A stretch of DNA of 64,000 nucleotides, from contig NW_027117349.1 of the NCBI RefSeq assembly GCF_038025025.1, positions 186,001 to 250,000 on the forward strand, written 5' to 3'. This stretch comes from Phyllosticta citribraziliensis (Eukaryota). The number at the start of each line of letters is the position of its first letter. Within the stretch, counting starts at the first letter, position 1. The notes below the pieces were generated by a model. The model ran no database searches and was not told where the DNA came from. It saw nothing but the letters and a program-made list of their open reading frames with translations. This document shows positions 1 to 64,000 of the stretch, piece after piece. Made by a program: the position numbers and the translations under genes.

Positions 1-6
1 CGAGAG

Positions 7-279
7 CTGCAGCGGATGGCAGATGGCGGATGGCGGTCGGGTCCAGGTCCAGGTCCAGGTCCGGGCAGGGTTGCGGTTGCGGTTGCGGTCCTACCTACCT
101 GAAGGCTCCCGGTCGGCCACAAAAGTCGTGGCCGGAGGATCAGTGTCTCCGAATAGGGAGCATTCATACGCTGTGGCGGCAGCTGATGGGGAGCCTTCGT
201 ATGCAATGACAGCGACTGAAGGCAGTGATTCGGAAGTTGCGTGCGCCACGACTTTTGCGACCAGGAAGCCTCGGTCCAT
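7..279 (-). CDS. Possible first exon of a gene running off the left edge, unknown product
   Basis: ATG at 279 opens 60 codons, followed by a GTAGGT donor at 98 and a CAG acceptor at 7. No clear branch point. Divergent from the MFS gene. Confidence 0.25.
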
Positions 280-781
280 GATTTAGGTTTCGGCCCGTCC
301 TGCCTTCGGTTCCTTGTCTCCACTTTTACCCCACGGCTTGGCCAGACAAGCTCATCTTGTCTGCATCCCAACGGTACCGTTTTTCTTCAACACCATACCG
401 CACGATACCGCACCACCGTGACCTTGCCAGAATTCCGCTGTCTTGAAAGAATCCAATGTCCACAATTGCGCCATCCTAATCCATCAAACCAAACCAATCA
501 CTAGCTGCATACATACCCGTCACTGTCATCCATGACCTTGTCTCCCGCCGCCTCACCGCCTGCATGGCCAGCCACGGCCGTCCTGACTGGCTCTCATCCT
601 GGGAGCCGGTCTCTCGAGCTTGCCCGAGTGTGGTCAGCGGCGGCCAGCATCGTGCGGGGGATTGCCAAGCCAGAGTACAAGATACCATCGCCATTCTCGA
701 GCCAGATAAAGCGTGCTGCTTGTCGGCGTCTGACCAGATTCTGTGATCCGGTACTCCTCATTTCCCTCATCTTTGTTCAAC

Positions 782-2627
782 ATGACGCCCGACGCCGCGT
801 ATGAACGCTTCCAAGACCCTGAAAAGACCCCTCAACATGGAGAACACATTGAACATGGAGACCACATTCAACAGGGAGACCACAGTCAACATGGAGACCA
901 CATTGAAAAAACAATCTCCTCATGGCTCGATGGACCAGGCATTGACCCTGAGCTCGACAAACGGATAACGAAAAAATTCGACCGTCACATTGTCCCCTGG
1001 CTGTTCGTCTTGTGGCTCCTTGCCTTCATTGACCGAAGCAACATTGGAAACGCAAGAATTGATGGGCTTACCGAAGACCTTCACCTTGACTCGGACAAGT
1101 TCAACATTGCACTAGCCATCTTTTACGTCCCTTACGTCTGCTACGACGTACCCAGCAACCTCGTGCTTAAGTACTTCAAGGCAGGCTACTATCTGCCCTT
1201 CCTAGTTGGTGCATGGGGTATTATATGCACGTGCACTGGCTTCGTCAAGTCCTACGCTGGGCTTCTGGTCGTGAGGTTCTTCCTCGGACTGGCTGAAGCC
1301 GGAATTCTTGGAGGAATGATCATATACCTCGCCATGTTCTACCGACGTCACCAGTTACTATACCGCATCGGCCTCTTCTACTGTGCCGCCCCCCTGAGCG
1401 GCGCCTTTGGTGGTCTACTGGCCACTGGGCTTGCGAGAATCCACACGCCAGGCTACAACGGTTGGCCGTTTATCTTCTTTGTCGAGGTGCGTCTGACCAG
1501 GGAGCATTCGTCCCGTCCTCCAATTGAATTCATCAACTAACTTTCAAAGGGTGCCATCACGGTCATGGTCGCCTGTGTCACCGTCTTCTTCCTACCGCAC
1601 ACTCCAAGTGACGCCAAATTCTTGACGGAAGAAGAACGCGATGCCGCAATCGCCCGCATGCGCCTCGACTCGCACGGCGCAACACAGTCAGGAGACGTCG
1701 AGTCTGAGACCTTCAGTTGGTTCTGGGTCAGACGTGCCATTCTGAACTGGCAGACCATCTTTCTCTCACTCAACTTCTTCGCCATCATCACCCCCATCTA
1801 CTCGTTTTCTCTCTTCCTCCCAACCATCATCAAGACGCTGGGCTACACATCGGTCAAGGCGCAGCTCTTCACCGTCCCTCCCAACATCGGCGGCTTCTTT
1901 AATGTGCTCCTCGTCGGGCACTACTCCGACAAGCTCAAAGTGCGCGGGCCCTTCATGATCGGCCTCGCCCTCCTCGCCATCATTGGCTATATTATGCAGA
2001 TTGCGAGCGAGAAGCCACTGACCCGGTACGGCGGCACCTTTTTCGTCGCGGCAGGAGTGTTCCCCTGCGGCCCGCTCGTCATGGGATGGCTCGCAAACAA
2101 CCTGGCGCCGCATTTTGTGCGGGCCACGGGCACTGGCTTCCAGATCATGATTGCCAACATGGCAGCCTTCATCGCGACCTTCACCTATCTGCAAAAAGAC
2201 GCGTTAGTCTCCCCACCCCCTTCCTCCACAGTGGGTTTCGATGGGAATGAGATCTCCTGGCAATATGAGTGCGTCTACGGAGCGTTCATTCGCTGCTATA
2301 GCTGCACTTAAGGAGCATCAAAGCAATCGTTCATTGCTGCAGCTAGGCCCACGGAGTCTCATTTCTTTCGACACCCACTGTGCCCCTGTACCCATCCACC
2401 ACCCAACCCAATATACTCATAACTTGACAAACAGGCCACGCTACACCGCCGGCCACGCCATCAACATCGGCGTCCTCTGCATGTCGCTCGCCCTGAGCAC
2501 GATAAACGTCATCTACTGCAGCGTCGAGAACAAGAAGCGTGCGCGCGGCGCCCGCGACTACCGCCTGCAAGAGGGCGACGAGGGCATGCTTGGCTACCGC
2601 CATCCGTCGTTCAAGTACACCATTTAG
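782..2627 (+). CDS. MFS transporter, anion:cation symporter / allantoate-nicotinate permease family (3 exons: 782-1486, 1550-2202, 2435-2627)
   Basis: Motifs FDRHIVP, LAFIDRSNIGNARIDGL, RFFLGLAEAG, GAFGGLLA, WPFIFFVEG, WLANN and C-terminal GYRHPSFKYTI. GT-AG introns 1487-1549 and 2203-2434 join the ORFs in frame. Confidence 0.92.
833..904 (+). repeat. Four tandem 18-nt units encoding (Q/E)(H/Q)G(E/D)H(I/S) in the MFS N-terminus
   Basis: caacatggagaacacatt gaacatggagaccacatt caacagggagaccacagt caacatggagaccacatt. Confidence 0.9.
2229..2380. mobile_element. MITE-like element with ~30-bp imperfect terminal inverted repeats (CAGTGGG termini, Tc1/mariner-like) inside MFS intron 2
   Basis: Left arm CAGTGGGTTTCGATGGGAATGAGATCTCCTGG versus reverse complement of the right arm CAGTGGGTGTCGAAAGAAATGAGACTCCGTGG. 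The element explains the oversized 232-nt intron. Confidence 0.65.
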
Positions 2628-3079
2628 GCGTCATCTTTGGGCCATGAGTTCAGGGAGCATTCGTTCAGAACCTCAGCCATACGCAGGGAGCGTTTGTTTC
2701 CTACCCCGGCTGCACGTAGGAAGCTTTCAGTCTAGCATAGCGTAGCAAAGCGTAGGAGCCTTTCCCGTCATTTTGGGTGTCCGCGTTTTTTGATAGCTTT
2801 ACCCCGTATGTAGATGGTGTATAGCGACAGAGTTGGCTAATTCCATCCCCCTCCCCCTCTCCCTAACGTCACTACCAAACCCACTTTCCGAAAATTCCAA
2901 CTCTACTACTGCTTAGTCGGCACCGACCACCCTGGCTCTCCTCCACATTTCTACGGCGATAAATGCTCAGAATGGGTCTTTTCTTGGGGGAGTCTTGGCT
3001 GACTATACGCACGTAGAGGGCGCACACCTTTGGTGTTCTACAAAGGATGATTCGTAGTGGTTTTGGCGGAAGTCATGAT

Positions 3080-3115
3080 GGGAGGGAGGGAGGGAGGGGT
3101 GGGGGGTGGGGAGGG
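3080..3115 (+). repeat. G-tract array, potential G-quadruplex
   Basis: (GGGA)3-GGGG-T-GGGGGG-T-GGGG-A-GGG. Confidence 0.6.
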
Positions 3116-3896
3116 CGGCGGCACAGTGTTAGCCAGCCCTTATAGCGACTAAGGATGGTGTGCGTAGAGAGAGTAATATCATGTGCTGATATTTGGGCTT
3201 GCAATGTGTAGGACAGTTATTTGGCGCAAGTAATTGCGCGGGCCCGCCTTCTTCTTGCCCAATAAATGTTCCACTCAATGTTACTGTGCAAACAACTGGC
3301 GAATTGGCGTTTGGATGCTCCCTCCACGCGGAACAACAGGTTTGCACAGTCTGAACAGTAACAGAAGGGTAAGATGGATATATGGACGCCATGCAGCGTA
3401 TTCACCCAACGCATCAACTACTGCCTCCACCTATCAAGCCGTCACATAGACACCCAACCCCCACGCAAGCCATCCATCTCAAACCAAACGAACCGGAGCC
3501 TCCAAACCAAAAGATCCATCCATGCCACGCGCCAGCCGCGAGGACTCTGACGACCATGACAGCCCGGCCGAGAACGCCACGAAGAAAACCCAGAATACCT
3601 GCTCGAAGTCTTTTGGCCCCATGCAATGGGGCAGGAGAAGCAATGTATGTAAAACCCCTTACCCAGCCCAAACGCCATTGTCGCCGGAGAACGGCTAAGT
3701 TGCCGGAGAACGGCTAAGAAATGGAACTCAAAAAGGGGAAGAATCCACGAAAAGAGGAAAAGTGTGGTATACAACCCACCCTCTCACCCTGTGCCGACCA
3801 AAGCCTCTCAGCGCACCGTCTCATCATCATCCGCAACGAATGCTCCCCCGCGCGCACAGTGCAGCCAATCGAGAATGTACGTATGCAGGTAGCGCC

Positions 3897-6808
3897 TCAC
3901 ATGACAGCGCATTCCCTCTCCGGCGGCTTCTTCTTCTTTTTTGACGGCACTGTCTCGCCGTCGCCGCCAGCGCCGAGCTCCCGGCCCTTGCCCTTATCCG
4001 TGTATTTTGTCCTGCTCGTGCCGTCCTCGCCCAACGGTACGCTGCTGCTCCGGCGCGACCGTGAAGCCTTCCACCGACCCATGCCCATGGCGCCTACGAC
4101 AGTCGAGCTCTTGCGCATCTCGGGTGCTCCGGGGGTGGATGGGGCGGGCGAGGAGGCGGGCGGTGGCGCTTCGACCAGCACGCGTGGATTGGTTGGATCT
4201 TCGGCGACATTCTCGTCGAGCACGGCGAATTCTGAGTGGCGTGGCGTTTGCGGCTCGTCGACGCTGGCCGCTCCGCTGTTGTTGATGCTGTTGCAGACGG
4301 CGACATCTAGGGGGAGCTTGTCTCGCGACTTGCGGCCTGTCAGGCGAGACATGGTAATGGAGAGGCGACCCTCGCCGCTCTGGCTCGAGGGTCGACTTTT
4401 GCTGCCATTTTTCTTGGCTTTGCTGCTCCGTCTCGAAGATGATAGAAAACTGGGTTTGGACTCGTCGGCCGGCGTGGAGGGACCCGTCGGACCGCGGCTG
4501 AGGCTGGCCTCGTCAAAGACAATGCTATTGCGGCTGGTGGAGTTGAAGCTGCTGCGCCCTCGAGGCCCGTTGTCATCTGGGTTTATGAGCTCTTGGCTCG
4601 CACCGAGAGTTTGGCCTTCTGACGCGTCGAAACTTGGACGGCTCGTCTCCCAGTCTGAAGTATCGATTACGAGGTCTCCCTTTTCATTCAGGAATGTGTC
4701 ATCGGCCGTGGTCGCTTCCGAGTTGGCTTCTTCGTATGTGGGCGGGTCGCCCCGAGCAAGTTCCTCGTCGATCGGGCAGACCTGGTAGAAGAGGAGGTAC
4801 GGCGTCTCCTCCCTCAAAGCTTGATGGATGTCGACATGAGTGACGCGATCTTTTGCCAGGTCATCGAACCGCATCCAAGGGCTTTCATCGTCAATGGTGT
4901 GATTGATGTCGTGGCTACCTGAAGCCTCGCGGCCGCGTACGAGAGAAATGTAATGGCCCGAATCGACAGAGACGCCGCGGTGGCAGACGACGGACTGGAG
5001 CACAAGCTGGAAGTTGCCAAACAAGGGTCCCTCTTCGTGCAGTCGGTCGTCTGAAATAAAGTGCGGTAGCGCAATCTCTAGTGGAATATCAATGTAGGTG
5101 CCCCGTCGCACGGGTTGACCATTTGGTGTCATTGAATATCTCTTGAGGCATATCCCCAATATGGGCCTCTTGGCGGCAAAGTGAGCAGCTACTTGAGCAT
5201 CGTTTGCTGGAGCATTGTCCGTGTACCATGCTGCGACGGGTTAGATACAAACGACAGGTGGAAAACTCTCCACTTACGTATCAAGCTGAAAAACTGCCAT
5301 GCAGGCATCGTAATCTCCTTCTTCAGAGAACCAGCTCTGGAACGCCCCTGAGTCTCTGTCCTCCTAAAAGATGGTTCTCCTTCTTCGACATGTCGTTCGC
5401 TGAAAATGCTGTCTGTTCGATTGCGATAATTAACAGGACGATCCGGTAGTGCGGGATTGTTGGGGTCAGTACTGTAAGTTGGAGCCGCAGTAGATGGTGA
5501 TTCTGCGCCAGAAACCTCGACGGCCTCGACATGGACAGCTGAGGACTTTTCTGACTTGTCGTCTTTTGGACCGTCCCGCAGCGATTGTGTCGTGGCCTGT
5601 CTTTCCAAATGTCTTCTGACTTCAATCCGGTTGTTGAAGTACACTTCGAGACATTCTTCCAGCTTGATAGGCTCTTCGGCTTGTGGGTCCTCTTCGGGAA
5701 TGGCGACCTCGAGCAGTCTCTCATTCACAAATCGGTGGTCATCCGCGACGTCCTCTTTGCCCGTGTGGTAAATGTCCATCTTCAGGGTCAAAAGCGGCAG
5801 TTCCAGCTGTCCAGTGATGAAGGTAAAGGCCTCGGATGCATCTTGCTGGACAAGTTGCGCAGCTTCCTCCCATCCACATTTGCTCAGGGCTTCTTGAAGA
5901 TGTTTTGTCTACGAGGCGGCGTCAGTCTGAGTGTTTGTATTTGTGCTTGCACATCATTCGATGTCATGCGAAGAAGGACTTACAACGTCGGTTGTGACGA
6001 GTTTGCCAGCACGCAACAAATTGACCCACAATCGCAAGACTGTGGCCAACCTTCGCCGTGGCTCGTCGGTAAAAGAATCAAATAACATGGCCTCGAAGCA
6101 GTCCAGCCTGGCGAACATGGCAAACAGGAGCGCATCCAAATAACATGTGACGGCGTTCCTGTTCTCCGCGCCAAGGAGCTTCAATTTCGGGTTGTAGTCT
6201 CTAAGTATGCCTTCAAGGGAATCTTGAAAGAGAACGAGCAGTTCAAAGGTTTCTTTCATGTCGCCATTGGTGATTTTGGATCGTAAGGCATAGGTGATCT
6301 GCGAATCCTTGAGGGCCGTGATGCCGTAGGTTTGCAGTCGCTGGGCAATGAGTTTAACCTGCCTAAGGTCAGCCTGCCGGACTAGCTCCCAGGCCGTGCG
6401 TCAACTAACCTTCTTTTCTTCTTCCTTGTCGGGCTTTTTGTCGTCTTCGACAGAGAAGATGTTGTACAAGTCGGACGGAACCACCGGCGGCGGCTGCTTG
6501 CTCGAGTCAGTTTGTTCCATCGAGGGCATCGTGGTGGGGCTGGAGGGCGCGTTCCCCGGAGAAGAGAGCCGCCTGCGCTTGGAGATCTCGTCCTCATTCT
6601 GGGCCGGAGGGCCGCTGAAGAAGAGTGACGAGACCCTTACGAGCATGCGGCGTCTGCCCCACGGACAGGCACCATCTTGCGCGGCCTTACTGACCTCCTC
6701 GACATTGTTGAGGCTCTTGCGCTTGTCACCGCTGGAGCGCTTTCCTCGTCTGCTTAAGAAGCGCGACATTCCCTCTCTGAAGGTATCTCCAGCGCTCTTC
6801 GAAGACAT
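3897..6808 (-). CDS. Ubiquitin C-terminal hydrolase (USP / peptidase C19), multi-exon. Start at 6808 or 6769.
   Basis: Cys box ENRNAVTCYLDALLFAMF, QQDASEAF, His box SVVCHRGVSVDSGHYISLVR, WMRFDD, PYLLFY. Introns near 6360-6410, 5905-5985 and 5230-5277. Ends in a CaaX-like ECAVM. Confidence 0.88.
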
Positions 6809-7203
6809 CCATGAAGTTGTGTAGGTGGACAGAGTCGGCAGACGGTGGTTGGCTGAGGATGGAGAGCAGTGTGGGGAAGGCAACGGTGGAATGACTATCA
6901 GTGCGTCTCGGATTCGGATTCAGCGCCGCAGGGGGGAGCTGTACGGAGCCGGAGCGGCGCAGCAGTCCGAGAGGAGGAGAATGGTAAACCGGCGGTCTAA
7001 GGTGGGAAAAGGAGGACCCAAGAGATGGGGGACCAAGCAATTAATTGTTGCAGCAGGAAGCGGAGCTGGGCTGTCATTGAGCGGCGATCGTCAGCACCAC
7101 CTGAGTCAAAGCTTGGCGCTACTGCTGCCGTCTTCAATTGGCCTGTGCGCTGACTTTTCCAAGAGCCGCAACACCACGCCCCGTTGGCCGCTCCATCACC
7201 ACC

Positions 7204-8379
7204 ATGGCCCTCCGTGAGTTCGGTGCCCGATTGGGCTCAGCCTTCCGGACAGACCTGAGGCCATGCCTCCGCGCGACCAACCCCTCAACACGCCGTTTCC
7301 AGTCTTCCCAGGCCGTCGCGGATCCCACCGCAGACCTCGAGCACGACGCCTTCTACTCCGCTTCGCAGCAGGACTCAGAGCTGCTCTCCAGATGGAACCC
7401 TGCCGATCGGGTCATTACAGGCAGAAGACGGCAATTGCCTGCTAGCAGGTACGGACATCGCCCATTGACTTGCCACTTATCACTTGTAGAAGGAGCTAAC
7501 ATTCAAAATCCAGGTACAAGTTCCGTCCACCAAAGTACTTCCGCGGTCGTCTCCACCCCATCCAGCCGCCTCCCGCATCAGACCCGGCGTCTCGCGAGTT
7601 CATCCCCGGGCCATTCTCTCTCACGCGCCTCGAGCAGACCTACGAAAGCACCATTGCCCCCGACTTCATGGCCTTGGCCTACCAACACGTGCCTCCGGGA
7701 TTCGAAAAGCCAGCCAGGGGACCGCGTTTGCGGCCATGGGAGGGCGAGTCGCCATACCTCAAGAATCGTCCGCTCAAGGGACCGCGTGGAGGCTCCGCGT
7801 TGCGCCTGCTGCGCAAGCCAATCAACTTCCGCTACATTCCCAAACTCGAAAAGATTAGCGTCCACGCAATGGTGCCAGAGGCGCAGTCGGAGTCGGCTTA
7901 CTTGCACGTAGGAGGTATGGTCATGCAAGCCATCACGGGCAAGAAGCCGGACACGCGCAAGGCCAGGAAGAGCGTCATGCAATGGGGCCTCCGCAAGGGC
8001 AGGTGGGTCTCGTTGGCTGTGGACCTCACGGGCGAGGATATGTACCACTTCCTCAGCAAGACTCTGGATCTGGTACTGCCAAAGATCAGGGACTTCCCGG
8101 GTTTCAGCAACACCACTGGCGACGGTAGCGGCAACATCTCCTTTGGTTTTGGGCCAAATGTCACTGCCATGTTCCCAGAAGTCGAAATTAACTACGACAT
8201 GTGAGTAGACACAATGAGTATGCTGTGCAGGCATAGCTAATAGTTTCCACAGGTATCCCGCCAAGATGATTCCGGGATTGCACATCCATCTCAACACCAC
8301 GGCAAGGACAGACAGAGAAGGAAAGATCTTGGCCGGCGCTTTGGGCGTTCCCCTTGTCAAGCTTCCGGAGAAGAAATAA
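7204..8379 (+). CDS. MRPL7: Mitochondrial ribosomal protein uL5m (3 exons)
   Basis: Arg-rich presequence, IPKLEKISVH, WGLRKG, GDGSGNISFG, FPEVEINYDMYP. Introns at about 7449-7512 and 8201-8252. Confidence 0.9.
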
Positions 8380-8642
8380 TGAGCAGCGAAAATCTGTAAC
8401 ATACAGCAAGACCTTTTACATTTCCAAAATCCGATTTCTTTGCGCCGGTTTCTTTCTTGCCAGGTCACGGTTCTCTCGGCGCTTTGGGGCCTACAACACT
8501 TCTGCAACACCAACGTCATGCGCGTTAGACAACTCAGACTTCAACCACAAAGGCATGTCTGGAACCACTGTCATACTGACGAATATGCTTTTCCAGTTAG
8601 ACAACTCGATTTTGAATAAAATCCGATCCGCCCACCCACCCC

Positions 8643-11600
8643 CTACGCACTTCCCCCAGCTCCACCTTCTTGCCATAGATACTCGCTCAACTGCAGCAGC
8701 GCATCATTCAGAGCCGTCTTCGCCTTCATAGCAACCTCCCTCCTTTCACTGGCATTCTCCTCCGAATAGTAGAGCTCAAGCAAGACCTTCAGTTCGTCAT
8801 AGCTAAAGGCGCACTTGCCGCCGTTATCCTTGGACTCCTTGGCGAGCTGGACGACAGCGTTGGGGCCGGCGCCAAACAAGTTGTAGTAGGTAGTGGCGCG
8901 GGTGAGGACGGCGTCGGCCTCGATGTTCTTGAGGTTCTGCTGGAGGACGAGGATGTTGAGAGACATGCGGCCGCTGCCGTTTTCGTTCATACGGCCAATC
9001 TTGGCCGCGTTGCCCACGAGCAGCGTGTCGGCGAGCAGCGCGATGCCGTGCGTGATGAAGCCGTGCTGCGTCGGCTGCAGCTGGCTGGCGACTTCTTCCT
9101 CGACAGCGCTGAGCGACGAGTTGAGCTTGAGAATGTCAGGGTCTGGGTCATGGAAGAGCTGATCCAGCCGGTATGTCGTCGTGAAGCATTGGCTGATGTG
9201 ATACATGGTGTGACAGCGCGTCTCGAGATGTAGACTCTGCAGGATAATTGCGGCGAGCTCGTGGTACGAGTTGACGACGCCATCAAAGGCACTATGATGG
9301 TCAGCGTCTAAGGAGTGCGATCCCGAAAGGTCGACTTACATTGCTGTCTCGTGGTTCAAGGGAAGGAAGATGGGATTGCCATCCCCTCGAGCTTCTGCGG
9401 AGCCTACGTTGGTCCACCGGCGACGGTGCTGCCCACGACCGCCGTCTGGGCGAGAAGAGTCGGTCGCTCGCTCGCTAATGTGACGCAACCCCTGAATCTT
9501 GCTGGCAAGCCATTTCTAAATCGAGTCAATCGTGAACACTTCGATGGAGTGAGACTACTTACCATGCTTGTAAAAAGCAGACACAATGCCGCAATGCTCT
9601 TGCGATCCGTAAGCAGGTCAGGTTCCTTGAGCGAGTCCGGCTTGGATGTCGACAACAGCAGCTTTGTTGCTTCACCCAGGAGACTTTCGCGGTTGGTATC
9701 GTCCGCATTCATCAACGCGAGGAGCGCCTTCGAAATTTCTGGAATCTCCACCAGTGCCGCCGATGCTTTGAGGAGGCTCCCTGAGCCATCCTTGGACCTT
9801 GCGCGCGACACTAGAGATTTGTACCACTGGTAGCACTTGTCGTAATAGGTGACCATTTGGGTAATTATTAGCTGGCTGAATGACTGATCGTGGGGAAGAT
9901 TATCAAGCATTTTGCAAAAGGCGGTAATTAGAGAATAGAACTTGGTTGTTCCCTTGAAGATGGGCTTCTTGGAGTGGACCTGCCACTGCGGATCTTCTTG
10001 GAAAGTATCGGCCTCCATGAAAGTTTGGGCACAAAGATCGACGAGGGTTTCGTCTAGTTGAGGATGGAAAACGTTGACCAAGAAATCGTCAAGGAAGGAG
10101 GTCAATGTGCTAGTGACGATGTCAGATTTGGGTGGGACGACCTCCTTCAATCGGTTGAGGAAATCTAGTGATGGTGGAAGCAAAACACCCATGTTGAAAA
10201 CACTCGGGTCGACAAGAAGCTTGTGCCCCGTTGCGCTACCATCTTGAGTATGTTGGTTGGCATTGACCGCTGTGCTGATCATGCGCTTGGAGTCCGAGAC
10301 CAAACCAGGCACGGATGACTTTAATATGGCTTCAAGGTCATCGCGCTCCGAAGCCAAGTCTGTTGAGTGAATGTCCACATCCGACAACTTGAACATACGT
10401 CTGGTCCTATCCCTTTGGTTCTTGAAAAAGACACTGTCTCCGTGGGGGTTGTTTGCGTTGGTCCTGTATGCAAGCTCGCTGTCTGTAGAGAGGTAGTCAT
10501 GCAACAGGGAACGGATCTCGCTTTGGTAGAGCTTCCACAGCTCCTTGAAGCTGCCAGTCAGGGTTGCGTCATCGCGCAAGCCATCCCGCTTTGCAATGCC
10601 GGCGCAGACGTCGTGGACGACGCGATGGCTTTCGGCGATAGCCTCGAATCTTGCGTAAAGAGTCCAGAGCAAGTCGTTGAGGAGGGTCGCTTTGGTTTCA
10701 TCGCTTTCGTAAGATCGCACCGCCTTGCCAGAGACCTTGCTGGCGTAGCCGTGGACAAGACTTGGATGTCTTGTGGCAACCTCCGTATTGGACTTTTCTA
10801 CGACTCGGAAAAGCTCGACTGGAAGACGTTGCTCGATCGTGTCAATGGCAATGTCCAAACGGCTCATCTTGTTCAACGCCTCGAGAATGACTTGGATGTA
10901 GTGAAAGGTGTCAGATTCCGGGTTGCGCGAGGCGTCGTCCACCAGCGCTTCTGTTGTGTCCAAGTTGCCGAGGAATTCATACAGGCTCCTGCCACGGGCA
11001 TCTAGCGCTGCAATGGGACCATCTCCGCCTGACTTGTTTTGGGCATATGCTTTCCAGCGGTCTTCGCAGTACGGTGACTTGAGATATAAATGGTTGTGGA
11101 GTTCCTCGATAAGAATGTCGGTAAGCGAGTGTTCTTGGTTGCTGAGGTAGACGCGAAGGTCGGTCAACGCGCCTATATTCTCCATTTCGGATTTCCTAAT
11201 CAGCCTCAGGGCATCTTGTAGAACATCGACAGCCGCAAGAAATCTCTTTTCCGATATCCGCACTTCCAGCCTTTCCGGGACATTTTGTAATTGCTCGATT
11301 GAGCCCAAGACTTGCAGCATCTCATCGTAGCTTTGGGAGGCAGCCGAAAATGCCTTGAGCTCTGGCTTCGCCATGGCCAGCTGCGACTTGGCAGAAACCA
11401 TGGAATCCTTCAAAGTCCTCACTCTTTGCTGGGAATTTTGCAGGCTGTTTTGGATTTTGTGAAATGTACCGATCGAACTGTTGAAGCCTTGGTGGTGCTC
11501 GTTGACAATGGCCTTCAGCGCTGTCTGCAGTTGGGCGTGTGTGTCCTCGAATTCCCCATGGCGGTTCGCGAAGCCGAGGGAACTCGAATCAAGCAGTTTC

Positions 11601-12069
11601 AGGGCCACCTGTACAGGAACGCACTCTTCGTTGGTCATGAAGCTCCATTGTTTTTGTATGTATTCCAGGACATCTTGGACAGTGCTAGTCAGCTTCGATT
11701 TGTGTCTCTCATGTGCGTGCCCACCAAAACCATTCCCTTTCAGAGTATCATTCTAGGCTTTGCCGTGGCCCACTGACCTTCAATCTGCTGACTGGCATCA
11801 CCAGCGGTGCCGTTTGGTCGGGGCCGGCTTCTCGACTTGAATTCGCCGCTTCTCCTGTTGGTCCGACTCCTGTCAGAGCTCGGAGCGCGCGCAGGACGCG
11901 GATCTGGGAATTCTTCTTGCGAGGAGCTGAAGCCACCGTAGCCGCCGGGGCGTCTTTCGCGACCGCTGTCGTAGCCTCGCTGGGAGCGGTCGTCGTCGTA
12001 GCGGCCGTAATAGCCGTTGGCGTAGCCGTTGGCAGCGGAGCGGGCGGATGGCGGGATGCGAGAGGCCAT
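8643..12069 (-). CDS. SEC8: Exocyst subunit Sec8 (multi-exon)
   Basis: CVPVQVALKLLD, IVNEHHQGFNSSIGTF, LIEELHNHLYLKS, NILVLQQNLKNI. Introns near 11680-11776, 9513-9560 and 9292-9339. Confidence 0.92.
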
Positions 12070-12515
12070 GGTGGGATCAACGTCGTGTCGTGGGCATGAG
12101 GGAGGAGCAGCGCATGCTGGGGCGTGAGGTGAGTCTTTGTCGGGGCTATTACAGAAGCAAGCGGGCAGTGTTTCGGCGGACGGGTCTGGTTACAGGGTGT
12201 CTGAGAGCTGGGTTGATGCGGCTCCCTCCCACCCACCGGCAGCCCAGGGCAGCGCACGGGCCGGTCGGGTGCAGCTGGGCGGAGGGCGGCAAAGATCGGC
12301 AAAATTGATCCCCATGTCAAGGTAGCCGTGTTCCTTCCACCTGGCTTCAACACTGGACGCGAACAAAACCACTGGACGAGCTTCCTCAACACCACATCGT
12401 CCTCCCAACCCCATCATCGCCGGCCCGCACTGAGGCTTGCTTCTTGTTTCGCTTCGCCTCTCTCCTTGTTCCTTCTTCCAATCCTCTTGTTTGAGCCCGT
12501 CGGCGAACCGTCAAC

Positions 12516-14145
12516 ATGAGCGGCCGTAAGTCATCCCCGTCGCGCCTTGCTGCCACCTGCTGGATCGCGTGCATGCCCAATTGACCCTGAACGCCGTCGC
12601 TGACTTGCTGCAGTACGGTTCCTCGACCTCATCAAGCCCTTTGTGCCTCTGCTGCCCGAGTACGTCGTCTACAATGCGCAAAAATGGGGGACCCTGAACT
12701 AATTGAATGCTCCAAGGGTTGCGGCGCCAGAGACGGCAAAGACTCCATTCAACCAACGGCTGATGTGGACTGGTGTCACTCTGTTGATTTTCCTGGTCAT
12801 GTCGCAGATGCCTCTTTACGGCATTGTGTCGTCCGACACCTCTGATCCGCTGTACTGGCTTCGTATGATGCTGGCCTCGAATCGCGGAACTCTGATGGAG
12901 CTGGGTATTACTCCCATCATCTCCTCGGGCATGGTCTTCCAGCTTTTGGCCGGAACTCACCTCATCGACGTCAACCTGGACCTCAAGACCGACCGCGAGC
13001 TTTACCAGACCGCGCAGAAACTCTTGGCCATCATCCTCAGCTTTGGCCAGGCCTGTGTTTACGTCCTTACTGGTCTCTACGGTCAGCCCTCTGACCTCGG
13101 CGCTGGTGTCTGTGTTCTCCTGGTTGTGCAGCTTGTCGTTGCTGGTCTGATTGTCATTTTGCTTGACGAGCTGCTTCAGAAGGGCTATGGATTGGGCAGC
13201 GGCATTTCGCTCTTCATCGCGACCAACATTTGCGAATCCATCATCTGGAAGGCCTTTTCTCCTACGACCATCAACACTGGCCGTGGTCCCGAGTTCGAGG
13301 GTGCTGTCATTGCGCTGTTCCACCTGCTCATCACTTGGCCCAACAAGCAGCTTGCCCTGCGCGAGGCCTTCTACCGCCAGAACCTGCCCAACATTATGAA
13401 CCTGATGGCCACCGTCGTCGTCTTCGCCGCCGTCATCTACCTCCAGGGCTTCCGCGTCGAGATCCCCGTCAAGTCTTCGCGCCAGAGGGGCATGCGCGGT
13501 TCCTACCCCGTCCGCCTCTTCTACACCTCCAACATGCCCATCATGCTCCAGTCGGCTCTGAGCTCCAACATCTTCCTCATCTCTCAGATGCTCTACTCCC
13601 GCTTCAGCGACAACCTGCTCGTCCGTCTTCTCGGAGTCTGGGAGCCCCGCGAAGGCTCCGCCCAGCTGTACGCTGCCTCTGGCATTGCCTACTACATGTC
13701 GCCTCCTTTGAACTTCACCGAGGCACTTCTCGACCCGATCCATACCGTCGTCTACATCAGCTACATGCTCATTGCGTGCGCCGTCTTCTCCAAGACCTGG
13801 ATTGAAGTTTCGGGATCGTCGCCCCGCGACGTGGCCAAGCAGCTCAAGGAGCAAGGTCTCGTCATGGCCGGTCACCGTGAGCAGTCGATGTACAAGGAAC
13901 TCAAGCGTGTCATTCCCACGGCGGCCGCTTTCGGTGGTGCCTGCATTGGTGCTCTCTCGGTTGCTAGCGACCTCCTTGGAGCTCTTGGATCGGGAACTGG
14001 TATTCTTCTGGCCGTGACGTGAGTATACTTCCACTCGAATCACTGTTCCTACCACTAACGATTGCGCAGCATCATTTACAGCTACTTCGAAATCGCCGCG
14101 AAGGAAAGCGACGCCGCCGGCCTCAAGGGCATGATGCTTGGATAG
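12516..14145 (+). CDS. SEC61: Sec61 translocon alpha subunit (exons 12516-12525, 12614-12659, 12717-14018, 14070-14145)
   Basis: [55 protein letters not shown]. Canonical GT-AG introns. Confidence 0.97.
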
Positions 14146-14803
14146 ACAAGTCAAGGAAAGGTTGTTGCGGACGGAGGAGTTTTGACAGAGGAGGTTTTGT
14201 CGGTGTATACTTATTACATGAATGCGATTTTGGGAAAAAGGAATCGAGGCATTGATGGCGCGGGACAGGGTCCAAGGGACTTGGGTCTAAAAAGTTAGGA
14301 CATCAGATACCAAGACGGACGAAGAATTGAGATGATAGTGCATACAACCAATCAGATAAGCAGGAAGCACCACGGGCGTTGTGGGAGTGCAGGCGGTGGA
14401 TGGTGACGAACTAGGGCGCTGCTATTGTTGGCGACAAGGATACGTCAAGCTGCGCATCGCAATGAAGCCAAGGGGCATAAAGAAACCGCGCCGGGTTTCC
14501 CCAGCTCATGCTGCTACGCGCATTCCGCGCCACCAACCTGTTCAGACCTCTCTTAGCCTCCACCTGTCCACCGACATGTCGCAGCTTCACGCATAGCAAC
14601 GCTCCGCACAGGCGGTGAGCTCACGCCAAAACGACACGAAGGATCAAGCGTTTTGAACGCTCCGTAAGGCAAACCGGACGGACCTTGGCGCCTTGGACGA
14701 CTTGTTTTGTCGCGCCTTGACCGCTTGCGCCCATCTCCTACTTGTACTTCTTCCGACCTGACCTGGGCTGCCGTGCTGTCCTTTACCACCTTTCTCTCCA
14801 ACC

Positions 14804-16638
14804 ATGGCGGACCAGCCAAGCGCATCGCCGCCCCAATTCGGCCGCATTCCCAGCCTCAAGAACTTTCTCCCGCTTTCCGATGATCGCGCCTTCTCGACCC
14901 GTGGACAAAACTTGCCTTCGGTGCTGCAGCAGTCCTTTAGCAGTCGAGCTTCTCACAAGCCACCGAGTATTCGCAGCGAAGCTAGATACAGCGATGACCT
15001 GGACGAGTCTGCGAGGCTGCTCCACAGCGAGAGCTGGGGCTTTGGCGAGCCGCCGCCAACACCAGACCGGAGAAGCTCTCTGAGCGGCGCCCAAGTGCTC
15101 TTGACGCCCCAGATGAGGAGTCAGCGTTTGATTGGAAACAGCAATCCTCGGTATCGGTGGGAGCAGTACTGGAAGAGCGAGGATGAGTTGAAGAAAATGA
15201 AGAAACCCATGTACGTTCAAGCGGGGCCCAGCCCGGCCCGATGACGCAACAGGACCATTGATTGCTGATGCTCTGTCTTCCTAGTCGCCAGTACTACGAG
15301 CGCAACAATTATTTGATACAACAATATGCCTTTATCGACCGACTTTTGGATTCGTCGCTCCCTCACAATCTCATCCAAGAATACCATGCTCCGGAGACGC
15401 ACGTGGATATTCCCGAAACCATATCAGAAGAAGCTCTGACGGCGCCGGCCTCTCCACAATTGAATGGCAGAAGCCCGCTTACTGGGAGCTTGTATGTATC
15501 TACGGGTTCGGAAAATAGCAGCAACAGAAAGGTGAAGCGAACGCCGAAAAACTTGTACAAGGTACCCGACGAGGAGACCCCGCTGTTACTGTCGCCCAGC
15601 GGAAGCGGAGATCGCTATGATGTTGAAAACCCCGAACCGGAAGTCAAGATGCCACTCTACGTGCCTGAGGAGGAGACCGACAGCCAGCATTCGATTGTGA
15701 AGATTGCCATTTATGTCAATCTTCTTGCAAACACGGTCCTCCTAATCATGAAAATCGTCGTCACCGTCATGACTTCCTCAGTCTCGGTACTGGCCAGTTT
15801 GGTAGACGCGGCTCTGGATTTTCTCAGTACCGCTATTGTGTGGGTGACGACATTCTTGATCTCGCGTCCAGACTTATATTCCTACCCTATCGGAAGAAGA
15901 AAGCTGGAGCCCATTGGAGTTTTAGTGTTCTCGGTGATCATGGTCACCTCCTTTGTACAGGTCATGCTGGAAGGTTTTCAAAAACTCTCTTCCCCCGACC
16001 ACACAATTGTCGAGTTGACCATTGCGGCCTTGGCCATCATGGCATCGACTGTTCTCATCAAGGGTGCATGCTGGGTCTGGTGCCGCTTGATTAAGAACTC
16101 TAGCGTGCAGGCTCTTGCTCAAGATGCCATGACAGACGTTGTTTTCAACTTTTTCTCCATCATTTTCCCGCTAGGTATGTTTGCTTTACTGATCTAATCT
16201 GATCCGCACATACATATGCAGGTTCGCTAACAGATGCTAGTTGGTTTCTACGCTAAAGTTTGGTGGATGGATCCTCTCGGAGGTGTCCTCCTGTCACTTT
16301 ACGTCATCTTCAACTGGTCCAAAACAACCACCACGCACATCCGAAACCTTACTGGCGCGGCCGCCTCAGCCGATGAGCGCAACATTCTCCTCTACCTCAC
16401 CATGCGTTTCGCAAAGACCATCCGGAACATTCAGGGGCTGCAGGCCTACCACTCGGGCGACAAGCTCATCGTCGAAGTCGACATTGTGCTGGACGAACAC
16501 ATGAGCCTCAGGGATGCACACGATCTAGGCGAGAGTCTCCAGTACGTGCTCGAGAGCGTGCCGAGCGTTGACCGCGCGTTTGTCCATTTGGACTACGCCA
16601 CCTGGAACCTGCCGACCCACATGCAGCAGCATGATTGA
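14804..16638 (+). CDS. Cation diffusion facilitator, Mn-CDF (MTP-like) type, 3 exons
   Basis: ASLVDAALD, YPIGRRKLEPIG, ALAQDAMTD, HDLGESLQYVLES, VDRAFVHLD. Introns at about 15211-15284 and 16175-16240. Confidence 0.92.
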
Positions 16639-18572
16639 GCGCGGAGCAGCACTGTGTACATATCAGTCGATTTTTGCAGCGCTGGTTAGGCGAAATTGCT
16701 CTTGCTCTCCTGCTTGTCCGTTCGCAACTTAGTAAGCAATACTCTTCTAAGACTTGGATGTACCGAGTCAATACATGCAAAGATTTTGTTGGGCACCGGC
16801 TCTTCATGTCCAAACATTCCGAATCTATTCCAATTGGCTACTCGTCGCCTACCGTAATTGTCGCAATGCCGCCTTGCGAGGAGCAGCCCAATACATCTAC
16901 CCCGAGACTTGCCGATTTCCCTTCAGCGCGCCTTCTTACAATCATCTACTTTACAAAATGGACCATTGCGGCATTCATGCTTCACTACCGGTCAATCAGG
17001 ACAACGACTTGCGCTTGCTCTATCTCAATCACTAGTGTTTGGCTCTCGCTGGTACGGACGGCCATAGCTAATCTTAATGATTAAACGGTCAGGATTCGAG
17101 ATGTGCCCTCTGACACCCAGAAGGCGAGAGCACAAGAGCCTGAGGGAACATGATACAGAGACCTGCAGACACGGCATGGTCTTGATAGAGGCGGTGGAAA
17201 AGCTTTGCTCCACAAAGGCAGCTAGCACCCAAAGTCCAAGGGCCCAATAAGGGTCTAAACCAGCGCTATATTAGGACTTCAATGGTCACCGCATCTTCGA
17301 ACGACCGCTCAGCAGGCGTTCGAGGCAGACACATGTATGCAGCAGCGGATTCGCGCTGACTGAAAACGATCCTTTGACGCAATTTGATATATGCATGCTG
17401 ACCGCCCAAATTCCTGGTGAAGGATTGCCACTGCCGCGATCAAAAGATATTTCTAGCCGCTCGCAAATAGAAACCCAAAAAGGTCCTTCACCGTCATTCT
17501 CACGACTATCAAAACAGCCCTCAATATTTCCATCGCAGTTTGCCGCGGAGATCACCAACTCACGGGATGCGTCGACAAGATCTGAGATACCCCAGCTTTC
17601 TGGGTGTATGAAGGGGGCGCTATCTCCCATGAGTAATGCCAGGGGGTGTTTTGCAGTTCAAGTCTCACGGATTCAGGCCCACAGTGAATCTTACTGGCTG
17701 CTTGGCCGAGGAGCGCCGCTACTGAACATCTTTCCACTTCACGATACTTGCGACTGTTCGAGGAACATGGGAATTCTCCTTCGATTCGGATGTTGCCTGA
17801 CCATTTCCGTCTCTGCGTGTTGAGACTCGAGTCGTGAAATACATCCACAAAGAGGAGACTATTTTGGTTGCATGTCCGCGATGGGGGCCTGGCCCGGGGC
17901 CATCATGCAGTCAAACCATTTTACCGCCCCCAACCTCACGACCCCGTACCTCGTACTACGGGAACCGAGAGGGTCTTGAAAGTTGAACGAGTGAGTGGAT
18001 GCGCGCTCAGCACTTTTCAAAGCAACATCTCATGGGCTTCCAATTGAACGTTTGAACTTGATTCTGGTTCAGAAAGGTCGGAAAAAGGGGGAAAAGGATT
18101 TTGCGTCTGATGAAACTGACAAATCCATGCTGACGGGAATACAGACCTTGCATGGCTCGTCTGGACTTGCAGTCCAAAATAATCATCCTGCCCCCAATCA
18201 GTCGACGCGAGCACAACGCACCAATCGGTCATCTATCCACCGCAGTACCACCACATTTCCCCGACTCAGCTTCCACTTTGCCGGCTTGCCCCAGTCCAAT
18301 GACAGCGCGCGCTGTCCGGAGTCGGACACTATTTGGGGCCCTGAGCATATAGCGCATGGAGGCCGCACAGAACACGGACAGGCACAGCGGGTGCTGGTTC
18401 GCAGATCCACGCCCATTTTCCTCCAGCTCGCGACCACAGTCTCGACCAACCACCATGTCGACGGCGCCGCATACCCGTGCGCTGGGAGACAATTAAGCTG
18501 CGCTCCGTGCTGCCCTGCCCCATAGAGCGCATGGTCTAAATGAACCGTTCTCACCACCTCATCCTTCAATTC

Positions 18573-18580
18573 TATATAAA
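18573..18580 (+). promoter_or_regulatory. TATA box upstream of the membrane protein gene
   Basis: TATATAAA about 150 nt before the ATG at 18722. Confidence 0.55.
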
Positions 18581-18721
18581 AGAGCTGAAGAACTGAGCGC
18601 TGCGTGCGTCGCCCACTGACGAATTACGACCTTGATACCGCACAATTCCACGTCTCCAACGCCTGAGACATCACATACCCACCGCACCACCGCCGTCGCG
18701 ACCAGGAACCCAATCGCAAAC

Positions 18722-20093
18722 ATGTCCACGGCCAGCAGCACGACGCTGGCAACGTCCACAATAACGGCTGCCGCCTCCTCAACGTCGGCCGCAGACACCA
18801 CCGCCACCATTGCCTTGACGACGACCTTTACGCCGCCTTCGCCATGCACGTCGCACCACCTGACCATGGTATCAGACTTTCGCATCTGGCTCAACGAGCC
18901 GCTGCCCGTGCCGGGCTCGACATTCAGCAGCTGCTACCCGTCGGCGTGGATAGCGGATTACAGCTCGGTCGAGGGGTCGTCGAGTTCGATTGCGCCCCTC
19001 GTAACTCCGATGGTGTGTCCGAGTGGGTGGGACACGGCGTCGTCGGTTTCGCAGGGTAGCTTGTCGGGGTACTTTGCTTGCTGTCCGAGGTGTGTATGCG
19101 CTTTTCCGTTTTCTCCGGTTTTCTGTTGCTTTGCAGATGCTACGGGTTGTTATGGTGTCTTGTCTCAAGTGGCACATGGACAGTTTCTGCTGGGCTCGAG
19201 CAGCATATCACATTTCCTCCAAAGAAGTGCCATTCCGAACTCAATCACCTACGTCTAATACTTCTTCCTCCCATACTGCCTCCATCCCTTCCCCATCCTA
19301 CCGCCATTGCCACACCCCATCTCAATCCCCTGTCTCTTCCCGACTCACTCAGACACATGCTAACCAAACCCCCCACAGCGGCTTCAACCTGACCCTCCCC
19401 GCCTCCACGGCCATCTCCACGCGCCCCTTTTACGGCGGAACATGCTACTCGGATTTCACCGTAGGCGACACAATCACCGTAGCGAAATACGACTCGACGT
19501 CGCTGTCCGCCACCATCCCCTTCACGCCCAAATCCACCGACCAGGCCTTCGGCCACCCCATCGACGGCTACGTCCGCGGCGCCGTCATCGCCACGGCCAC
19601 GGGCTCGTCGGGCGGCTCGTCCGGCACGGGAGCCTCCGCGCAGTCGTCCTCTGGCGCCCCTGCGGGAGCAGTGTCATCATTGTCACCATCAGGAGCCTCG
19701 GGCTCAGGCCTGTCGGGCGGCGCCATCGCAGGTGTCGTCATTGGCGTCGTCGTCGGCGTCGGGCTGCTCTCACTGGCCGCATTTGCACTGCTCCGACGAC
19801 GCCGGAAGGCTTCGTCGTCTGCAGCAGCTGCTGCAGCGGCCGCCGCCGCCGACGCGAGCGAAAAGGACGCCACTTCGCCTGGTGGTGCCAGCCATATGGC
19901 GACGAGCAACGAGATCCATGGAAACGAGGTCTCCGAGATGGGCGGCGAGGGCAGGCAGGTGCATGAGGTTGGCGTTGACTCGAAGGGCGCCGATGGCGGC
20001 TGGTATGGTGGTCCGCGGGCGGAGATGGAGGGGAGGGGCGTGCATGACGTGGCGGAGCTGGAGGGGGAGAGTCCGGGGGGTGGGAGGAGGTAG
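18722..20093 (+). CDS. Single-pass membrane protein with Ser/Thr-rich, Cys-patterned ectodomain (Mid2/SKG6-like TM), exons 18722-19089 and 19379-20093
   Basis: LTTTFTPPSPC, CYPS, CPSGW, CCPSGF formed after splicing, TM LSGGAIAGVVIGVVVG followed by RRRRK, cytosolic ELEG-type motifs. Confidence 0.8.
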
Positions 20094-20762
20094 TCAGTTC
20101 CGGCGGAAGAAGAAGATGCTAGTGGCAGGCACGCAGAAGAGGCAATATATCCAGGGGCGTTTTTCTCTTCTTTCTCAAGCAAATGACCAGGGGACTTGTG
20201 GTTTACAAATTCATGTACGAATCTTTTCGATCGAAGTTTGGAGGAGAATATCATTCATCCAAAGTCAAGCGTCGTTTCGTGAGTGGTGGACACGCGCCAA
20301 ACGTCCACTTTGCCAACACCATTCATGCAACTGAGTAATTCTTTAAGAAAGCGGAACCGGAAATGGAAACAGGAGGAAAACGGTTCAGCAACCCAAGCCA
20401 AGGGAAATCGGGAAATCAGGGAATGACCCAGTGACTCGAAAGGGGAAGCCGGCACGGGAAGAAACTGGTCGAATGAAGCTGTAGACAGCTCGAGGCAGCT
20501 TGTGCAAGTGCTCTTTTTTGATCGATTTGAGAAAAGTCAAGATGAGATTGAGACAGAAGGCGGGTCAGGGGGGGACCGAAGACGTGCATGGAAAAGATTC
20601 TTGGAACCTGAACTCCGATCAAGATGCGACAACGTGAACGCAGTGAGGAAAATGAATCCAAAGACAAGACAGACAGCTATGAGGAAATATAGGGAAGTAG
20701 ATTGGAGCGCTCATCTCACACATTACCTCGTACCCCACATCATTTCCCTTGAACCAGTCCAC

Positions 20763-22066
20763 TCACCTCCTACGCCCCTTCGACTGTCCCCTCGGCCGCC
20801 CCCTGGGCCTTCTTGCCCACACAAACACAACTTCAGTCTTGACGTTGCCATGGCGGCCTTCGAGCAGCTCTGCGCGTGCGACCGCCACCATCTCCCTCAC
20901 GCGTTCGACGCTCCACCCTGCCACGCGCGTCAGCAGCCGCAGGCACAGCGCCTCGATCCCCTCGGCGCACGCCACCAGCCACATCTTGCCCATGAGGGCG
21001 CGCTTCTCGTCGTTGGGCCACGGCCCCATGGGCAGGTCGACGATGCGCGTGTGAATATCGACGAAGCCGGAAGCTGCCAGGAGCGTCGGGCTGCGGATGT
21101 GCGAGAGCGACAAGGGGCGGCCTGCGCGCGAAGCGGCTTCGATGGTGGCCGTGACGAGCGTTTGGAGGGCAGATGGCGTACTTGCTTTTGCTGTTGCTTG
21201 CGGTGGTGGTTTTGCCGTCGCAGTGCCACTGCGAGGCTTTTTTGACGTAGTGGTGGTCGAGGAAGAGGCGGACGAGGCATCAGGGTCAGGAGAAGAGGGC
21301 GGGAATTGCATCAGCAGGTCGACGACTTCGAGCACGCCGCCGGGGACGAGATTGAAATATGCTTCGCGGAATACAGCGCTCCAGTCGCGAAAGGCTCCCT
21401 TCATGTTGCGAATGTGGATAAAGTCAAAGGGCTCACTAAAGTCCCAACTGGCGATGCCGCTGCCAGAGCTCGGGCTGTCACTCTCGTCGTCATCGTCATC
21501 GTCGTCACCACTGTCGTCGTGCTCCAGGGCCTCGGAGAGCATCGAGTTGGCTCTGTCCGAGACGGTGCGGTTGGTGCTGCCGCTGGCATAGCCCGGATCT
21601 ATGGCTAGGGTTTCGAGGTCGCTGGTCAGGTCTGATGGGTGCTGGCGGCCTCTTCGCGTCGACACTTGAGGATTGGGAGAAAGGGGTCTCTGCGGCGTAA
21701 TGATGCATGGCTCGAGGTCATCGATCTCCCAGGTGATGTTTTCCTTGTCGTCTCCAGCGGGCTGGGACGGCAGGTCCCATACTGCCAAGTCGACGGCGAC
21801 AATCTCGGCGTCAGGGTAGTGGTCGGCCATTTGGATAGCCCATTCGCCAGGGCCGGTACCGACGTCCAGGATCCTTTGGACGGCTGGCGAAAGGGGTGCA
21901 GTGGTCAAGGCCCCGTCGAGGGCGACCAGGAAGATTTGGTTCAGGATGTCGATGCGTGTCTGCTCGAGCGAGTCGCAAGGCATGTAGTAGACGGGATTGG
22001 GATAGGTGCGGCCATTTTCGACGACGTGGGTGAGGTCGGCCGAGTGCAGGGAACGGGTCGAGTGGC
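20763..22066 (-). CDS. Class I SAM-dependent methyltransferase, LaeA-like. 5' exon(s) upstream of ~22066 unresolved.
   Basis: VENGRTY, YYMPCDSLEQTR, ILDVGTGPGEWAIQMA, AVDL, FDFIHIRNM, LVPGG, LPMGPWP. CTGAC branch point and CAG acceptor at about 22066-22095. Confidence 0.82.
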
Positions 22067-22435
22067 TGTCGAGGTCGAGGAAAGGGCGAGTCAGTATGTG
22101 TCTGGGTGAATGGGAAGCGTATCCGGCGGGCTGGGATTATTCCCGCCGCTTTGGGGCGGCGTCGAGGATCTGAGGGGCCCAGTACCAAAACACTGGGTCT
22201 GGGGGAGGACCATCAAGGGAGCCCAGGCAGAGGCGGACCGGATGCGATGCCGTTGGGTTGGCTTTAGGTTGGCTTTGCAACGCCCATAACGTGGCATTCC
22301 CTTCTCGATGCACATGGTCGCAACTGGGAGCGTTGCACAGGGTCTGCTCTGCGCGCATACACTGGCGGGCCTGACCCAGGAATGGAAGAAAACAGTCGGC
22401 GACTTACAGAGAACTCGAGCTGCCCGACGACTCTC

Positions 22436-22546
22436 GACTGCGACTGCGACTGCGACTGCGCGCGCAACCGATGGCTGCTGCTGGCCTGGACGGTTGACCG
22501 CGCTCCATCCCAGACAGACAGACAGACAGACAAACAAACAAAAAAA
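22436..22546. repeat. Microsatellites (GACTGC)4, (CAGA)n and (CAAA)n
   Basis: Directly visible tandem units. Confidence 0.8.
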
Positions 22547-23413
22547 CACGGCCCCCGCCTAGCAGCACAGGTGGCGGCCCCGTGGACTTGAGCGTGGCAT
22601 ATATTTCCAAGCGGCGGCTCGCACCAGTCAGGGAAGCGGTTCCGAGAAATTACAAGTGGCCCAGCAGCTGAGTTGGCTCATGATTAGAGGAGACGTCGGT
22701 GCAGGACATGACAAGTAGCTCACTTGTTAGCCGTTGATCGCCGCGGGCGTGATGGAGAAGAGACGATACAAGCGGCAAAGCGCGATGGGTCCGGGGCGGG
22801 AATACAAGGAGTTGGAGTGGAGCAAGGCGACGACTTTTGGCGAGGAGAGCGGCGAGGGCGGAAGGGCAACCTAAGATGAGCCAAAAGGCAGAGCCAAAGC
22901 AAAAAGCGCTCCCTGAGTTGAATTATCGACAGTCGATCCGCAAGCCCCCGCAGAAGCGTCACCAGATGTCCACGGCCACCGATGGACCAGACAAGCTCAG
23001 CAGAAAAAGGGCGAGGGCGAGGGCGAGGGCGAGTGACAGCAGACGCGGTGCGAGCGTGGATGCTCTGGCAGGGGTAGGCGACACTGCAGACAGTACATCC
23101 ATAGGTAATGTATGTATACATACATGTACATACAGCCAGCCAGCCCTCAGCTCGCTCGCTCCAGTTGATCCGATCCATGCGACGTGGACCAGACCAACGG
23201 CCCGAGAGCGCGACACCACGACCCGAGCCACTCAGCTTCCCCTGTGGGATCCGCCATGAGGGGCCCTGGGTCACGCCCGACGCCATCCGCCGACACCACG
23301 GACGACCAGTCGTATCCGCCTTAGGGACGTTCCATCTCTGTCTGCATTCCTTGCCCTGCTCCTCGGACTAGCTACCTATCTCGACCCCCTTGACCGCTCC
23401 CGCTTCCCTCCCC

Positions 23414-25652
23414 TTACGACTCGAGCTGCTGGCCCTCGAACTTGGGCAGCCGCTTCTCCACGTCCGCCCACGTCTCGTCGCCGTCGCACAGCTTCTTGAC
23501 AGCTGCGAAGATTTCCTCCTCGCTGGCACGCACCTGCCGTGTCGAGTCGCGGTCGCGCAGCGTAAACGTCTGGTTCTGCACAGACTCAAAGTCGACCGTG
23601 ATACCCAGCGGTGTGCCCAGCTCGTCGTTGCGCGAGTACCGCTTGCCAATGCTGGCCGAGGAGTCGTCCACACGGCTCGAGATGCCCAGCTTGCGCAGCT
23701 TCAGGCTCAGCCGCGACACGAGTGGCCCAAAGTCGGCGTGCGACGACAGCGGCACAAGCAGCACCTTGGTAGGTGCCACAACCGGCGGGAATGACAGCAC
23801 CTAGACCCTTTTGTTAGCTCCCTTCGCCCGTGCGCATGAGCAAACAACTTACGCCGCGTGCGCCCTCCTCGTCACCCGGCCTGACCCAGTAGTTCTGCTC
23901 CATCAGGCTGTACAGGATTCTGCCGATGCCGAACGAGGGTTCAATGACGTTGGGCGTGTACTCCCTTGTGTTCTCCACCCTCGTGCGCTTCTCAATGTTG
24001 ATCAGCTCCTTGCCGAGCTCGACCTTGCCCTCGCCAACGCCGCCAACGTCGACCGTGATCTTGCCCTCGTTGTTTAGGTCCAGCGAAAGCTTTTCACGCA
24101 CGTCCTGCGTCAACGCTTCGATGGCAGCCTCGACTGTCTTGGCGTCCTTCTTAAACTTGGGGCCAAACTTCTTCTTGTCAATGTCAACCTGCCACTCCTC
24201 AACCTTCAGGGGCTCGGCACGACGTTCCCTGACCAGCAGAGGGGCACCCGTCTTGTTCATGTGCACAGTGAGATCTTCAAATGTCAGTTCACGCGCTCCA
24301 AAACTCTACAGGTCAGACGTACCGTATGCGCTGCGGTCAGCACAGCCAACACATTCGATCCAGCCGTAGCTGGTGAGAAGCTCGGCATCCCAGCAGTCAG
24401 CGGCGTAGTGGGCCATCTCGTTGGCCATGTGCTGCCTGAAGCGAATCTTGGTCGCGTCTACGCCAATCTTGAGCAAGAAGAGCTGGATTCTTGCGAGGAA
24501 GTAGCCGAGCGTCTCGTTGTCGACTATGCCCTTCTCCACGGCGTCGCCAATGGCCGTCGACTCGACCGTGGTCTTGCCGGAAAGCTGAACTTCGCGGTTG
24601 AGGAGCTCCAGCTTGACATGCTTGACATCATCAAACCGTGGGTGCTTCTTGCCACCAGCAGGATCCACAAAGTGCTCAATCTCAGCCATCAAGAATTCAC
24701 GGACACGCAAGAGGCCGCTCCTGGGGGAGATTTCGTTGCGGAAAGACTTGCCGATAGACGCCGATGCAAAGGGCATCTGGCCCTGGTTGAACTCAAGGAG
24801 CTTCTGGAAGGTCAGGAACTGGCCCTGCGCAGTCTCTGGGCGCAGGTAGCCGGGCAAGTTGCTGCTGGGTCCGATGGACGTCTGGAACATCAGGTTGAAG
24901 GCGACGGGAGGCAGGAGATCGCCGCCAGTAGCAGGATTCTTGATGTCGTACTTGACCATGAGTTGGCCAAGCTCGGGGCCGTCGTAGTTGTCAATCTTGG
25001 CGAGAGTCTCTTCATATTCCTGAACAACGGCGTCTTCCAACTTGATGGCCTTGATCTCCTTGACCTTCTTCTTTTTCTTCTTGGGGTCCTCCTTCTCCTC
25101 GGTCACCTTTTGGCCGCGTGCCTCCTTGTCACCCTTCAGCCGAGACTCCAACACTTCCTCGACCAAGTGGTCCGCCCGGAAAATCTCGCCAGTCTTGGGG
25201 TCCTTGCACATCCAGTCTGCGAACTTGTCGACGTGACCACTTGTCTTGAGGACTTCTTCTGGGGTGAGCATGGTGCAGTCGACCTCCAGCATGTCCTCCT
25301 CCAGAACAAAGTGTTTCCTCCACAGGTCAATGACATTGGCCTGCAGCGAGCAACCAGGCGGGCCGTAGTCGTAGAGACCGGAAACACCGCCGTAGATTTC
25401 GAACGAAGGAGTGTAAAAGAGACGACGGCGCATGACGGACTCGAATTGAGCCCTGTCAAAGGCCTCGCCAGACTTGGTGGTGGTGGCCATTTGCGGTTCC
25501 TTGTCTTTCGTGCGCTTTTGGGTTGCGACTTTGAACGCGGCGGGCGTCGAAGAAAAGGTTCGGTGCTGAATGAAGGAGCGATTTGGGCGGAAGGGAGCTG
25601 AGCGGGCCGGAAGGGAGCAATTGATGCGCAAGGACTGTAGTACCTGGCGCAT
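23414..25652 (-). CDS. GRS1: Glycyl-tRNA synthetase (eukaryotic alpha2 type) with mitochondrial presequence. Second in-frame ATG at 25490.
   Basis: [72 protein letters not shown]. Two introns at about 24276-24322 and 23802-23852. Confidence 0.96.
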
Positions 25653-25983
25653 GAACTTGGCAAGCTCGCGGTGGGGAGGGTGAGGATCAAAATAGTCAGA
25701 GCAGTATGACTCGTCGAGCTGCTCAAGGTCCGCTAGAAGCGTTGTTTGTCAAAGATGCAAACACACTCGCTGGCTGTCGGCGGCGGGCACTCGGAGGTTT
25801 GCGCCGGCGGTGAGCCACATCTGGCATAGCGTCTGGCCGAAAAGTTGCTCCCTGTTAGAGATCAGCACGGCCCTGCGCGCCCCAGCCGGCAAACTGGACC
25901 AAAAGTTCCCGCAGACTTTTGGATGCACAACCGAACACTTCGATTCCGCCCTCGAAAAGTTTGCCTCCAAGCAAAAATTCACA

Positions 25984-27321
25984 ATGGGCTCGGGAAAGCT
26001 CGCCCTCTCGGCCAAGCACGCCCTTCCTTTCAAAACCGGCAACAAGCTGCAGCGCCAGGAGTTCCATCACAAGCAGAAAAAGGTTCGCGACAGCGCTGAA
26101 CGCGACAAGAGATTTCGACGGAAACGCGAGGAAGCAAAGAACCCCGAGCTCAAGAAGGCCAGACTTGCCCAGAATGTACCAGTCACAATCGACAAGAAGC
26201 GCACATGGGACGACGTGGATGGCGACGAGGAGGACATTCTCAACCACGCCGTGGATGTGGAGAGGCTGAAGAGACAGAAGCTTGCCGCCGAGGAGGCTGA
26301 AAGAGACGAGGAAGCAAAGGCGGGAGAAGAGTTCGAGGGTGATGATTCCGAGGACGACCGCGACAGCATGTTGGACGAGTCGGAGAGTGATGGAGAGGAA
26401 GAAGACGAAGATGAGGAAGAAGAGGCCCCCAAGAAGTCTCAGAAGGCCAATTCGGAACCATCGCGACAAGAGCGCGGCTCCAGCCCAACTGGATCGACCA
26501 TGAGCACCAAGTTCAGCATGACACCAGAGTCGTTGGCCGCAAAATTTCCAGCTCTGTTCCAGCCTCCACGAGAACCCAAGATCCTCATCACCACCTCAAT
26601 CAACAGTACTCTACACGCACAAGCTGAAGTTCTCACGGACATATTTCCCAGCAGCACATATATTCGCCGCACCGCTCACCGTTATGGACACAAGTACTCA
26701 ATCCGGGAGATTTCCAAATTTGCCTCGAATCGCGACTACACCGCAGTCGTCGTGCTGAACGAGGACCAAAAGAAGCCTTCGGGCTTAGACATCGTCCATC
26801 TTCCGAATGGTCCCATGTTCCACTTCAGCATCAGCAACTGGGTTGATGGCAAGAAGCTGCCCGGCCACGGAAATGCCACAAACCACTATCCGGAGCTCAT
26901 TCTCAACAACTTCCGCACACCTCTTGGTCTCTTGACCGCACACCTTTTTCGCACCATGTTCCCCCCTCAGCCAGAGATTCAGGGCCGACAAGTCATGACG
27001 TTGCGTAAGTGACGACACCCATCCAACGCCCCTATACCACAACGCTAATCCGCGCTCTCCGCAGACAACCAACGCGACTACATTTTCGTGCGGCGACACC
27101 GGTACATCTTCCGCGACAAGCGACCCTCGGAGAAGAGCGTTACGGACACAGATGGAAAGCCGATCCAGGGCGTAGAAGACATCAAGACCGGACTACAGGA
27201 GCTAGGGCCGCGCTTTACGCTAAAGCTACGCAGGATAGACAAGGGCATCCAGCAAGCAAGCGGGCAGGAGTGGAAGTGGCAGGCCGGCAGCGAAAAGGTG
27301 CGCACGAGGTTCGCGCTGTAG
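25984..27321 (+). CDS. RPF1: Brix-domain ribosome biogenesis factor Rpf1 (intron 27005-27064)
   Basis: [53 protein letters not shown]. Confidence 0.92.
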
Positions 27322-27602
27322 GACGCCTGCATGGTCCTGTTCGAGATGGAAGTACCAGTACAGTATTACCTACCCATCCAACTGTTCTATCGAGTTCGCC
27401 ATTTGACCAGCGCAGTTGTTTGTTCGATATGCTTGCTTTCGGGCATCGCGCTCATCTGATTGGGCCCACGTGAGCGCGATTGTAGGTAATCGGCCCCTGA
27501 CACGCTACTAACACGTGCCGCCCCACACAAAGCCCTACCCCACTTCATAAATCAAAAAAGTCAGTTTCTTTTCAAACTCAAGCTTGATTTCAATCAAGAA
27601 AC

Positions 27603-27768
27603 AGTCCAGTGACGCAGTGGCTAGCGTGTCGTTCTTATATTTATCCCCTCTGCGGGATGAGTATGGCCTCTGTGGTTATGCGAAAGTCGAGGGTTCGACC
27701 GTAAGTTCCGTCTTACATTCATCTGAGATGAATTTTATGCTAACCGCTCGAAAAGCCCTCCTGGACTA
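27603..27768 (+). tRNA. tRNA-Ile(UAU) with a canonical tRNA intron (27640-27677) and a second, spliceosomal-type intron (27701-27755)
   Basis: After removing both introns: acceptor AGTCCAG/CTGGACT (7 of 7 pairs), D-stem ACGC/GCGT with GG in the loop, anticodon arm TCGTT-CT-TAT-AA-TGCGA, variable loop AAGTC, T-arm GAGGG-TTCGACC-CCCTC (5 of 5), discriminator A73. Confidence 0.88.
27701..27755 (+). other. U2-type spliceosomal intron signature inside the tRNA T-arm (between positions 60 and 61)
   Basis: Donor GTAAGT at 27701, branch point GCTAAC at 27739-27744, acceptor AAG ending at 27755. 55 nt, matching mRNA intron size in this window. Confidence 0.82.
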
Positions 27769-27778
27769 GGACTGTAGC

Positions 27779-27784
27779 TTTTTT
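27779..27784 (+). terminator. RNA polymerase III terminator (T6) after the tRNA
   Basis: TTTTTT 10 nt downstream of the discriminator base, followed by further T-runs. Confidence 0.7.
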
Positions 27785-28590
27785 GACCTTTCTTTTCTTT
27801 TTTCTTTTTTTCGTTCCCACGTCGGCTAATGACCGATGATATCATCACTGCCTACCTACAGTACAGTCGTGTTCATTAGGCACACAACCCCTTTTGATAT
27901 ATGATCTATTTGTTCACTGTATCTCTCCCTTGGCTTACCCCTTTGCTTATCCCTTCCCCTGTAGATATTTTACGCACTGACTACTGCCCCCCTGTCCTTA
28001 ACCAATTTTGGTAGATTGATCGTACGGTTATGGTTATGCCCGGCATAAAGAGGACTAGGCAAATGGAGAATCTATGGAGCAAGGCAAGGGAGAGTTACAA
28101 TGACCATATCTCACCACGACTTCATTCTGCACTTCCAACTTCCACCTTATGCTCGACGAATTTCACTCGCACTTCCAGCGCTGCTGTTCAACCAAGACCG
28201 ATTGGTGCTATAGCTGTTGTACCAATTTGACCCCAACCTGTTCCTTGACGCAACCAGCAGACAGTCTCTCATAATATACACACCGCCAATTTGATCTGTC
28301 AGAAGCATTCCGTAGCTACAATCATAAGACGTACATTCCAAATCGCCCAATTTGCAGCGAATGACTCCAAACCGCGTACCAAAAGAAGAACTAAACCAGC
28401 CAAACCAGACGTCAAGAAGAAAGATCCCAGCCCAAGAGGCAATTTGAGAAGTGAAGCAAGCCTTGCTTTTCTCGTGAGTTCATCACCAACCACCGCGTCT
28501 CCTCCTCTCACTGTCCAGCGCCCCCAAAGCCACGCCAACCCCAAAGACACCCAGTTCCCACGCTCCCGCTGTCACCGGGCTTGCAACGAG

Positions 28591-30858
28591 CTACTTGCAG
28601 CAAGAGCCCTTGTCGTTTCCAAAAGCCAAGCGACTGACACCGTCAACGACGCCTCCCACGCCCGCCGCATTGCCCTTTGCCATGCTGGACGGGGTGCTGG
28701 AGTAGCTGGGCGGCACGTCCATGCACGGGTTGCGGTCGAAAAAGTTGCGCGGGCGCAGCAGCAGCGTCATGGGCTCGGCGGGCATGACGGGGAAGTCCTC
28801 GGGCGCCGGGAAGTGCGTGATGCCGAACGTGTGCCACAGGACGACGTCGGTGTTTTCGACGGACGTGTGCGGCGACGCGGCGATCCAGGCGGGCAGGCCG
28901 GCGCTGGGCTCGCCGCTCGTTTGCGGCACGTGGCGGCCGGCCGGGTGGATTTGCTCGTCGTCGTCTGCGGTGGTTTGTAAGCTTTGGGTCGGCTTCGATA
29001 TAGGGGAAGGGGGAGGGGAAAGGGGAAAGGGGTTAATGGTGACAAAGGTGTTTCTTACACTTGGTAACGTGGATGGCGTGACGCGCGAAGCCAGCGCGCT
29101 TCCACACCAGACTGCCCTCCTTGGGCAGCAGAGGGGGCACCTCGCGGCTCACCAGCTTGTAGCTGACGGGCTTGTGCGAGAAGGGGTTGAGCTTGTTCGG
29201 GTTGCACATCTCCCAAGTGCGGCCCGTGTTGCCATCGTAGTCGCTGGTGCCCTCTCCCTGCGTCTTGAGCGGCGTCTTCTTGCACCAGAAGGCGTTGCCG
29301 TAGAAGTTCTCTGCCGAGCCAACAGGGGCCTCGCCGGGAACAGCATCAGCGACCACGACCGAGTTGTTCGGGCCGTCAATATTGGGATCGAGGCGCAAGC
29401 AGAACAGGTGCTGATGGTTGTGCGCATTGACACCAGGGTAGACCTCGGTGCCCCAGCCGTGCAAGTCCTCGCCGGGGTTCATCGCGTAGGTGTTGAGGAT
29501 ACCGGTCAGCTTTATCTCCAGTTGGATCGTGCCGTCCTGGTGGAAGATCCAGTACACGCAGTACTCGTAGTTGGCGGCGGTGAAGATGTGCGAGATTATG
29601 AGCTTGCGCGCCCTCGTCACGGTGCATGATTCATCGCGGAAGTCGGTGTGCTTGAAAAGGATGCCAGCGTCCTCCTCGTGGATGCAGATGGCGTTCTTAA
29701 TCGTCTGTGCTTGGCCTGCCCTGTTCACAAACGATGCGTCCATGTAGTGGATGGCTCCCTTGCAGTCGCATCCGAGGGACAGCGAGTTGGTCATGTATCC
29801 ACCGCCGTACTCACCCAGGTCAAAGGCGTGCTTGCGCTGGTGGGGGTGCTCGGGGTTTCCGTAAGGGACGACCATCTCAGCGAGAGAAATGCGCCAGAAG
29901 ACGGGGCGAACGTTGCCCTTGTCGTTGAAGGTAACGTTAGACAGGACGATACCCTCCTTGTAGTTGAACCCAATGTGCAGGTTCCAGTTTTGCCACGAGA
30001 TGGTGCGGCCATCCATGTTGAAAGAGACTCCTTCGGGCTGCGTAATGTTGATGGGCTTGCAATCCGTCCGGAATCCACTTTCAGCCTCAATGGCAGCAGC
30101 GTGGTAGTTGATCGGCGGCGCGGTGCTGAGCGGTCTCCTGACCTTGGGGATGTCGATGTGAATGATTTCTTGGGTGTCGGCGTTGAAAATGGGGCAAAAG
30201 TCCAGCGGGAAAGCATACTGGCAGTCGTCAGGAGACGGCCGGTAGTACATGAGCGCTTGTTGAAGGCGGATCTGGTTGCCAAAGCGCTCGTCGTAGCCAA
30301 TCGTCCAGGCTGCTCCTTGTTAGCTGCTGATTTCGAGAAGAGGTTTTCCCAGACGTACGGTCACAGTAAACCTTGTGCATATCCTCCGGTGGAATGCCAA
30401 TGATGCCACACTGCTCAATGACCTTGGGGTCCTTCCGTACAATGGCTTCGACACCCTGCAGGTCCTCCATGGTAATCTGAAAACAAGTCAGCATAAGTCT
30501 TCCAGAGAATTGTTGGCACACTCACCAAAGGCTGGACGCCATCAGTCAAGCCCCAAGACACAATGGTCTCTTTCTCCAAATCCACCACGCCATCGTAGAC
30601 CTTGCTTCCTCTCCCAATGCATACAACATCCGCCATGCGCTTTGGCTTTGGAGCCGTCTTGGGGCTCTCCAGCCATGCCATCATCTCCTTCTTCCGGGGC
30701 TCCCATAGTGTCACAGCGTTGAAGTGGACATCTGGGTGTTCCTTCCGGATAATGGCGACAGACTTTTCAATTTCGACCTCAGAAAGGGGATCGAGAGGGT
30801 GGTGAGCAATCTGCCCCGTAACGTGGGAAGCGAGCTGCTTAACGCGTTCGAGCACCAT
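28591..30858 (-). CDS. Copper amine oxidase (TPQ-dependent), 4 exons
   Basis: HPLDPLS, TPQ motif TAANYEY, Cu ligands HNHQH and HFP, EDFPVMP. Introns near 30479-30526, 30310-30358 and 28965-29058. Confidence 0.95.
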
Positions 30859-31004
30859 TGTGTATGATAGAAAGGCTCAAACGTTGCTGAAGAAGGGCGA
30901 GAGCTGCAGCAGACGACGCAGCAAATGAGGAATGGGGTATAGGGTAGAAGAAAAGGTTGGAGTTTAATTCGCAAACGCTGGACTTTCAAGTCGGAGCCTC
31001 CAAG

Positions 31005-31205
31005 ATATATAGTAAACTCTGGGGAGGGGTCCTGACATCTGCATCGCCTGCCGCAGCCCGGGAAACTTTCGTGCAAGGCGCAAGGCGAATCCGAGCTCGG
31101 CGACAGGGCAATCCAGTAGTCCTTTGCATGCCGTAATGGGATAGCAGCTGTCGTTGGTCGCGTCCAGGGCGCGCAATTGATAACGGTTTCTCTCCGCGCG
31201 ATAAG
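31005..31205 (-). promoter_or_regulatory. Amine oxidase promoter with TATA-like box and clustered GATA sites
   Basis: TATATA at about 31005-31011. GATAG at 31140, TGATAA at 31178, CGATAAG at 31199. SYGGRG at 31019. Confidence 0.4.
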
Positions 31206-32322
31206 GACAGCTGGTCCGCCTCCACAACAGCCGGGTTTTTTTGGCTGCTTACGGCTAGTCTCTTCCCCATCTCGTCGCGGCCGGTGGCCAATTTGCGTTT
31301 AGGCTGGCGGTGCCGTCGATATGCAGGTCGTCTGAGCGCTGGCGGGAAGCTTGCCTCGATGCGCATATCTTTGTGGTGTTGCTGACTTGCTAGACTGCTG
31401 ATTGCTTGACAACGATGACGCCCGACCGGCCATCGTCCCAGCTTGCCGGTCCCCATGTAAGAGAAATGACTTAGTCGGGCATGTCTATGCGGCGGCCGTG
31501 TCCAGCCTCGGATGATGGGATGCTGGGGTGTTCTTGGTGTTGGCGTTGGGGAACCGCGGTAGATCGTCAAAAGAGGAAAAAATAGTAGCAATGATGATGA
31601 CTGTTTTCCGCCACGATGCTTTTGCTCATCTGCGTTCATGTGCCGAGGTACCGAAGCAAGCCGGTAGCAATACCAAGTTCACAGTCGCAATGCTAATTCC
31701 ACATCTTGGATGCGGCTCATTTGGGGGATGCTTTGATGTGAACAATGAGCGAAGTGAGTGGCTCAAACGAATGTGGCCAACAGTAATGCTGGAAGAATTT
31801 TGAGCATTTGGAGTTTTGATGCACATCAGGTATGGCAGCTCCTCCTCTTCCCAGCAAGGCATTCACGCACGTCAACATGTAAAGCAGAAAGAACGGATAG
31901 ATATTGCTCTATCCTCAGTCGCTAAGAGCCCAGATACCAAACCGGTCATATTCCACCAGCTCCCGACAAGTTATCCCTTTGCGGAAACGACCAGTGCGCC
32001 GACTAATGCAGGAGAGAAGACGAAGGCCCCGGATTTTGAAGATCCGCCGTGGCAAATCGCAAAACTCCAGCTCTCAGGAAGGAAAGAAAGAAGACAGACA
32101 CCAAGATACGGCAAAAACGCAACACCGTGCGCCGCTCGCCCGACGGCAAGCAAGACGTTTTCATAGTCCAGCCTCGGACACAGTCCTTCAGCAATGTTAG
32201 TTGAACCCCAGAGAGGGTCACATGGTAAAAGGAGGGTTTGAGAAGCATTATCGTCTTTTACAGGAAGAGAGAGGGCGGAGGAGGAAAGCAAACGCCATGG
32301 CGTGAAGTGAACTTAAGCTTCT

Positions 32323-33895
32323 TCAGCCCTTGTACTGGAAATTTCCAAAGCCTCCTCCCGGCGTCATGGCCCCCAGACCGTGTCCACCAGGCCCAGGGGT
32401 TCCGCTTGCGAGACCCGCCGCGTTGGTGACAGGCGTGCTCGGTCCTCCTTCCCTGTGGGGGGTGCCTCCAGTGTGGAAGGCTAGCGCCGCCTGAAATCCA
32501 CCGTTGACATTCGACGCATGGCCATGAGCCGCAAGCACAGCCGCCTGAGCTGTGGCAGAGGCTGGTGGACCGACTCCAGTAAGACCCCACATTTGGCCGT
32601 TCATGTCGGCTGGGACCTGACCGTCAAAAATCTTTGACCGCATTTGCCAAAAGACATTTCCCGTAAGCCATGCATCGGATCCTGCCTGATGTTGTGTCCC
32701 CACTCGCTGACAGCCAAGCTCTTCGGCCAAATCCTGCAGGCCAGACTTGGATCCGAGACTGTTCAGAATGTTTTGTGCTTGCGCGCTGACACCGTTCACC
32801 GTAACCAACTTGTGTGCGTGCCGCCAGAGGAACTTGACGTCCAGGAGACGGGGAAAGAAGATGCTGACGAGTCTTCGGTAGTGCTCTTCGTCGTCTGGCA
32901 GTTGGTTGCACCACATGAGCTTCACGAGGTACGCAAAGTCGTAGCCCGAGTGAAACGATATCCAGTTGACATCGTCGGAGAGGGCAAGTCCCGAGGTGAT
33001 CAAGAGCGAGCCGAATTCGAGGGGATCTATGCCCATTTCTGCATGTTTCTCAAAGTCGGTACCGGCCTTCTTGAGCACTTGGATTGAATCTTCGTTGTAC
33101 ATGTCCTCCTCCACCGAGAACTGGAAGTTGAATGTCCATGTGCAAGGACACATGACGAGGTTGTTCGAGTAGGGTCCCCGTTGTTGCACCGTTCCTTGTT
33201 CGATTTGCGCTGGCGGGAGTTCGCCCTCGCTTGAAAAGAGCGTTATGCCTAGTTGGATGATCTTGAGAAGGTCGACGTTGCAGCGAACGGTTTGGTAGTG
33301 ATAGCTGGCTTTTGTCACAAAATCGCCCATGGGACGCGCGACTACGCCCGGAAATTCGGTGTCCTGAAATGTCGAGTTAATGCTGTTTGCCAGCCGAGTG
33401 AAGGGCCTGTGTCAAATTCGCCGGGCCTGCTGGACGTACCATGCTGATGTAGGGGTATTTGTCCACTAAACTCCTCAGAATCGCCATTTCTTGAGCCATA
33501 TTGTGCTTCCACACTTCTCGTATCCGAGTACCCATGCCCTTAGCACCGCCTGCCGCAATTGTCGCCGCCTCGTGTTCCCGCTGTTGTTGCAAAGCTGCGC
33601 CGTGAGCAAAACCCATCTGCGCAGCATGGCTGGCCAGTCCTGAACCGCCCCCTCCGAGCCCTCCACCTCCGCCAAAGCCGCCTGCGAGGCTCGCGTTGCT
33701 CGTTGTTGGGCCGAATATGTTGACGTTGCCATTCGGGTTGCCGCCACCGAAGCTAGGGTGCTGATTCATATTCTGGCCTTGGAGACCGGCATTGGCGTGT
33801 TGAAGATGGGACGCTTGTAGCGCATGTTGTGGGTTCAGGTGTTGGAAGGGATTGGAGACGTTGTGAGGCGGATACCGGCTCACTGCTGGCGGCAT
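32323..33895 (-). CDS. CAF1: CCR4-NOT deadenylase subunit Caf1/Pop2 (one intron at about 33365-33439)
   Basis: IREVW, YISM|DTEFPG, NVDLLKIIQLG, WISFHSGYDFAY, GLQDLA, HQAGSD. DEDD residues intact. Confidence 0.95.
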
Positions 33896-34362
33896 CCTTC
33901 TATCGCGAGTCGATGGCCGATCTTGGGATGGGTTGGGCTCGGGTACGCATACGGGTTGTCGGAAGTCGGTGATCAAGAGGCTGAACGTCGAAGTACTTCA
34001 GGGAAATCGATAAGAGTGCCCGTCTGTCTCCGTGTCGTAAATTAGAGTGCGCAGGATGAAGTGGTGGGTGGTAGAGCTGTGAGATGAGCGCTGGTGTATT
34101 GATTACGGGCCCTGAGCTTTGATCGTGTGCGTAAACAATGCCGTTTTGGGCATTTTGTTACCTTACGCTCCCCGGGCGAGCTATGTCCAATCGCGCCTTG
34201 GCCATTACCCCGTCCACTTGAGCATCAGCACCCGCGTTCATCAGTGAGCTTCGGGTAACCATCCGGCTCAGTGCGATTCAAAGGTACAGAGTACTCCAAC
34301 CGTCCATGCCATTTCGCCTGTTTTGGAGCCATGCGCGGCTAACTTTTCCACGTCAGAACACC

Positions 34363-34674
34363 ATGGCGCCTCGAGGAAACTTGACCGGCTTTGACCCCAG
34401 GAAGCTCGCCGCAGCTACCGGCAGCCCTGCCAATGATCCGTGGAGGAGATAGTGAGCCCCTCCTCTGATGCCTTGCACAGCGACTGCCAATGCTGATTCG
34501 ATTCGGTACAGCGAGGCCTGGAGATACAGCGGCCCCTTCTCTCGATGGAACCGCTTCAAGGGCGCATTCCCCGGACTGGGCATTGGAACCGCAGCCTTCA
34601 TCGTCTATGTTGCAGCCGAGGCCTTCTTCTTCCCAGCGGACAAGAGTCACGGTCATGGCGATTCGCACCACTAG
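34363..34674 (+). CDS. NDUFB3: Complex I accessory subunit B12 (NDUFB3), intron 34452-34511
   Basis: DPWRR-YEAWRYSGPFSRWNRFKGAFPGLGIG, single TM, His-rich tail. Confidence 0.9.
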
Positions 34675-35382
34675 CACAGTGAATGGGACGACTTTCTACA
34701 AGGCCTGGCAGTAACAACGGAGGCGTCGGACGTGAATCGCATATCAATGCCGGACGGAAGCAGGCTACAGAGTGAATACAGCATCGGCGCCAATCGTGGA
34801 TTCAGCGTAGACTTCCAGAGGCTGAGGCTCCCAGCGCTGGTTGGCTCCAACGCGGAGCAGGTGTCTTTGTAAAATCGCCTTGGGGGCAATCGGCAATTTC
34901 TCTACATTTGCACAAAGATCCAATCAAGGTCATTCATGGTGAGGCGGTTCAGGACAGCATCATGTCATGCTTGGGACTCGGCGGGATGACATAATGAGAT
35001 TCCCCTTGGCCGCGGCGCTATAACGAACGCTACAGTGGGTTCGGCGCGCCTCGGCGAATGGCGACGCTCGGAATGGGGTGCTAAGAGCCCCCCGAAATGT
35101 AGAGCAAACTTGGGCCTATGACTGGTCAGGCATGCTCGAGTCTGTACCTAAATGGTTCACCACGTCCAAGAATTGCCGACAGTGGCTTCGTTTTGTGTGC
35201 CTTGTGACGAGAACGGCCTCCTCGCGCATGGAGGGGCAGCGGGCGGTGAGCTAGGAGCGCAACCAACACCAACACGCCGAGTCAGCGCGCCACCGGCTCT
35301 TTCATCCTCATCCAAGCCAACAACAGGCCTAACAGCCCCTTGTTCCTTCCAGCGGCATGCGCGACACTGCTCTTCGCCTACT

Positions 35383-36544
35383 ATGCCCCGAGTCTATCCT
35401 CCGATAGATGGCAAGACCGCTTCGCCTACGTTGTCCCCCTCAATCGTGGAATCGGTTGCCGGATTCTCCGCTGGCGTCATCGCAACTTTGGTCGCCCACC
35501 CTTTCGATGTCCTGAAGACGCGACTACAACGTCAGTACACGCCAGAAGATATCGAGCCCTGAGTTGACGCTCTCGCAGTGGACCGGACCCACAGACCGCA
35601 ATGGGGGAATTCGTTCCTGATCCTGCGCAACATTGTGCACGATGAAGGCAGCATTAAAGCTCTATACCGGGGGCTGATGCCGAACATGATTGGAAATTCT
35701 GTCAGCTGGGGTCTCTACTTTTTATGGCAAGTTGGTTGCCTATGGCGTGGCTCGAGTCCTTGCTAACGTGGATGGCTTCCAGGTACCGCAACCTCAAAGA
35801 CGTCTTCCAAGGCTGGCGCGGGGCAGGCCAGCGACTCACGTCTTCCGACTATTTCCTGGCCTCTGGCGCTTCAGGTATGACTACTAGCGTCGCGTGCGTG
35901 CGTCAGTAAACCAGTCAAATAACAGCCTCTAGGAATTTTGACTGCCGTTTGCACCAATCCCATATGGGTCATCAAAACCCGAATGCTGTCGACGGGCCGG
36001 AATACCCCAGGAGCTTACCGTGGGATCTCCCATGGCGCGTCGGAAATAATGAGGAAAGAAGGGCTCTCTGGATTCTACCGCGGCCTTATACCGTCACTAT
36101 TTGGCGTTTCTCATGGAGCAATCCAGTTCATGGCCTATGAGCAATTGAAGCACTTCAGGGGTTCAAAGGTAGGAGGCAAGGCCGAGCTGAGCAATTGGGA
36201 CTACCTCTACCTTAGTGCGTCTTCCAAAATCTTTGCTGGCAGTATGACATACCCATACCAAGTCGTACGGTCCCGCTTGCAGACGTACGATGCCAGTTCC
36301 GAGTATCGTTCGGCAAGAGATGTCGTCACTCAGCTTTGGAAAAGGGAAGGTGTTGCAGGTTTCTACAAAGGGTTCGTGGACCCATCCCTTGCATCTGCTT
36401 ACTGGCTAATTTTTCGTTAGATTGCTGCCGAACATCGTGCGTGTCCTCCCCACCACGTGCGTGACGTTCCTGGTCTATGAAAACACCAAATTTTATCTTC
36501 CTAGATTTTGGAACCCGGACCATGAGTACCACGACGATGATTGA
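35383..36544 (+). CDS. FLX1: Mitochondrial carrier, FAD/folate (FLX1-like), 5 exons
   Basis: Three carrier signatures PFDVLKTRLQ, PIWVIKTRM and PYQVVRSRLQ, plus SWGLYF and GVSHGAIQFMAYE. Introns 35531-35578, 35727-35782 (GC-AG), 35875-35932 and 36371-36420. Confidence 0.88.
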
Positions 36545-37127
36545 TCAGAGTAAATAAATATAGACTTAGAATATACCCGGAACAACGCCATGATTCGCAC
36601 AGTACGACAGCGCTCGACTTGATGGTGACCGGCTGACCACGAGTCAACTCCATTTTGACCATCTACAGTGGCTGCGAAAGAAACAAGTCATTTTTCACCA
36701 CCACAGTTGCGCCTAAAGAGTAGTCGAACCGTCGTCCGCCATCACATGTGTACTTGGAGAGCTATGGTTTGTTGCTGCGGCTAGACTCGAGGAACAGCTA
36801 TGCCGGAGGGTAGTACATAAGGATGACCTCATGCTGAAGAACCGTGCGGATGCTCACGCAGCTTCTGGGCATGCTCATGGCCCGCCGGAGTGTTTAATTT
36901 CTAAACCATGGGCCATCTAAGCATAGTTTCGCGTTGGTCTCTATAAGGGACCAAGGGAGTTGTCCGCATCTCCTATAGCATGTGATTTGGTTCACCTTGA
37001 AGCCTCACATAATATTCAGACAAGCCCATGGATTTCTCCTTTTACTTCTCGATACATTCGCGCATCAGTCCCTTGGATTTTGCCCTGCCGAATATTTTCG
37101 GTCAGGACGATTCTTGCCTCCCGCAAT

Positions 37128-38413
37128 ATGGGCATCTTCAAGCGGTTGAAACTGAATTTGGAGTCAAAGAACGTGATTTCTGCTTGGAACTATTTAATCA
37201 CAGGGGACGAAGGGGAGGACGCAGCAGATGACGGGAAGAGCGCAGCATCTGAAGGTAAGAACTTGCACCAGCCTTCAGGCCATTGGTCTCTAACGGACAT
37301 TTTCCAGAAGTACAGCCCGTGCCACCCATACCTGTCGTTACATACAAACGAGACCCAGACATTCCAATTCCAAACGAGATCACAGCATCCGTATGTCAAT
37401 TCCAAAGAGAAAAGACAGGTGTCCAATTGAGTAAAATCCTCCTCTGGATGTTGTCGTATAATGGCATGCAAGGAGATGCAAGATTTGGTTACAAACATCG
37501 TGTTGAGTCTTCAGCACTAATCAGCAAGGCTGAATTGAGAGCATGGTTTGAGGTCAGCGTTTGTCTCCAAGCCAAGAAGCCATCTGCCAAGCTTGACGGA
37601 CTTGTGAAAGCAACAAAAGAGCTAGGACTGAATTGGAAGCAAGATGTTTCATGGAGACTTCGCCGCTTGATACTTTTGTTCGATGAGAAAGGCAAATTCC
37701 CCGCTCAGGGTTTTCGAGGAGTTAATAGGAGAAAGGAACAAGTCACAAGACAGTGTATAGAGGTCTTAAGGATAGACCTCTGTGACCTCCTCAAATTTGT
37801 TCAGGCGTTGCGCCCTGAGGGAGGGGATCATGCGGCAGAACCGTGGGGTGACGTGAAAACCCGCATCTTGACGAATATCCATCGCTGCATCAGGTGAGTT
37901 AACTGAAGTATATCCTTCTTTCGCCCCCGCTTTGCTTCATATGTCTTGGTTAGACTCGATTGATCACTAACCGGGAGGAACATCCCCAGGTCGCGGGAAA
38001 AAGGCATTGAGATACCTTTCGATCTTCTCGTTTTCATCAAAGCCCAGGCGATGTGGTATTACTCGGAAGTTGGTGTCGATTTCGAGCGCAAGGCGAAAAC
38101 ACTGAAGTTCGTTGGTTTCGACCAAAGCCTCAACCAGACGGTCCGATCGCGGAGACGTGCCTCGCGCAGGCCACTCCTCGACCACAATGAGGCTCCCATG
38201 CAGCTTCAGGGTCTGGATCAAAGACGGCAACGAGTCTGGAGGGAAGAAATCTCTGCGGCTAAAAGAGCGTCCTCTTGGGTTCCTCAAACGAGTCCAACAC
38301 CACAGCAACAGGCAGACGGAGAAAGCCACATTTCCTCCAAGAAGCCTTTTATCCAGTGGGGATCGATCAACCCCCCTCCTAGAGCACATCAAGGACGACG
38401 ATGTAGCGGTTGA
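37128..38413 (+). CDS. Hypothetical protein of about 380 aa (exons 37128-37254, 37308-37893, ~37990-38413)
   Basis: Two introns with good GT-AG and CTAAC signals join three ORFs in frame. No recognisable domain. Confidence 0.5.
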
Positions 38414-39220
38414 GTCTGCAACACCTCCAGCAAACAGAGAAGCACTCCCTTGGGATCGCTACTGTCGACTCATAGCGCAGCTTCCTAAGATCGGTCTGCC
38501 ATCAATGATTCAAACTCAGTCCGTTCGGACTCGGTTTGAACGGACTCCTCTTCTTCTGTCATCAGTTTCTTCTCCTTTCCGTTGCTCATATTACCCTAGT
38601 TGTCGATACATTAATTCATGACTGAATTCACGTGAAGGAAGCTGCCCTTTGTGCTATGCGTCAAGTCTTGCTCCCGGATATGGCCATTGGCCACGGAAAT
38701 AAAGGCACACTGAAGGCCTTTCCGAGGATTAAAAACGGCTCTCATAGAGAAAGTTCGTTTTGTTTTTCGGTGGTGTCCCGAGTATCCTTCACATGCTTGC
38801 GAGGTGCCACGGTTCTGGGGCCAAGGGTCTGTTTGCATGTATGGTAGTAAGGAGCGTAGGCGAAGGGAGTTTCCACAGCTCCAGCTTTGGGACTGGTGAA
38901 AAGCTGCAGAGTATCAGGGAGAGCTTGGCCCAGGGTAGGACCAGGGACCAAGAATCGGCTCATTCGGGGGATTGAACGGTGTTCTACCTACATGGACCTT
39001 TGAGGGAATTGGAGCAGGCTGCACTTGAAGATTACAACCAATTGGCTTTGGATTTAGTCTTGATCAATAGTGTCTTCTGATCCATATCCACTGATATTTC
39101 AATGTTCTTTAATTCGCCGGATGCGCACTGCTGCGCCGTACAGTGGAGATCTGCCTCTGCTATTCCGTGACAATGCCCGGATTGCTGTCCATCCCAATCC
39201 TGGATAACGGCGCACTCGAC

Positions 39221-41704
39221 TCAGCGATAATCCAACTCATCGCCTTCAAGTGCCACGACCTCAATGTCGTCACCACCGATAGGAGCCTGTGCCTTCTTCT
39301 TATCCCGTTTCTTCTTCTTCTTTCCACCGTCGGCGTCACCCTCCCCATTCTGTCCCTCCGCCAATGCGCGTTGCCGCATCTGTTCCGCATGCCTCGCAGC
39401 CGCCTCCTCAATCTCAACTTTCTGCCTTGCTTCTTCCTCTGCCATCTCTCTCCTCAACTCTTCCGGATCGCGGAAGAACTCCTCGCCCTTGCCAGACTTT
39501 TCTTTAAATGTCTCAAAGTTCATCGGGACGACTTCGCCAATCAGTGCCCGCTTGACGCGGTCCGGATTTAGCCGTTCCTCCTTGACAAACTTGCGCTTGA
39601 CGTTTGCACGAGTCTTGCCCGGAAACATCTTGCTGATGATGAAGAAATCCGTGCCAAACATTTTGAGCGCCTCGTAGAATTGATCCGTCATTTCGTCGGT
39701 CCAGCGGTCTGCACGTATCGGACCCCACGTGGTCCTCTCACGTGGATCTTTGCGGTTTGATTTGATCCAGGACATTGAATTGACCCTCGTGGTGAGCTCA
39801 TTTTCTTCGATTTCTTGCAGCTCAGACTCATCCTCAAGTGCACGTGCATGACGATCGACTTGCGTTGAGCCGCTGTCGAGAACAAGGCGGCCATTGACGA
39901 CGCGCATGCGAGGATTTGCAGAGCCACTCTCGGCCTCGTTTGCGGCTTCTTGGATTTTCCTCATGGCCTCCTCCCGCTCGGCCTGGGTGTTAATCTCTTC
40001 TTCTCCCAAGGCTATGCGCTCACGTTCTTCAATGCGCTTCCGCTTTTCCTCGTCCCAATCAATCTTCGACAAAGCTTCCTCTCTATGTGAAAGCTTCCCC
40101 ACCTCGGAGATGTCTTTGGTCAGGACTGACATTGGCATTGAAGCAGCATTGATCCTGGTCTTTTCTGGATTTTCAGGCTCCTCTTTGTCGCGGACCAAAT
40201 GATTTTTGAGTTCGAATCGCCAGGTCGGTTCCAAATCCCCAGAATCCGCATTATTTTCGTTCTGTACCCACGCTCCCGCAGTCAACTCGTTGCCTTCGGT
40301 GTTGCTGTTGACTTCGGCACGAGTGACTTGCACTGTCGGCCTTTTCCTTTGGCGCTTCGGCCTGGGCACTGGAGCCGCTGCGCCATTGCCGCTCTCTTCC
40401 TCGGCCGATTTCTCCGTCCTTTTGGCTTTACCAGTGTCTTTGCGAGGTTTTCGAGGCTTTTTGGCCAAGGGAGCGGGGGTAGCTTCGCTTGTCGAGTTCT
40501 CAACCTCCTGGATAGCTTGAGTGCCACAACGCTGCTCTTCAACTGTCTCGACGTCGTCTTGGGATGTGGTTTTTCGTCCTCTGCGCTTCGCTGCCGCAGG
40601 ATTGGGCCCCCGCTTTGAAACTTTGGGTGGTTCTGAGAGTGTGGGCTGGCTGTCTCCTGGCGCGTCCGATTGGCTCGTGGATTGATTCAGCGATCGGTCG
40701 CTGTTCGGGGTGTCTGAATTGGCTGGTCCGCTTTCTTGGTTTTCATCGGGAGGCTGCTGGGTGGCTGAACTTCTGATGGACGGTTTCGTAGCTCCGGAGC
40801 GTGGACCTAAAATGCTCTGTATCAATTCCTTGTTTGTGACCCTAGGCACGCCTCGTTTTGATTGAGACAGTGCCTTTTCCTTGACTGGAGATCTCGAGGC
40901 TGGATCTCGAAGAGATGTTACATCGGGAGGGGAGAAGATGTTATTCGATGGAGCGGTTGGTTGCGGAGTAGGCGCAGTTGTGAGAATTCCTTGTTCAGGC
41001 CCTCTTGAGGGAGTTGTTGAACCTGTCCCAAAGGCTGAACTCCGCGCGAGGGAGCCAAGCCCCACCATCTTCGGCATCCCAATCTTCCTACGTTTCGGTG
41101 ACCTTTGAGAGTCATCACTCACGGCCTCGGTGTATTCCCCGGAAAGCTGCGACGCAATGTCGGGTATGTTTGGTGGGAGCGCAGCGGTCTTTGCATTTTC
41201 AACTGCGACGGCTCGGTCTGTGGAAGAGGTTGTATTCGATGGCGCAGCGTCAGAAGTATCATGGGATTGAGTTGGAGTGGATTCGGGAGTTGAGGACGAG
41301 GTGGACTCGGCAGATGCGATTTCTGCAGACGGCTGTGCGTCGGGCGGTTCTGACTCTGTCGCCGGGCGCTTTGACTGAGCTGGAGCTTCATTCACGGGTT
41401 TCGTAGATTTGTCGTCGTGGTGTTCTGATTGAGCGGCTGCTTGGGTCGCTGGGGGCGTCGGGAGGACATCGTGGGAATCGGATTGAGCGGACTCGACAGC
41501 TGCTGGGGTGCTTGCAGGTGTCTGGTCGGCACTGGATGTCGCTGAAGTTTGTTCAGATGCAGCAGCTGCGCCTGCTCGACGTCGGGCCTTGGGAGCAAAC
41601 TTTTTGCCCGATTTGTCTGGAGGCCAGCGTTAGCAATCGAGGCAATCCAAGCAGCAAAGGCACGGAGAGTGCGCACTGATGACGGAGCTGCCAAAGGACG
41701 CCAT
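39221..41704 (-). CDS. BDP1: TFIIIB subunit B'' (Bdp1)
   Basis: N-terminus MASFGSSVI-NKSGKKFAPKA across a short intron. SANT domain WTDEMTDQFYEALKMFGTDFFIISKMFPGKTRANVKRKFVKEER. Confidence 0.9.
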
Positions 41705-42122
41705 TGCGGCGTAGGCGATGAGAGAGCTGGCTTGGGGCGCGTGTGGCGGGGAACATGGGCGAGTCGTCAAGTAGCTGGCATGGCAAGGGCGTCGGCGTGG
41801 TGTAATGTGGTGGTGTTGAAGACGCGAAAGGGCAAAGGCAATGAAGCGTCGGCGCATGAATCGCGCGCCCAAGGAAAGGCAGTGGGGCCGCGTGTAGTGG
41901 GTGAGGTGGATCGACAAGGCGGCACGTGACGCAGTGGACCCAGAGTCCGCGCTCCTTGGACTCTTCCACCTTCACCACATCCCTCGTCTTTCTTCTGCCA
42001 TCCACCTCCACCCCGGGCTGACGATCTTCCACACATCGACGTCGCGGGCCTCAGCTCTTTTCGATCAGCCTGCGCCCCGTCTCAAGCCTTCCCTCCGCCA
42101 CCTTTGGCGCGCTGCTGCTTCC

Positions 42123-44530
42123 ATGAGGCTCGAATCACAGTCAATCTCTGGCCCGACCCTCGGCGTTGTCAAGATGGCGGAGGACCGCAAGCGACCCGCC
42201 ATGGCAGACAAGGACGATACTGCGCCTCCTGCAAAGAGGCAGGCTACACTCTCCAATGGCACCAAGGCGTTGGCTGAGCTGGACCCTCTGGTCGACCGCG
42301 ACCGCGTCTTCGAGGTTCGTAGGCTCCTCACTGCATGTGGCCACTACCGCTAAAGATCACCTCACTGACAGTGCTTGCGCTCAGGAATATACAAAGGATG
42401 CTTTGATCCGGCAGAAGAATGAATACAAGCGGAGAAAGGTTGATCTCGAAGAGCGCGTGGCGGAGCTGGAGAACCAGTCCAAGTTTCATGATGACCACCT
42501 GCGCATCATTGACCTCTGGTTCTCTCAGGTACGTCTCTCCATGGACGAATTGTTTTTGGGCTTTGCTGACAAATCCACAGCTCGTCGACGAAGTTGCCGT
42601 CCTCGCCCACGACCAACTGCCACATGCCCAATCCGAGTCCTCCGGTATGCCCAATCCACCTTCGTTTTTCGGATCTCCTTTGACGATTCTTATCTAGAAA
42701 ACACGCCCTTCCCGATTTCCCTTCTATTCTCAGACTCCGAAACCTTCCAGCGCCACCTCTCCTCAAGGACCACTGCCGTCAAAAAGGCCCTCTCTGAGTT
42801 ATTTGCCAAGATTCCTGTTGCGTCACCTGATGTCAAAGAATTGCAAGGACAGCTGTCCAAGATTCTCGCGCTTGAGAAGCAGCACGCGGCTGATCTACAT
42901 CAAGCCATCGCGGAAAAGGAGCAGTATGAGAATCGCCTACAAAATGCGACTGAGCGTTACGTTTTGGCGGAGCGCAAGTATGACCGCGAGAGGAGCAAGG
43001 CAGTCGCATTGGTTGGATTGGGTGGGGCACCTATTCCAACAACCAGTAAAGAAGATTCGAAACAAAAGGCCGATTCCCCTCCCGCTGTCAACGGTGCGAT
43101 GGACAACTCCGAGCTCGAGGCTTCGCGGAGAGAGGCAATCGCAGTGGCAAGCAAGCGCAAGGCTCAATGCGAACAGCTAGAAGCTGAAAACAAGAAACTG
43201 GTCGAGGAGGTGTCGAGTTTCAGCACGAGATTGACAGGACTCACCGATGAGGATTACGCCAAGACCGATCTCTTCAAGACCCTGAAAAACCAGCACGAGG
43301 ACGTCATTAAGCGCATCAACCACCTAGAAGCAACTAACATCCAGCTTCGAGAAGAGGCACAAAAATACCAGGCAGAGCGTTCGGCTTACCGGCTCCAAGT
43401 GGATGAAGAGATGAAGGCTGCCATTGGCGAGACGGAAGCCCAACTTGCCAAAGCGGAAGCCGACCTCGCCCGCATTCGCCACGCCAGGGACGAGCTGGTC
43501 TCGGAACTGCAGATTAAAAAGGCGACTCAAAACGACACGAAGGCATCTTCGGATCAAATAAAAGACCTAGCAAGTGCAAGGGAGCAGAGGATATCCGCGC
43601 TCGAGAACGAGGTTGAGCGTCTTCGTCTCAAGGTTGGAGAAGCTGAAGCCCCGGAAGCAAGTCAAAATCTGGAAAACATGTCGGCTGAGGAGTTGCGGGG
43701 TAAGGTTTCTTCGTTGGAGAAGGAGTACGCGCTGCTGAGCAACGAGCTGCCGTCGATGGAAGCCGCGTGGAAGAAGGCGCAAGCATTGGCTGCGAAGAAA
43801 ATCAACGAATTGATCAACTGGGAAGAACAGGTCTCGAGGCTGAGCGCCGAAAAGGCGAAAGCCGACCAGAAATATTTCGCAGCTATGAAATCCAAGGATG
43901 CCAGGGAAGCCGAGGCTAGACACTGGCGGGCGCAAGCGCAAAAGAGTTCAGACATCATTGCGCAGCTCAAGGCCATTGAAAGCTCGAACCACCAGGTCAA
44001 GGTGAACTTGGAGAAACAGCTTGCCGAGAGCGGAGAGGCCTTGAACAAACTCCAGGATCAGTGCCGAGTCCTACAGCAAAAGGCGGGCGAGAAGGCAAGC
44101 GCAACCGACAACATGCAAAATCAAATTTCGGAACTCAAGAATGCCCTCCAAGCCAAGGACAGCGCCGTTGTCGCTTCCAAGCACAATCAACGTGAACTCG
44201 AGGCCGAGGTCGAGAAGTTGAAGGTGCGGCTACAAGAGACAGAGAGGCAGCTCAACAACTGGAAGGACAAGGAAAAGCGAGACGACATGAACGAAATGTG
44301 GAGGGTAAGTGCACACGTCCTATATTCGGACTGTTAAGAGCTAATACCGAGTCCAGAACTACTCCTTGTGTCCAATCTGCCACAAGAACCTCAAGGACAC
44401 AACCATCCGAACGTGCGGCCATGTCATGTGTCGCAACTGCGTCGAGGAGCTCGTCAAGTATCGATCCCGGAAGTGCCCCGTCGACGGCAAATCCTTTTCT
44501 ACTGGCGATGTTATGAAGCTCAACATGTGA
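42123..44530 (+). CDS. BRE1: Histone H2B E3 ubiquitin ligase Bre1 (5 exons)
   Basis: MAEDRKR, YAKTDLFK, INHLEATNIQLREEA, KAKADQKYFAAMK, long coiled coil, C-terminal RING CPIC...CGHVMCRNC...CPVD. Confidence 0.92.
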
Positions 44531-45493
44531 GCTCCGGATCGAAAACCAGTCATTTCAGCACTGTATTATACCAATTCTCCCCTTTACGATTGAGAGATGC
44601 CGCGCAATCGCCCAGGCATGCGTCGCCACCGGGCATGCATCATGAATGGCGACAAAGCAGGCACGACCACATTCAAAACAACCCGAAGAAGAGGCCTTTT
44701 CTAGTCGCTTACGTCTGCACTCTGCTTTTTCAAGATTTCTTCAGCACCTGCCTGCGATGGCTGGATAGTGTACATTCCTCACTGCTCGTTTCTGTCTGAG
44801 AGTAGCCTGCGTATGCCCGGATCACGAAATTCAAGATTTCTTTTCTTTCAGCTTTGCACATTGCGCGCCTTTGCTCGCTGTGCTTGGGTCATGAGTAGGC
44901 CAGCTAGCCCTGGCCGGGGTTTTTTCCATTCTGCAAGCGTAATGGATGAGAAGGGAGTTTAGGAGCTTGTTTGCTTCTGCCGTGCTAGCATTTGCGGTAG
45001 AGAAGGAACGCTGGGGTGGCTTCAAGGCTCAAGTTCAGAGGAAGATGGCCCGGCAAAGCGACGTGTACTGATAGTTATGGGAGCCGGGTGTCGAACGAGA
45101 TGAAAACAAACCTCCAAACTGTTATCAAAATGCGTGCCAAAGGATGTGATGGCAAGCTTCTCAGCAATGTTGTCTTGTCCAGGACGTCAGAAAAGGGTAT
45201 GCGCTGAGCAACTGGATCATGACGCCCAATCGTTTCAAGATCTCGGAGATGGGCATTGGCATTTATGGCACGCGATGTGTTTTTGATGGTACGAGTCTGT
45301 ACATGTCTGGAGGCAAACTTGGCCCAAGTTTCAGCCCTACAACAGCGTCGGTGTCAGTGCGTCCCGCAGAGCCGCACCTTAAACTTGTCTGTCATCCGAG
45401 CGTCTTAATTCTCCACCGACCAACGGCCGCCACCCCTCCCTCGAGCGATCCTCCGCTGGGATTTCTTCCCTGCCTCTTCTATCATAGCACACC

Positions 45494-46565
45494 ATGGGTC
45501 GCACGAAGAAGGCAGCTCTCCACCAAGGGCGACGCGCCGGTCCAGCGAAAGAGAAGCAACCCGCAAAAAACGCACCACATCCGCAGCCACCAGCAAAGAA
45601 GCAAAAGGCCGAATCTCGAGATACTGCACACGCGAAGCCCTCCACCGCAAACACGAGCAAACCGCCTCAAAAGAAACAGCAACCAGCACCACCGCCACCG
45701 ACAATACCCTTCGACCCAAACGAGCGCATCCTGCTCATCGGCGAAGGCGACTTTTCCTTTGCTCGCTCGCTCGTTTCACACCACGGCTGCGCGGATCTTT
45801 TGGCGACATGCCACGACAGCGCATCGAAGCTGGGCGAAAAGTATCCGCAGGCGGTCGACAACGTTGCGTACATTGAGGGCGAAGGCATGCGCGTAGCGTA
45901 CGACGTGGACGCCACGAACCTGGGCAAGAACAAGGAGGTGAAGCGCGGCGGGCTGACCGAGGGGCTGGCGGGCGTCGAGGGGGGCGCGCGCAGCGACGAC
46001 GTCGCGAGGGCGAGGGGAAAGTGGGATCGCATTGTTTTCATGTTTCCGCACACGGGCGGCAAGAGTACGGATGTGAATCGACAGGTTAGGTTCAATCAAG
46101 GTGCGCATCTCCATATAGCCACAGCCTTTTCCTTTTCTCTCTCTTTCGAGTCTCGCGCGCTGACAGTCGGTCGCAGAACTGCTCGTGTCTTTCTTCCAAT
46201 CCGCGGTCCCGCTGCTGTCTCCCTCGCCCCCGTCTCCCACACCCTCGACCATCATCGTCACTCTCTTCGAAGGCGAGCCGTACACGCTGTGGAATGTTCG
46301 CGATCTGGCACGACACGTCGGACTCAAGGTGCAGCGCAGCTTTCGCTTCCAGTTCGACGCATATCCCGGGTACAAGCATGCGCGGACGCTGGGAAATATT
46401 GAGGGAGGCGGAGGGTGGAAGGGCGAGGAGAGAGCGGCGCGGACATTCATCTTTGAAGCGGGCACAGGTGGTGGAGAGAGCGGCGCAGCTCAAAAGCGTG
46501 GGAAAGGGAAAGGGGAGAAGAGGAAGCGGAAAAGTGGGGGTGACAGCGACAGCAATAGCGATTGA
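45494..46565 (+). CDS. BMT5: 25S rRNA uridine-N3 methyltransferase BMT5-like (intron about 46101-46176)
   Basis: ILLIGEGDFSFARSL, VDAT, FMFPHTGG, QVRFNQELL, VTLFEGEPY, YPGYKHARTLG. Confidence 0.88.
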
Positions 46566-46964
46566 ATGCTACTGGTCTCTAGTCGATCTGGGTTTGGAGA
46601 CATACATTTGCAGGCGTTTGGGAACAAAATTTAAGAGAACTTGCTCTGGCGTGTTTGAATGGGTTTGAACAGAGCAAATATTAAGATTCGGCGCTAGGTG
46701 TCAGGCACCAAATACACCGGCTTCAGAAGCTCGGAATTGTGGTTATATTGGGAAGAATTCCATGGGTTGGAAAGAACAACAGCAGAGGGGCAAAGACAAC
46801 ATGCAGCTGCAACTCCGAATCTTGCCCACCGAGACCATCAACTCCGCCCGGTGCAAACGATCCAATCGCCGAAATGTCCCTTGGTCGACTGCCCCTTTCC
46901 AAACGAACGCCTTCCGAAAAACACGCTGAATCCATTGAAAGAAAGACAATAACTCATCGACCAC

Positions 46965-48361
46965 TTATGAGATGAAGACCTTCTTCAGCTGCCCTTCCTC
47001 GTATATCAGGTTTGGCGCCAGTGGGTCTTTGACATAGCCCTTGGGTGTCCCCAGCTTCTGGTTCATTTCCATCAGGCGGCTACGTCCGTATATGCGACCC
47101 GTTGGCAGCACCACTGGATCGTCCTCGACGTTGCTCTTGGTATGGTGCGCATATGGTACGTTACGAGCCAGTTCATTGAGTTCTGTGCTGCAGATGGGGC
47201 ACACAGAGGTCGAAGTGCTAGTGGCGTTGGCGGAAGAAGAAGTGTACTGCGAGTGGCACGACGGGGTCTTGAGCGCGGAGAGGCCGGCCGTGAGAGCGAT
47301 GTGCAGCAGTGGGCGAGGCGGTAGAGAGTAGAGCGTATGGTGCGTCTTCATGAACAGGTCGGCAAGCTTTTGCCATCGATCAGAGGAATAGAGAGACTGT
47401 TGACGTGATTAGCAAGATGAGTTATTAAGTTGAAGGAATCAGGTATGGCGTACCCTGTACGGTTCAGCTGGTGTATCGGGAGGGAAAGCCAGGAGGCCTG
47501 CAGCGCGAATAGCGAATTGGTTATCGTGATGTGGGGCTAGGTATTTCCGCGCGTGCATTGTCGCTTCCATAAGCTTTTGGGTGTTACCGCTGCGGACCAT
47601 CTCGATGTATTGTTGCAGACGTAGCTCAAATTCAAGATTACTCTGACCTTTGCGTTAGTTTTGTAGTGCCAAAATCTTGGTTAACGTACCTCGAGTTTCT
47701 TTAAGCCCTGTTTGTTATCACCGCACCATGCCAGCGCTTCCTGACATCTGCCATTCCGAAGGCTCTCAGATATCTTCTCGCACTGGACGAAGGCGTCCAC
47801 GTCAACCAGCTCCTCGATGTCCTTCTCTTTGGCCAGCGCTTTGGCACTCTCTCCATATCCGCTCCTCAGAAGATAGTCTACCAGCAATCTATCCAGTCTG
47901 ACCTTGCTCCATTCCTCATACTTGACGTCCGCCAGACTTGGTATTCCATAAAGATCGTCGAGATGCTGGATCCGCGTTTTCGTCGCCCGCTGTATGTTCG
48001 ATTCCTCGGTGTGCAGTGTCTCGAGCTTCCTCTTGAGCCCTTGCATGCGGTTGATCATGTTGTCAAGCTGACTGAGAGTCTGAGTGGCGTCGCCGGTCTG
48101 GGACGCTGAAGCCGCGGCCGACGTGGTGTTCTTGAGCTCTTTGAGTATGTAGGTCTGTTCTCGCTCAGCGTAGCGTTGGGCCGTCTTGAAATTCTTGCGG
48201 GCTAGCTCGTATGGCATACGCAGCAGAGGTTGATCCTAGCGTTTCAGTTAGCAAAGAGGAGGGTATACTTGGAGGCGTATAGATGTCGGTGGCTGTCGGA
48301 GAGCACATACCAGTAGCAGGTGCTGCTCAGCGTTGAGCTTGGTGGACGTGAGCTCGGCCAT
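46965..48361 (-). CDS. FYV10: GID/CTLH complex subunit Fyv10 (MAEA), 4 exons
   Basis: LDQPLLRMPYE, LisH RLDRLLVDYLLRSGY, CTLH ALAWC, AGLSALKTPSC, CPICSTELN. Confidence 0.92.
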
Positions 48362-48829
48362 GTTCGAAGGATGTTGAGACCGACCGCGCGCAAGGGATAG
48401 GGGCTACCAGTGTGTTATACTGTGGTTCAGGTCATGGCTCGGAGTTGTCAGGACACAAAGGTATCCGGTGGTGAGGTGCTTTAGCGGGGGAGAGATGCGG
48501 GATGCTGATTGGCTTTGGCGGAACCGCAGGGTCATGGGTACGTCAGCATGACTCGGGTGCCATTCCCAAAAAGGAAACCAGACGCTGCTGACAGATCTAT
48601 TGTCCGCGCGTGTCGGGGACGCCATGGGAGTCTCACAGTATTTCTGTGTGTGTTCCGAAACAAGGAGGTATATTCACTGTCTTGAATTCATTTCATTTTC
48701 TAAACGTGCTCCCAATTACTTCGACGGTGCAATTACTTGGCCATGGTCGCACGCAAAGTCCCCAACGGTGATACCGACGGCTGCAACACGCCGTGTGATT
48801 CTTTTTTGTATGCCTAGAAAATGCCTCAA

Positions 48830-50303
48830 TCACGCTTTGAAAGCGGAAATGATGCTAACCACATCCTCATCCTCCACCACATGACTGAGGCCAACTCTTT
48901 GCGGCACGTGTTTGGCGCTTGCCCCCCACACCAGAGCGTGTTTGAACGACTCTTTGATGGTCCGGTGGATTTGGTCGCACACGTCTTCGATTGTGGCTCC
49001 TGAGCGCACAATCAGAGCCTCACTGAAATCGGGATCCTCTCCTTTCCTGTAGCATTGTCAGATCAAAGGGAAAAAGAACTGTAGTGTGGGGCTGACCGTT
49101 TGGTATAGACACGCATCAGTCTCAGCTCTTTCCAGCAGCGCTCGACCACGTCTTGAATGCCAAGGTCGAGCTCACAACTCATGACCACCGTGTGCGGTTC
49201 TCGCGCGAGCGTGTCGAGGAAGTCCATGCTGACACTATCAATCTTGTTGTAGACGTAGAGGCTGTCGTGCTTGTTAGATGTCGACGTTCCAGTATATCGA
49301 GAGTAGCCTACCATCTGACGTATTTCCTGTGGTCCTTCATGATAACGTCGATGAAATCATCCACAGTGACTTGGAATTGATTAGCGGATTGCTTGGTATG
49401 TTTTCTCAACACGCACCGTTTTCATCGCGGACCAGGATCTCGCAGTTGAGCATCTTGTAGTCGCGGAGAATGTTGTAGACCATCTTCTCGTCAATGTTCT
49501 TGGGTGGCGTCTGGAAGGTAATCTTCATGCCACCAGCCTTTTTCTGCTTGAGATAGATGTTTGGTGGATCTCTATTCAGCCTGATACCAACGGCTTCGAG
49601 CTCGGCTTCCAATAGCGCTCGCTGCTCGGCCCTCTTGGTAGCATCAAGCACCATGAGAATGAGGTCGCTTGTCTTGGCGGCAGAAATGACTTGCCGACCA
49701 CGACCTTTGCCTTCGGCAGCGCCCTCGATGATACCGGGCAAATCCAGGACTTGAATTTCAGCACCGCCGTACTCCAGGACGCCGGGAATTGCAGTCAATG
49801 TCGTGAAGGCATAAGATGCAACCTCACTCCTCGTCTTGGTGATTTTGGACAAGAACGTCGATTTACCGACAGACGGAAAGCCGACAAGCGCTATGCGGGC
49901 ATCTCCGCTTTTGCTGACATCGAAGCCATCACCTCCGCCGGAACCGGCACCTCCTGCTGGCTCCAAGAGTTGAGCGCGGAGACGGGCAAGCTTTCTAAAC
50001 TTGGTCAGTCTTCAAGCGCGAGCGGAATTTCCTAGGCAAAGACTGACCCCTTCAGCAGACCAAGGTGATATTCTGAGAGCTGTCAGAAATGGTTTCGCTT
50101 GGTCAAAGTTGAGGAGGCCTACCAGTAGCCTTGTTCTCTGACAGCAGTCAGCGCACACTCTCTGATGAAGAAGACTCAAAGGATGTATTTACTCTGGGTC
50201 CTCGCCATCTCCGCCTCAATTCTGTCGACAAAGTCAGCGGGCGCAGGTTCTTTCATTCGGGCACGATGCCCTACTCCTTGATCTTTTCTGTAATATTGAC
50301 CAT
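48830..50303 (-). CDS. RBG2: DRG2-family ribosome-binding GTPase, many small exons
   Basis: [67 protein letters not shown] domain. Confidence 0.93.
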
Positions 50304-50690
50304 CTTGGCGGTGGCGAGGAACAAGCTCCCTCAAACCAGTATTCTAGCGACAGCGATGGTGCAGTTGGAGCAGAAGACGCTCGTGGTTTGTCCAAGTCGC
50401 GGGTTTGCTGTCACTGCCGGCATGGTTGAGACCGCTGCGTATTGACTAGGCCTTAATGGGCTGGAGCGTACTTACTAATAATGGACTTGTACACTGCCGA
50501 TGCGCTACAACAATCTTACGTCATGTGGACCCGGGTACTTCAGGTTATCCATCCATGCCCTGCTCACAGCAGCTCGCCGCCGGGCCGTGCGTGCCGCTGG
50601 TGGACTGTTTCTTCCTCCAAGTCTCAAAAACCCACCGCCACCACTCGCCATGGCTGCAGCCTTCATTTTTCCCTACGTGTTGTGGCCATC

Positions 50691-52310
50691 ATGAACCTTC
50701 AACCAGGTCAGATTCCCAGGTCTGAAGCTGAAGCTATAAGCCTACTCCATGCCAAATACGATGACGGAATCGAGTCCGGATTGTTCATTCCATTCACATA
50801 CCCTTGGGTGACGTTTGGAGCCTTCCTCTGTTTTCTCTATCTTCTCGTTCCACATATTCATTCCGGCTTTCTCAAGTCCATGCGCTATCCCATCTGGCTA
50901 TTGAACGCCAGTCTGTCCATTTACTTGATTCTCTACTCAAGAGCACGGAACTCCGCTCCTTCCTTTGCCGTTGGTCTCGTTGCTGCCTGGTCGCTGATAT
51001 GGACCGCAACTCTCATGATTTTCAACGACGCACAGACCGACTTCAAGAGGATAGAACGCTCCGAAGGTGCACATCGCCGGTCCAAGAGCTTTGGAAATGG
51101 GGTGCTTCACAAGAAAGACGACGACGCCCCTGACGTGGATTCCACGTCGGAGCCAAACGGACACGCAAATGGGTCATCTGCATCAAGTGGGAGCTATTCC
51201 TGGCAGAGCTATCCCACCTCGCCTTTTATTGAGCGTTTGGACTGGGTTCTCGACCTCTTTTGCAACTTCCGCGGCATGGGCTGGAACTGGAGGATATCAA
51301 CGATTCCGCCTCCACCTCCAGAGATACAAAAGCAGATCGCGCAAGACTCAAGCGAACCTTCACGTCCTGCAAAAACCACCAAACTGGGACTCGACGGAAC
51401 TCGTCGTTACGACAACCGTGGAGAACGTCTTCGTCAAGCCTTGCTCAACTTCTTGAAAGGATACCTGGCTCTCGACCTCCTAAAGGTCCTCATCACACTC
51501 GACCCGTATTTCTGGGGTCGAATAGATGCTCCCGGACCGTCGTTTCTTCCCGAATTCATCCGCATATCTCCAGTCCTGACCAAAGCCTATCGGCTGACGG
51601 TATGTCTATACGCCATGAAGACTGCCCTCACGTGGTTCTTCGACATGGCACCTATCATCTTTGTCGGCCTGCTCGGATCCGATCTGATTGGCGCGCGGGG
51701 AGAGCCTTGGTTATATCCGGACGCATTTGGAAGCTTCAGCAACGTTTTGGACAAAGGTCTTGCAGGATGGTGGGGCGGTTGGTGGCACCAATCTTTCAGA
51801 TTCGCATTCGAGGCGCCTGCGAAGAGCATCATCAAAGCATACGGGGGGAACCCAAGGTCCACCTTTGCAAAGCTTCTTCACCTTGTTGTTGCTTTTACGC
51901 TATCAGGCTTCCTGCACGCCGCAGGGAGCTACACTCAAATCGGCGACACGAATCCCCTCTCTGGCCCATTCCTATTCTTCGAACTCCAAACACTTGGAAT
52001 AGTCTTCCAGATGCTCCTCGTTCGGCTTCTCCGAGGAATCGGCATTGTGCAGAAGTCGCCGAAAACGGTTCGCAGGATTGGTAACTTTATCTACGTTCAC
52101 GTCTGGTTCTACTTTACGGCGCCACTACTCTGTGACGACTTCTCGCGCGGAGGCATCTGGCTCTTCGAACCCATGCCCGTAAGTCCGATAAGAGCTCTCG
52201 GCTTTGGACCAGAGGGTGCCAGTTGGTGGTGTTGGACGCATCAAGAGGATTCATGGTTTGTCAAATGGCATCGTGGAAACCGTTGGTGGCAAAGTGGCGT
52301 AGCATTCTGA
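50691..52310 (+). CDS. Membrane-bound O-acyltransferase (MBOAT_2 / wax synthase-like), intronless
   Basis: FRGMGWNW, LAGWWGGWWHQSFR, AFTLSGFLH, multiple TM segments. Confidence 0.82.
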   Translation: MNLQPGQIPRSEAEAISLLHAKYDDGIESGLFIPFTYPWVTFGAFLCFLYLLVPHIHSGFLKSMRYPIWLLNASLSIYLILYSRARNSAPSFAVGLVAAWSLIWTATLMIFNDAQTDFKRIERSEGAHRRSKSFGNGVLHKKDDDAPDVDSTSEPNGHANGSSASSGSYSWQSYPTSPFIERLDWVLDLFCNFRGMGWNWRISTIPPPPPEIQKQIAQDSSEPSRPAKTTKLGLDGTRRYDNRGERLRQALLNFLKGYLALDLLKVLITLDPYFWGRIDAPGPSFLPEFIRISPVLTKAYRLTVCLYAMKTALTWFFDMAPIIFVGLLGSDLIGARGEPWLYPDAFGSFSNVLDKGLAGWWGGWWHQSFRFAFEAPAKSIIKAYGGNPRSTFAKLLHLVVAFTLSGFLHAAGSYTQIGDTNPLSGPFLFFELQTLGIVFQMLLVRLLRGIGIVQKSPKTVRRIGNFIYVHVWFYFTAPLLCDDFSRGGIWLFEPMPVSPIRALGFGPEGASWWCWTHQEDSWFVKWHRGNRWWQSGVAF

Positions 52311-54092
52311 TCGTTTCTCCTGTCTTGCTCTACTTTCTCCTTTCTCCTCTCTCCTCCGAGTTCCTGCATCGCCAGCAACCATGCCTAGCATTTTTCTCAT
52401 AACACAGAGTCAAATTGTACAGATTTTTTCCTAGCCTCACAGCTCCAACGCGATGATGTTGACGATTGGCCACTAGCGCTTACCGCCAGTGCGTGCTTGC
52501 CCGGAACCTCCCATGCCCGATCACATTCTCTCTCTCGGCTGCTGGATACTTGCGAGCCCGGCCAGCGCCAACGGCAGTCACCGACATTTACTACGTCCGA
52601 AGTTGCACGCGCAGTCTGATGTTGTGGACGCCATGAGCACCGCCTTGACCGAGCTGTGCAATCCTGCGTCCTGATTGTATCGGGACACGACGTCCACGCA
52701 CACGGCAGGATTCAAGCCAGCCTCGCGACTGTGGCTCGGTGCCCAAAAGACGAGGCTACATCCTCGCTCGTTCCACGTTTGATTTTCCGGCCGACGCGAA
52801 GATAGTTACAGACTTGGTCGAAGGAAAGGCAGAACTACTCGCGGGATGGCTTGGAGCCGTCTTCCGAATATTCATGCCTCACCGACGCACTCATTCAACC
52901 CAACTGGGCGAAGATGCAGCAGGCAAGAATGCGCCATCGGTACGACAAGCGAAAAGCCAAGATAAACGAGGCAACGGGGCGGATTCAGCAGGCAGCAGCG
53001 CTAGTCTGAAGAGGCCCAACAATACGATACAAAAAAAGACGACAGTCACCTGCGTAAAACGCGTTAGCCGATACTTGCGAAGCTGCAATGCAGAAAAGCC
53101 AGAAGAATTGTGTGATTGTCACACTGCATACGTCAGTACCTGAGCATGCAGGGCGCAGTACCGGCAGTGCCGCCATTCGTCAAGGCCACTGGTGCTGACT
53201 CCAAGGGCACTGCCGGTCGGCCCCCACGGGGAGGCTGCAACGGAGCACAAACGAATGGAAGCTTCGAAGGCAAATGGAAGCATCGAAGGAACCGCGTTCC
53301 TGGGAACCTATCGAATCACGATTGACTCGAGTCCAATCTGACACGTCGGATGGCGTCAGTGATGATTTCCATCCTGCAGGCTCTTGCAGGCCCAGCGCGC
53401 AAAACGGACGAAACCTTTTTTTATTGATGATTTTGCCTTGTTTTTGAGAAGCCGGAAATATGCGCTGCCCCACAAGGCTGAATTAGATCATCCGCGCCAC
53501 ACCCCTCCATGTCGCTCGATGCTTCCTGGTTGGATGGTGTTTGGCACGCTAGGGCTTAGGAGAGCCTGGTCAGACCCTCTCTCGAGCCTGCTCTCAACAC
53601 TCACATACGGGACGAGGCTTAGCTGCGAGAGCCTCGAAAAGAAGGACGAGCACGTCCCACCACCAACTCTGGATGTAGGCACCCACCCACCATCCACCTG
53701 ACTGTCAGCAGGTTGTCCGTATTCTGTCAAGGTGGGTAGAAAGACGACAACGTTTGGTCGCTGTGTCTGTATTTATTAATGGCTTTGAAACCCACTCTTC
53801 TTCATGTCCCCATTATCACTGCCTCCACCAGCTCGAGAATAAACAGTACGTGCCTCTTTGGACAAGCAAAAGATCTTTCCTTCGTCATTTCCTGACTCGT
53901 TCTGCTTCCTTGCAGCACTATCGCTTTGGCATCAAGTTCCATCTCTTTACCACATACAAGTAGAGGTGAATACGAATATCCTTCCGTCTTTTACAAGAAT
54001 CGACTCAAATCGGACACTCAACATACCGCCTTCCAAACTTCGGTGCCCCAACAAGTAAAACTGTAGGCCCACGACTGGTACAATACTGGAAA

Positions 54093-54365
54093 ATGGGCTG
54101 CTCATCCTCTCGCCCATCGGGCAACTCATCACTCGGTCCCGCCAAACCTCACCACTCCGCACCAAACTACTACCATAGCAACGGGTCCGGGGGAAGGAAA
54201 AGAGGAGGAGGAGGGCGACGCAGACATTACGCCGACGGAGGAGGAGCCTGGATGGGCGGCAGCAGTTCAGGCGGCGACGGCGGCGGAAGCGGTGGCGGTG
54301 GATGCGGAGGCAGCAGTGGAGGAGGCGGCGGCGGGTGCGGAGGCGGAGGAGGCGGTGGGTGCTAA
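54093..54365 (+). CDS. 90-aa Gly/Cys-rich microprotein with MGC N-terminus
   Basis: AAAATGG start context, MGCSSS lipidation-type start, basic patch, GGGGCGG...GGGGC tail. Confidence 0.55.
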   Translation: MGCSSSRPSGNSSLGPAKPHHSAPNYYHSNGSGGRKRGGGGRRRHYADGGGAWMGGSSSGGDGGGSGGGGCGGSSGGGGGGCGGGGGGGC

Positions 54366-55631
54366 TCTTTCGTTGCTCTTCTGTCCTTCTCGACTGACCT
54401 GCGTCGCCGTGCTGCGCTGACGGGTGTGTTCCTGAAGACTGAACGCGTCCGGAGCGCGACTACAGCGTGCAAAGCGGCAGCGGGATCGTGGGTTGGGAGT
54501 TGGACGGAGCAGGAATGAATCACGGCTTCGCTTCTACTGTCGACTCGCAGCACACGGCCGACGACAATTGGTTTCCTGCGCCGAATCGTGCGTTTGTTCG
54601 TCGGCGCGCGCACCGTCGATTCCGGGTTTTTGGTCTGAGGCCGTACGCGACGTTGGTGAGGGATCCGCATTGATAGAAGAGGTGCCGTTCCAGAGGGTCA
54701 AGATCCAGTTTTGCAGGCTATGCAGGAGTGCAGCGAAGGGGGCACGGGGTACCTATAGATTTCTGCGTCAACGGCGTTTGTTCTTTTGCACGACTTCTTC
54801 TTTTCTTCTTTCTTTCATTTTCCTTGCTCGTGGAATTGGTAGTTAGACACGTACCAAGCTCTCTTCCGCCTCAAGATAGGAGCGACTGCTAGCGGAAAAC
54901 ATGATGCTGCCCACGGATCACTGATTCTCTCTCTCACTGAGGTGTGTTGGCTCGACCGTGGAAAAGAACGGAAAGTGTAGCTTTGACGATGGTGGAAAGA
55001 AGATAAGAAAAAGCGCAGCAGCGCTCGTCGTCCTAATAATGCTGGTAGTCCTCATCATACCAACGGAACAATCATGTCTTTGTTCCCGTGGAACTGCGCA
55101 GCCGAACCGACCAGCCAACTCCGGTCACCCACCACCCATCGTCCAGTCTGTCGCGTGATACAAAGGCTCTCTTTGTTCACGAAGCGAGGGCTGATTGGCT
55201 GGCGAGCGCGACTCGCGCCTTTCGCCTGGTCTTGCTTGCCCGGCAGCTGTTTAGCGCGCCGGACGTCTGCAGTGCGGGGAAAAAAATATGTAAGGAGCGA
55301 AGGTCATATTCTGGTTGATTGAATAAAGAGAGAAGAGTGAAAGACGCGCGCGTGGATATTGGAGGGTGTTTCGGCGGGATGGGTGTGAACACTACAGGTA
55401 AGTCCATTTCGACTATGTGATGAAAGATTTGACATCGACAGAACACGCCGTATGTACTGGTTGAACTCAACGTAAAATGTGGACTCGTTCAGGGGGGTCC
55501 CGCTGAGTACACGGTATTTCTTACAAGTTGCCATGTCGCCAATTCTCAAAGTCTGTAGATGGCGGCAAGTCTTTTGATTATGACCGTTGCTTGCTCTCCG
55601 TCAGACATCTGTTCTGGCTTGCGAGGAGCAT

Positions 55632-56699
55632 TCAGAGGTCTTCGACGACCGCCACGCCCATCTCGCCATCTGCAATAGCCTTCATTATATCCTCAACTTT
55701 CTCTCCACGCTCAAACAGCACCAATTCGAAGGTCTGCGTCCACGTCTGTCCATTGTTCTCGAACCAGTCACCCAAGCTCCGCACGCAAATCTCGACCTGC
55801 CGCTTCAACGGCGCGTGATCCTTTAGGTACAGTATCTGGTCTGGCTCCAGCTTGCACATGTCTTCGACGACGTAGTAGTGTGGAATATCGTCGCCCCAGC
55901 CCTCAGCGCCCGGCTCGTGGTGCGGCGTCGCGTTGTACTTGGAGTGGTGTAGGCGATTTCGGTCAGAGTCCAGGTGGTTATGGAAGCCGGTGAGGGCGCT
56001 GGGGCTGGAGTGGAAGGGCGACACGAAAGGGTTGGTGGACGCAGGGAGCGGGTAGTTGAGGTGTATATTGAAAAGCAGCTGGTTCTGATCTTTTTCTGGG
56101 AACCGCCTCTTGAACTTGCGCGCAATAGTCCCGTTGCTCGGGCAGATGTTGCCGTCTACCACGTCTCTAAGCACGGCGTACACGTCGGCGATTTCTGTCA
56201 GCTCTAAGGTGCTCCAGTTGTGCAGGAGTAATGATCGGTATCGACTCGTCAGAACGCGTGACTCGCGAGGGTAGTCTCGATTGTGGAAGGCGCGACCGTA
56301 GAGCCACAGTCGATAGAGCGCTCGTCTGAAGCGATACTGCTCTTGTGGTGAGAGAAGTCGCCGGTCTTCAAAGTTGTGTTTCCATTTCTTGAATGGGTAT
56401 ATGTCCGCCCACTGCTCAGCAGTACGGCCAACGTGGAGAATTTGTTTCAAAAGGGCGATCGAGAAGGGCGCAGAGCGTATGACGTGAACTTGCTGGCTGG
56501 CGTTGTATGTAAGAAGTTGCGTCGCATCTACGAGAGGCCCGAATTGTCTTTCTGCAGCAGTCTCCAGGATTGGAATCTTTCTCGAAAGGTATATGCTGCG
56601 GAAGCGGTGACAGGTTGAAGAGAGAGCCAGTACATCTTCGACCGAGCAGTGCAGGTAGATGTTGGCCACAAGCTCGGTCGCAAGGAACTCGAACGCCAT
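55632..56699 (-). CDS. F-box domain protein, intronless
   Basis: N-terminal LATELVANIYLHCSVEDVLALSSTCHRFRSI, RFRRALYRLWLY. Confidence 0.8.
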   Translation of the reverse strand: MAFEFLATELVANIYLHCSVEDVLALSSTCHRFRSIYLSRKIPILETAAERQFGPLVDATQLLTYNASQQVHVIRSAPFSIALLKQILHVGRTAEQWADIYPFKKWKHNFEDRRLLSPQEQYRFRRALYRLWLYGRAFHNRDYPRESRVLTSRYRSLLLHNWSTLELTEIADVYAVLRDVVDGNICPSNGTIARKFKRRFPEKDQNQLLFNIHLNYPLPASTNPFVSPFHSSPSALTGFHNHLDSDRNRLHHSKYNATPHHEPGAEGWGDDIPHYYVVEDMCKLEPDQILYLKDHAPLKRQVEICVRSLGDWFENNGQTWTQTFELVLFERGEKVEDIMKAIADGEMGVAVVEDL

Positions 56700-57277
56700 T
56701 TTGGTCTGCTGATGGAGAACCGTAGAGCGAATTGAAGTCAATGAAATCGAGAGCGCCGTCGCTGTCTTCTTCGTTGACCGAATTCACAAGATGTCTGTTC
56801 CTTTTGGTCGTCGTGCAGCTTATCCGGGAGATTGTTGGATACCAAAGCGCCCGAGTCGGGTAGCAGCAGAGCTACGCAAGAAGAGAGAATCGTGGTGTTG
56901 CATGACGAAGGAGATGCATGGCCGGCGCATGGCCGGATGGGCAAAGTTCTGTCATTGAGGGCGGGAAGGAGTGATGGGTAAAGGCAAGGAGCAGTGAATC
57001 GTACAGTGGCACCACAGGCGCCGTCGGTCATCCACCGCAGGACGGGATCCCCAGAGCGCACCCGCCCGGACCACCCGACCATCAGGTCGCCAAGACAAGC
57101 GCGTCATCACTATCGCCTGACGCTCAGAGGGTCTTCCCGTCGACGCGCGACCTCGCAGTGGGACAGTGCGAACTTTGGACGTGCTTCTCTATTCGTCTCT
57201 TCCAGCGCCTTCATACGACCAATCGACGGTCAAAAATCACTCGGCTCATTGCATCAACCTCACGATAACGAGATCCA

Positions 57278-58030
57278 ATGGACGCGTCCGCGATCCCACC
57301 TTTCCTCCGACTCCCATACGAATTGCGCCTCCAAATCTACTCCTACACTCTGCCCAAAACCGTCCACGAACCTTCCAAGCAGGATGACAATGGTTTGGTC
57401 TGGCAAAGAAGTGACATTGCTCTGCTCTCAGTCAATCGCCAAATATCCGAAGAATGCCTCGACTACCTCTATGGCGACAATACCTTCGTGGTGGAGTGCG
57501 GCTACTCGAAGATCGAATTTCGCTTTCGAACCATTCTACCTGACAACCACAACCTCGCGCCGAGCCGTACATACTCGTTCCTTGACCACTTCTCGCAGCG
57601 CAATATCCAGAGGATACGGCACTACCTTATCCATGTTGAGCGCGTCGACAGCTACACGGGCATGATCAAGTACAATTGCAGCGGAAGGGGGCTGACAGAC
57701 CGGACAAGGGAACAAGTACGGAGACTGGTGGAATGCGTGCGCTACGGGGCTCTCCAGAAGATGGATGTCCGCTTCGTAAACTACGAGGGACGCTGGGAGA
57801 CGCAGGAAGTGCTCAGGCCTCTGGTGCTCCTCCGAGGAGTGCGCAAAGCCACCGTCTCGGGAGGTCTCAAGCCGGAATTCGCCAAGTACCTGCAAGACAA
57901 AATGATGGAGACTGGGGATAGGATTGGCGGCGAAAAGTCGTCCGCTCATCGACCTCGGGATTGCAACATGCGAGAGCAACATCGTGATCCTGTGCCTCCG
58001 CTGCTCGAGAAAGTCCTGCTAGCCAGCTAA
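57278..58030 (+). CDS. Fungal protein with F-box-like N-terminal motif
   Basis: PFLRLPYELRLQIYSY, LLSVNRQISEECLDYLYGDNTF, LRGVRKATVSG. Confidence 0.75.
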   Translation: MDASAIPPFLRLPYELRLQIYSYTLPKTVHEPSKQDDNGLVWQRSDIALLSVNRQISEECLDYLYGDNTFVVECGYSKIEFRFRTILPDNHNLAPSRTYSFLDHFSQRNIQRIRHYLIHVERVDSYTGMIKYNCSGRGLTDRTREQVRRLVECVRYGALQKMDVRFVNYEGRWETQEVLRPLVLLRGVRKATVSGGLKPEFAKYLQDKMMETGDRIGGEKSSAHRPRDCNMREQHRDPVPPLLEKVLLAS

Positions 58031-58110
58031 ATCTTGGTCCACGGATATCTATATTTTCCCAGACTCCAAACGCCGTCCGACATGCAATCGCTCAAAACAC
58101 TTTTTCCCTT

Positions 58111-59167
58111 TTACGCAAAGAGAGCCTTTTCATTCAGGGGATCCACCTCCTTGACGCGGCTGCCCTGGCTGTTGAGACCGAGGTCGCCACGCTTGGCCTT
58201 GAGCTCAAAGCCCTTTTCAGCGCGGAAGTTGCGCTTTGCCGCCTTGGACAGCCTCACTTCTCTCCTGACCTGGTTGGGCGAAACAAACTCCTTGTTCTCG
58301 AAGATGATGGGGCCTCCAAAGCTGGACTCCTGGATGATGATTGGGGTGAGGACGAAGCGCGGGCCAATCTCGACCAGCGACAAGTTGGTGTCGTTCTTGT
58401 TGCCCTTTTTCGGTGCGTCGTCAATCTCCATGGCGCCATCCTTAGCAGGCTTCGATTTCGAGGCCTCAGTCTCGTTGATCTGATAGCACCTTATCCAAAT
58501 CTTGCCATCGGCGACCGAGAACGACATGACGTGGTCGACAAAGGGCTTGGTCTTGCGGGCAGTCTTGGGAACGCTGAAGGTCTGGAGGAAGAGTTCTTTG
58601 ATGACGCGCAGATGGGCTTGCTTGTCGAAAGAGGCGTCGAATGAGAGAACAGGCCGGGAGCCCTTGAGACAATTGCCGGTAAAGTGGAGCTCCTCCATGG
58701 TGTGCACTGGGCGGACGAGGTCAGTATGCAGCTAGAGACAGAAGCGGAAATTCGAGAGCCTACAGTTTTGCGCGTGGAACTTGACAGTGGGACCGTTAGG
58801 AGGCTTGCTCATCCACAGGTAGAGGTCCTGGCCCTTGCGAGCCTCGAAGAAGCAGATGTTGTTGCAGTTGTACAGTTCGGCGAGCTCGTTGAGCTGGAAG
58901 AGTTTCGTCTTGGTGTCGAGCTTGGCATCTTTGCGGCTGTGGGGCAGGAGAGAGTAGAGATCGTTCATCAAGTGCCGGTGGCTGCGCAGGCAGATGTTAG
59001 TCGGAAGGATAGGTAGGGCATGCATGCGGGCGTCATTACCGGAAGGTCACGCCTCTGGAACTGAGAATCAGGACCTTGTTGCGGACCTTTTGCTTGGTGG
59101 AGGCGGCGTCGGCATCGTCGTGGTCCCGGGCGCTGGCCTTTGCGATTGACTTGTAGACGGCGGCCAT
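58111..59167 (-). CDS. BRX1: Brix-domain ribosome biogenesis protein Brx1 (3 exons)
   Basis: NKVLILSSRGV, HRHLMNDL, ELAELYNCNN, HTMEELHFTGNCLKGSRP, LVEIGPRFVLTP. Confidence 0.95.
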
Positions 59168-59928
59168 GGCGAAAACAGCAGCGGATGGTGATGATTCTGG
59201 GACCCGCGGGCTGCCAAAAAATCGTCGGAGGTAGACGGCGGACAGGGTGGGCCGTGCACCGGATGGAGGATGTTCCAGCCCGCCGGACCAATGTCAGGCA
59301 GGACCGGGGTCGAGTGCCAGTGCCAGTGCCAGTGCCAGGGTCGAGGCGGGAAGAGGCATCCCCAAGAAACGACCTGACCGATGTTGATGCTGGATAATAT
59401 CTGACGAGGCGCCCGGAGACGGTTCGTGTCGTCGCCAGATGGACTGGCTGACTCCGCCCACGGCCTTTGGTGCGCATCTGGTTTCGGTCTCCCGTTCCCC
59501 AGGCCATGTAATGTAGTCTCGTAGCAGGCCCTGGACGTCTTCAGCCGCCGCCATCAAGCACTGTCAACCACCGTGTATCTCGTCGCGCCAGGCCTTCGTG
59601 CATCCCATTCCACCTCGCCAGCGTCATCTTGTCCGCGTACGGCACGCCCGCTTGGCATCTTTCGCGCATTTTGCCGCAGAGCCGACTGTTGGGCTCCGCC
59701 GCCGTGTCCCCACACCCGTGGCCAGTCCAGGACGTCGACTTTGTATGCGAGCCTCAGAGTTGATGCACTAGGACTTGGACCAACCCGGTCGCGGCCTCGC
59801 AATCGCCTGCGCGATCCTGCCTACCCTCTCCCTCCTCCCACCCTCCGTTCCTTGATGGCCTTCGCCCTCCACGTCGCCCATCATCGACAACACACGGCCG
59901 CCATCGACCCGCCATGTTGCCCGTGACG

Positions 59929-62900
59929 ATGCAGCGCCTGGCCGATGGCGACGACGCCAACCGCGACGCAATGCCAGGGGACCACCAGCCCCAAGCCTAC
60001 AATGCTGCCCACTCGCCCACCCACACGCCCTTTGCTGCCGACCGAGCGCCATCTTCCAACCCGTCGACGCCAGCGCCCTTGCCTGTGCACCCATCCTACA
60101 ATCACCCAACTTCGCCGTCTGCCGCCGCCAGCTTACCTCCCATCGCGTCGACCCTGTACCCGCGCGATCCTCCCCCCTCGGCCTCAAAGTACTATGACCC
60201 TACATCCGACCACGCCTATCCTGCCGCTGCCCGTTCAGAATCACGCTACAAAGGCCACTACCAGGTGCGTTGTTGGCCCACGGTTGTGCCAAGCTCCAAG
60301 AGAATGAAAGCACCGCTAACACCGCGCATGTCAGACTCGGGAACCCTACAATTACGGCGACGCGCGACAAAGCGGGAGCTCCTACCACTCACCAGTAGCC
60401 GCGACTTTCCCTCCGCCACTCGCACCTCCGCCACCTCAATCATCATCTCATCCGCAACCCCAAACCGACCAACCCGTGCCATCTCCATCATCGCCGACTC
60501 ACCATCACGACCACAGCAAAACCATCATGTCCGGCCCATCGGGTGGCCCGTCGACCGCGCCAGCCCGAGGGCCTTCAGCAGACGTGAGTTTTCGTCCTTG
60601 GGCTTCATCCCAGGCTTGGTGATTGACAATTGCTAGGCTCCTCCTCGTGCCGATCCCATGTCGCTCTCCAGCATCATGTCCGGCTCCGAGCCGGCGCCCT
60701 CGACTGCGCCAACCTACCAGGCTCCCACACCTCAGCCCAGCAAATCCTACGCGGACCCCCAACCTCCGACCAAGACAGAACCTGCTCCGTCCTTTTCATC
60801 TCCCGTCGAGTTCAGACCGCCGCCCCTTCATCCAAGCTCAGAACACGGCATGACAAACGGTTTCTCTGCACCATTGCGACCCATCTCGGGCAACATGGTC
60901 GAAGATCCGGACCCGAAAGAAGTAGACGTCGAGTTTGCCCGCATTGAGCACATGGCCGCGAGCGATGGCGACGACGCGGGATGGGACGGCTATCGCCAAG
61001 AATACGAGGAGCGAGGCAAGAAGCGTGTGCTTGACGTCGACAGAATTGAAGATGGTAAACGCAAGGTAGGGTACTTCGTGTCATATTTCCCACGCAAAGC
61101 TAATCAATGCATGCTAGCGTCGCCGTACTGCGCACCTCAAGCGCTACCAGGACGCGTTCTCGACCCACGCAGTTCAAGCCAAATGCAACTTTTTTGCGCA
61201 GCACGAAAACGAGGCGTGGCAAGAGGTGCAGGCCCGGGAGATTGCTGAAGAGAAGGAGCGTAAAAAGGACATGCAGCGGAAGCGGCGGCGTGAGAAGACT
61301 CTCCAAAATGAGTTCCAGAAGCGCGACGAGGCCCTGGCCAAAGCCGAGAACGCGACCGACGAGGAAGAAGTCAGGAGGTGGATGCAGGAAGCCGAGAAAG
61401 CGGAGCAAAAGGCAAAGAATACCAACCGACTGCTACAGGGAGGCACACCTAGCGCGGATATTCGCGAGGTCACTCCTCACGCTCCGAACTTCGAAGGCGG
61501 CACAATGTCAACCTTTCAAATGTCCGAGGATGGCGGCGTTCGCGACGGCCGAAAGGCTAAGGGCCGGCAGGGCGCAAGACCTCGCAAGAGCAAGGAGCAA
61601 AAGCAAGCAGAGAAGGACGCTGCCGCTGCCGCGCAACTCGCGCTTGATCGTGGCGACGAACTCCCGGCGATTGCTCCCAAGGAAGAAATGCGACTGGATG
61701 CTCTGAAGAGGGAGCGCAGCTTCACCGAAGAGTCGAGTCCTCCGGTCGCCTCTGTGCCGACAGCAATCGCGCCTTTCGAATCCAAAGAGTACAACAAGCT
61801 CTACGACGCTATCTGGAAGGATCTGGCGCGCAAGGATGTGCCCAAGGTCTGCCGCATCAAGGACAACTCGCTCGCGACAAAGCAGTCGAACCTGCGCAAA
61901 ACTGCCCAGCTAGCCTCCAAAGAAGCCCGAAGGTGGCAGCTGCGTACAAATAAGAGCATGAAAGATGTCCAGGCCCGCGCAAAGAGAAGCATGAGGGAGA
62001 TGCTCTCGTTCTGGAAGAGGAACGAAAGAGATGAGCGGGACCAGAGGAAGATGGCTGAGAAGCAAGAAATGGAGAATGCGAAGAAGGCTGAGGCTGAACG
62101 TGAAGCCAACCGGCAGAAGCGGAAGCTCAATTTCTTGATCTCCCAGACTGAGCTGTATTCCCACTTCATTGGCAAGAAGGTCAAGACGGATGAAGTCGAG
62201 CGATCGACGGACGACGTCGGCGTCTCGAACCAGACAATCAAGCAAGGCCAACCGGACGCGCACACGGTCGATCTTCCGGCAAGTCACGCCAAAGTGGACG
62301 CAAAGGTCACGGGCTTTGACCAGCTCGATTTCGACGCCGATGATGAGACGGCGCTTCACCAGGCCGCAATGGCAAACGCCCAGAATGCGGTCAAGGAAGC
62401 CCAAGATCGCGCGAGGGCTTTCAATCAAGGCAACGAGGATGCGCAGGCCGACTTTGACGACAGTGAGGAGATGAACTTTCAGAATCCGACCAGTTTGCAA
62501 AGCTTGGACATCCCGCAACCGAAGATGCTTTCGTGCCAGCTCAAGGAGTATCAACTTAAGGGTCTCAATTGGTTGGTCAATCTGTACGAACAGGGCATCA
62601 ACGGCATTTTGGCCGACGAAATGGGGCTCGGCAAGACTGTCCAGTCAATCTCCGTCATGGCTTACCTCGCCGAAGTGCACAACATCTGGGGACCATTTCT
62701 GGTGATAGCTCCAGCTTCGACGCTCCACAACTGGCAGCAAGAAATCACCAGGTTTGTTCCTGACCTCTCCGTCTTGCCCTACTGGGGAAGCGCCAAGGAT
62801 CGCAAGATTCTGCGAAAGTTTTGGGACCGCAAGCACATCACCTACAAGAGAGATTCGCCGTTCCACGTTTTGGTAACGTCATATCAGCTCGTGGTCCAGG

Positions 62901-64000
62901 ACGCGCAATACTTCCAAAAGATCCGGTGGCAGTACATGATTCTTGACGAAGCACAAGCCATCAAATCCTCTCAGAGCTCTAGATGGAAAAGTCTCCTGGG
63001 CTTCCACTGCCGTAACCGTCTTCTGTTGACCGGCACTCCGATTCAAAACAACATGCAGGAACTATGGGCGCTTCTTCATTTCATCATGCCAAGCTTGTTC
63101 GACTCCCACGATGAATTCAGCGATTGGTTCTCCAAGGACATTGAAAGCCACGCGCAATCAAACACCAAGCTCAACGAGGATCAGCTGAAGCGTCTTCACA
63201 TGATTTTGAAGCCCTTTATGCTTCGACGTATCAAGAAGCATGTGCAAAAGGAGCTTGGAGACAAGATTGAAATGGACGTCTTCTGCGATTTGACCTACCG
63301 CCAGCGCGCCTATTACACCAACCTGCGCAACAAGATCAGCATCATGGACCTCATCGAGAAGGCCGCGGTCGGAGATGACCAGGACACGGCTACTCTGATG
63401 AATTTGGTCATGCAATTCCGAAAAGTCTGCAATCACCCGGATCTGTTCGAGCGCGCCGAGACTCACTCCCCAATGTCCCTCGCCCACTTTGCCGAGACTG
63501 CATCCTTCATGCGTGAAGGCCATGAAGTCAACGTCGCCTACTCGGTTCGCAACCTCATCGAATACTCCATTCCCAGTTTGATTGGCAACGGGCCTGGCAG
63601 GCTCTCCGTCCCAGGGCCGGAGAACCCACAGGCTGGTTGGAGAGGTAAATACCTGGAACATTTAATGAACATCTGGAAGCCGGACAATGTTCTCGAGAGT
63701 TCAAGGCAAGACGGCGAGTTTTCATGGTTGCGCTTTGCCGACACATCGCCCAGCGAAGTCTTCTCAGCTGCACATAATGGCCTCTTCCGCCGCACCGTGG
63801 ACATCACGAGGAAGCCCCGTCAGCTTGGCCGATTCAAAGTTCTCTACGATGAAGACGACGGCAATTACCAACCAACGCACGCCATGTTCAACATCGTACA
63901 ATACAACGATCGCCGGCCGCTTGCAGAGGTCACCAACGAAGGCTTCATGCAAAACCTTCTCAACATCTCGAACAGCGCGTATGCGGCTACAGGACTCGAG
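59929..64000 (+). CDS. INO80: Chromatin-remodelling ATPase Ino80, 3'-truncated at the window edge. Start uncertain (59914, 59929 or 59971).
   Basis: DBINO/HSA region ([25 protein letters not shown]), [52 protein letters not shown]. Introns at about 60265-60334, 60584-60636 and 61066-61117. Confidence 0.95.

Follow-up and report, generated by a model that had tools for sequence, protein, structure and literature searches.

Introns of the mRNA type are not confined to mRNA genes, and fungi provide several described examples in genes for non-coding RNAs. The U6 genes of fission yeast and of many other fungi carry such introns, up to four per gene, at lineage-specific positions and with canonical splice signals (Tani & Ohshima 1989/1991 and Canzler 2016, as cited in the available part of a review, PMC5855946), and they illustrate that splicing of Pol III transcripts is possible in fungi. 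Spliceosomal introns are likewise described in the rDNA of ascomycetes and in the genes for the U1, U2 and U5 snRNAs and the U3 snoRNA (Bhattacharya 2000 and Takahashi 1993/1996, as cited in the same part of PMC5855946; available part of PMC5832005). tRNA is absent from the list of non-coding host RNAs in that portion of the review, which calls experimental validation of these introns still 'necessary' (PMC5855946). A 2025 paper, in the portion of its text available, keeps spliceosomal introns and tRNA introns apart as unrelated classes, and places Ile-UAU among the tRNAs that have conserved canonical introns (PMC12530127). According to the accessible text of PMC10485636, the four-subunit endonuclease of fungi and animals measures from the folded tRNA body and removes introns only at position 37/38, and an insert between positions 60 and 61 therefore needs a different machinery. 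The sequence-only reading from which this analysis started knew of no spliceosomal introns as a recognised feature of tRNA genes, and our literature search agrees with it, having found no report of a spliceosomal intron in any tRNA gene within the open literature (subscription-only papers lay outside its scope). What is new at the locus described here is a spliceosomal intron in a tRNA gene, situated beside an endonuclease-type intron; what was known already is the presence of such introns in other non-coding RNA genes.

The locus lies in a window of 64 kb (the whole stretch of DNA that was analysed), where positions 27603-27768 (+) read as a tRNA-Ile(TAT) gene containing two introns of different classes. 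The gene sits between two convergent genes, a Brix-domain (RPF1-like) gene upstream (+) and a copper amine oxidase gene downstream (-), the last domain-bearing ORF of which ends at 28591. The parts of the gene are as follows, with the basis of each assignment in brackets.

27603..27639, + strand: exon 1, with the 5' strand of the acceptor stem, the D-arm, and the 5' strand of the anticodon stem plus the loop with TAT, to position 37 (sequence, ARAGORN)
27640..27677, + strand: canonical tRNA intron of the endonuclease type, 38 nt, after position 37 (placed at 37/38 by ARAGORN)
27678..27700, + strand: exon 2, with position 38, the 3' strand of the anticodon stem, the variable loop, the 5' strand of the T-stem and seven T-loop letters (sequence, ARAGORN, relatives)
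27701..27755, + strand: spliceosomal-type (GT..AG) intron, 55 nt, between tRNA positions 60 and 61 (sequence, X2 RNA contig)
27701..27706, 27739..27744 and 27754..27755, + strand: signals of the 55-nt intron, respectively GTAAGT, GCTAAC (branch A at 27743) and AG (sequence)
27756..27768, + strand: exon 3, with the 3' strands of the T-stem and acceptor stem and the discriminator A (sequence, ARAGORN)
27769..27811, + strand: 3' trailer, starting GGACT and followed by T6 (27779-27784), T4, T6 and T7 (Pol III terminator-like)

The trailer places the first T6 run 10 nt past the discriminator, with further T runs behind it; these runs are Pol III terminator-like and would be expected to function as a terminator. 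A scan for bacterial promoters and terminators gave zero terminator-like sites, which has no bearing on Pol III. The same GGACT trailer start is common to the window gene, to two of the metagenomic loci described below (L001 and L006) and to organism B. Within the 55-nt intron there is an internal hairpin at about 27717-27733 (a 17-nt inverted self-match). A run of T4 is present in the intron as well and might act as a weak Pol III terminator.

The cloverleaf, with its 7-bp acceptor stem, D-arm, TAT anticodon and T-arm, is present only once 27701-27755 has been removed. On the native sequence ARAGORN reports no gene in the whole window, and none with any of four option sets on a 301-nt excerpt; Rfam reports no match of any kind at the gathering threshold in the whole window, and no tRNA at E<=10 in 27300-28100. 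That standard finders would miss the gene had been anticipated from the sequence. The sole Rfam match at E<=10 in 27300-28100 is a 16-bit snoRNA-like fragment, far under its threshold. With 27701-27755 deleted, ARAGORN recognises tRNA-Ile(tat), 73 nt long and with its 38-nt intron at 37/38, using three of the four option sets, the fourth being one in which introns are disallowed. The model has 7/7 pairs in the acceptor stem and 5/5 in the T-stem, just as the sequence-only reading had foreseen for the gene with its insert removed, and the call also bears out that reading's identification of a tRNA-Ile(UAU) gene with a 37/38 intron and a 55-nt GT..AG insert following 27700. The number of standard stem pairs (20 of 21) is the same as in ordinary relatives, and the sole non-pair, 31-39, is family-wide.

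There are two indications that the limits of the insert are meaningful. First, among 676 trial deletions with ends around the insert, each run for a tRNA call, ten produce one; nine of these are Ile(tat), all with breakpoints within the T-loop, and the remaining one is an odd Gln. Only a single deletion of the 676 combines a tRNA call with GT..AG ends, namely 27701-27755, and it also restores the T-loop letters of the intron-less relatives. Second, the chance that a random insert has GTAAGT at its first base, AG at its last and CTAAC near its 3' end (allowed within about 18 positions there) is, by arithmetic, roughly 3e-7. The observation of a tRNA-Ile(TAT) gene interrupted by an mRNA-type insert is confirmed, and it is far from chance.

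The signals of the insert are U2-type: GTAAGT, CTAAC and AG. GCTAAC had been placed 11 nt before a terminal AG; the motif is as described, but the distance is not, as the 11 nt include the terminal AG, and the candidate branch A lies 12 nt from the last base of the intron. The resemblance in size to the mRNA introns of the window is borne out as well, with 55 nt for the insert versus 60 and 53 nt for the two RNA-verified RPF1 introns, and versus a median of 58.5 nt for 30 pattern-defined intron candidates in the window. With regard to the idea of an introner, no second copy of the insert is present in the 64-kb window or in the seven metagenomic loci. When scripted for a bulge-helix-bulge, the insert gives a central helix of at most 2/4 pairs at any register, in a test for which the canonical-intron control is also without the strict motif. 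The spliceosome is implicated because of the signals, the match in size to two neighbouring introns, and the exact GT..AG excision seen in RNA; from its signals, removal of the 55-nt intron is predicted to depend on the spliceosome.

RNA contigs from four (X2, X3, X5 and X6) of eight matching public runs were compared with positions 25700-28500. Such contigs hold no strand, end or local-depth information and drop rare forms, and mature tRNA is invisible in ordinary RNA libraries. Run X2 belongs to organism A, the same organism as the window, and both of the contigs compared (99%+ likeness) have zero differences to the window. One is a 1545-nt RPF1 contig that skips 27005-27064 and 27363-27415, both GT..AG, and X2 is taken as cDNA because of these two skipped introns. 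This contig ends at 27535, where its terminal letters are presumably sequencing adapter. The other, of 2032 nt, covers 27621-27700 without a difference, skips exactly 55 nt with GT..AG ends, and then follows 27756-28500 and beyond. The joint 27700^27756, which had been predicted from the sequence, has 80 letters on its shorter side and zero positional ambiguity. The canonical intron at 27640-27677 is retained whole in the junction contig, and since 27621-27700 spans all of it, molecules exist that are without the 55-nt insert and with the 37/38 intron. This order supports removal by the spliceosome before cutting by the endonuclease, as the earlier reading had proposed. That the 55-nt insert is a real intron and gets spliced out is, in our judgment, very probable.

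The same contig does not stop at the T runs: it goes on for at least 745 nt and, judging from its length, for another 1.2 kb or so into the convergent amine-oxidase gene; it may be a long Pol II or read-through RNA, or a merger of overlapping transcripts from both strands. Among the X2 contigs, from which rare forms are dropped, none lies over 27536-27620 and none has the insert retained.

Run X3, from organism B, is cDNA by the first RPF1 intron, and a 368-nt contig from it contains two copies related to the tRNA gene. The upstream copy is tRNA-like, with an uninterrupted T-arm and a T7 trailer of its own. The second copy has two differences and one gap relative to the window over 27616-27700, its first ~13 nt being replaced in the contig by the trailer of the upstream copy, and past 27700 it goes straight into exon-3-like letters and the GGACT trailer, giving the same junction, seen here in RNA alone. 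Two C-to-T differences lie in its exon 3, and through one of them the normally invariant 53-61 pair becomes G.U; the contig reads through a T7 run. The arrangement in organism B hints at redundancy and decay in a relative. Run X5, which represents a relative in a plant metatranscriptome, has a 203-nt contig covering 27603-27700, where its match stops exactly at 27700. Run X6 (organism C) matches RPF1 only, with nothing at the tRNA.

Related genes were sought in metagenomes using the 23-nt core of exon 1 (27617-27639) as the query, and seven loci (L001-L007) were identified, all of them identical to the window over this core. The core has no matches in prokaryotic genome contigs and none in viral contigs, as expected for those collections. 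The 600-nt flanks of the seven loci show no similarity to the RPF1 or amine-oxidase genes of the window, the sole tblastn match being the tRNA region, translated there as a mechanical ORF; the loci are related by tRNA sequence, and orthology to the window gene is not supported by the flanks. There is no extra insert in five of the seven (L001-L005). Four of these (L001, L002, L004 and L005, of which the last two are near-identical) are ordinary Ile(TAT) genes with the canonical intron only and have Rfam tRNA scores of 43.8-46.9 bits, and the fifth, L003, is cut by a contig end and is uninterrupted through the T-arm.

The remaining two loci are interrupted. L006, on an 80-kb contig, has two inserts: insert A is 58 nt (GTTAGG...CTAAC...TAG) and lies in the D-loop at 15/16, and insert B is 54 nt (GTATGT...CTAAT...CAG) and lies in the T-stem at 52/53. 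ARAGORN finds a tRNA in L006 only after both inserts are removed, removal of either alone giving nothing, and the 73 letters that result are identical to those of the insert-less L001. L007, on a 268-kb contig, has a 51-nt insert in the T-loop at 57/58, with GTATGC at its start and CTAAC 11 nt short of its end. This insert ends CGG rather than AG, and the gene has a T.T mismatch in the acceptor stem and 19/21 pairs; L007 would be a decayed intron-bearing member of the family and is apparently dead. Rfam misses the window gene, L006 and L007 alike. The ARAGORN labels for L001, Arg(tcg), and for L006 and L007 after deletion of their inserts, Thr(tgt), were rejected, having been reached by placing the canonical intron at 34/35. 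The anticodon of L001, L006 and L007 is read as TAT because their loop letters are identical to those of the genes called as Ile(tat) and the 37/38 rule gives TAT.

Several features emerge from comparison of the eight genes. First, three of them carry a total of four inserts that start with GT, at four different positions (15/16, 52/53, 57/58 and 60/61); all four are 51-58 nt long and have CTAAC or CTAAT 11-13 nt from the 3' end. Second, the four inserts have no mutual similarity beyond these signals (established by search for the window insert and by eye for the others). Third, the canonical 37/38 introns of all seven loci are homologous, and an anticodon-complementary motif is common to all eight genes. 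Fourth, among the seven full-length genes all 16 variable positions are in acceptor or T-stem pairs, with compensatory changes, and six of the seven, including the window gene and L006, keep 20/21 pairs. Finally, pair 6-67, formed between exons 1 and 3, is A-T in the window gene and T-A in L001 and L006.

These features permit comparison with the described systems. The conserved canonical intron at 37/38 with its anticodon-complementary motif is shared with the eukaryotic tRNA-Ile(UAU) genes described in the available text of PMC12530127, and unlike those ordinary genes the window gene has a second, mRNA-type intron, which is the novelty. The similarities to fungal U6, as far as the available part of PMC5855946 describes it, are that the host is a small structured RNA gene of the Pol III type, that the introns are short with canonical 5', branch and 3' sites and unconserved interiors, and that their positions are lineage-specific, with several per gene (up to four in U6, and two extra in L006). 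Unlike U6, however, the host is a tRNA and no component of the spliceosome, so that reverse splicing at the catalytic centre is not directly applicable, and the window gene also has an endonuclease-type intron, which puts two unrelated splicing systems on one 73-nt RNA. The introns of rDNA and of the U1, U2, U5 and U3 genes, as presented in the available parts of PMC5855946 and PMC5832005, are similar in being short, in occupying non-mRNA fungal genes that include ones outside Pol II transcription, and in reflecting recurrent independent insertions into conserved structured regions; they differ in that their hosts are not tRNAs and that direct RNA evidence for them is mostly sparse, whereas here the exact junction is present in RNA contigs.

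In our view the locus is best explained as a working nuclear tRNA-Ile(UAU) gene whose transcript has to be handled by the spliceosome before the tRNA endonuclease can act on it; we put the probability of this at about 0.6. The gene architecture and the T runs predict transcription by Pol III. The primary transcript would have neither a T-arm nor a closed acceptor stem, with 55 nt of mRNA-type intron between positions 60 and 61, and because both structures are absent the endonuclease would have nothing to measure from. The spliceosome would recognise GUAAGU, the GCUAAC branch site and AG and remove the intron exactly, and this splicing would rebuild the T-arm and the acceptor stem and yield an ordinary intron-containing pre-tRNA. 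Only then would the tRNA splicing endonuclease measure the folded body and cut at 37/38, with tRNA ligase joining the halves. Intact, co-varying exons suggest that the pathway is completed to a mature functional tRNA; we argue for a functional product because the exons of the window gene are flawless and co-varying and those of L006 are unchanged through two insertions.

The introns were probably acquired separately in each lineage, in the manner of fungal U6 genes, because the inserts of L006 (D-loop and T-stem) and L007 (T-loop) are at other positions than that of the window gene. They may plausibly have originated by reverse splicing into RNA followed by copying back into DNA. A broader proposal is that tRNA-Ile(UAU) has been colonised repeatedly in an ascomycete-like fungal clade, with at least four insertions at four positions in three lineages, that the genes have remained functional, and that production of the only dedicated AUA decoder requires spliceosomal processing of a Pol III transcript ahead of the endonuclease step; for this larger claim we consider the odds to be even.

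It might be supposed instead that the window gene is an insertion-inactivated or redundant copy, such that the intron is spliced from incidental Pol II or read-through RNA, this copy yields no functional tRNA, and AUA is read by another Ile-TAT gene or by an inosine-containing Ile tRNA. The continuation of the X2 junction contig beyond the runs T6, T6 and T7 and into the adjacent sequence would follow from this, and two relatives are in keeping with it, L007 with its decayed 3' end (CGG) and stem mismatch, and organism B, where a second copy is found next to the 5'-truncated counterpart. The exons of the window gene, however, are flawless and fit the compensatory pattern of the family, and the terminator-like T runs and the common GGACT trailer have been kept. 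Moreover, L006 has gained two introns while its 73 exon letters equal those of an intron-less gene, which is unlikely of a dead gene, and there is no second copy, nor any other Ile-TAT gene, within the 64-kb window. We consider a redundant copy unlikely, if the most credible of the alternatives.

A different polymerase is also conceivable. Spliceosomal splicing is normally coupled to Pol II, and the junction-bearing contigs of X2 (organism A) and X3 (organism B) both extend beyond T runs, as they would if Pol II made a capped precursor from which the 55-nt intron was spliced co-transcriptionally and the pre-tRNA was released by RNase P and RNase Z. This differs from the working-gene explanation only in the polymerase. 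Against it, the gene has kept a terminator-like T cluster 10 nt past its discriminator, the long contig may have been merged from separate transcripts, contigs coming without transcript ends or strand, and U6 shows that Pol III transcripts are spliced in fungi (available part of PMC5855946). A Pol II precursor accordingly seems to us improbable.

An assembly artefact, or a strain polymorphism in which the X2 DNA lacks the insert, would have to be considered since the RNA label of X2 is a guess and X2 is the one run of the organism that was compared; but the other X2 contig lacks two GT..AG introns of RPF1 and X2 is hence cDNA, an artefact would not make perfect splice signals, and analogous inserts are present in two independent metagenome assemblies (L006 and L007), leaving this explanation very unlikely indeed.

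The non-canonical tRNA introns of archaea and red algae, as described in the available part of PMC10485636, resemble the inserts reported here in lying outside 37/38, in sometimes numbering several per gene, and in being missed by standard eukaryotic finders. They are, however, defined by RNA structure and cut by the tRNA endonuclease, whereas the present inserts have GT..AG architecture (window) and a branch motif placed 11-13 nt from the 3' end, and do not form a convincing bulge-helix-bulge. Least probable of all is that the window insert is itself such an intron, with a bulge-helix-bulge that the tRNA endonuclease cuts and with GT..AG ends that are coincidental: archaea and some red algae offer a precedent, but the fungal-type endonuclease is restricted to 37/38 (PMC10485636, in its accessible text), the GT starts and the CTAAC or CTAAT placement common to all four inserts are spliceosomal architecture, and the central helix pairs poorly, albeit in a weak test that the canonical control fails too.

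One 73-nt RNA thus carries both classes of intron, and the mRNA-type intron is removed exactly, on molecules that retain the tRNA-type intron. The finding is relevant to a question posed as open in the available part of PMC5855946, namely what governs the insertion of introns into non-coding RNAs. The pair formed by L006 and L001, with identical exons with and without introns, offers a clean system for the study of intron gain. If the dual-intron reading is true, the tRNA would be the first on record that relies on both nuclear splicing systems, and it would provide a natural test case for reverse splicing as the way in which spliceosomal introns enter non-coding RNAs. Should the locus yield a working tRNA, the list of RNAs with spliceosomal introns (U6, U1, U2, U5, U3 and rRNA) would grow by one without a role in or near the spliceosome, and annotation that allows canonical introns only would silently lose such genes and may falsely report a missing AUA decoder. 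The spliceosome would then be a part of tRNA biogenesis in these fungi, and the supply of the AUA decoder would depend on it and might in this way be coupled to mRNA splicing.

One of the metagenomic loci that carry the 23-nt exon 1 core of the window tRNA-Ile(TAT) gene is L006, whose Ile(TAT) gene is interrupted three times: in the D-loop by a 58-nt GT..AG insert, then by the canonical intron, and in the T-stem by a further GT..AG insert of 54 nt. In a letter comparison of the two loci, its exons are identical to those of L001, which is intron-less. The features of L006, of a second intron-bearing relative (L007) and of the genes flanking the window tRNA gene are as follows.

L006, 528-760 (oriented coordinates, reverse complement of the stored locus): Ile(TAT) gene, three interruptions
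L007, 679-729: T-loop insert, 51 nt, with GTATGC and CTAAC, ending in CGG and not AG
Window, 27363-27415, + strand: GT..AG intron of the RPF1-like gene, 53 nt, near the gene 3′ end
Window, stop near 28591, - strand: last amine-oxidase domain ORF

In the L007 gene, acceptor pair 4-69 is mismatched (T.T), and from its sequence the locus looks like a decayed copy bearing an intron. At another of these loci, L003, a weak match to an snR75-like box C/D snoRNA (442-512; 25.3 bits against a gathering score of 40, E 0.049) is present about 90 nt away from the tRNA gene.

In organism B, a relative, one 368-nt RNA-derived contig (X3, aligned to window 27613-27700) contains two tandem tRNA-like copies, the second being the closest counterpart of the window gene. 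This second copy is without its first ~13 nt because it begins at the D-loop, directly after the T7 trailer of copy 1. The letters preceding it, a T run followed by AAG, resemble a 3′ splice site and lie at the same D-loop position as the first L006 insert. The first five trailer letters are GGACT in the window (27769-27773), L001, L006 and organism B; the acceptor 3′ strand ends in these same letters, and in the precursor they could base-pair with its 5′ counterpart.

The RNA-derived contigs also bear on both flanks of the tRNA gene. The 53-nt intron of the RPF1-like gene, which has an unusual 5′ site (GTATTA), is skipped in organism A (X2, identical to the window) and kept in organism B (X3 contig). 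The X2 RPF1 contig stops 68 nt before the tRNA gene starts, at 27535, and continues into adapter-like letters, which suggests a frequent RNA end at this position. Downstream, the X2 RNA contig shows no break over the >800 nt that separate the tRNA gene from the point where the last amine-oxidase domain ORF ends (27756-28591), and this continuity reflects either a very long 3′ UTR or an overlapping + strand transcript that starts at the tRNA locus.

What the first reader, a model, noticed from the sequence alone, without database searches (positions are those of the whole stretch)
27691..27706. The intron breaks the 3' end of the B box, so the transcribing polymerase is an open question
Seen: genomic DNA reads GGTTCGACC-GT, so the conserved C61 of the internal B box (GTTCRANNC) is replaced by the intron's first G. 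The A-box region also has A at position 10 instead of the usual G, compensated in the D-stem by T25. The insert has only a T4 run and a T6 follows the gene, which fits Pol III read-through. Inference: either TFIIIC tolerates the weak box or uses upstream elements, or the tRNA is processed from a Pol II precursor. One possible precursor is read-through from RPF1, which ends 282 nt upstream on the same strand, and this would explain spliceosome access.
Basis: partly seen in the sequence, partly recalled or inferred. Interest (0 to 1): 0.7.

Follow-up and report, generated by a model that had tools for sequence, protein, structure and literature searches.

The report
Spliceosomal intron clips tRNA promoter box
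The only AUA-reading isoleucine tRNA gene found in this fungus is cut by a messenger-RNA-type intron that removes one invariant base of its internal promoter; RNA data show the intron is spliced out, and the gene most likely is still read by the usual tRNA polymerase rather than borrowed from the neighbouring gene.

Summary
Observation confirmed. A 55-nt GT-AG intron (27701-27755) sits between positions 60 and 61 of the genome's only detected tRNA-Ile(UAU), turning B-box C61 (66/66 in intact genes here) into G. RNA contigs of two studies skip exactly this intron and keep the ordinary anticodon intron. The spliced RNA seen passes the T6 run, and one run is continuous with the RPF1 3' UTR, so read-through RNA probably exists. 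But RPF1 is not the general explanation: it flanks 0/52 homologue loci; 21 homologues carry such introns at nine other positions, often with a divergent upstream gene; all keep an oligo-T end. Three tRNA-Asp genes of this genome also lose C61, all four C61-less genes share an upstream TATA-like TTCATAA (6/69 intact genes), and this genome's U6 gene has a GT-AG intron and no B box. A10:T25 is a lineage trait, not linked to the intron. Best reading: Pol III from upstream elements plus a weakened B box, then spliceosome, then tRNA endonuclease (0.6); polymerase not directly tested. No paper on spliceosomal tRNA introns found in eight searches; this scan noted such introns before in this and other genomes, those notes reporting no spliced junction.

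The parts
25984..27321 (+). RPF1-like (Brix domain) coding region, one intron 27005-27064; possible source of read-through RNA
27363..27415 (+). GT-AG intron in the RPF1 3' UTR
   Evidence: joint 27362->27416 in X1 and X2, not in X3
27544..27550 (+). TATA-like word TTCATAA at -59; 30 nt before a pyrimidine-A start-like site (A 27574); could equally serve as RPF1 poly(A) signal
   Evidence: same word at -42/-44/-42 in the three C61-less Asp genes, 6 of 69 intact genes, 0.11% background; function inferred
27570..27593 (+). two TTTCAA start-like motifs (-33 and -15); candidate starts A27574 and A27592
   Evidence: motif class upstream of 25 of 67 own tRNA genes against 5% background; starts inferred, not mapped
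27603..27639 (+). tRNA-Ile(UAU) exon 1 (positions 1-37) with A box 27610-27621 (A10), anticodon TAT 27636-27638
27640..27677 (+). canonical tRNA intron (37/38), 38 nt; retained in the RNA contigs
   Evidence: ARAGORN i(38,38); X2 record 6 covers 27621-27700 without a joint
27678..27700 (+). exon 2 (positions 38-60), ends in the first nine bases of the B box (27692-27700)
27692..27702 (+). genomic B box with G for C61 and T for C62
   Evidence: no better B box on either strand from -150 to +250
27701..27755 (+). U2-type intron at 60/61, 55 nt: GTAAGT donor, branch site with A27743, AAG acceptor; T4 at 27733-27736
   Evidence: joint 27700->27756 in X1 and X2, no contig covers the intron
27756..27768 (+). 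exon 3 (positions 61-73), discriminator A
27779..27784 (+). T6 run, predicted Pol III terminator; further runs T4, T6, T7 at 27793-27811
   Evidence: spliced RNA seen extends at least one base past it

Best explanation
The gene is the working single-copy tRNA-Ile(UAU). It is transcribed mainly by Pol III from its own promoter: TBP/TFIIIB is placed by an upstream TATA-like word and a pyrimidine-A start site, with TFIIIC binding only weakly to a B box that keeps G53-A58 but has lost C61 (inferred). Pol III runs through the intron's T4 and stops at T6 or the next T runs (inferred). The spliceosome then removes the 55-nt intron after transcription, as it does for fungal U6 (excision at the GT-AG ends is shown; that the spliceosome does it is inferred from the signals), which restores C61 and the T arm; only then can the tRNA endonuclease take out the anticodon intron (order fits the contigs; inferred). 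RPF1 read-through RNA crosses the gene and is spliced at the same site, but is a by-product or minor source.
For: Same loss of C61 in 3 of 6 tRNA-Asp(GTC) genes on three other contigs, with exons identical to the intact copies and T5-T9 ends. TTCATAA upstream of 4 of 4 C61-less genes against 6 of 69 intact genes (Fisher 2e-4; motif chosen after seeing them, three are paralogues). U6 of this genome has an 82-nt GT-AG intron, an upstream TATA box, a T6 end and no B box from -200 to +400. 22 of 22 intron-bearing Ile(UAU) genes (7 flank clusters) keep T5 or longer within 60 nt; background 6.8%. 19 of 21 intron-bearing homologues keep or rebuild the 53-61 core of the B box while 20 of 21 have a split A box, the pattern expected if TFIIIC still matters. 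No RPF1 beside 52 homologue loci; a G-patch/DUF4187 gene lies upstream on the opposite strand in all 8 loci where it was found. tau138 is encoded, with the residues that read T55-C56-G57 aligned as kept. Literature: fungal U6 promoters may lack B blocks and S. pombe U6 is a Pol III gene spliced by the spliceosome (PMC5855946); C. merolae tRNA genes with boxes split by introns are proposed to rely on an upstream TATA (PMC3978253).
Against: The only transcripts seen are long: the junction-specific 31-mer reaches G27785, past T6, in both runs, and X1 record 2 runs from RPF1 to 27691, overlapping the spliced record by 30 nt. The base pair at 61 is read directly by yeast tau138 (R366, K370; PMC11724288 section 26) and the R366 position aligns as kept here (weak alignment), so binding should fall. 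In this genome the nearest Pfam-identified upstream gene is co-oriented for 4 of 4 intron-bearing tRNA genes with one identified (a fifth had none) against 4 of 9 intact genes (p 0.10). T runs are not significantly depleted in the introns (T5 in 2 of 35, 3.6 expected, p 0.28). TTCATAA was found upstream of 0 of 40 homologues from other fungi, including the two with no B box. A TATA word 30 nt before a start also fits a Pol II core promoter. No ChIP, no end mapping.
Confidence: 0.6

Rival explanations
1. The tRNA is cut mainly out of RPF1 read-through transcripts made by Pol II; the intron is spliced co-transcriptionally like a 3' UTR intron, and RNase P and tRNase Z release the tRNA, as for the Pol II-made tRNA-Sec of Trypanosoma brucei.
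For: X1 contigs are continuous from the RPF1 coding region through a spliced 3' UTR intron into the tRNA; spliced RNA passes T6 in X1 and X2. RPF1 stops 281 nt before the gene on the same strand. Co-oriented upstream genes in 4 of 4 identified cases in this genome. Precedent in PMC2943599 (abstract).
Against: A contig does not show one molecule; in X2 the RPF1 contig ends at 27535 and the tRNA contig starts at 27621. 0 of 52 homologue loci have RPF1; 8 have a divergent neighbour. Oligo-T ends and start-like motifs are kept, which a hosted tRNA would not need. Libraries that show mRNA splicing favour long RNA over a 200-nt precursor (inference; library type not on record).
Confidence: 0.18
2. 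The gene has its own Pol II promoter (TATA-like word at -59, start near 27574), giving a capped precursor that recruits the spliceosome as mRNAs do; intron gains then cost nothing to the internal boxes.
For: L100 and L103 have four introns and no B box anywhere from -150 to +250, with the A box split as well. TATA-to-start spacing of 30 nt fits Pol II too. Spliced RNA passes T6. Divergent neighbours 100-430 nt away could supply a two-way promoter.
Against: 19 of 21 intron-bearing homologues keep the B-box core; 22 of 22 keep an oligo-T end; none of 35 introns holds T6 or longer (1.1 expected, not significant). The same upstream layout is seen at intact tRNA genes.
Confidence: 0.14
3. The insert is removed not by the spliceosome but by the tRNA endonuclease or another nuclease-ligase route, as for non-canonical T-loop introns of archaea and red algae; the GT-AG look is a relic.
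For: Non-canonical tRNA introns at 53/54, 56/57 and 59/60 are known in archaea and in some algae (PMC4090602). No lariat was seen here.
Against: Donor, branch and acceptor signals are kept while the rest diverges: branch-like site in 34 of 35 distinct introns, GT/GC..AG in 1 of 468 slid windows. The RNA junction is exactly at the GT-AG ends and occurs while the canonical intron is still in place.
Confidence: 0.04
4. The gene is dead or barely used; the splicing seen is only the spliceosome acting on passing RPF1 RNA, and AUA is read by another tRNA.
For: Mature tRNA was not observed. Searches for other UAU genes were pattern-based and could miss a diverged or interrupted copy.
Against: One UAU gene only by three searches; perfect acceptor and T stems after splicing and two changes only from an intronless homologue L111; the single S. 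pombe tI(UAU) gene is essential (PMC11912914).
Confidence: 0.04

Closest known systems
Fungal U6 snRNA genes with mRNA-type introns (S. pombe; up to four introns per gene in other fungi; Tani and Ohshima 1989, Canzler et al. 2016 as cited in PMC5855946)
   Same: Short non-coding RNA gene with Pol III-type ends whose intron has U2 donor, branch and acceptor signals; promoter may lack a B block; this genome's own U6 is such a gene.
   Different: Substrate is a tRNA that also has a canonical endonuclease intron; the intron removes a base of the promoter instead of carrying a B box as the S. pombe U6 intron does (none found here).
Non-canonical and permuted tRNA genes of Cyanidioschyzon merolae, nucleomorphs and crenarchaea (PMC3978253, PMC4090602)
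   Same: Introns at D-arm and T-arm positions that split the A and B boxes; upstream TATA-like word and downstream T run proposed as the working promoter and terminator.
   Different: Those introns are taken out by the tRNA endonuclease at bulge-helix-bulge motifs, and C. merolae lacks recognisable TFC1/TFC3; here the introns have spliceosomal signals and tau138 is encoded.
Pol II-transcribed tRNA-Sec of Trypanosoma brucei (PMC2943599, abstract)
   Same: A tRNA lying downstream of a protein gene on the same strand and crossed by its RNA.
   Different: There the gene sits inside a polycistron and needs an outside promoter; here own terminator and start-like motifs are kept and the host context is not conserved.
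Standard type 2 (A box/B box) Pol III tRNA genes
   Same: Cloverleaf, canonical 37/38 intron, A box, first nine B-box bases, oligo-T end.
   Different: C61, present in 66 of 66 intact B boxes here and contacted by tau138 in yeast, is missing from the DNA and appears only after splicing.

Membership tests
U2-type spliceosomal intron | GT donor and AG acceptor at the ends that restore the exon | tested here: met
   only GT..AG deletion of 48 that give a tRNA, standard 73 nt
U2-type spliceosomal intron | branch-site consensus near the 3' end | tested here: met
   CTAAC at 27740-27744, branch A 12 nt before the end
U2-type spliceosomal intron | removed from RNA exactly at those ends | tested here: met
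   joint 27700->27756 in contigs of 2 of 2 same-organism runs, two studies; runs are RNA by their skipped RPF1 introns, not by record
U2-type spliceosomal intron | lariat intermediate and dependence on snRNPs | not testable with these tools
   needs lariat RT-PCR or prp mutants
Type 2 Pol III tRNA gene | B box with invariant C61 in the DNA | tested here: not met
   G at 27701; 66 of 66 intact own B boxes have C; no relocated box -150 to +250
Type 2 Pol III tRNA gene | A box in the D arm | tested here: inconclusive
   uninterrupted, but A10 against G in 65 and C in 2 of 67 own genes; A10 is usual for Ile(UAU) homologues
Type 2 Pol III tRNA gene | oligo-T terminator after the gene, none inside | tested here: met
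   T6 10 nt after the gene, only T4 inside; use as an end not shown, and spliced RNA past it exists
Type 2 Pol III tRNA gene | TFIIIC, TFIIIB and Pol III occupancy | not testable with these tools
   tau138 gene present; occupancy needs ChIP
Pol II-hosted tRNA (T. brucei tRNA-Sec type) | lies inside a Pol II transcription unit | tested here: inconclusive
   contig continuity with RPF1 in X1, gap 27536-27620 in X2
Pol II-hosted tRNA (T. brucei tRNA-Sec type) | host context shared by relatives | tested here: not met
   RPF1 beside 0 of 52 homologue loci, flanks up to 2.5 kb, some short; divergent neighbour in 8
Pol II-hosted tRNA (T. brucei tRNA-Sec type) | expression falls on Pol II, not Pol III, depletion | not testable with these tools
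   bench test
S. pombe U6-type gene (B box inside the intron) | replacement B box in the intron or downstream | tested here: not met
   best site on either strand is the damaged native box
Endonuclease-spliced non-canonical tRNA intron (BHB type) | bulge-helix-bulge motif at the junctions | not tested
   no dedicated BHB search was run
Endonuclease-spliced non-canonical tRNA intron (BHB type) | no need for spliceosomal signals | tested here: not met
   signals kept in 34 of 35 distinct introns, 1 of 468 slid windows GT/GC..AG

The most novel reading that the evidence does not exclude
Filamentous ascomycetes have a class of tRNA genes, essential single-copy ones among them, that have let go of the internal promoter: they start from an upstream TATA-like/initiator module without a usable B box (L100 and L103 have neither box intact), by Pol III without TFIIIC or by Pol II, and mature through the spliceosome and then the tRNA endonuclease. 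Once freed, they gain mRNA-type introns again and again, at ten positions in tRNA-Ile(UAU) alone, and are invisible to standard tRNA finders.
Probability: 0.4. Interest if true: 0.92.

Novelty: new variant of a known kind. Interest (0 to 1): 0.8.

Why it matters
Current reviews keep spliceosomal introns to Pol II transcripts and a few snRNA and rRNA genes, and tRNA introns to the endonuclease (PMC12530127, PMC10275265, PMC5855946). Here a tRNA gene's intron is seen removed at GT-AG ends in RNA, and the gene lacks a promoter base thought invariant. It gives a natural allelic series (intact, A-box-split, C61-less, no B box) to test how little TFIIIC a tRNA gene needs and how the spliceosome engages a transcript not made by Pol II. 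It also means fungal tRNA annotations miss genes: ARAGORN called 0 of 22 intron-bearing genes as Ile(tat) from DNA, and AUA decoding would depend on mRNA splicing.

Tried and rejected
ARAGORN and Rfam on the window: no gene. Relocated B box in the intron or flanks: none. B-box weight-matrix score as a test of function: 7.9 in DNA against 15.8 spliced and 7.6-17.3 for own genes, but it hangs on the pseudocount and 24% of random 570-nt stretches reach 8, so not used. T-run depletion in introns as a Pol III mark: not significant. A10:T25 as a sign of promoter decay: rejected. RPF1 synteny: none. Co-orientation of upstream genes: 4 of 4 against 4 of 9 (only 9 of 33 control genes had an identified neighbour within 1.5 kb), p 0.10, no verdict. 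Pattern for further 60/61 introns in this genome: 7 matches, only this gene was a tRNA by ARAGORN and by the matched text; the tighter pattern gave 7 matches, 4 tRNA genes and 3 mRNA introns. Suspected missing Ser(UGA): first pattern uninformative, second found an ordinary gene. Rfam tRNA search of the genome scored only 63 of 714 candidates, so the own-genome set is a sample. Absence of contigs over the intron is consistent with efficient splicing, but a filter drops records, so it is no proof. 11 of 52 metagenome loci were dropped before counts (L104, L109, L118, L120, L124, L125, L137, L142, L143, L145, L148: cut off, other D-loop form, or non-standard intron ends). Look-up of earlier findings by sequence gave nothing.

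Full report
Anatomy. The window lies at G000:C12:186001-250000 of a 31.35-Mb genome in 22 contigs; its introns and genes read as those of a filamentous ascomycete (inference). ARAGORN and Rfam find no tRNA in it. By hand the gene is exon 1 27603-27639, a 38-nt canonical intron, exon 2 27678-27700, a 55-nt insert 27701-27755 and exon 3 27756-27768. The insert has a GTAAGT donor, a CTAAC branch site (A27743) and an AAG end. Without it ARAGORN calls tRNA-Ile(tat); of 729 trial deletions 48 give a tRNA and one has GT..AG ends. It is the only UAU gene found by a DNA search, an A-box/anticodon pattern (44 matches, one UAU tRNA and two elongator Met by eye) and an anticodon-arm pattern with one mismatch (5 matches, four not tRNAs).

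The B box. The DNA holds positions 52-60 and then the intron's GT, so C61 is G. C61 is present in 66 of 66 intact B boxes among 67 own tRNA-type genes examined (61 Rfam matches and 6 found beside them or by pattern; the 67th is itself intron-split). In the yeast TFIIIC structure tau138 R366 and K370 contact the template G of this pair (PMC11724288 section 26). tau138 is encoded here; in a weak alignment to the yeast chain the R139, S140 and R366 positions are kept, and K370 falls three residues beyond the aligned stretch, where an ungapped reading gives S. No better B box lies on either strand from -150 to +250. A10 is unique among the 67 genes but is the usual state of this tRNA: A10:T25 in 38 of 42 rebuilt genes, 16 of 20 without a spliceosomal intron.

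RNA. Nine runs were listed; four were laid. X1 and X2 (same organism, two studies, Logan contigs, RNA by their skipped RPF1 introns) both show the joint 27700->27756 with GT..AG ends, 39 and 80 letters on the short side; no contig covers the insert. The canonical intron is still present in these contigs, which fits spliceosome first, endonuclease second. The same data speak for long RNA: if the contigs were built from 31-letter words, the last junction-specific word ends at G27785, one base past T6, and in X1 the RPF1 contig runs to 27691 and overlaps the spliced contig by 30 nt. In X2 the RPF1 contig stops at 27535 and the tRNA contig begins at 27621. Contigs give no strand, ends or single molecules, and their run-on to 28300 and beyond probably joins the 3' end of the converging minus-strand gene. 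So read-through RNA that is spliced at this intron very probably exists; whether it is the tRNA's source is not shown.

Homologues. One pattern scan of metagenome contigs gave 52 loci. A spliced alignment that allowed only GT/GC..AG introns rebuilt 41 cleanly (at least 6 of 7 acceptor and 5 of 5 T-stem pairs); 11 were dropped. 21 of the 41 carry one to four introns, at 13/14, 15/16, 46/47, 52/53, 53/54, 55/56, 61/62, 63/64 and 67/68; none shares 60/61. The pattern spans positions 16-37, so introns there would be missed. The ends are GT/GC..AG by construction; the independent checks are the restored stems, a branch-like site in 34 of 35 distinct introns and GT/GC..AG in only 1 of 468 slid windows. 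With the window they fall into 7 flank clusters of 23. L111 (no intron), L141 (15/16 and 52/53) and the window (60/61) have near-identical exons and the same first trailer bases, which suggests separate recent gains (no tree was built). RPF1 matches none of the 52 loci. Of 34 neighbouring frames scanned, a G-patch/DUF4187 gene lies upstream on the opposite strand in L099, L100, L102, L115, L126, L139, L146 and L150; a same-strand TPR fragment lies upstream in L101 and L112; L121 and L141 gave no family. All 22 intron-bearing genes keep T5 or longer within 60 nt (16 of 20 intronless; background 6.8%). 17 of 21 keep a strong B box, in L141 rebuilt by the intron's last G, two more (L128, L139) keep 53-61 with the intron's AG supplying 52-53, and L100 and L103 have none; 20 of 21 have a split A box.

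This genome. A tRNA with a CCC anticodon (L068) has a 54-nt GT-AG intron at 53/54 whose last AG rebuilds the B box. All four C61-less genes have TTCATAA upstream (-59, -42, -44, -42), about 30 nt before a pyrimidine-A, against 6 of 69 intact genes and 0.11% of random stretches. The word was picked after seeing these genes, three are paralogues, and it is absent upstream of 40 homologues of other fungi, so it is a lead. The U6 gene has an 82-nt GT-AG intron, an upstream TATA box, a T6 end and no B box from -200 to +400; its splicing was not checked in RNA. Against my reading, the identified upstream neighbours of the intron-bearing tRNA genes here are co-oriented in 4 of 4 cases (Brix, TANGO2, P450, amino-acid permease; the fifth had none identified) against 4 of 9 for intact genes, p 0.10, and T runs are not depleted in the introns.

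Mechanism. Shown: the intron's place and signals, loss of C61 in DNA, exact excision in RNA, recurrence in other tRNA genes and fungi without RPF1. Inferred: Pol III start from upstream elements with weak TFIIIC help, termination in the T runs, spliceosomal excision after transcription, then endonuclease splicing. I put this at 0.6, RPF1 hosting at 0.18, an own Pol II promoter at 0.14, other routes or a dead gene at 0.04 each.

Literature. Ten searches of the held library (Creative Commons PubMed Central and bioRxiv only); eight aimed at spliceosomal introns in tRNA genes listed no such report by title or abstract start; two searches concerned promoters. Seen: PMC11724288 passages and section 26; PMC5855946 passages and section 6; passages only of PMC4090602 (no occurrence of 'spliceosom'), PMC8007984, PMC12530127, PMC10275265 (first 300,000 characters held), PMC11912914, PMC3395662, PMC7279448, PMC3978253; abstract of PMC2943599. 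Tani and Ohshima 1989, Frendewey 1990, Canzler 2016 and Ohira and Suzuki 2016 were seen only as cited in those reviews. No supplements were read; subscription papers and genome-paper supplements could hold a prior mention. Earlier notes of this scan describe such introns in other tRNA genes of this and other genomes; they are AI notes, not independent support, and those that comment on RNA say the excision was not shown.

Verdict. The broken B box is one case of a recurring class, the spliced junction is now seen in RNA, and the balance favours Pol III with upstream help over RPF1 hosting, without a direct test. New variant of a known kind (Pol III-type RNA genes with spliceosomal introns, so far U6), interest 0.8.

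Noticed in passing
L189, L191, L193 (G000 C1, C7, C11): Three of six tRNA-Asp(GTC) genes have GT-AG introns at 59/60 that also remove C61 from the B box.
   Followed up: yes
L068:301-459 (G000:C9:1169468 onward; intron 1169552-1169605): tRNA with CCC anticodon and a 54-nt GT-AG intron at 53/54 whose last AG rebuilds the B box; a second, ordinary Gly(CCC) gene lies at C12:341976.
   Followed up: partly
L151 (G000:C13:588044; intron 588116-588197): U6 gene with an 82-nt A/C-rich GT-AG intron, upstream TATA box and no B box nearby.
   Followed up: partly
L100, L103 (metagenome contigs): tRNA-Ile(UAU) genes with four spliceosomal-type introns plus the canonical one; both A and B boxes split, no replacement B box.
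   Followed up: partly
window 27363-27415: Intron in the RPF1 3' UTR, spliced in X1 and X2, not skipped in the related organism of X3.
   Followed up: no
run X3 record 8 (laid on 27613-27700): A related organism's contig holds two tRNA-Ile-like pieces in a row, the second starting at position 14 and continuing into exon 3 with T at position 61; chimera, tandem copy or relaxed position 61 is not resolved.
   Followed up: no
L109, L120, L148: Homologues whose apparent introns have non-standard ends (a GG donor at 13/14; a 57/58 insert with donor and branch site but no AG).
   Followed up: no
e.g. G000:C1:2562363, C2:684962, C9:518128: About 19 dispersed tRNA-like genes (counted by eye) with good A and B boxes but an extended anticodon stem and no standard anticodon loop.
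   Followed up: no
e.g. G000:C3:65539, C5:1025506, C7:94865, C8:1271233, C9:667208: A five-copy family with A and B boxes about 100 nt apart and no clear tRNA body; possible Pol III RNA or SINE.
   Followed up: no
window 27633 and 27679: T31 faces T39 in the anticodon stem in 42 of 42 rebuilt Ile(UAU) genes; the elongator Met gene L075 shows the same pair.
   Followed up: partly
window 27717-27733: Perfect 7-bp hairpin inside the intron between donor and branch site.
   Followed up: no
window about 28600-30870, minus strand: Converging gene that looks like a copper amine oxidase (recalled from motifs, not tested); its 3' end probably explains why spliced contigs run on past 28300.
   Followed up: no
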